Both the position numbers and the translations under genes were made by a program. The notes beneath the pieces were generated by a model. It was not told the DNA's origin. It was given only the letters and a program-made list of their open reading frames with translations, and did no database searches. Positions 1 to 32,000 of a stretch of DNA of 32,000 nt are shown here, piece after piece. Origin of the DNA: Methylorubrum extorquens. Its GTDB lineage: Bacteria; Pseudomonadota; Alphaproteobacteria; Rhizobiales; Beijerinckiaceae. The stretch covers positions 4,500,001 to 4,532,000 of the forward strand of contig LT962688.1 of the NCBI GenBank assembly GCA_900234795.1. Reading direction: 5' to 3'. Each line of letters starts with the position of its first letter. The first letter of the stretch is position 1.

Positions 1-1
1 A

Positions 2-1294
2 TCGGCCGGCACCGGTGAAATCCCAGATGCGACTCTTAGATCGATTTGGACAAGCTTGAAAGATCGAGAGCAAATAGTCTTGCAAGGTCTTGCAGAAACC
101 CTTCGACCAACTACAGCCATACAGCTCTCAGATTACCTTAGATCAAGAACCAATTTCAAGCAAATATCGAAGGCACTAAAAACGCTGAGAAGTCTCAATT
201 TGCTCGTAACGAAGGAACTTGACGAAGGCGAGGGGTTTGAACTTCATCCTGTAATTCGGGCTTTCATAAAGAATACTTTCAAACGATCCGAACGCGTATG
301 GTATATAGACGCAATTTTGTCTATGTACTCGGCTTTCTTTGGCACGCATCTCAAAGACCTCAAGCATCATCCATCATCGTCGATGGTTCGGCATTGGCTC
401 GAAGGCGCCGAGCTTTGCATAAACGCGGGACATAATTCACAAGCTCTACTGAGGCTGAGCGAAGTGAAAGGGGTTTTTCACAGCAGCGAGCCTCCGGGTG
501 AATATATTCGAGTCACGCAGATTTTATTGTCAACACTCCCGGTTTCGGAGTGGCAATCGCACAAACACTTCGATGATGTCTTCAAAGATTATCATCGCTG
601 CCTTGTCAACATGGGCCGCGTAGAAGAAGCAGTAAGTGCGCTGGAACAATACGAGAAGTCGCTGGCGGGGAAGGATGCCCGCTACATAAATTACTGCGAT
701 ATGCAGACTTACATGAATTGGATGGCTGGTAATTTCATCCCTGCAATTCGTTGGGGAACCGAAGGTTCAGAGCTCAAAAACACTAGCGGAGTCGACACCC
801 CTTTCAATGCTGAACATAATTTAGCACTGGCGCGTCGCGACTCGGGTTCCGTTGATGTTGCGCTTCAATATTTTCTCAGAGGGGCCAATGTAGCCGATGT
901 GCTGGATATCGCTAAAGTTGATGCCGATCGTGGAGGGGCGTTTTACGGGAATATTGGTAGATGCTTCCATATTATGGGTCAAATTGACTCAGCGTTGATA
1001 TGTTACGTTAAGTCGGCCAGCTTGATTGATACTGAATTCAGAGAAAATATAACCGAGAATCAAGGATACATAAGGCAATGGATTGGTGAGTTATTGTTGC
1101 AAAAAGGGCAAAAGCAAGCTGCATTGCATTTTTATATAGCCGCGCTCGAGAAATGGCGTGTCGTATCACCTCCGAAAGCTGCGCGCCTGGAAAAATCTAT
1201 GCAGGCTGATTGGCCCGATGGGCACCCAAGTATCAATCCTGCTCGCGCTGAGGCAGCTGTAATTAGGTGGGTTAATAGTAAGGGCGGTCAGTGA
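2..1294 (+). CDS. C-terminal part of a STAND-type NTPase-like protein (winged-helix + TPR-like repeats); the 5' end lies outside the window
   Basis: The frame is open from nt 2, with no stop upstream of the TTG at 56 used by the ORF track. The stop is TGA at 1292-1294. The translation shows a winged-helix-like segment (LSDYL...LVTKE...FELHPVIRAFIK) followed by about 300 aa of helical TPR-like repeats. Composition is AT-rich, unlike the rest of the window. Confidence 0.6.
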   Translation, partial: SAGTGEIPDATLRSIWTSLKDREQIVLQGLAETLRPTTAIQLSDYLRSRTNFKQISKALKTLRSLNLLVTKELDEGEGFELHPVIRAFIKNTFKRSERVWYIDAILSMYSAFFGTHLKDLKHHPSSSMVRHWLEGAELCINAGHNSQALLRLSEVKGVFHSSEPPGEYIRVTQILLSTLPVSEWQSHKHFDDVFKDYHRCLVNMGRVEEAVSALEQYEKSLAGKDARYINYCDMQTYMNWMAGNFIPAIRWGTEGSELKNTSGVDTPFNAEHNLALARRDSGSVDVALQYFLRGANVADVLDIAKVDADRGGAFYGNIGRCFHIMGQIDSALICYVKSASLIDTEFRENITENQGYIRQWIGELLLQKGQKQAALHFYIAALEKWRVVSPPKAARLEKSMQADWPDGHPSINPARAEAAVIRWVNSKGGQ

Positions 1295-1613
1295 GAATAT
1301 AACTCGGCGATCGAGTCATGCGTTTGCGGCCTAAATATCTCACAACGGATCCTGTCGCAATACAGTCAAATTATCTGCTTGTTCTTGTTCGAATGATGGC
1401 TTGGTATTGTTTGCTAGGAGATCTGATATGAAGACCGGTATGTTTGATCGGCACGAAGCGTCACAAATCACCGCTGAGCGAGCTTGGCCGGCCTGTCCTG
1501 CCGGATTGATCCATCGCGACCGTTGAAGTAGATTGGCCTTGTAACTCGCTGATCATTAACGCAATTGTGGAACTGGATGGATGCCTACCCTTCGAGAAAG
1601 CTTCATTTAGCGT

Positions 1614-1660
1614 CCCTCCGAAGGCAAAGGTCACACGTTCGAATCGTGTCGGGTGCGCCA
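1614..1660 (+). other. 3' half of tRNA-Arg(CCG) (anticodon loop to CCA), not an intact tRNA; probable att-site direct repeat at a genomic-island end
   Basis: Read directly from the sequence. Anticodon loop CTCCGAA at 1616-1622 gives anticodon CCG. The 3' anticodon stem is GGCAA and the variable loop is AGGTC. The T arm is ACACG-TTCGAAT-CGTGT (1633-1649). The acceptor 3' strand CGGGTGC is followed by discriminator G and CCA (1650-1660). The complementary 5' acceptor strand GCACCCG, the D arm and the 5' anticodon stem are absent upstream. Confidence 0.7.
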
Positions 1661-1730
1661 ATCAACCTACTGTCTCTGAAGGCAGATTTGGTTTCCAGGG
1701 TTTAGCCCTCAGTCCCCAAAAGTCCGTCTG

Positions 1731-2352
1731 TCACGCCGCTGTCACAGCAAAGCCGCGACTCATGGCGACAGCTCCTCGCGGCGATGTTGATGTCGGAAGC
1801 GTGAAACCGGCCGTTGCCGGGCTGGAAGCGGCTTTGATCGCTGCGCCGCAGACGAAGGGGTTCTGCTGATTGCCCAAGCCCCCACAAGTCAGGGTAGCCC
1901 CGTGCACACTGAAGCGTGAGCCGTAGATCAGAGAATTGGTGCCACCAATCCAGAGCCGGTTTCCGCCGTCCCGTGATGCCAGCCGTCCTGCCCCCGAACA
2001 GTCTGAGGAGCGTCGTCGCTTCACGCCCAGCGGCGCCGCGCACGACAAGCGCGAGTTCCCCGCTGATGTTGGGCTTAGTCCGGTAGAGAAGGCCGCTCGG
2101 CAGCCAGAGGATCCCGTCCTGCGTCGTCTTGTTGATGACGCACTGAAGCGCGACCTCGTCCACCTCGTTGGTGAGGGCTGTGACCGGGTTGCGCTCCTTT
2201 GGTAGCGTTGTAAACCAAGTAGAATGCCTGCCACTGTGCCAGCGTATAGCCGGTCGTGTTGGTGCCATTGGCCGCTGTGATGCTCGACAGCAGATTGGTG
2301 GTGCACAGGCCGCAACCGTTCGCCTTCCCACCATAGGCGTAGAACTCGGCGA
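1731..2352 (-). pseudogene. Decayed ORF of unknown function, readable only by joining three minus-strand frames; N-terminus apparently cut off by the adjacent IS remnant
   Basis: Protein-like segments lie in three different frames. They are [54 protein letters not shown], then VTALTNEVDEVALQCVINKTTQDGILWLPSGLLYRTKPNISGELALVV, then GGNRLWIGGTNSLIYGSRFSVHGATLTCGGLGNQQNPFVCG. The N/T/Y/W/K-rich composition is atypical for off-frame high-GC noise. No family is assigned; a lectin-like WIGG...FVCG pattern is only a guess. Confidence 0.35.
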
Positions 2353-2389
2353 TGTCTTTCAGAGGCAGTGACGCTCTGAATGGAAGGCG

Positions 2390-2745
2390 AGCCGGGCAGC
2401 TTGTTCGCCAAGCTGCCAAGCAGGCGATCGGTGATGCGGGTCGAAGCCGGATAGCCACCGACGACAGCGTCGAGATCGCCTTCGTCGATCGGGGCTACAC
2501 CGGCGGGAAGCCGGCTACGGCGGCGCGCAAGCACGGCATCGAACTTGAGGTCGTGAAGCTGCCCGAGGCCAGCTCGGCCCTCATCCTCAGCCTGTCGAAG
2601 GACGTGCTGCTGCCCAAGCGCTGGGTCGTCGAGCGCTCCTTTGCCTGGGCCACCGGCTTCCGCCGGCTCGGCAAAGACTGCGAGCGATATGCCAGCGCGC
2701 CGGCAGACCTGCACCGTCGTTGCCTTCGTCTGCCTCATATTCAAA
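2390..2745 (+). mobile_element. IS5-family transposase, C-terminal remnant only (pseudogene)
   Basis: The translation [35 protein letters not shown]...[35 protein letters not shown] matches the conserved C-terminal DDE region of IS5-family transposases (VDxGYTG ... [13 protein letters not shown] ... RRLxKDYE). No N-terminal half is present. An AT-rich stretch at 2741-2790 follows, where an IS end would lie. Confidence 0.7.
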
Positions 2746-2821
2746 AAACTTGCTCTACTTACAGCCGATTAATAACAGCCTCTACGCGTTCCTTCAGCGC
2801 TCCAACTCGAAGGACTCGGCG

Positions 2822-3433
2822 TCAGAGCTTGATTCCAATCCCACGGTTCAGGCGGGTGACGATCCAGACCGTCGCCACGGCCACGCAAACGCCCCAGCCG
2901 ACTTCCAGCACCCGCGACCCGGCCATGCGCTCCACCGGCCCGACATGGGGCACGAGCAGAATAATCGTGGCGGTGATGCTCGCGATACGGCACGCACTCG
3001 AGACATTGACGAGCCAACAGGCAAGGGTCGCGAGCAGGACAGCCGATGCGTAGGTCGGCAGGGAGGGGCCGAGCGAGAGGTAGGCACCGAGACCGGCGGC
3101 TCCGCCGATCAAAGCGCCCGTGAGTTGGTCGCGGGCGGTGGAGCGAGTGGTGTCGAACTCGGTATGGGCGACGGCGACCGCTGTGATCGCCGCCCAGAAG
3201 CCCTCACGCAGGCCGAGCAGATGGGTCGGCAGGTATGCGGCGATGGCGGCGACCGCGGAGATGACGCCGTGGGCGAAGCCGCCGACGAAACGGCGGCGTA
3301 GGGGCAGGCGCTTGCGCAGGCGGGTGAACTGCGCGCCGAGCAAGCGGATTCGGCTGGTGTCGCGGTCGACCCGGCGCACCGGCGCCGCGGCGGTCTCGTC
3401 CTCGGCACGGCATGCCGAGTCTTCGGCCTGCAT
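2822..3433 (-). CDS. FUSC/aromatic-acid-exporter-like small integral membrane protein
   Basis: This is a 203-aa ORF. An Arg-rich N-terminus is followed by several hydrophobic helices ([36 protein letters not shown]...), typical of FUSC-like domain proteins. The family call is from memory of that pattern. Confidence 0.6.
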
Positions 3434-3552
3434 CCGCTTCTTCCTTTTGTAGCCGATCCGAAAGTCCTCGCCTGGAACCGCCCCCGTGATGCGAGCACGG
3501 CAGCATCAATCCGCGAACGCAGCGGATCGACGGGGTTCGCCCAAAGTCATGC

Positions 3553-3577
3553 GAGCCCCGCTCAGGTGGCGGGGCTC
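3553..3577 (-). terminator. Perfect 9-bp GC-rich hairpin (GAGCCCCGC-N7-GCGGGGCTC); possible terminator downstream of the TBDR-DUF4198 operon
   Basis: The inverted repeat was read directly from the sequence. It lies about 260 nt downstream of the corrected DUF4198 stop and has no clean U tract, so the function is uncertain. Confidence 0.3.
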
Positions 3578-3838
3578 TCCGAACGCACCCGCCACATCCC
3601 CATGGCTCAGGGCGATAAACGCTGACCGCGCTGCGACGCCATGAGTTCATCCGCTCTCTTGGCGGACGCCGTAAAGCGCCTCGCCTCTCGTTGCGGCCCC
3701 TGTGCCCTCATCGGGAGCGACGACGTAAGCCGTCACCTCGTCGCGCGAGCAAGCGATGCCGTTCTTCGTCTTGGACCTCGATCGAGGCGGCGAAGGCTTT
3801 GAGAGCCGATGCCGCCTGCTCTCCATCGAGCCTCGCGC

Positions 3839-4571
3839 TCAGTTGGACTTCGGATCGGTGACCGTGAAGGCGAAGGTCGCGCCGTAGCTGTCCGCGTCGG
3901 CCAGCGCCGGCGTCTGCGAGGGGGCTGACGCGGTGAGCGACGCCGAGCACCTGCGGGCCGGCACTGCGCAGCGAGACGACCGCCACGCCCTGAGCATCCG
4001 TCGTGGCGCGGGCCTGATCCGCCTCGCTCTTGAAGTTCACGCCGTCGGTGGCGACCACGCTGGCGCCGTCGAGCGGACGGCCCTCGAACAGCACCCGCAC
4101 CCGGATCTGGCCCGAGGCTGCGGTCGGCTCCTCCAGCGGGACGATCTCCAGCGGTTGGCCGACGATCTTGTCCCACGGGGCCGTCGGGCCGGATACGGCC
4201 TTGGCGAACTTCACCGACCAGAGGCTCTTGTCGGCCTGCGGCAGCATCCGCTTGCTGGCGTTGCGGTAGCTGCCGTCGGGCAGGCGCACCCAGTAGCCGT
4301 TGTCGTAGGACGCGGCGAACAGTGCGTCGCCCTGATGCGCGGCTTTGAGCGCGGGCATTGCGCCGGTCTGCAGCTTGGCATTCAGGGCCACCGCGCCGGA
4401 CGGCTCGTAGGCGGTCAGGCTCATCAGCTTGCCAGCACTCGGCAGTTCCGGCTCGTGGGGATGCCCGTAGAGAATCTGTACGCCGTTGCCGGCCGGGTCG
4501 AGCCAGAGGTCGTGGGCGGCGGCCGGTGCGGTGAGGGCGAGCAGCGCGGTGAGGATGACGGTTCGTCTCAT
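3839..4571 (-). CDS. DUF4198-domain periplasmic protein (nickel/cobalt-uptake-associated family) with an apparent +1 frameshift at the G5 run 3920-3924
   Basis: The ATG at 4569-4571 is followed by a signal peptide MRRTVILTALLALTAPAAAHDLWLDP. After ...GVAHRVSP the in-frame reading becomes Arg/Gly junk. The adjacent frame reads SQTPALADADSYGATFAFTVTDPKSN and stops at 3839-3841. The span is 733 nt (3n+1), consistent with one extra base. Confidence 0.75.
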
Positions 4572-6682
4572 CGAAGAGGTGCTCCTGTTGCAAAGCTGGA
4601 GGTGATGCCGGCCAGCAGCGTCAGGCGCGGCTGCGGGCTGGTGAAGATCTCGGCGACCGAGGCAGAGACCGATGAGCCGAAGTTGAAGATGCTCTCGCTC
4701 GTGCGGTCGCCGGGATACCAAGTCGCCTGCCCGTAGGTCGTCCAGCCGCTCTGGTGGACGTAGGCGATCCGGCCGCTGACGCGCGGATAGGGCGAGGAAT
4801 GCAACACGCCGTCCTCGGTCAACGGCTTGGCACCGATGTAGGACAGGTAGGCTGCACCCGTCAGGCGCCCGCCGGGCAACAGGGCGGCCGGCGCGGCGAC
4901 GTCGAATTCGGCGCCGACGGTGGCAAGATACGCCGGCACGTTGGGGATGAAGATGGATGGCACGCCGTTGAGCAGTCGGGCCGAGACGCCCGAATAGTTG
5001 GCGAACAACGCCACGCGGTCGAGGCCTTCACGATAGGCCAGCACCTTCGCCTCGATTTCGAAGCCGTCGCGGCGGGACTTGCCCAGGTTCTGCACGGGCA
5101 GGCCGGGTGCAGGCTGGAAGACCTCGTTGGCGATGTTGGTGAAGAACACCGTGCCGAGGAGACTGAACCGGTCGAACACGAGGCGGCCGCCGCCCTCCGT
5201 ACTCTCGACGGTCAGCGGAGTGAGGCGGGGATTGTTCGTCAATTCGCTCGAAGCGGAGGGGCTGCGGAAGCCCTGGCCGTAATTGGCGAACAGCTCCAGC
5301 CAGTCGAAGGGCGTGAGCGCCGCCCCGCCCTTGGGGGAGACCACGTTGGGGCTGACCTTGGGCGACAGGGCCGGGTCGAGATTGTTGCGCACGTCGTAGA
5401 AGAACTGGTCGAAGCGGGCGCCGCCGGTCAGCTTCAGCCAGGGCGCCGGCTTGACCTGCACCTGCGCGTAGGCCGCGAGGTTGTGCTGCGAGAGATCGAG
5501 ATCGAGGGTGCGTGCGGTGAACGTGCGCGCGACCGAGGGGCCGGTGTTCACGTCGAGCGCGTCGCTCCGCCAATCGCCGCCGACGAGGACTTGGGTCGGG
5601 AGCGCGTCGAACAGGCTCGTCGTCCAGACCTTGCGGATGCGGCCGCCCACGGTCTCCCGTTCCTCGACCTGCCCGCGCTGGCCGGCGCCGAAATCCGAGA
5701 AGCGGCTGAACACGTCGTGGCTGGCGTAGAGAAGCGCCGACAGCTCGTCGTCCGGCCCACCGTTGATGTAGTTGGCCACGAAGGTCTGCAGGGTCTTGCC
5801 GCCGCCATCGGTGATGTTGGTCGCGGCCCGCGGTGAGACGAGACCGGCGCGCACGCGGTCGCGCTCCAGGTAGCCCGGCTGCCCGAAGCCGGTGCCGTAG
5901 ATCTGCACCCGCAGCGACAGGCTGGAGCCGAGATCGAGGGGGATGGTGACCTTGTTGAAGGCGTTGTAGCGCCCGAGATCGCCGTTCTCGCGATAGCCCC
6001 CGGTGCCGTAGCCTTCGTAGGCGAGGAAGGGCTGGATCCCCGGGCCGAACTGGCTGAAGGTGGCAAGCCCCCGCCCCGTGCCGAACGAGCCGCCCGATGC
6101 GCCGACGGTCGAGAAGGGCTCGGCCCGCTTGGTCTCGATGTAGATCGAGCCGCCGAGATTGGCGTCGCCCGCTTCGACCGAGAAGGGGCCGCGCACGATG
6201 CTGATGGAGCGGATGGTCTCCGGGATCAGCGGATTGAGATCGACGTAGTTCGGGGTGTGGATCGAGGAGACCTCGTTGATCGGCACCCCGTCGATGAAGA
6301 CCGCGACGTCGCGGCCATGCTCGGCATCGCTGAAGCCGCGCAGGGCGATGCCGTATCCGACGCCGCCCTGGCCGTAATTCGAGACATCGAAGCCGGCCAC
6401 GGGGCGGAAGAGGTCGCCGTAGCTTTGCACCGGCAGGCGAGCGATCTCCGCGGCATCGATCACCGTGCTGTTGCCTGGGAGAGCCAGGACCGACGATGAG
6501 ATCTGGGTCTTCAGGTTCGCGGCCGGCCCCGCAACCGCCGCAACGGAATTTGCGGAACCGCCCTGCGCGGTGACCTGCAATTCCTCCAGCTCAATCGCGG
6601 TCGGATCGAGCGCATGGCTCGGAAGCGTACTCACGCCGAGTGCGCTGGCCGATGCAAGCAGGCGCGTCAAAAGCGGCGACAT
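4568..6682 (-). CDS. TonB-dependent outer-membrane receptor
   Basis: The start is taken at MSPLLTRLLASASALG... (ATG 6680-6682), which gives a signal peptide. The plug-domain pattern ...VIDAAEIARLPVQSYGDLFRPVAGFDV...RGF...FIDGVPIN... is present, followed by a long beta-barrel region. The stop TGA overlaps the DUF4198 ATG as ATGA at 4568-4571. The 79-aa upstream extension in the ORF track is not protein-like. Confidence 0.85.
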   Translation of the reverse strand: MSPLLTRLLASASALGVSTLPSHALDPTAIELEELQVTAQGGSANSVAAVAGPAANLKTQISSSVLALPGNSTVIDAAEIARLPVQSYGDLFRPVAGFDVSNYGQGGVGYGIALRGFSDAEHGRDVAVFIDGVPINEVSSIHTPNYVDLNPLIPETIRSISIVRGPFSVEAGDANLGGSIYIETKRAEPFSTVGASGGSFGTGRGLATFSQFGPGIQPFLAYEGYGTGGYRENGDLGRYNAFNKVTIPLDLGSSLSLRVQIYGTGFGQPGYLERDRVRAGLVSPRAATNITDGGGKTLQTFVANYINGGPDDELSALLYASHDVFSRFSDFGAGQRGQVEERETVGGRIRKVWTTSLFDALPTQVLVGGDWRSDALDVNTGPSVARTFTARTLDLDLSQHNLAAYAQVQVKPAPWLKLTGGARFDQFFYDVRNNLDPALSPKVSPNVVSPKGGAALTPFDWLELFANYGQGFRSPSASSELTNNPRLTPLTVESTEGGGRLVFDRFSLLGTVFFTNIANEVFQPAPGLPVQNLGKSRRDGFEIEAKVLAYREGLDRVALFANYSGVSARLLNGVPSIFIPNVPAYLATVGAEFDVAAPAALLPGGRLTGAAYLSYIGAKPLTEDGVLHSSPYPRVSGRIAYVHQSGWTTYGQATWYPGDRTSESIFNFGSSVSASVAEIFTSPQPRLTLLAGITSSFATGAPLR

Positions 6683-7321
6683 CGTGCAACCTAGGCACTC
6701 AGTGATCCGGGCGCTACTAAACTGCAAATTATGGGCAGGCACAAGATAGGAATTTTTCGTATTCGTACGTCTCATCGAGATGTTGCAGCCTTTAGCAGCC
6801 CCCGCAATCTCGGTCGCAGCATCTTTTGACGATAACCGTCTCGGTAAAATTGCCTCCCTTAGAGCATCGGTGCTGATACGGCGTGGCATGTCCTGCCGGC
6901 CACCAAGTCTTCGGCCCATCAGGCGCGAAACGTCTTCGAGGCCAGTGGCTTCTGAGCTTCACGTCGTACGATGGCCGGAGGCCATCGCAGCCGGAGCAAC
7001 GGCCCCAAAATCGAACATCCCGATGCGGGGCAGAGCGATCCTTACAACTCTCGCGTCGCAACTCGATGTACCTCCTGCTCAGAAATGGGGAAACCGTTCG
7101 GCGCCGAGGCCGGACGTGTGACCGGCCGCCAAGCTCAGCGCGAATTTCCCTTTATTGCAACAACTTATGAGCGAAATTGATCATTTGGATAAGTAATACC
7201 CCGTATTCAAACTGGGCTAGCCACGTTCGTTAAGTTGCTGCTATAGGTTGAAAACAAGATATGTTCTGGGTGCCAATAAATCGGCTGCTAAGGCAGGCTG
7301 TATTCGCTCGGGAAGCTGCCC

Positions 7322-7624
7322 ATGCACTTTACTCAACGCGAAACTGACAAGCTGCTGATCTATATGCTCGCCCAGGTCGCGCAGCGCCGCAGGGACCAGG
7401 GGCTCAAGCTCAACCATCCGGAAACCGTCTCCCTCATCTCCGTCGCCGCCCTGGACGGCGCCCGCGCCGGCAAGACGGTGGAAGAAGTGATGGAACTCGC
7501 AGGCAAAACCATCACGCGCGACGACGTCATGGACGGGGTCGCGGAGATGATTCCCTACGTGCAGGTCGAAGCGGTGTTCACGGACGGCTCGCGCCTCATC
7601 ACGGTGCATGCTCCCATCAAGTAA
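7322..7624 (+). CDS. ureA: Urease subunit gamma
   Basis: The 100-aa product [34 protein letters not shown]...[13 protein letters not shown] has the canonical UreA length and motifs. Confidence 0.95.
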
Positions 7625-7648
7625 ATCGAGATGTCAGGAGGTGACGCG

Positions 7649-8059
7649 ATGAGTCCTCCCCAGAAGAAGGCGCCCGTCGGCGGAATTATTTTCGGATCAG
7701 GGGATATCGAGATCAATGCCGGATATCCGACCACAGCGATCAAGGTCCGAAACACGGGTGACCGCCCAATCCAAGTCGGATCGCACTACCATTTCTTCGA
7801 GGTGAACGCCTCGCTCGAGTTCGATCGCGAGCAAGCCTTCGGCAAGCGTCTCAACATCCCGGCCACGACCGCTCTGCGGTTCGAGCCCGGAGACGAGAAG
7901 GAGGTCTCGCTCGTTCCCTATCAGGGCAAGCAGCGGGTGCTCGGCTTCAATGGCCTCGTCGACGGCTGGGTCGGCGACGAAACCTACGACGATTACCGCC
8001 CACGGCTGTCGGACGCGTTGGATCGCGTGAACCGCTACGGGTTCAAGAACAAGCCGTAA
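7649..8059 (+). CDS. ureB: Urease subunit beta, extended form (N- and C-terminal extensions)
   Basis: The core GDIEINAG...[19 protein letters not shown]...[13 protein letters not shown] is present. The start at 7649 is preferred because AGGAGG (7636-7641) lies 7 nt upstream; the ORF track start at 7631 is the alternative. The C-terminal tail ...[31 protein letters not shown] extends beyond the usual ~100-aa UreB. Confidence 0.9.
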
Positions 8060-8095
8060 CCTGCCCCCTTCGATAGCCGAATCTGGAGCGCTGGG

Positions 8096-9814
8096 ATGAG
8101 CAAAATCTCGCGGCGGCAATACTCGGATCTCTACGGGCCGACGACAGGCGACAAGATCAGGCTCGCCGATACGGACCTCTACATCGAGATCGAGAAGGAT
8201 CTTCGCGTCTATGGCGAAGAGGCCGTCTATGGCGGCGGCAAGACGCTTCGGGACGGGATGGGTTACGACAACGAGTTGACCAGTGCGGCGGGTGCACCGG
8301 ATCTCGTCATCACCAATGTCACGATCCTCGACGCGGTCCAGGGCGTCATCAAGGCCGATCTCGGCATCAAGAACGGCCTGATCGTCGGGATCGGGAAGGC
8401 CGGCAATCCCTCGACGATGTCGGGGGTGACACGGGGGCTCGCGCTCGGACCGGGCACGGACGCCATTTCCGGCGAGCACCTCATCCTGACTGCGGGCGGC
8501 ATCGACGCCCACGTCCACTTCATCTCGCCGCAGCAGGCCCAGGCCGCGCTCAGCAACGGCGTGACGACGCTGTTCGGCGGCGGCATCGGTCCGTCCGACG
8601 GCACCAACGGCACGACCATCACGCCGGGCACGTGGAACATCGAGATGATGCTCCGCTCCTTCGATGCCTGGCCGGTCAATGCGGGCGTGCACGGCAAGGG
8701 CAATTGCTCGGCGCTCCTCCCGATCGAGGAGCAGATCCGGGCCGGCGCGATGGGTTTGAAGGTTCACGAAGACTGGGGCAGCACCCCGGCGGCGATCCGC
8801 ATGGCCCTGACCGCTGCGGACGATCACGACGTCCAAGTCTGCATCCACACGGACACCCTGAACGAGGCGGGTTTCGTCGAGAGCACCATCGCCGCGTTCG
8901 AGGGGCGCACGATCCACACCTACCACACGGAGGGCGCGGGCGGCGGCCACGCCCCGGACATCATCCGGGTGGCGGGCATTTCCAACGTCATCCCCAGTTC
9001 GACCAATCCGACCATGCCCTACGGCATCAATTCGCAGGCCGAATTGTTCGACATGGTGATGGTCTGTCACAATCTCAGTCCGAAGATCCCGACGGACGTC
9101 GCCTTCGCGGAAAGCCGCGTCCGCGCCGAGACCATCGCGGCGGAAAACGTCCTGCACGATCTCGGCGCGATCTCGATCCTGTCGAGCGACAGCCAGGCCA
9201 TGGGCCGCGTCGGCGAGAACTGGGCGCGCACCATTCAGACGGCTCATCTGATGAAGGCGCGGCTCGGTGCCTATCCGGGGGATGCCTCCGGCAACGACAA
9301 TCAGCGCGTGCTGCGCTTCGTCGCCAAGGTGACGATCAATCCCGCCATCGTGGCGGGGGTCTCGCACGTGATCGGATCGGTCGAGGTCGGCAAGATGGCG
9401 GACCTCGTCCTCTGGGAGCCGGCCTTCTTCGGCGCGAAGCCGAAGATGGTCATCAAGGGCGGCATGATCTCCTGGGCGATCATGGGAGACCCCAACGCCT
9501 CGCTGCCGACACCGCAGCCGGTCGTCTATCGTCCGATGTTCGGCGCTCTCGGCCCGGCCGTGGCCAAGACACGCGTGACCTTCACGTCTCATGCCGCCTA
9601 CGAGGACGGGATCGTGGATCGTTACGAGCTGACGTCCAAGGTCGTGCCCGTCTACGGCACGCGCACCATCACCAAGGCGTCGATGGTTCGAAACGACCGG
9701 CTTCCGGTCATCGAGGTCAACCCGGAAACCTTTGCGGTGATGGTCGACGGCAAGCATGCCACGATCGAGCCCGCCACGCATCTTCCGCTCGCGCAGCTCC
9801 ATTTCTTCAGCTGA
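8096..9814 (+). CDS. ureC: Urease subunit alpha
   Basis: The 572-aa product contains [16 protein letters not shown]..., the GGIDAHVHF nickel-ligand motif, [10 protein letters not shown] and MVCHNLSP, which are typical of UreC. Confidence 0.97.
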
Positions 9815-9875
9815 CGTCCCGTCGCGCGGCGGGAAACGCCTCCCGCCGCCGGTTCACAGCCCGGTGCAGGCATTG

Positions 9876-10259
9876 ATGAGACCGATCGACGTCATGTGGG
9901 TGTGTCTGGGCGGCGGAGCCGGTTCTCTGCTGCGCTGGCAGCTCGGCGGCTTCATCGACCGCGCGATCCCCGCGCGCTTCAAGTTCGGCACCTTCCTCGT
10001 CAACGTCACCGGCGCCTTCGCCATCGCCTATCTCTCCGCGGCGCTCGCGCTCGGCTGGCAGCAGCGCCACGGGGACGTGGTCTCATCTCTGGTTCTGACG
10101 GGCTTTCTCGGCGGCTACACAACATTCAGCTCAATGCAGCTCGATACGGCGCAGATGGCGATGGAGCATCGCCAGGGGCTCGCCGCCCTGTACCTCGTCG
10201 CGTCCGTCGGCGTCGGCCTCTGCGCCGCGGCGGCGGGCGTCGCCCTCGCAAGATCGTAG
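9876..10259 (+). CDS. crcB: Fluoride ion channel CrcB/Fluc, paralogue 1
   Basis: About 127 aa with four hydrophobic helices. The N-terminal motif is GGGAGSLLRW and the TM3 motif is GGYTTFSSM. The start is ATG 9876, with 9894 as an alternative. The ORF track start at 9756 overlaps the ureC 3' end and was discounted. Confidence 0.85.
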   Translation: MRPIDVMWVCLGGGAGSLLRWQLGGFIDRAIPARFKFGTFLVNVTGAFAIAYLSAALALGWQQRHGDVVSSLVLTGFLGGYTTFSSMQLDTAQMAMEHRQGLAALYLVASVGVGLCAAAAGVALARS

Positions 10260-10268
10260 GGGCTCGTC

Positions 10269-10652
10269 ATGGGGGCGCAGGCCGTCTTCGTCTTCATCGG
10301 TGGCGGGTTCGGCGCTCTCACCCGCGAATTCCTCATGCTGCTGATCCCTCAGCACAGCGGCGCCTTTCCGCTCGACATCTTCACCGCCAACGTCGTCGCC
10401 TCGTTCTGCCTCGGCGCCGCCTTCGAACTTCACCGCCTGAACCAAGTCTCGGACGAGTATCTGCTCCTGATCGGCACGGGCTTCGCCGGCGGATTGTCGA
10501 CGTTTTCGAGTTTCGTCTACGGCATCACTTCCGAAGCCGCGTCGCCGGGCCAAGCCGGTCTTGCCGTCCTCTACTGTTTGTCCAGCCTGATCGTCGGCTA
10601 CGCCGCGATCTGGCTCGGAATCGCATCCGGGAAACGCCTGCGACGCGCGTGA
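10269..10652 (+). CDS. crcB: Fluoride ion channel CrcB/Fluc, paralogue 2
   Basis: 127 aa with GGGFGALTRE near the N-terminus and GGLSTFSSF in TM3. It starts 9 nt after paralogue 1. Confidence 0.85.
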   Translation: MGAQAVFVFIGGGFGALTREFLMLLIPQHSGAFPLDIFTANVVASFCLGAAFELHRLNQVSDEYLLLIGTGFAGGLSTFSSFVYGITSEAASPGQAGLAVLYCLSSLIVGYAAIWLGIASGKRLRRA

Positions 10653-10675
10653 GCGCGCTCCGTTGGGAGAGACGA

Positions 10676-11332
10676 ATGATCCTCGTCGAACACAAACTCG
10701 GTCATCTCGGCGATCCGGTCTGGCAGGAGCGCGCGGGGCAGGCGCGGATCGATCCGCTGGTGCTGGAGCAATGGGAGGCGCCCAAGAGCCGCCTGCGCAA
10801 GGCCAGCGAAAACGGGATCGAGCTGGCGATCTCGCTGCCGCGCTCCGAGCACCTGCATGACGGCGACGTGCTCCACTACGACGCGGCGCAGGGGCTCATC
10901 GTCGTGGCCCGGATCGCCCTCAAGGAGGTGCTGGTCATCGAGCTGGAGGGGCTGGAGAGCCTCGCACCGCACGAGATCCTGCGCGCCAGCTTCGAACTCG
11001 GGCACGGCCTCGGCAACCAGCACTGGCCCGCGGTGATCAAGGGATCGACGGTCTACGTGCCGCTTTCGGTCGATCAGAAGGTGATGGCCTCGGTCATGCG
11101 CACGCATGCCTTCGCCCATGTAAAGACGCGCTTCACCCCGGGCGAGGAGGTGGCGGCCAAGCTCGACGCGAAGGAGGTGCGGCTGCTCTTCGCCGGCGCG
11201 GACGCCACCCCACACCACCATCATGACGGTCACGACGCTGCACAGGCTCATGATCATCACGACCACCCTGATCACGCGCACGATCATGGCCATCCGCACG
11301 CGCATCATCACCACCATGATCCGGTGGCGTGA
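10676..11332 (+). CDS. ureE: Urease accessory metallochaperone UreE with a His-rich tail
   Basis: The ATG at 10676 is preceded by GGGAGAG. The translation MILVEHKLGHLGDP...ELGHGLGNQHWPAV... is UreE-like. The last 41 residues contain 19 His (...[41 protein letters not shown]). The 478-aa ORF-track version (9896..) is an off-target upstream extension. Confidence 0.9.
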   Translation: MILVEHKLGHLGDPVWQERAGQARIDPLVLEQWEAPKSRLRKASENGIELAISLPRSEHLHDGDVLHYDAAQGLIVVARIALKEVLVIELEGLESLAPHEILRASFELGHGLGNQHWPAVIKGSTVYVPLSVDQKVMASVMRTHAFAHVKTRFTPGEEVAAKLDAKEVRLLFAGADATPHHHHDGHDAAQAHDHHDHPDHAHDHGHPHAHHHHHDPVA

Positions 11333-12054
11333 TGCGGCACGGTGAGCCGAGGGCCCGTCTCGCACCGCGCGGCATGGCTCATCTCGCGCGCCTGCTGCAA
11401 TTCTCCGATTCGACGCTGCCGATCGGCTCCTTTGCTTTCTCGAACGGCCTCGAATCCGCGCTGCAGACGGGGATCGTCACCGACACCAGCAGCCTGCTGC
11501 ATTTCGTCGAACTCGTCCTGCACCAGAACGCCCGGGTGGATGGCGTCGCGCTGCTGCACGCCCATCGCGCCACCCTGGCGGAGGACTATTCCGGCATCGT
11601 CACCGCCGACCGGGAATTGCTCTGCCGCCGCGTCGGGGAAGAGCAGCAGCTGATGCTGACGCGGATGGGCAAGAAGCTCGCCGAGCTGGCGCTCAAGATC
11701 GGCCCCTCGCCGGTGCTGGAGCGCTGGCTCGCGGATATCCGGTCGGACACCACCCCCGGCTGCCTGCCGATCGGTCAGGCGATCACCCTCGCACATCTCG
11801 GCGCGGACGAGACGGACGCCTTCGTCGTCCACCAATACGGCATGGCCTCGATGATCCTGAGCGCCGCGCTCCGGCTGATGCGGATCGACCATTTCGAGAC
11901 CCAGCGCATCCTGTTCGCCGCCCAGGACCGCGTCGAGGACGACTACCTCGCCGTGCGCGATCTCGCCCTCGACGAGATGGCCGCCTTCGCGCCGGTCTTC
12001 GACGTGCTCGTTGCTCATCACACCACGGTCCATGTCCGCCTGTTCATGAATTGA
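11329..12054 (+). CDS. ureF: Urease accessory protein UreF
   Basis: [23 protein letters not shown]... is the UreF signature. The start overlaps the ureE stop (GTGATG). A downstream ATG ([10 protein letters not shown]) is an alternative start. Confidence 0.88.
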
Positions 12055-12074
12055 GTGCGGCAAAGGAAATCGAG

Positions 12075-12722
12075 ATGAAGAAGATCACCCGTATCGGCAT
12101 CGGCGGCCCGGTCGGCTCGGGCAAGACGGCTGTTATCGAGACCATCACGCCGCGCCTGATCGCGCTGGGGATCAAGCCGCTGATCATCACCAACGACGTC
12201 GTGACGACGGAGGATGCCAAGCAGGTGCGCCGGACTCTCCACGGCGTGCTGATCGAGGAGAAGATCGTCGGCGTCGAGACCGGGGCCTGCCCACACACGG
12301 CGGTCCGCGAAGATCCGTCGATGAACATCGCCGCGGTCGAGGAGCTCGAAGACAAGTATCCCGACAGCGACGTGATCCTGATCGAATCTGGCGGCGATAA
12401 CCTCACGCTCACCTTCAGTCCGGCGCTGGCGGACTTCTACATCTACGTGATCGACGTCGCCGCCGGCGACAAGATCCCGCGCAAGAACGGCGCCGGGGTC
12501 TGCCAGTCGGATATCCTCGTGATCAACAAGAAGGACCTCGCCCCCTATGTCGGCGCGAGTCTCGAGGTCATGGCGCGCGACTCCAAGCTGATGCGCGGCA
12601 AGAAGCCGTTCCTCTTCACCAACTGCAAGACCGGCGAGGGCGTCGACGACCTCCTCCAGCTCATTCTCGACATGGCGCTGTTCGATGTGAGGACGCGTCC
12701 TCCGCTCGCGGCGAGCGCGTGA
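12075..12722 (+). CDS. ureG: Urease accessory GTPase UreG
   Basis: [20 protein letters not shown] (P-loop) and ...[15 protein letters not shown]... are present. ATG 12075 has AAGGAAA 7 nt upstream. The TTG at 12051 in the ORF track overlaps the ureF stop and is less likely. Confidence 0.93.
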
Positions 12723-12726
12723 GACC

Positions 12727-13662
12727 ATGACCCTGCACGAGCCCCTCGGCCTCATCGACGCGGCGCGCGAACTGCGCGGGTTCCAGACCGAGCCGGCGCA
12801 GATGCGGGCGGGCGCGCCCGGCAAGGTCGGCCGCCTGCGTCTCGGTTTCTCGCTGCGCGATGGACGCTCCGTGCTCCACGACCTCTACCGGGTCGCCCCG
12901 CTGCTGGTGCAGCAGGCGCTCTACTGGGACGAGGCGATGCCGGAATTGCCGGTCTGCCCGATCATCTCGGTCGGCGGCGGCATCCTGCAGGGCGACCGCT
13001 ACACGATCGACATCGCGGTGGGGGAAGGCGCCTGCGCGCACGTCTCCACCCAGGGCGCCAACCGCATCCACTGCATGGACGCGAACTACGCCTCGCAGCA
13101 CCAGACCGTGACCGTCGCGGCCGGCGGCTATCTCGAATACTTGCCGGACTTCACCATTCCCTATCGCGGCTCGCGCTTCCTCTCCCGCACGGACCTCGTC
13201 GTCGCCGCGGACGCCACCCTGCTCTACGGCGAGATGGTCCTTGCCGGCCGCAAGCATCATCATGTCGAGGAGCGGTTCGGCTTCGACCTGCTGTCGATGG
13301 ACGTGAGCCTGCGCCGGCCCGGCGGGCACAAGCTCTTCGCGGAAAAGATCCTGATCGAGAAGGGCGATCCGACGATCGCCTTTGCGGCGGTGATGCGGGG
13401 CTTCGACGCCTTCGCCAACATCCTCTGCGTCACCCCTCCCGAGACGGCCGCCCGCATCAAGGAACGGTTCGAGCCCCATTTCCCGATCGAGGCACCACGG
13501 GCGCTGTCCGGTGTGAGCCGCCTGCCCAACGCCGCCGGGCTGATGCTGCGCGCCGTCGGCGTGGAGACCTACGACGTGCGCCACGAGGTTCGCCGGTTCT
13601 GGCGCATCGTGCGCGAGGAGGCGCGCGACCGGTCTCTTCCCGCCGAACCCTATTGGCGCTGA
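12727..13662 (+). CDS. ureD: Urease accessory protein UreD/UreH
   Basis: The 311-aa product contains ...GGGILQGDRYTIDIAVGEGACAHVSTQGANRI...LEYLPDFTIPY..., typical of UreD. It starts 4 nt after the ureG stop. Confidence 0.88.
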   Translation: MTLHEPLGLIDAARELRGFQTEPAQMRAGAPGKVGRLRLGFSLRDGRSVLHDLYRVAPLLVQQALYWDEAMPELPVCPIISVGGGILQGDRYTIDIAVGEGACAHVSTQGANRIHCMDANYASQHQTVTVAAGGYLEYLPDFTIPYRGSRFLSRTDLVVAADATLLYGEMVLAGRKHHHVEERFGFDLLSMDVSLRRPGGHKLFAEKILIEKGDPTIAFAAVMRGFDAFANILCVTPPETAARIKERFEPHFPIEAPRALSGVSRLPNAAGLMLRAVGVETYDVRHEVRRFWRIVREEARDRSLPAEPYWR

Positions 13663-13677
13663 GCGAGGACCGGACCC

Positions 13678-14706
13678 ATGGCGCGCGCGAACAGCAACCT
13701 TCTCGTCCAGTCGCTGCGCGGGACGAGCCAAGTCTTTTTCATGGAGAATGCCCTGACGGGCGTGCTGTTCTTCGCCGCAATGGCCTACGCCTCGTCGGTG
13801 ACGGGCCATTGGGCCACCACGATCGGGGCGGCGATCGGCGTCCTCGTCGCAACGCTGACCGCACGACTTCTGGAATGCGACGACCCCTCCGTCTCCTCCG
13901 GTCTCTACGGATTCAACGGCGTTCTCGTCGGCGCCGCGCTTCCGACCTTCATCGCAGTCTCGCCCCAGCTCTGGGCCTCGATCGTGATCGGCGCGGCGGC
14001 CAGCACGGTCTTCACCGCCGCCTTCAGCGCGACGCTCACCGGCAAATGGGGCATTCCCGGCTCGACGGGCCCCTTCGTGCTGACGGGCTGGCTGATGGTC
14101 GCCGCAGCCTATTCCTTCGGCGGCCTGCACGTGACGGGCGATGCCCCCAAGCTCGCGGGCGATGTCGCGCCTAACCTCACCTGCATTCCGGCGCCAATGG
14201 ACCTCGTCGCGATCTTTTTCCGCAACATCGCGCAGGTCTACCTGCTGGGCAGCGCCGTCAGCGGCGTCATCATCCTGGCCGGCATCCTGATCGCCTCGGT
14301 CCCGGCCGGAATCGCCGCCGCCGCCGGATCGCTGATCAGCATGATCGTCGCGATGGCGATGGGGGCCGATCCCAAGGCCGTGAGCCAGGGCCTCTACGGC
14401 TTCAGCCCGGTCCTGACGGCGATGGCCGTCGGCGTCATCTTCCTGACGCCCTCGCCGCGGGTGGCCCTCTATGCCGGTCTCGCGACTGTGATGACCGTCT
14501 TCGTCCAGGGCGCGCTCGACGTCATGGTCGCGCCGGCGGGCATCCCGTCCTTCACCGCCCCCTACGTGCTGACGATGTACCTGTTCATCGCGCCGAAGAA
14601 GCTGATGGCGCCCCATCCGCACGGGCCCGTCGCCGATCCCATGATCGACGATCAAGGCAAGGTGCCGGGCAAGGCACCGGTCCACGCAGCTGGAACCGCA
14701 CGGTGA
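13678..14706 (+). CDS. Urea transporter (UT family, Yut/UreT-like)
   Basis: The 342-aa polytopic membrane protein has the N-terminal LRGTSQVFFMENALTGVLFF motif typical of UT-family urea channels. GAGGA lies 8 nt upstream of the ATG. Confidence 0.85.
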   Translation: MARANSNLLVQSLRGTSQVFFMENALTGVLFFAAMAYASSVTGHWATTIGAAIGVLVATLTARLLECDDPSVSSGLYGFNGVLVGAALPTFIAVSPQLWASIVIGAAASTVFTAAFSATLTGKWGIPGSTGPFVLTGWLMVAAAYSFGGLHVTGDAPKLAGDVAPNLTCIPAPMDLVAIFFRNIAQVYLLGSAVSGVIILAGILIASVPAGIAAAAGSLISMIVAMAMGADPKAVSQGLYGFSPVLTAMAVGVIFLTPSPRVALYAGLATVMTVFVQGALDVMVAPAGIPSFTAPYVLTMYLFIAPKKLMAPHPHGPVADPMIDDQGKVPGKAPVHAAGTAR

Positions 14707-14799
14707 CGCCCCGGAGCGTCCTGATCCGGACCGACGATGCCGCGCATCGCGATCGCCGACACGCCCCTCTTCCGAGAAGCACAGATCTAGGAGCACGCG

Positions 14800-16038
14800 A
14801 TGCAAGGCATCAATGCCGGCGACACGGCCTTCATCCTCATCTGCACCGCTCTGGTCCTCATGATGACGCCGGCTCTTGCCCTCTTCTACGGCGGCCTCGT
14901 CAGACAGCGCGATGTCCTGTCCGTCATGATCCAGAACTTCGTCTGCATCGGTGTGGTCGGCGTGATCTGGGTGTTCGGAGGTTTCAGCCTCGCCTTCGGG
15001 CCTGATATCGGCGGCACGATCGGCAATTTCGCGTATTACTTCGGCATGTACGAGGTCGGCATCGAGCCAAATCCGGTCTACGCGCCGAACATCCCCTTCA
15101 TCATGGTCTTTGCCTACCAGATGATGTTCGCCATCATCACGCCGGCCCTGATGACCGGCGCCTTCGTCGGACGCTTCCAGTTCGGCGCCTACCTGTTCTT
15201 CATCACGGCCTGGACCATCCTCGTCTATGTGCCGGCCGCGCACTGGGTCTGGGGCGGCGGCTTCCTGGCCAAGCTGGGCGTCGTCGATTTCGCCGGCGGG
15301 ATCGTCATTCACACCTCCGCGGGTTTTTCGGCGCTGGCGACGGCGAAGTTTCTCGGCAAACGCAGGGTGGCGGCGGGCGAATCCGAATCCGCGCCGGCCA
15401 GCCTGCCCCTGGTCGCTCTCGGCGCCGGTCTGCTGTGGTTCGGCTGGTTCGGCTTCAACGCCGGTGGCGCCTACGCGGCGGATGCGCTGGCGGCCTACGC
15501 CTTCACCAACACCATGCTCGCCGGTTCCATCGCCATGCTGGTGTGGATGTTCTGGGAATGGCGCGAGACCAAGCACCCGTCCTTTTCCGGCGTCCTCGTC
15601 GGCGCCGTGGCGGGGCTCGCGACGATCACGCCGGCCTCCGGTTATGTCGAGCCCATCGCCGCCCTGGCGATCGGTGCCATCGGCGCGACGGCCTGCTACT
15701 TTGCGAAGTACGTCCAGAAGTGGCTGAAGATCGACGACACGCTGGAAGTCTGGCGCGCCCACGGCGTCGGCGGCCTCACCGGTGCCCTGCTCATCGGCAT
15801 CATGGCCAGTTCGCATATCAACCAAGTCTCGGCGAGCCTGCAGCAGTTCGGGGTTCAGCTTCTCGCCGTCCTCGTCGTCGGTGCTTATGCCTCCTTCGTC
15901 ACCTTCATGATCCTGACGGGCCTGGATCGCTTCGGCACGCTGCGGGTGCCGGAAGAGATCCAGGAAGAAGGCCTCGACACGATGCTCGGCGAGCGCGCCT
16001 TCAACCTGTGGAACATGGATCGCACCCTCCCGAAGTAG
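14800..16038 (+). CDS. amt: Ammonium transporter (Amt family)
   Basis: The 412-aa product contains DTAFILICTALVLMMTPALALFYGG, ...VDFAGGIVIHTSAGFSALA... and ...WFGWFGFNAGG..., which are Amt signatures. AGGAG lies 7 nt upstream. Confidence 0.93.
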   Translation: MQGINAGDTAFILICTALVLMMTPALALFYGGLVRQRDVLSVMIQNFVCIGVVGVIWVFGGFSLAFGPDIGGTIGNFAYYFGMYEVGIEPNPVYAPNIPFIMVFAYQMMFAIITPALMTGAFVGRFQFGAYLFFITAWTILVYVPAAHWVWGGGFLAKLGVVDFAGGIVIHTSAGFSALATAKFLGKRRVAAGESESAPASLPLVALGAGLLWFGWFGFNAGGAYAADALAAYAFTNTMLAGSIAMLVWMFWEWRETKHPSFSGVLVGAVAGLATITPASGYVEPIAALAIGAIGATACYFAKYVQKWLKIDDTLEVWRAHGVGGLTGALLIGIMASSHINQVSASLQQFGVQLLAVLVVGAYASFVTFMILTGLDRFGTLRVPEEIQEEGLDTMLGERAFNLWNMDRTLPK

Positions 16039-16332
16039 CCTCGCTGCGACGAGCGCTCCCCAACGCGGGACCGAACATCGGGGGCGTCTGTGTCTGAGCG
16101 ACGGGTGCTGGCCGTGGCCTGCGAGTCGCCGACGGGTCGGCGGACGCAACGGCGCAGCGGTGTCGAGCCACGGGACGGCCGAACCTGCGGCCGGGCCCTC
16201 CCGCACCGGCTGGCCCCGCGGTCCCCAGGGAAGTGCGGTGGAAACCGGGGATGGTGACGCAGAACAGGAACCGCGGGCAGGCCGTGCGGCGTTCCTGGGA
16301 GCCGACCCCGGAAGTCGTTCGACGGAATAGAA

Positions 16333-19300
16333 ATGGCACAATCCAGGACCGCCAAGCCCCGAGACGATCAGGATGCGAGCCCGGATGGGGGCGTTGCCCC
16401 GCTCGTTCCGACGGGAGCCCTGGCGGTGGCTCTGCTCGGTTTCGCGCAAGCCGCGCGGCCGTTGATCCACGTGGCCCGCGACGGGCGCCGCCTCGACGAG
16501 ATCGCCGCGGTCCTGCGGGCGCTGGCGCCGGAGCGGACGGTGGCTGTTTATCCCGAATGGGATTGCCTGCCCTTCGACCGCGCTTCGCCCTCGCGCGGGG
16601 TCATGGGCGCGCGCACAGGCGTGCTGCGCTGGCTGACTGACGACCGGGCACATCCGGACATCGTCCTGACCACCGCCCCCGCGCTGCTGCAGCGCGTGCC
16701 CCCGCCGGAGACGTGGGACTCCGCCCATATCGAGCTGCGCGTCGGCGAGCCGCTCGATTCGGAGCAGCTGACGGCGCAACTGGCACGGCTCGGCTATATC
16801 CTCGACGATCGCGTCGATGAGCCCGGCGAGGTGGCGGTCCGGGGACGGACCATTGACGTGTTCCCGGCCGCCGCACCGCTTCCCTGCCGGGTCGAGCATG
16901 ACGGGGCTCGCATCACCGCGATCCGCTCCTACGATCCGGTGTCGCAGCGCTCGCGCGTCGAAACCGAGCGGCTGGTGATCGATCCGGCGACCGAAATCAT
17001 GCTGGACCCGGATTCGAGTCTCGTCCTGGAGCCCTTCACCGGGCAGGAGCACCGGCTCGCCCGGTTCTATCCCGCGCTCGTGACGATGCTCGATTACGTG
17101 CCCGAGGCGCGCCTCGTGGTCGAGGCCGGGGTGGAGGAGCGGGCCGCGGCGTTCTTCGAGCAGATTGCCGAGGGCCGCGAGGCGGAAGGGGCGATGTCAC
17201 CTTCCGGCAGCCGGCGGGATGACCGATCCCAACAGACGCCCGCGCCGGATCTCTATCTCGCGCCCAAGGAATGGGCGAAATTGGCCGAGGCACGCAGTCT
17301 CGCGTCGGCGACGAGCGCCGAGGCAGAGCGGATCGCAGGGCCGGTCTTCGTCCGCGAGCGCCGCCCCGAGGCCGCCTTTGCCAAAGCCCTGCGCGCCGCG
17401 CTGAAAGCGGGCGAGCGCGTCGTGCTCACCGGCCCCAAGGCGCCGCTGCGCCGCCTCGTGCGGGCGGCCGCCGCGGCCGACGAGCGAACCGTGCGCCTGA
17501 TCGATGGCTGGGCCGAGGTCGAGGCTGCGGAGCCCGGCGCGATGCTGGCGATCGAGATGCCGGTCGAAGCGGGGTTTCACGTGCCGCAGGCCGGGGCGAC
17601 GGTGATCGCCGCCGCCGATCTGTTCGGGCCCCTGGCGGCGGGCGCGGGTCGGCGGGCCGCCGTGCTGCCGATCGGCGAGGTCGAGCTGCGGGTCGGCGAC
17701 GTGGCGATCGACCGCGATCACGGCCTGTGCCTGTTCGAGGGGCTGGAGGCGATCCGCGGCGGCGAAGAGGACGAGGAAGACGCCCTGCGCCTGCGTTTTG
17801 CCGATGATGCCATCCTCATGGTGCCGGTGAGCCAAGCGGACCGGATCTGGCGCTACGGCTCGGAGGCCGACGCCGTGACCCTCGACCGGCTCGACGGCGG
17901 CACTTGGGCTCGGCGGCGCCTGGAGGCGGAGGCGACGCTCGCCAAGGCGGCGCGGGCGATGCTGAAGGCCGCGCAGGAGCGCCGGGAGGCCCACGCCCCG
18001 CAGATCGTGCCGCCCGAGCGCGAGATGGAGCGCTTCGCGGCCGGTTTTGGCTATCCGCTCACCGGCGATCAGGCCAGGGCGGTGGAGGAGACGCTGGCCG
18101 ACCTTGCCCGCGAGATGCCGATGGACCGGCTCGTCTGCGGCGATGTCGGCTTCGGCAAGACCGAGGTGGCCCTGCGCGCCGCGGCGGCGGCGATCTTTGC
18201 CGGGCGGCAGGTCGCCGTCATGGCGCCGACCACGGTGCTGGTGCGCCAGCATGTCGAGACGTTCCGGCGCCGGTTTGCCCGGTTCGGCATCGAGGTGGCG
18301 CATCTCTCGCGCCTCGTCTCCCCCGCCGAGGCGAAGCGGGTGAAGCAGGGCTTGGCCGATGGCAGCGTCCGCCTCGTCGTCGGCACCCAGGCGCTCGCCG
18401 GGCGCGGCGTATCGTTCCACGATCTCGGCCTTGCCATCATCGACGAGGAGCAGCGCTTCGGGGCCAAGACCAAGGCGAGCCTGCGCAAGGCGGCGGGCGA
18501 TGCCCACATCCTCACGCTAAGCGCGACACCAATCCCGCGCACGCTCCAGGCGGCGATGGTCGGCCTGCAGAGCCTCAGCGTGATCGCCACGCCCCCGGCG
18601 GTGCGCCAGCCGATCCGCACGGTGATTGCCCCGTTCGAGGAGACGACGCTGGCCGCGGCTTTGCGGCGCGAGCACCGCCGCGGCGGACAGAGCTTCGTGG
18701 TCTGCCCGCGCATCGAGGACATCGCGCCGATGGCCAAGCGCCTGCGCGCGCTCGTGCCGGGGCTCGACGTGGTGACGGCGCATGGCGAGATGAAGCCCGC
18801 CGAGATGGACGACGCGATGGTGCGCTTCGCCGACGGCAACGGCGATGTGCTGCTCGCCACCAGCATCATCGAGAGCGGGCTCGACGTGCCGCGGGCCAAC
18901 ACCATGCTGGTCTGGGACGCGGAGCGGTTCGGCCTTGCGCAACTGCACCAGTTGCGCGGCCGCGTCGGGCGCGGACAGCGGCGCGGGGTGGTGTACCTGT
19001 TCGGGCATCCCGACAAGCCGCTCAGCCCCTCGACGGAGAAGCGGCTGCGCACCCTGGAGGCGCTCGACCGACTCGGGGCGGGCTTTGCCATCTCCGCCCG
19101 CGACCTCGACCTGCGCGGGGCGGGCGACCTCGTCGGCGACGACCAATCCGGCCACGTCAAGCTCGTGGGGCTCGGCCTCTACCAGCATCTGCTGCAACTG
19201 GCCCTGCGCGCGGCCAAGGGCGAGGCGGCCGAGGATTGGAGCCCGGAGGTGCGGATCGGCCTGAACGGCCGTGTGCCCGCCGACTACATCCCCGAACCCG

Positions 19301-19669
19301 AAATCCGCCTGAGCCTCTATACGCGTCTCCTCCGCCTGCGCGCCGAGGCCGAGATCGACGCGCTGCGCGACGAGATCGAGGATCGCTTCGGACCTCTGCC
19401 GGAATCGGTGGACGCGCTGTTCACCCTGGCGCGCCTGCGGATCGGCTGCCTCGCCCTCGGCATCGTCCGCCTCAGCGGCGGTCCGCAGGGGGATCGCGGC
19501 CGATTTCCATCCGGACCGGCAGGCACCGGTGATCCCGGTCTCCGACGAGATCACGGTTCGGGATCGGCGCATCGTCATCCGCGGGGGCTGCGACGATGCG
19601 GTCGAGCGCGGCGCACGCGCCGCCGTTTTCCTGCACCGTCTCCAGGACGCCCACGATCGGCGTGGCTGA
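16333..19669 (+). CDS. mfd: Transcription-repair coupling factor Mfd with an apparent +1 frameshift at the G5 run 19488-19492
   Basis: Superfamily-2 helicase motifs are present (CGDVGFGKTEVA, IIDEEQRFG, LTLSATPIPRTL, QLHQLRGRVGRG). After ...RLSGGPQG the annotated frame turns into about 100 aa of Arg/Gly junk. The next frame reads IAADFHPDRQAPVIPVSDEITVRDRRIVIRGGCDDAVERGARAAVFLHRLQDAHDRRG and stops at 19667-19669. The span is 3n+1 nt. Confidence 0.9.
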
Positions 19670-19690
19670 TCGGTGATCGCATGAACGGAA

Positions 19691-19719
19691 GCCCTCCCGG
19701 TTGCCGAAACCGGGAGGGC
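19691..19719 (+). terminator. Perfect 12-bp hairpin (GCCCTCCCGGTT-GCCGA-AACCGGGAGGGC) 22 nt after the corrected mfd stop
   Basis: The inverted repeat was read directly from the sequence. It has no U tract. It lies inside the uncorrected 16333..19782 ORF, which supports the corrected stop at 19669. Confidence 0.45.
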
Positions 19720-19854
19720 ACGAGGCGGGGGAGGGCCGTGTGTTCGGGACGAGGGCTAGGTCGCCGCCGCAAAGTCATGTGAGCCAAATTATGGTCACCC
19801 AACACGACAGTTAAACTTGCCCTGAGCACCGCGGGACTCGAGGCTCTGAACGGG

Positions 19855-20260
19855 ATGCTCGACGCGGAAATCAGTATCTCCTCGATCCCAACGCCTTTCG
19901 CGAGATTGGCAAAACCGCCACTCATGAGAACGTTGCTGCATGGCTGAAGGGTATCAATGATTTGGATCGCGCCGGCAGCGCCCTGACCGTGTGGGAAATG
20001 ACGAAGAGCGGTGCCAAAAAGACGGAGGTCGCACAGAAGAGTGCGGCGCGCTTCGTCGTAGCACTCGATGCCGTCGAGGATCGCATTCTGCCAGTCGATC
20101 GCGAAGTGGCGACGCTCTGGGTGACAGTGCTGTCCGTCAGCGAGAAGCATGGCGATGATACCGGCATCGTGGCGACGGACCGGGTCCCCTTGTTCTGGTG
20201 ACGCGCAACATCGGCCGCATGATCCGTCGAGGGCTAAGACGATCGGTTCCTGACTGCCCC
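19855..20260 (+). pseudogene. Degraded PIN-domain (VapC/FitB-like) toxin remnant
   Basis: The main frame reads ...HENVAAWLKGINDLDRAGSALTVWEM...ALDAVEDRILPVDREVATLW...DDTGIVATDRV. The expected C-terminal ...LVLVTRNIGRM continues only in another frame (20180-20230). The N-terminal MLDAEISISS lies in a third frame. No intact antitoxin gene is visible upstream. Confidence 0.45.
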
Positions 20261-20369
20261 CACGGTTGGGCGGCGCGGGTGTCAGATCCCCAGGGTCTTT
20301 GGGCTGTGGTGATCAGGCGTGCCCGGCGATCGAAGCGCGATGATCGATCCCCGAAGCCGATTCTGGCGA

Positions 20370-21296
20370 TCAGAGGCCGCTCGCGCGCAGCCAGTTGAGC
20401 AGCGGCGCGTGCGGGTGTCCTGGCTCGATCGGACGGGGGGCGAGGAGTTCGTAGCGGGAGCCGTCCTCGATAAAGCCGCACGGTGCGCAGAGGATGCCGC
20501 TGGCGATGTCGTCGCGCACGAGTTGCCAGGGGCCAATGGCGACCCCGATCCCCGCCACCGCTGCCTGCAGGCTGAAGTAGAAGTGATCGAACACTTGTGC
20601 CCGGCCGTCGGACACGGATCCTCCGGTCAGGCGGTGCCACGTCTGCCAAGCGTCTAGCCGGTTGCGACTGTGCAGAAGCGGCGCGCCCGCGCGCACGACC
20701 GGATGCCCTCCGGTGTCAGCCTCGAAGAACGTCTCGACCTGATCGACCCGGCACACCGCACCGATCCGCTCATCGAACAGCGGATGGGCGTGAAGAGCCT
20801 GCGCGGGAGCGAAGTCGTTGCGGCGGATGGCGAGATCGACGCCTCCTTCGAGCCGGACCGGTCCACAGCCCGCGACGAGATGCAGGCTGAGGTTGGGGTG
20901 AATCGCCTCGAACTGCGGCAGCCGCGGGATCAGCCACCGCATCAGCAGCGTCGGCTCGCAGGAGAGAACCAGGGGCGCGTCACGCTGCGCGGCCTTCAGG
21001 CTGCGGATGGCGTCTTCCATGCTCGCGAAGCCGTCGCGCACGGCGCGCGCCAGCCCGCGCCCGGCATCGGTCAGGAAGACGCGCCGGCTGCGCCTCTCGA
21101 ACAGGGCGAAGCCCAATTCCTTCTCCAGCAGGCCCACCGCGCGGCTGATCGCGCCCGGCGTGAGATGAAGGGCGGTCGCCGCACCCGTGAAGCTCCCCAG
21201 TCGGGCGGCCGCATCGAAGCAGCGTAGCGCATTAAGCGAGGGGAGGCGGGCCGGTTCGATCTGTGAGCTCAGCTCACCATCGTGGTCAGAAAGCAT
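20370..21296 (-). CDS. LysR-family transcriptional regulator (GcvA-like)
   Basis: The 308-aa product has an N-terminal HTH LPSLNALRCFDAAARLGSFTGAATALHLTPGAISRAVGLLEKELGFALFER and a C-terminal substrate-binding domain. It is divergent from the LysE gene. Confidence 0.88.
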   Translation of the reverse strand: MLSDHDGELSSQIEPARLPSLNALRCFDAAARLGSFTGAATALHLTPGAISRAVGLLEKELGFALFERRSRRVFLTDAGRGLARAVRDGFASMEDAIRSLKAAQRDAPLVLSCEPTLLMRWLIPRLPQFEAIHPNLSLHLVAGCGPVRLEGGVDLAIRRNDFAPAQALHAHPLFDERIGAVCRVDQVETFFEADTGGHPVVRAGAPLLHSRNRLDAWQTWHRLTGGSVSDGRAQVFDHFYFSLQAAVAGIGVAIGPWQLVRDDIASGILCAPCGFIEDGSRYELLAPRPIEPGHPHAPLLNWLRASGL

Positions 21297-21365
21297 CGTT
21301 GGTCATGATCCTTCCGATCCCGCAAAATCCCTGTACCACCACTCGCGCGAGCCCAAGGACAGGCC

Positions 21366-21989
21366 ATGACCGAATTGTTCGCTGTCGTCACCATCACGAT
21401 CCTGGCGGTCATCAGTCCGGGCCCGGACTTCGCGATGGTCTCGCGCAACAGCCTGCTGCTGTCGCGGCGCGCCGGCGTGCTGACCGCAATCGGCATCGGC
21501 GGCGGCGTGCTCGTCCATGTGGGCTACACGATGCTCGGCGTCGGCCTGCTGATCCAGCAATCGCTCTGGCTGTTCACGGTACTCAAGCTTCTGGGCGCGG
21601 GTTATCTGATCTGGCTGGGCGTCAGGATGCTGAGGGCGAGGCCGGCCGCCGAAAGTAGCGTGATGGACGCAGCGCCGGTCGGGCTCTCGACGAGCCGTGC
21701 CCTGCGCATTGGCTTCCTCACCAACGCGCTCAACCCTAAGACGACCGTGTTCATCGTGAGCCTGTTCATGCAGGTGGTGCAGCCATCGACGCCGCTCGCC
21801 GTCCAGATCGGCTACGGCGCCTTCATCGCCGCGACGCACATCGTCTGGTTCGCCCTCGTGGCGCTCTTCCTCTCATCGGGCGCGGTGCGCCATCGCATCC
21901 TGCGCGTGCGGCACTGGATCGACCGTGCCTTCGGCGCCCTGCTGGTCGGGCTTGGCTTGAAGCTCGCCTCCACGTCCATGTCACGGTGA
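21366..21989 (+). CDS. LysE/RhtB-family amino-acid efflux protein
   Basis: The 207-aa membrane protein contains ...ISPGPDFAMVSRNSL... and ...LKLLGAGYLIWLG..., which are typical of the family. Confidence 0.85.
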   Translation: MTELFAVVTITILAVISPGPDFAMVSRNSLLLSRRAGVLTAIGIGGGVLVHVGYTMLGVGLLIQQSLWLFTVLKLLGAGYLIWLGVRMLRARPAAESSVMDAAPVGLSTSRALRIGFLTNALNPKTTVFIVSLFMQVVQPSTPLAVQIGYGAFIAATHIVWFALVALFLSSGAVRHRILRVRHWIDRAFGALLVGLGLKLASTSMSR

Positions 21990-22061
21990 TGGCTGCGCAA
22001 CGGTAGTTCTGACGGCAGGCTGGTCCGAGCTCCGCGCGGAGGTGGGATCGGCTGATCCCGT

Positions 22062-22991
22062 CTATCCGGCGGTCACGCCGAAGCCCTGCACGGGACGGCC
22101 CTGAGCCTCCCGCAGCAGGTTGTCGGCCATGAAGCCCACGAAGGCCGAGACCTTGGGCGAGGGATGGCGGCTCGCCGGCCACAGGATGTGGAAGGCGCCG
22201 ACATCGCGCAGGTGATCCTCCAGCACGCTGACCAGTGCGCCCCGGCGAAGCGGGCCGCGCACCGCGAAATGCGGCAGGCAGGCAAGGCCGAAGCCCTCCT
22301 CCGCCATGCAGAGCTGCGGTTCCAGCGTGCTCGTGACGCAAGCGACCGGCAGCGCGAGGTCGAGGTCGACGCCATCGCGCATCAGCGGCCAGCGCTCCAG
22401 CCGGCCGGTCGAGGGGAACTTGTGGTGCAGGCAGGCGTGCTCGAGCAGATCCTCGGGCAGGCGCGGCGTGCCGCGCGCGGCGAGGTAATCGGGCGACGCG
22501 ACGATCCGGTGACTGAAGGCGCCGGCCCGTCGCATCATCAGCCGCGAGTCGCGCGCCGCGCCGGTGCGGATCACCGCGTCGAAGCCCTCCTCGATCACGT
22601 CCACGACCCGGTCGGTGAAGTCGAGGTCGAGCTCGATCTCGGGATAGGCGCGCAGGAAGGCCGTCACCGCCGGCATCATCAGCATGCCGATCAGCGGCAA
22701 GGAGACCCGGAGCTTGCCGCGCGGCGCCTGACGGGTGCGTGACAGCTCCAGTTCGGCCGCCTCGATCTCGCAGAAGATGCGCCGGCAGCGGTCGAGAAAC
22801 AGCGCGCCCTCGGGCGTGAGGGTCAGCGAGCGGGTCGAGCGGTGGAACAGGCGCACGGCGAGCCGCGCCTCCAGCCGCGCCACCGCCTTGCCCACTGCCG
22901 AGGCCGAGAGGCCGAGCTTGGTCGCGGCCGCGGCGAAGCCCCCGCTCTCGGCGGTCTGAACGAAGGCGTTGAGCGCGCCGAGATGCTCCAT
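22062..22991 (-). CDS. LysR-family transcriptional regulator
   Basis: The start is taken at MEHLGALNAFVQTAESGGFAAAATKLGLSASAVGKAVARLEARLAVRLFHR (ATG 22989-22991), giving 309 aa. The ORF-track start at 23102 adds a non-homologous extension overlapping the divergent MFS gene. Confidence 0.88.
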   Translation of the reverse strand: MEHLGALNAFVQTAESGGFAAAATKLGLSASAVGKAVARLEARLAVRLFHRSTRSLTLTPEGALFLDRCRRIFCEIEAAELELSRTRQAPRGKLRVSLPLIGMLMMPAVTAFLRAYPEIELDLDFTDRVVDVIEEGFDAVIRTGAARDSRLMMRRAGAFSHRIVASPDYLAARGTPRLPEDLLEHACLHHKFPSTGRLERWPLMRDGVDLDLALPVACVTSTLEPQLCMAEEGFGLACLPHFAVRGPLRRGALVSVLEDHLRDVGAFHILWPASRHPSPKVSAFVGFMADNLLREAQGRPVQGFGVTAG

Positions 22992-23082
22992 GGTCGAGCT
23001 CGAATTGCGGACGCCGATGTCCGGTTTGATCGGAACCCTAGCGCCATTCTTCCCGAATGGGGAGCAGCCTACCGTCCTCGCC

Positions 23083-24291
23083 ATGACCCAGACCTGCTTC
23101 ACCGCCGCGCCAGCTCATGACGCCGCGCCATCCGACCGCCTGCCGCTGCCGGGCCTGCTCGCCCTCGCGATGGCCGGCTTCGTCACCATCCTGACGGAAG
23201 CGCTGCCGGCCGGCCTGCTGCCGCAGATCGGTGCCGGCCTCGGCGTGTCCGAGGCGCTGGCCGGGCAGCTCGTCGCGGTCTACGCGCTGGGCTCGCTCGC
23301 CGCCGCGATCCCGCTCACGGCGGCGACGCAGGGGATGCGGCGCCGGCCGCTGCTGCTCATCGCCATCGCCGGCTTCGCGCTGGCCAACACGGTGACGGCG
23401 GTTTCGCCGAGCTATGCGCTCACCCTCGCGGCACGCTTCTGTGCTGGCGTTTCGGCGGGGCTGCTCTGGGCGCTGATCGCCGGCTACGCTGCCCGGATGG
23501 TTCCGGCCCGTCTCAAGGGCCGGGCGATCGCGGTGGCGATGGTGGGCACGCCGCTGGCACTCTCGCTCGGCGTACCCGGCGGCACCTTCCTCGGCGCCGT
23601 GATCGGCTGGCGCCTCTGCTTCGGGCTGATGACCGGGCTGACGCTCGTCCTGATCGGCTGGGTGCTGGCGACGGTGCCGGACTTTCCCGGGCGGGGGGAA
23701 GGGCGGCGGCACCGGCTCAGTTCGGTCCTGGCGAGGCCGGGGGTGCGACCGGTGCTGGTCGTCACCCTCGCCTTCGTGCTCGCCCACAACATCCTCTACA
23801 CCTACGTTGCGCCCTTCCTCGCTGCGGCCGGGATGCCGGAACGCACTGACCTCGTGCTGCTCGTATTCGGCGTGACCTCGCTCGCCGGCATCGTCGTCGT
23901 CGGAACCCTCATCGCCCGTCGGCTGCGGGTGCTGACGCTCGCTGGCATCGCGCTCTTCGGCCTCGCGGCGCTGGCGCTCGGATTGGGGGGCGATGTTTCA
24001 GCCGTAGTCTACGGCGCGGTCGCGGCCTGGGGGCTCGCCTTCGGCGGGGCGGCGACCCTGTTCCAGACCGCCTTATCGGACGCGGCGGGCGAGGCCGCCG
24101 ACATCGCCCAGTCGATGCTGGTCACCACCTGGAACGCTGCCATCGCCGGCGGCGGCGTGATCGGCGCAGCCATCCTGGAGAGCGCCGGCGTCGGCGGCTT
24201 CGCGCCGGCCCTCCTGCTCCTACTTACCCCCGCCTTTCTCGTCGCATTCCGCGCCCGCCACCACGGCTTCCCGCCGGTTGCCGGCGCCTGA
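23083..24291 (+). CDS. MFS transporter (12-TM drug/metabolite efflux type)
   Basis: The start is taken at MTQTCFTAAP... (ATG 23083), giving 402 aa of repeated hydrophobic helices. The loop pattern ...GMRRRPLLLIAIAGFALAN... is MFS-like. It is divergent from the LysR gene. Confidence 0.82.
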   Translation: MTQTCFTAAPAHDAAPSDRLPLPGLLALAMAGFVTILTEALPAGLLPQIGAGLGVSEALAGQLVAVYALGSLAAAIPLTAATQGMRRRPLLLIAIAGFALANTVTAVSPSYALTLAARFCAGVSAGLLWALIAGYAARMVPARLKGRAIAVAMVGTPLALSLGVPGGTFLGAVIGWRLCFGLMTGLTLVLIGWVLATVPDFPGRGEGRRHRLSSVLARPGVRPVLVVTLAFVLAHNILYTYVAPFLAAAGMPERTDLVLLVFGVTSLAGIVVVGTLIARRLRVLTLAGIALFGLAALALGLGGDVSAVVYGAVAAWGLAFGGAATLFQTALSDAAGEAADIAQSMLVTTWNAAIAGGGVIGAAILESAGVGGFAPALLLLLTPAFLVAFRARHHGFPPVAGA

Positions 24292-24321
24292 TCGCGGAGA
24301 ACGTCCGCGGCATTCTCCGCA

Positions 24322-24560
24322 ATGCGCTTCGACGGACGGGTCGCGCTGGTCACCGGCGCAGAGCGCGGCCTCGGACTCGCCTATGCGACGCTTCTTGCCG
24401 CGCGCGGCGCGCATGTGGTGGTCCATGACATCGGGGCGGACCTGGATGGAAGCGGGTCCGATCCCGCCGTCGCGGGGCAGGTGGCGGTGAGGATCGCGGC
24501 GCAAGGCTGCGCCGAGCCGGCCTTGGCCGATCGACGGCCACGGCGACCGCCATCGGCTAG
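24322..24560 (+). pseudogene. N-terminal fragment of a short-chain dehydrogenase/reductase (SDR)
   Basis: MRFDGRVALVTGAERGLGLAYATLLAARGAHVVVHDIG... is a Rossmann TGxxxGxG N-terminus. Only about 70-80 codons remain. A shifted frame ends at the tandem stops TAG-TGA (24558-24563). No catalytic YxxxK region follows. Confidence 0.6.
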
Positions 24561-24869
24561 TGAAAGGCGTGTTCGCCCACTACGCGCCCATCGCCGCCAT
24601 CTCGCCCTCGGGATCGCCGTGTTCGGCCCGGGCATCACCGCCGCCTCCTTCATCCTGGCCTTGAGTCTGTCGCTGCTCGCGCTCATCCTCGGCGTGAGGA
24701 GTCCGTTCGTCGCCGGCGGCACGGCCTGCGCGATGTTCCTCGCTGCCACGAGCGTGCAGATCCTCGCCCGCCGCTACGCCGTGCGGACCGTCCTCTTCAT
24801 GGCGGCTGCCGCGACCGTGCTGGCGCTCGCTGGATTGTCGGTCGGGGGCTTCGTCGGCCGGTCGCCGGG

Positions 24870-25515
24870 GCTGTGCAGGAGCGCGCCGACCGCCTCCTTG
24901 TCACCCTGCACCACCTGGAACACGCCATCGGGCAGGCCGGCCTCCTTGAGCCACTCGGCCATCCGCAAAGCGGTCGACGGGTCACGCTCGGAGGGCTTCA
25001 GGACGAAGCAGTTGCCGCAGACGAGCGCCACGGGAAACATCCACATCGGCACCATGGCGGGGAAGTTGAACGGCGTGATGCCGGCGACCACGCCGAGCGG
25101 CTGGCGCAGGGAGTGGCTGTCGACGCGGGTGACGACATTCTCGGTCACCTCGCCCTTCAGAAGCTGCGGGATGCCGGTGGCGAATTCCACGACTTCGGCC
25201 CCGCCCTGGATCTCGCCCTTGGCGTCCGAGAGTACCTTGCCGTGCTCGGCGGTGATGACGGTAGCGAGTTCGTCGGTGTGCTCCTCGAGGATGCGCAGGA
25301 GGCGATTGAGGATGCGCGCGGCGCAAGGGCGGCGTGGCAGCCCAAGCCGGGAAGGCAGCCTTGGCGACTGCGATCGCCCCTCCGACCTCGGCGGCCGTCG
25401 CGAGCGCAACCGTCGCCGTCTGCTCACGGGTGGACGGATCGAAGCTAGGCGAGGACTGGCCGACGCGGCCGAGAACGGGCTTTCCGCCAATGTATTAGGC
25501 GACGATCGTGGACAT
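24870..25515 (-). pseudogene. mmsA: Methylmalonate/malonate-semialdehyde dehydrogenase (MmsA-type ALDH), disabled by a nonsense codon, a frameshift and 3' truncation
   Basis: A good SD (GGGGAGAGG) precedes the ATG at 25513-25515. The reading MSTIVA is followed by an in-frame TAA (25495-25497). It then continues [60 protein letters not shown]. The frame changes near 25310-25320 to [26 protein letters not shown]...[39 protein letters not shown]...VVQGDKEAV. Similarity stops at about 215 codons, versus about 500 aa expected for this family. Confidence 0.75.
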
Positions 25516-25535
25516 TGGGGCCTCTCCCCAGGAGG

Positions 25536-26873
25536 TCAGGCGACGCGGTCGAGCGCGTCGGCGAGCGTGGCGACGGCAGAGCTGATCTGCTCGTGATCGA
25601 TGATGAGGGGCGGCGAGAGGGCGATGATGTCGCCGGTGACACGAACGAGCAGGCCGCGCTCGAAGCAATCGACGAAGACCTCGTATGCCCGAGCGCCCGG
25701 GGCGCCGTCCCGCGAACTGAGCTCGATGCCCGCGATCAGACCGATGGTGCGGATGTCGATCACGTGACGCGCATCGTGCAGCGCATGCACGGCGGAAGCC
25801 CAATCCTCTGAGAGAGACGCAGCCCGGGTCAGCAGCCCCTCTTCCGCATAGATCGAGAGCGTCGCGATGCCCGCGGCCGACGCCACCGGGTGACCGGAAT
25901 AGGTATAGCCGTGGAACAGCTCGATCAGGCTCTCGGGGCCTTGCATCAGGGCGTCGTGGATCGGCCGGCTCGCGAAGACCGCGCCCATCGGGATGACGCC
26001 GTTGGTCAGGCCCTTGGCGGTGGTCACGAGATCGGGCGTGACGCCGAAGAAATTGGTCGCGAACGGGGCGCCGAGCCGGCCGAACCCGGTGATCACCTCG
26101 TCGAAGATCAGCAGGATGCCATGGCGGGTGCAGATCTCGCGAAGGCGCTCGAGATAGCCCTTCGGGGGAATCAGCACGCCGGTCGAGCCCGCCACCGGCT
26201 CGACGATGCAGGCCGCGATCGTCTCGGCGCCGTGGAGCGCCACGAGCCGCTCGAGGTCGTCGGCCAGCTCTGCCCCATGCTCGGGCTGGCCCTTCGTGAA
26301 GGCGTTTCGGGCCAAATCGTGCGTGTGGCGAAGGTGGTCCGTACCGGTCAGGGTCGGGAATGCGCGGCGGTTGTTGAGGATGCCGCCGACCGAGATGCCG
26401 CCGAAGCCGACGCCGTGATACCCGCGCTCGCGCCCGATCAGCCGCGTGCGGGTGCCCTGGCCGATCGCCCGCTGGTAGGCGAGTGCGATCTTGAGCGCGG
26501 TGTCGACGGATTCCGAGCCCGAACCGGTGAAGAAGATCCGATCGAGACGCTGCCCGTCCGGTCCCGGCGCGATCTCGGCCAGTCGCTCGGCGAAGTCGAA
26601 CGCAGCCGGATGCCCCATCTGAAAGGTGGGAGCGAAATCGAGCGTCGCCAGCTGCCGCTCGACCGCTTCGGCGATCCGGCGGCGGCCGTGCCCGGCATTG
26701 ACGCACCAGAGACCGGCCGTGCCGTCCAGCACCGGGCGACCGTCATCAGAGGTGTAGTACATGCCATTGGCCGCGACGAGTATCCGCGGAGAAGCTTTGA
26801 ATTGGCGGTTTGCCGTAAAAGGCATCCAGAATGCCTCGGTTTTAGGCGAATTTACTTTGATACTTGCGGGCAT
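25536..26873 (-). CDS. Class-III (omega) aminotransferase, beta-alanine/omega-amino-acid:pyruvate type
   Basis: The start is taken at MPASIKVNSPKTEAFWMPFTANRQF (ATG 26871-26873, GAAGGAAA upstream), giving 445 aa. Family motifs are ...WCVNAGHGRR..., ...FFTGSGSESVDTALK..., ...LIFDEVITGFGRLG... and ...TTAKGLTNG.... The 596-aa ORF-track version has a non-homologous N-terminal extension. Confidence 0.9.
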   Translation of the reverse strand: MPASIKVNSPKTEAFWMPFTANRQFKASPRILVAANGMYYTSDDGRPVLDGTAGLWCVNAGHGRRRIAEAVERQLATLDFAPTFQMGHPAAFDFAERLAEIAPGPDGQRLDRIFFTGSGSESVDTALKIALAYQRAIGQGTRTRLIGRERGYHGVGFGGISVGGILNNRRAFPTLTGTDHLRHTHDLARNAFTKGQPEHGAELADDLERLVALHGAETIAACIVEPVAGSTGVLIPPKGYLERLREICTRHGILLIFDEVITGFGRLGAPFATNFFGVTPDLVTTAKGLTNGVIPMGAVFASRPIHDALMQGPESLIELFHGYTYSGHPVASAAGIATLSIYAEEGLLTRAASLSEDWASAVHALHDARHVIDIRTIGLIAGIELSSRDGAPGARAYEVFVDCFERGLLVRVTGDIIALSPPLIIDHEQISSAVATLADALDRVA

Positions 26874-26959
26874 GGCGTTTCCTTCTGCTGTGTCGTTCTG
26901 AGTGATCGCCTCGAAGTGACCGTTGACGACTAGCGGCGCATCTTCGGGCGCGGCGACGC

Positions 26960-27031
26960 CTAATACTTCGGCAGCATCACCGCCGGCGTGGACAGGACGG
27001 TGAGCAGCATCCAAGCAAAGAACACCGGCAT
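26960..27031 (-). CDS. Possible very small hydrophobic ORF (23 aa, MPVFFAWMLLTVLSTPAVMLPKY), or the C-terminal relic of a permease
   Basis: There is one clear transmembrane-like segment in the 392-bp gap between the amidohydrolase and aminotransferase genes, on the same strand. No obvious SD is present. Upstream in frame there is a second hydrophobic stretch (VPLIPTILVRLGATVF) without an ATG. Confidence 0.2.
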   Translation of the reverse strand: MPVFFAWMLLTVLSTPAVMLPKY

Positions 27032-27265
27032 GGCGAAGATCAACGGCCTGACACGGTTGAAGACAGTCGCTCCGAGCCGGACGAGGATCGTAGGGATCAG
27101 GGGAACGCCGTTCTCGTGGCATCTCAAGGGGTGGGCTCGATAGGCTTCGGGGATGCGAGGAACAGGGCCCAGCCTCCGGAACGAGGCTCCGGTCGGTTGC
27201 GGCGAGAGGAAGCGCAAGGACGCGCTGAGGACGACCACCGGAGGCGCCCTTTTCGGCGCGGCGGC

Positions 27266-28501
27266 CTACAGGGTGTTGTCGTGGGCAATGACAGCGTTGA
27301 GCAGAACCTGTGCGCCGGCTGCGCACTCCTCACGGGTCGTGGATTCCGTGACGTTGTGGCTGATGCCTCCCAGGCAGGGTACGAACACCATCGTGGTCGG
27401 CGCCACGCGGGCGATGTAGGCGGCGTCGTGTCCCGCGCCGGAGACGATGCGGCGATGGCTGAAGCCGGCCTGCTCGGCTCCGGCCTCGACGCAGGCGATG
27501 AGGTCCGGCGCGAACTGAACGGCCGGGGAATCCCAGATCGGCGTCAGTTCAGTCTCGAGGCCGTACGCCTCGGTCACCTGCTTCAGGCCGGCTTCGAAGG
27601 CCTGAGCCATGCGGGCGAGGACGCCGTCATCGGGGTGGCGCAGGTCCACGGTGAAGAACACCTCACCCGGGACGACGTTGCGCGAGTTCGGCGTGACGTC
27701 CAGGCACCCAACCGAGGCGACGGCATCCGGTCCATGCGCGTGGGCCACACGATCCACCGCCAGCACGACTTCGGACGCACCGACCAGCGCGTTGCGACGC
27801 AGCCGCATCGGCGTCGCCCCCGTGTGACCGGTGCTGCCCTTCAGGCGGACATCGTACCAGCGCGCCCCCTGCACGCCCGTCACGACGCCGATCATCGTCT
27901 CCTCGGCCTCGAGGATCGGCCCCTGCTCGATGTGGAGTTCGAACATCGCGCCGAACTGACGTGCGCCCGCCTCCTGCGTCCCCTTGAACCCGATCCGCTC
28001 CAGCTCGTCGATGAAGCGGAGGCCGTCCCGGTCTGTCCGCGACCACGCGAATTCGCGGGGAAAGACCCCGGCGAAGACGCCCGAGCAGAGCATGGCGGGC
28101 GCGTAGCGCGTACCCTCTTCGTTGGTCCAGTTCACGATCTCCAAGGGCGCGTTCGTGACGTAGCCCGTATCGTGCAGGGTCCTGAGGATCTCGATGCCGG
28201 CGAGGACGCCGAGGACGCCGTCGAACTTGCCGCCGGTCGGCTGCGTATCGAGGTGGCTGCCGATGGCGATCGGGAGCAGATCGTCGCGACGGCCGGGCCG
28301 ACGCGCGAACATGTTGCCGACGTCATCGACGATCACCGTGCAGCCCAGCGCTTCGACGGTTTCGCGGAACCACTCCCGCACGCGCCTGTCGTCGTCGGTG
28401 AGCGTCAGCCGGTTGATACCGCCGCCCTCGCTAGCGCCGTATCGCGCGGTCTCGTGCAGGGTATTCCAGAGGCGGACCGCATCGATCGTGAGGTTCTGCA
28501 T
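27266..28501 (-). CDS. M20-family Zn-dependent N-carbamoyl-amino-acid amidohydrolase (beta-ureidopropionase/allantoate amidohydrolase type)
   Basis: The start is taken at MQNLTIDAVRLWNTLHE (ATG 28499-28501, GAGGA upstream), giving 411 aa. Motifs IGSHLDTQPTGGKFDGVLGV, ...NEEG.RY..., ...TGHTGATPM... and ...SGAGHDA... are typical of AmaB/AllC-type hydrolases. Confidence 0.88.
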   Translation of the reverse strand: MQNLTIDAVRLWNTLHETARYGASEGGGINRLTLTDDDRRVREWFRETVEALGCTVIVDDVGNMFARRPGRRDDLLPIAIGSHLDTQPTGGKFDGVLGVLAGIEILRTLHDTGYVTNAPLEIVNWTNEEGTRYAPAMLCSGVFAGVFPREFAWSRTDRDGLRFIDELERIGFKGTQEAGARQFGAMFELHIEQGPILEAEETMIGVVTGVQGARWYDVRLKGSTGHTGATPMRLRRNALVGASEVVLAVDRVAHAHGPDAVASVGCLDVTPNSRNVVPGEVFFTVDLRHPDDGVLARMAQAFEAGLKQVTEAYGLETELTPIWDSPAVQFAPDLIACVEAGAEQAGFSHRRIVSGAGHDAAYIARVAPTTMVFVPCLGGISHNVTESTTREECAAGAQVLLNAVIAHDNTL

Positions 28502-29299
28502 CGTGTCCTCGCTTGGAAACAAGATCCGCCACGGGGCGGTGCCGAGACGCCGGCTCAAGGAGCCCCATCACGCCGCCCCTTCGAAGAGGATTGCGTCAGT
28601 CGAACACAGGATACGAGATTGGTGCCATGCGCACGAACCGGTGGGAGACGCGAGCCACTCAGCGAGGTGCGAGCGTATTGGTTTCTGAGGCGCCCCTTGA
28701 AGCGAGTGGATCCGTCCCGCCGACCGGATGCAGTACCGGCGCGCAAAGTGTTCGCTGGCGAGGCCGAGAACCCGCCCGTTTCGGATGTGCGGATCTTCGA
28801 CGCGGCCCGAAGCGGGCTGGAGAAGTTTGCGTTCGCGCAAAAGCTATGACGATCTCTCTTCCCCCTGTCTGATCAGGCCTTCGGGACGTCGGCCAACCTG
28901 GAGTGCCTCGCCGATCGAGCCGCCGGGCTGGCTGAGAGGGCGCCGGTAGCAACCATAAGGGGGCAGTGTGTTGCAAACGCGCTCACCGGCACGGCGAGCC
29001 TGCATCAACAGCGGACCTGCCGCTACGTGAGAGTTAAGGTCCGCAGATGGCGCACAGCCGAACAAGCGGAGCGCGAACTTCTGCCCTCTTCCGGACCTTT
29101 GCTTGCGGCCGCTCAGATGTCCGCTACGAATCCAACCGGTCTGGGAACGATGGCTTGTTACACTGGCTTGAACTGCTCCGACGATGAACAGCTTCTGTAC
29201 ACATCAGATGAATGCGGTATCGCGATGTTCGGCCCAATTTATCAATGATAAATTTCTATGATATGACCAGCAACGCAGATCCCACGATGTTATACTGCA

Positions 29300-29995
29300 T
29301 CAATTCCCGTGTATGCTATCGAAGAAGATTTTCGGTGCGCCGCGCATGAAGACGCCGACATCATCGGAGAGCGTCTGAGAGAGATCCTCTGGGATCGGCC
29401 AGCCATAAACGAACTTTCGGATCGCGAGATAGAAGACCTTGCCGTGTAGGGCCCAGGCCGCCTCGGCCTCCCGCTCGGTCAAGGGCACCGCGGCGAAATC
29501 CGGCAGGCCGAGATCCGCCCGGAGTTCAGCGCAGATTGGATGGATGACGCGGTCACGCACGATCTCAAGATAGCGCGGAGCGATGTCGTAGCCCTTCAGC
29601 CCCGAGAAGACGAAGATGCGCACCCAGACATAGTCGAAGATCCTCCCGGCATACTCGCTGTAGAAGCGCAGGATCCGTGTCTCCAGTGGTTGCGAGCGGT
29701 CCTGCACCAAGCCGCTCCAGGCCGGATTCCAGCGCTGCACGTAGACGTGCTCGTAGACGCGGTCGAGTAGCGCTTCCTTGGTGGGGAAGTAGCGAAAGAT
29801 TGCCGAGTGCGTGATGCCGAGGCTCTTGGCCAGTTCCCGTGTCTGACCGCCGAGACCGTGCTCGGCGAAGAACTGCGCCGCGGCCTCGACGATCTGCTGC
29901 TCACGCTGCGCCGCGGGGAGACGCCGCCGGCTCGTGGGGGCCAGCCTCGGCGGCTTCCCATCCGGAACATCCTCCAGGGTGGCGGGCGAATCCAT
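29300..29995 (-). CDS. TetR/AcrR-family transcriptional regulator
   Basis: The start is taken at MDSPATLEDV (ATG 29993-29995), giving 231 aa. The HTH is REQQIVEAAAQFFAEHGLGGQTRELAKSLGITHSAIFRYFPTKEALL. It is divergent from the cox-like operon. Confidence 0.85.
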   Translation of the reverse strand: MDSPATLEDVPDGKPPRLAPTSRRRLPAAQREQQIVEAAAQFFAEHGLGGQTRELAKSLGITHSAIFRYFPTKEALLDRVYEHVYVQRWNPAWSGLVQDRSQPLETRILRFYSEYAGRIFDYVWVRIFVFSGLKGYDIAPRYLEIVRDRVIHPICAELRADLGLPDFAAVPLTEREAEAAWALHGKVFYLAIRKFVYGWPIPEDLSQTLSDDVGVFMRGAPKIFFDSIHGN

Positions 29996-30123
29996 GCTTC
30001 GTGACCGTTTGGTTATTTCGCTTGACGCGATCGTCCGCACTTGGATAGCTTGTAACCAAGTGGTCAACAACGATCGGGCAAACGATCGACCGCGGCGACA
30101 TGCGGCCTGTGGGAGGGACGCTC

Positions 30124-31002
30124 ATGAAGGCTCGTGCCTTCGATTACCGCCGCGTGGCAAGCGTGGCGGAGGCGCTCGACGCCTATGCTGCCTGCGAAGG
30201 TGAGGCGCGCTTCCTTGCGGGCGGCCAGAGCCTGCTGCCGGCGCTGAACCTGCGCCTCGACGCGCCCGACCTGCTCATCGACATCGGACGGATCGAAAGT
30301 CTGCGCGGCATCGTGCTTGAAGGCGACCGGCTGCGCATCGGCGCCCTGACGCGTCACGCTGAGACGCTGACCTCCCCGCTGATCGCCGAGCACGCCCCGC
30401 TCCTGACCCAGGCCGCGGCCTACATGGCGCATCTGGCGATCCGCAACCTCGGCACGATGGGCGGTAGTCTCGCCCTGTCCGACCCGGCCTCCGAACTGCC
30501 GGCCTGCATGCGAGCGCTCGGCGCCGAGCTGGAGATCACCGGCCGTGACGGTACCCGTACGATCGCAGCGGACGACTTCTTCCTCGACCTGTTCGAGAAC
30601 GTGATCGAGCCCGGCGAGATGTTGACCGCGGTGCGCGTGCCGCTGCCCGTGCCCGGCACGCGGATGCGGTTCGACGAAATCGCCCGGCGGCGCGGCGACT
30701 ACGCCCTGGTCGGCCTCGCGGCGCATCTTGTCCTCACCGGTCCGACGGTGGAATCGGCCCGCCTCGCCTTCTGCTCGGTCGGCCCAACGCCGATGCGGGC
30801 GCCGGCGGCCGAGGCTGCGCTGGCCGGCCGGTCGCTCGATGCGGCGGCGATTGCGGAAGCCAAGGCGGCGCTTGCTGACGACCTCGCGCCGGACGAAGAC
30901 GAGGGCTTCTCGGCGGCGGCGCGGATGCATCTCGCCCGCGTCCTGCTTGGCCGGGTGCTGTCCGCCCTGACGGGACAAGAGTACGGGGAGATGGCGGCAT
31001 GA
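30124..31002 (+). CDS. Molybdenum hydroxylase FAD-binding (medium) subunit, CoxM/XdhB-like
   Basis: The ATG at 30124 has GGGAGGGA upstream. The translation MKARAFDYRR...FLAGGQSLLPALNLRL...LAIRNLGTMGGSLA... is the FAD-binding PCMH-type pattern. The stop overlaps the next start (ATGA). Confidence 0.85.
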   Translation: MKARAFDYRRVASVAEALDAYAACEGEARFLAGGQSLLPALNLRLDAPDLLIDIGRIESLRGIVLEGDRLRIGALTRHAETLTSPLIAEHAPLLTQAAAYMAHLAIRNLGTMGGSLALSDPASELPACMRALGAELEITGRDGTRTIAADDFFLDLFENVIEPGEMLTAVRVPLPVPGTRMRFDEIARRRGDYALVGLAAHLVLTGPTVESARLAFCSVGPTPMRAPAAEAALAGRSLDAAAIAEAKAALADDLAPDEDEGFSAAARMHLARVLLGRVLSALTGQEYGEMAA

Positions 31003-31502
31003 TCGAGCCGCAGCCCGTCACCGTCACCGTCAACGGCGCTCGTGTCCGCCGCTTCGTCGAGCCGCGGGTCTCGCTCGCCGACTTCCTGAGACGCGATCTC
31101 GGTCTCACCGGCACCCATCTCGGCTGCGAGGTCGGCGCCTGCGGCGCCTGCATCGTCAATCTCGACGGACAGCCGGTCCATGCCTGCCTGATGCTCGCGG
31201 TGCAGGCGGACGGGATGCGGATCGACACGATCGAAGGCCTGTCGGATTCCGGCGAACTCGCCGAACTGCAGGCGGCCTTCCACGCCCGCAACGCCCTGCA
31301 ATGCGGTTTCTGCACGCCGGGCATCCTCGTGGTCGCCCGTGACTTTATCCGCGATTGCCGCGCCAGCGGACGCAGGCCGACGCGTGCGGTGATCCGCGAC
31401 GCGCTCTCGGGCAATTACTGTCGCTGTACCGGTTACGAGGCGATCGTCGACGCCATCGAGAGCGTCGCGGGTGCAGCCCCGATGCGGGAGGACGCAGCGT
31501 GA
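30999..31502 (+). CDS. Molybdenum hydroxylase [2Fe-2S] (small) subunit, CoxS-like
   Basis: The 167-aa product carries two Cys clusters, GCEVGACGACIV and ...LQCGFCTPG...CRCTGY.... Confidence 0.9.
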   Translation: MIEPQPVTVTVNGARVRRFVEPRVSLADFLRRDLGLTGTHLGCEVGACGACIVNLDGQPVHACLMLAVQADGMRIDTIEGLSDSGELAELQAAFHARNALQCGFCTPGILVVARDFIRDCRASGRRPTRAVIRDALSGNYCRCTGYEAIVDAIESVAGAAPMREDAA

Positions 31503-32000
31503 GCGCGGCGACCGACAGCCCAACCCGTCTTCGCGAGAAGGGCCGCTATATATCGGCCACGGCCTGCCGCGTCCGGGCGCCAAGCGACTGCTGGCGGGGC
31601 GGGGCCGCTACACCGACGACGTGAGCCTGCCGCGCATGCTCCACGCCGCCTTCCTGCGCAGCCCCTACGCCCATGCCCGGCTCGGCGCTATCGACGTGTC
31701 GGAGGCCGCTGGGATGCCCGGCGTGCATCGGGTGCTGACGGGTGCGGATTTTTCCGCGATCTGCACGCCGTGGGTCGGAACGCTCAGCCACTTCAAGGGC
31801 ATGCGCTCGGCGCCCCAACTCCCGCTGCCCCCTCGAGAAGGTCGTCTGGGCCGGGCAGCCGGTGGTGATGGTGGTGGCCGAGACCCGCGCCGAGGCGGAG
31901 GACGCGCTCGAAGCGGTCCAGGTGGAGTTCGAGGAGCTGGAGGCGGTGGTCGATCTCGACGCCGCCCGCGCCGCCGACGCGCCCCGCATCGACGCGGACG
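31499..32000 (+). CDS. Molybdenum hydroxylase large (molybdopterin) subunit, CoxL/XdhA-like. It is 3' partial at the window edge and out of frame at least once (C5 run 31828-31832, possibly also at TATATAT 31547-31553)
   Basis: The segment YIGHGLPRPGAKRLLAGRGRYTDDVSLPRMLHAAFLRSPYAHARLGAIDVSEAAGMPGVHRVLTGADF... lies in frame 1. After the C5 run the protein-like reading ...PLEKVVWAGQPVVMVVAETRAEAEDALEAVQVEFEELEAVVDLDAA... is in frame 2. GTG 31499, which overlaps the coxS stop as GTGA, is also in frame 2. Confidence 0.75.

Follow-up and report, generated by a model that had tools for sequence, protein, structure and literature searches.

Fluc (CrcB) proteins are well understood, and their physiological wiring is known chiefly via the fluoride riboswitch. 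The locus described here raises the question of why two genes of this family lie inside a urease operon and what they might do there. A first-pass annotation of the window (the whole stretch of DNA that was analysed, 32,000 nt) had placed two CrcB genes between the ureC stop at 9814 and the ureE start at 10676, and open reading frame and Pfam analysis bore out all of these coordinates.

Organization of the urease cluster

The cluster and the genes upstream of it are arranged as follows.

2822-3433, minus strand: short FUSC-family open reading frame, upstream of the cluster
3708-4721, minus strand: DUF4198 protein, upstream of the cluster
4568-6919, minus strand: TonB-dependent receptor, upstream of the cluster
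7322-7624, plus strand: ureA, urease gamma subunit (PF00547, E 5.4e-39)
7631-8059, plus strand: ureB, urease beta subunit (PF00699, E 3.4e-43)
8096-9814, plus strand: ureC, urease alpha subunit (PF00449 and PF01979)
9826-9849, plus strand: G+C-rich 9-bp stem-loop just 3' of the ureC stop (RNA fold)
9876-10259, plus strand: crcB1, Fluc subunit 'A', 127 aa (PF02537, E 4.7e-23; match to Fluc-Bpe in the PDB, E 8.6e-7)
10269-10652, plus strand: crcB2, Fluc subunit 'B', 127 aa (PF02537, E 4.6e-22; NCBIfam NF002455)
10676-11332, plus strand: ureE, with a His-rich C-terminus seen in the translation (PF02814)
11329-12054, plus strand: ureF (PF01730)
12051-12722, plus strand: ureG, GTPase (PF02492)
12727-13662, plus strand: ureD (PF01774)
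13678-14706, plus strand: urea transporter of the UT/Yut type (PF03253, E 2.1e-80)
14800-16038, plus strand: ammonium transporter (Amt), final gene of the cluster (PF00909)

All seven genes of a complete urease operon, ureABC plus ureEFGD, were matched by Pfam on a single strand, and their order, ureABCEFGD with the gene for a UT-family urea channel (Pfam) behind it, is that of the yut type; the orthologue of the window's urea transporter is annotated yut in RefSeq. The recomputed gaps amount to 61 nt (ureC-crcB1), 9 nt (crcB1-crcB2) and 23 nt (crcB2-ureE). The next gene after the urease cluster is mfd, and a transposase fragment is present in the window at 2352-3053.

A tblastn search showed the proteins of the window's ure genes to be 100% identical to those of contig LMNP01000012.1 (assembly GCA_001423385.1), while among the matches listed in the genome scan Methylobacterium sp. 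Leaf123 is the nearest named relative. The same layout was found on at least ten independent contigs with an identical CrcB1 as well as on many diverged contigs, and it is thus neither a one-off nor an assembly artefact.

Distribution of the crcB-urease linkage

The spread of the linkage was followed with a CrcB1-profile scan of one genome per GTDB species, which gave at least 80 loci and was supplemented with six further homologues and two plasmid matches; loci without a urease gene within 8-9 kb were counted as unlinked. Among the matches listed, together with look-ups, the CrcB1/CrcB2 lineage occurs in 26 distinct loci, 20 of them urease-linked. Of these, 14 distinct loci among the matches listed have the pair inserted between ureC and ureE, namely the window, Methylobacterium Leaf123, three proteobacterial MAGs, Ancylobacter, Neoroseomonas terrae, an Azospirillum-related metagenome contig (L093), Amorphus, Antarcticirhabdus, a Roseomonas marmotae plasmid, Orrella, Pigmentiphaga and Laribacter. 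Six further loci among these matches carry it beside a ureABCEFGD-yut cluster, either following the cluster on the same strand (Providencia huashanensis and a P. rettgeri plasmid) or in convergent orientation (Pseudomonas paraversuta, P. fragi, Camelimonas and Yersinia aldovae), and the six unlinked loci belong to two gammaproteobacterial MAGs, Morganella, a Chloroflexia MAG, Ochrobactrum and Kaistia. The urease-linked hosts are alpha-, beta- and gammaproteobacteria, with two of the loci plasmid-borne. Not one of 64 other crcB loci among the matches listed has urease genes nearby (Fisher p = 4.5e-15 for linkage within the matches listed, a value that ignores phylogeny).

For the reverse survey, a UreE profile was run against metagenome contigs, which yielded 67 informative ureC/ureE junctions. 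An insert is present in 15 of these 67, comprising 11 of the 22 junctions whose UreE is at least 65% identical to that of the window and 4 of the 45 from more distant lineages. The same A/B motif pattern was found in 14 of the 15 metagenome inserts, the remaining one (L161) giving a partial CrcB2-like match only, and in L123 the pair is located directly upstream of ureA. The linkage flagged in the first-pass annotation therefore recurs, and does so with one CrcB lineage, but it is not limited to the ureC-crcB-crcB-ureE order, as the adjacent loci demonstrate.

Conservation of the linkage in at least four arrangements over three proteobacterial classes argues, at the level of gene neighbourhoods, for a functional tie. 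As 6 of the 26 clade loci are unlinked and the insert is missing from 11 of the 22 closest junctions, urease does not require the pair, which is accessory to it, and shared descent of a mobile island could partly contribute to the linkage. This leads to a different explanation, according to which an ordinary fluoride-resistance pair was inserted once into a mobile island of urease, nickel and ion-transport genes, its co-expression with urease not being adaptive. The island is indeed found on plasmids and is spread over alpha-, beta- and gammaproteobacteria, with UreG 76-96% identical across alpha- and gammaproteobacterial loci; the transposase fragment at 2352-3053 and the 51 of 67 related urease clusters that do without the pair point in the same direction, as do degraded-looking copies, with crcB1 frameshifted in Yersinia aldovae (L023) and unannotated in the P. 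rettgeri plasmid. We nevertheless regard such hitch-hiking as rather unlikely, given that the linkage is kept in the four arrangements (within the operon, 3' of it on the same strand, convergent to it, and 5' of ureA), is seen also with UreE proteins only 45-55% identical to that of the window (L126, L155, L158), and is confined to one CrcB lineage among the matches listed. Moreover, each subunit has pore residues that are invariant across the clade, and both are therefore under selection.

Genes that recur in the island are yut, amt, a CitMHS/SLC13 permease, a K+-channel-like gene, nickel uptake genes with NikR, and FUSC.

Spacers and regulation of the crcB pair

Searches for the fluoride riboswitch (RF01734, Rfam) were negative in the whole window at the gathering threshold, at E <= 10 in 9600-10400 and in 6850-7400 (the ureA leader), in 16 loci of the CrcB1/CrcB2 clade and in all urease-linked loci examined. 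These negative results carry weight, since the same search recovers RF01734 in three unrelated loci (L027, L064 and L067), in each case immediately 5' of a single crcB gene. The earlier impression that the 61-nt spacer holds no such riboswitch was thus confirmed by the covariance model, whereas the accompanying statement that crcB genes are normally controlled by it proved not to be universal, as two further loci (L046 and L084) are also without one. A consensus scan of the spacers revealed no sigma-70-like promoter or terminator-like site, with counts equal to those in shuffled sequence.

RNA folding confirmed the 9-bp hairpin that had been noticed at 9826-9849, which has no T-run and ends 26 nt before the crcB1 start. 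The hairpin is real but not specific to crcB: stem-loops of unrelated sequence are found 3' of ureC in most loci examined, with and without a crcB insert, and a role as a crcB-specific regulator was ruled out because insert-free clusters carry them as well. We therefore assign it to the ureC 3' end, where it most likely acts as an attenuator or partial terminator, or as an mRNA stabiliser, and would thereby tune how strongly the structural genes are expressed relative to the accessory ones. The crcB pair is located downstream of the hairpin and hence in the accessory-gene segment. Spacing within this segment is tight, with crcB1-crcB2 gaps of 9-12 nt in the inserted loci measured and crcB2-ureE gaps of 21-39 nt in nine out of ten of them, the called open reading frames of the tenth (L013) overlapping by 29 nt. 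Urease depends on UreEFGD, and crcB2 ends 23 nt ahead of ureE; a message for the accessory genes must consequently cross the crcB pair, and the pair and ureEFGD presumably share one transcript. Co-transcription with urease genes, as initially proposed, is thus supported for ureEFGD by the common strand and the short gap before ureE.

A second alternative concerns the transcript itself. The stem-loop might end the ureABC message, and a so far unrecognised promoter within or close to the 61-nt spacer might drive crcB1-crcB2-ureEFGD-yut-amt, in which case the channel level would track the accessory genes and not the bulk urease message. Stem-loops behind ureC recur in this urease lineage, those in L092, L104 and L109 being followed by T-runs like intrinsic terminators, and the spacers of insert-free relatives extend to 159 nt, leaving room for promoters. 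For the window, such a separate unit appears unlikely in view of the missing T-run, the lack of a sigma-70-like site in the spacer scan and the mere 26 nt between the hairpin and the crcB1 start. Even so, it would modify rather than replace the main explanation, a heterodimeric channel expressed along with urease, as the crcB genes would still be co-transcribed with ureEFGD.

Two further candidates in this region were rejected. An Rfam match to 5_ureB_sRNA antisense to ureC was judged to be coding-sequence conservation, and the only mobile-element candidate near the insert, a 12-nt exact direct repeat (CGGGAAACGCCT) at 9830-9841 and 10628-10639, is missing in the 94%-identical Leaf123 locus and is therefore probably due to chance.

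CrcB1 and CrcB2 as probable subunits of a Fluc heterodimer

Membership of both 127-aa proteins in the CrcB/Fluc family, whose members have ~120-130 aa and four TM segments, was assigned in the first-pass annotation and is borne out by their matches to PF02537 (E ~1e-22 to 1e-23, above the gathering score) and, in a PDB sequence search, to the solved structures of Fluc-Bpe and Fluc-Ec2. Only CrcB2 reaches an equivalog model, with 269.8 bits against the cut-off of 153 for NCBIfam NF002455; the score of CrcB1 falls short of each NCBIfam equivalog cut-off for 'fluoride efflux transporter CrcB'. Both carry GGGxGxxxR and either TTFSS or STFSS. A residue table based on an alignment of 112 CrcB sequences places the GxxxR arginine of TM1, the TM2 asparagine (Bpe N43) and the TM3-break motif of the Na+ site (G77...T/S80) in both subunits of all 16 clade pairs. 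In a neighbour-joining tree, CrcB1 and CrcB2 each form one exclusive clade, and CrcB2 groups with B subunits from Ktedonobacteria.

The two proteins differ in charge distribution, which was expressed as K+R bias from the counts of lysine and arginine in loops. The bias of CrcB1 is -1 in the window and -2.1 on average over 16 orthologues, that of CrcB2 +5 and +3.9, respectively, compared with 0 and +1 for the homodimeric Bpe and Ec2. The signs are opposed in 15 of the 16 pairs, the exception being L021 with a CrcB1 value of 0, and the tandem pairing of crcB1 and crcB2 is invariant. The predicted orientation has the N-terminus of CrcB1 out and that of CrcB2 in, the latter protein ending in a KRLRR tail. 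As opposite K+R bias implies opposite membrane topology and, in consequence, an obligate heterodimer, these features indicate that CrcB1 and CrcB2 are oppositely oriented subunits of one channel, at least as far as their sequences can tell. The earlier suggestion of a heterodimer-type pair thus gained support from both the charge bias and the invariant pairing.

Pore residues

Each Fluc pore receives its first phenylalanine from one subunit and the second from the other (PMC4969038). At the Bpe positions G38, T39, N43, F82, F85, E88, Y104 and S108, CrcB1 reads G-T-N-F-M-D-Y-S and CrcB2 reads D-I-N-F-F-G-Y-S. Three of the four residues of the Phe box are therefore kept, CrcB1 contributing F84 together with M87 (at the position of Bpe F85 and Ec2 F83) and CrcB2 contributing F79 and F82. 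The T-E-Y triad is complete in CrcB1 (T39, D90, Y106) and degraded in CrcB2 (I37, G85, Y102); CrcB1 retains the polar pore residues T39, N43, D90, Y106 and S110. While the pore pattern of CrcB1, including the methionine, is invariant over the proteobacterial clade, the second Phe position of CrcB2 has changed to leucine in the Ktedonobacteria pairs, L123 and L126. Loss of the pore phenylalanines, which had been named as an observation that would speak against fluoride channels, was thus found at one of four positions, with methionine in its place, and the claim that both proteins have the Fluc motifs stands for the motifs themselves but not for the complete pore, given the incomplete Phe box and the lack of Thr39 and Glu88 equivalents in CrcB2.

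By analogy with this arrangement and with FEX, a CrcB1-based pore would have a full polar lining with methionine at the second Phe, and a CrcB2-based pore would have both aromatics without the threonine and the glutamate. Bpe F82 and F85 correspond to Ec2 F80 and F83, and both F83M and F83Y are inactive in Ec2 (PMC5636608); in Bpe, T39V/A/C/N are inactive and E88D is tolerated (PMC8315801). As Ec2 F83M and the Bpe T39 variants are inactive, neither pore is canonical by homodimer mutagenesis, and conduction of fluoride by the urease-linked lineage is for this reason an assumption. In FEX, one domain supplies the Thr, Asn, second Phe, Glu and Tyr of the functional pore and the other domain its first Phe (PMC5417652), and the predicted orientation puts Asp90 of CrcB1 at the cytoplasmic end, as is Glu333 of that FEX pore. 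Probably only one pore is functional, and from the invariance of CrcB1, the drift of CrcB2 to leucine and the orientation of Asp90 we infer that this is the CrcB1-based one, formed by Thr39, Asn43, Met87, Asp90, Tyr106 and Ser110 of CrcB1 and Phe79 of CrcB2.

The unusual pore allows for two other readings. One is a dedicated, hitherto unrecognised and ureolysis-specific Fluc subclass with a single working pore in which methionine (or tyrosine) replaces the phenylalanine that all characterised Flucs need, and which would act either as a fluoride valve tuned to the large pH gradient made by urease or as a channel for another small anion that arises or is retained in urea breakdown; we consider this quite unlikely. 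Fluoride is, to our knowledge, the only substrate demonstrated for the Fluc family. It is very improbable that the non-canonical pore conducts or senses another small anion (cyanate, carbamate, bicarbonate) or gates differently, even though neither pore has the residues needed in Ec2 and Bpe (PMC5636608, PMC8315801), the second Phe of CrcB1 is Met or Tyr in the lineage and the other pore is without Thr and Glu, CrcB1 reaches none of the NCBIfam equivalog cut-offs, the clade loci examined are devoid of a fluoride riboswitch, and cyanate binds at the pore end of Fluc-Bpe with a Ki of ~7-8 mM (PMC8315801): in Bpe cyanate is a blocker and not a permeant ion, selectivity stayed the same in dozens of pore mutants (PMC8315801), heterodimers with three Phe and a Leu or Met (La, Sa) are counted among the Flucs (PMC5636608), and the Na+-site motif, TM1 Arg and TM2 Asn are intact in both subunits.

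Proposed function and significance

On balance, we lean towards a heterodimeric Fluc pair that was recruited to a yut-type urease island and is co-expressed with urease as a fluoride valve against HF trapping. crcB1 and crcB2 belong to a distinct Fluc lineage and, within this island, would be carried on the ureEFGD-yut-amt mRNA and made during urease assembly instead of upon sensing of fluoride; that expression would follow urease assembly is suggested by the absence of an own riboswitch or recognisable promoter at a position 23 nt before ureE. HF would enter through the membrane and be trapped as fluoride in proportion to the pH gradient, which would be maximal with an acidic outside and ureolysis holding the cytoplasm neutral or alkaline. 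Fluoride would then exit via the channel down the membrane potential, so that the dinickel centre of urease and other fluoride-sensitive enzymes would be kept free of it.

This mechanism draws on two published observations, namely that in urease fluoride takes the place of the hydroxide bridging the nickel ions and of a terminal water (reviewed in PMC7433671), and that at mildly acidic pH Fluc channels are needed to offset the build-up of fluoride as a weak acid (PMC4144673). As a urease that has its own urea channel and keeps the cytoplasm above the external pH creates the very gradient that traps HF, a passive exit for fluoride that is co-expressed with the urease maturation genes is coherent, and protection of urease by the crcB module, as first proposed from the gene order, is plausible.

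The first-pass annotation knew of no description of the linkage, and a full-text literature search, with most subscription journals outside its coverage, found no published account of a crcB pair with urease. The genome paper of Laribacter hongkongensis gives LHK_01038 and LHK_01039 only as camphor-resistance genes, and RefSeq labels the genes inside urease operons plainly as 'CrcB family protein'. A mention of crcB in H. pylori was discarded as a precedent because it concerns copper induction and is unrelated. The finding amounts to a Fluc lineage wired to a fluoride-inhibited nickel enzyme in many genera and on plasmids. If the link is functional, urease or urease-driven pH homeostasis would be fluoride-sensitive in vivo to a degree worth its own exporter, and the locus would allow a straightforward genetic test of whether fluoride in the environment restricts ureolysis in soil, on leaves and in gut bacteria. 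It would also provide a natural heterodimer for the contested question of methionine at the second pore Phe, and would bear in practice on fluoride as an inhibitor of urease, both in agriculture and in infections.

Comparison with known systems

Gene order and the UT-family transporter are shared with the Yersinia-type ureABCEFGD plus Yut clusters, to which Brucella ure2 is similar as well. A further resemblance is the proximity of nickel-uptake genes (DUF4198 and the TonB-dependent receptor in the window; NicO, CbiM or NikR in relatives), and the window's proteins are 63-68% (UreC) and 76-79% (UreG) identical to the copies in Providencia, Pseudomonas and Yersinia. The window differs in that the CrcB pair is placed between ureC and ureE and that Amt closes the cluster. 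In gene order the cluster matches the Yersinia-like acid-active type, and its urease may serve acid resistance or nitrogen scavenging in a leaf Methylobacterium. In comparison with the fluoride-riboswitch regulon (RF01734), the same protein family is controlled, whereas expression here appears to be tied to the urease operon.

The two-domain eukaryotic FEX, with one functional and one vestigial pore (PMC5417652), resembles the pair in its asymmetric pores, in the SSFSSMxxE of its N-domain, which recalls TTFSSMQLD in CrcB1, and in the cytoplasmic position predicted for the acidic residue of the CrcB1 pore, as for Glu333 of the functional FEX pore. In FEX, however, methionine is in the vestigial pore, and the Phe, Thr and Glu of the functional pore come from one domain, whereas the Phe, Thr and acidic features are split here over two separate polypeptides.

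The closest counterparts are the heterodimeric Flucs. The pair of Lactobacillus acidophilus (La) reportedly conducts fluoride. Heterodimers with three Phe and one Met or Leu are known or inferred (La, Sa; PMC5636608), and loss of one pore is expected in such channels (PMC5636608, PMC5417652). With La1/La2, Sa1/Sa2 of S. aureus and Mt1/Mt2 of M. tuberculosis (PMC5636608), CrcB1 and CrcB2 share the adjacent genes for proteins of ~125 aa, the opposite charge bias with one pore expected to be degenerate, the TM1 Arg, TM2 Asn and GG-x-(S/T)-T TM3-break motif, and three of the four Phe-box residues with Met as the fourth. They differ in having the methionine in the polar Thr/Asp/Tyr pore and a two-Phe subunit without Thr and Glu, and in being tied to urease clusters, with no riboswitch in the clade loci examined. 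The channel heterodimer itself is of a recognised type with an unusual pore detail.

Tandem CrcB pairs in and outside urease loci

Tandem CrcB pairs carrying the same A/B residue pattern at the pore positions were also recovered from Ktedonobacteria and other Chloroflexota (sampled loci L035, L036, L042, L048, L053 and L068), where subunit A reads G-T-N-F-M-E-Y and subunit B reads D-I-N-F-L-G-Y, and urease genes were absent near all of these pairs. The B subunits of these pairs furthermore clustered with proteobacterial CrcB2 in a neighbor-joining tree, so the heterodimer type predates its linkage to urease.

Further arrangements were encountered among the sampled loci. In L123 (331-1143), a CrcB1/CrcB2-type pair immediately precedes ureA and shares its strand, and L114 (607-897) holds a lone crcB with the canonical FSSF motif upstream of ureA. 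In Pseudomonas fragi (L022, 2603-3749), three matches to the TwoAYGGAY RNA motif were found upstream of the pair and appear unrelated to the crcB-urease linkage.

In Yersinia aldovae (L023, 8001-8338), crcB1 is apparently frameshifted, being covered by two separate tblastn pieces along with an ORF of 52 aa, while on a Providencia rettgeri plasmid (L095, 9001-9282) crcB2 is annotated and crcB1 lacks annotation. Together, these two cases suggest that the pair is decaying in some hosts.

Genomic surroundings of the urease operon

The following genes were located upstream of the urease operon in the window:

2352-3053, + strand, DDE-transposase fragment, overlapping the FUSC/ArAE ORF
2822-3433, - strand, short FUSC/ArAE-family ORF
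3708-4721, - strand, DUF4198 protein
4568-6919, - strand, TonB-dependent receptor

In four relatives, DUF4198 is adjoined by cbiM, three of which have nikR close by as well. The crcB pair has a neighboring FUSC gene in other loci too, namely in Kaistia, with the order FUSC-crcB1-crcB2 and a 21-nt gap, and on the P. rettgeri plasmid, where the FUSC gene follows crcB2 immediately downstream in convergent orientation; on a Roseomonas plasmid, a divergent FUSC gene is situated upstream of ureA.

A CitMHS/SLC13 permease is likewise recurrent in urease islands (L019, L020, L021, L023, L092, L093, L094, L095, L097 and L098), and the gammaproteobacterial islands repeatedly contain a K+-channel-like gene (Ion_trans_2 plus TrkA_N) between the urea transporter gene yut and the crcB pair. 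The recurrence of both genes suggests a wider ion-homeostasis module surrounding this yut-type urease.

Repeat and RNA motifs in the window

An exact 12-nt direct repeat, CGGGAAACGCCT, encloses most of the crcB insert, with the first copy (9830-9841) inside the hairpin that follows ureC and the second (10628-10639) 13 nt ahead of the crcB2 stop. The repeat is absent from the orthologous spacer of Methylobacterium sp. Leaf123 and is probably due to chance.

On the antisense strand of ureC (8249-8546, - strand), the Rfam model RF02514, the 5' ureB antisense sRNA of H. pylori, was matched with 53-72 bits across loci, clearly exceeding the gathering score of 40, and the same place in ureC was matched in L012, L013, L014, L016 and L024. 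While a genuine antisense RNA opposite ureC is possible, the match most likely arises because the H. pylori model spans conserved coding sequence.
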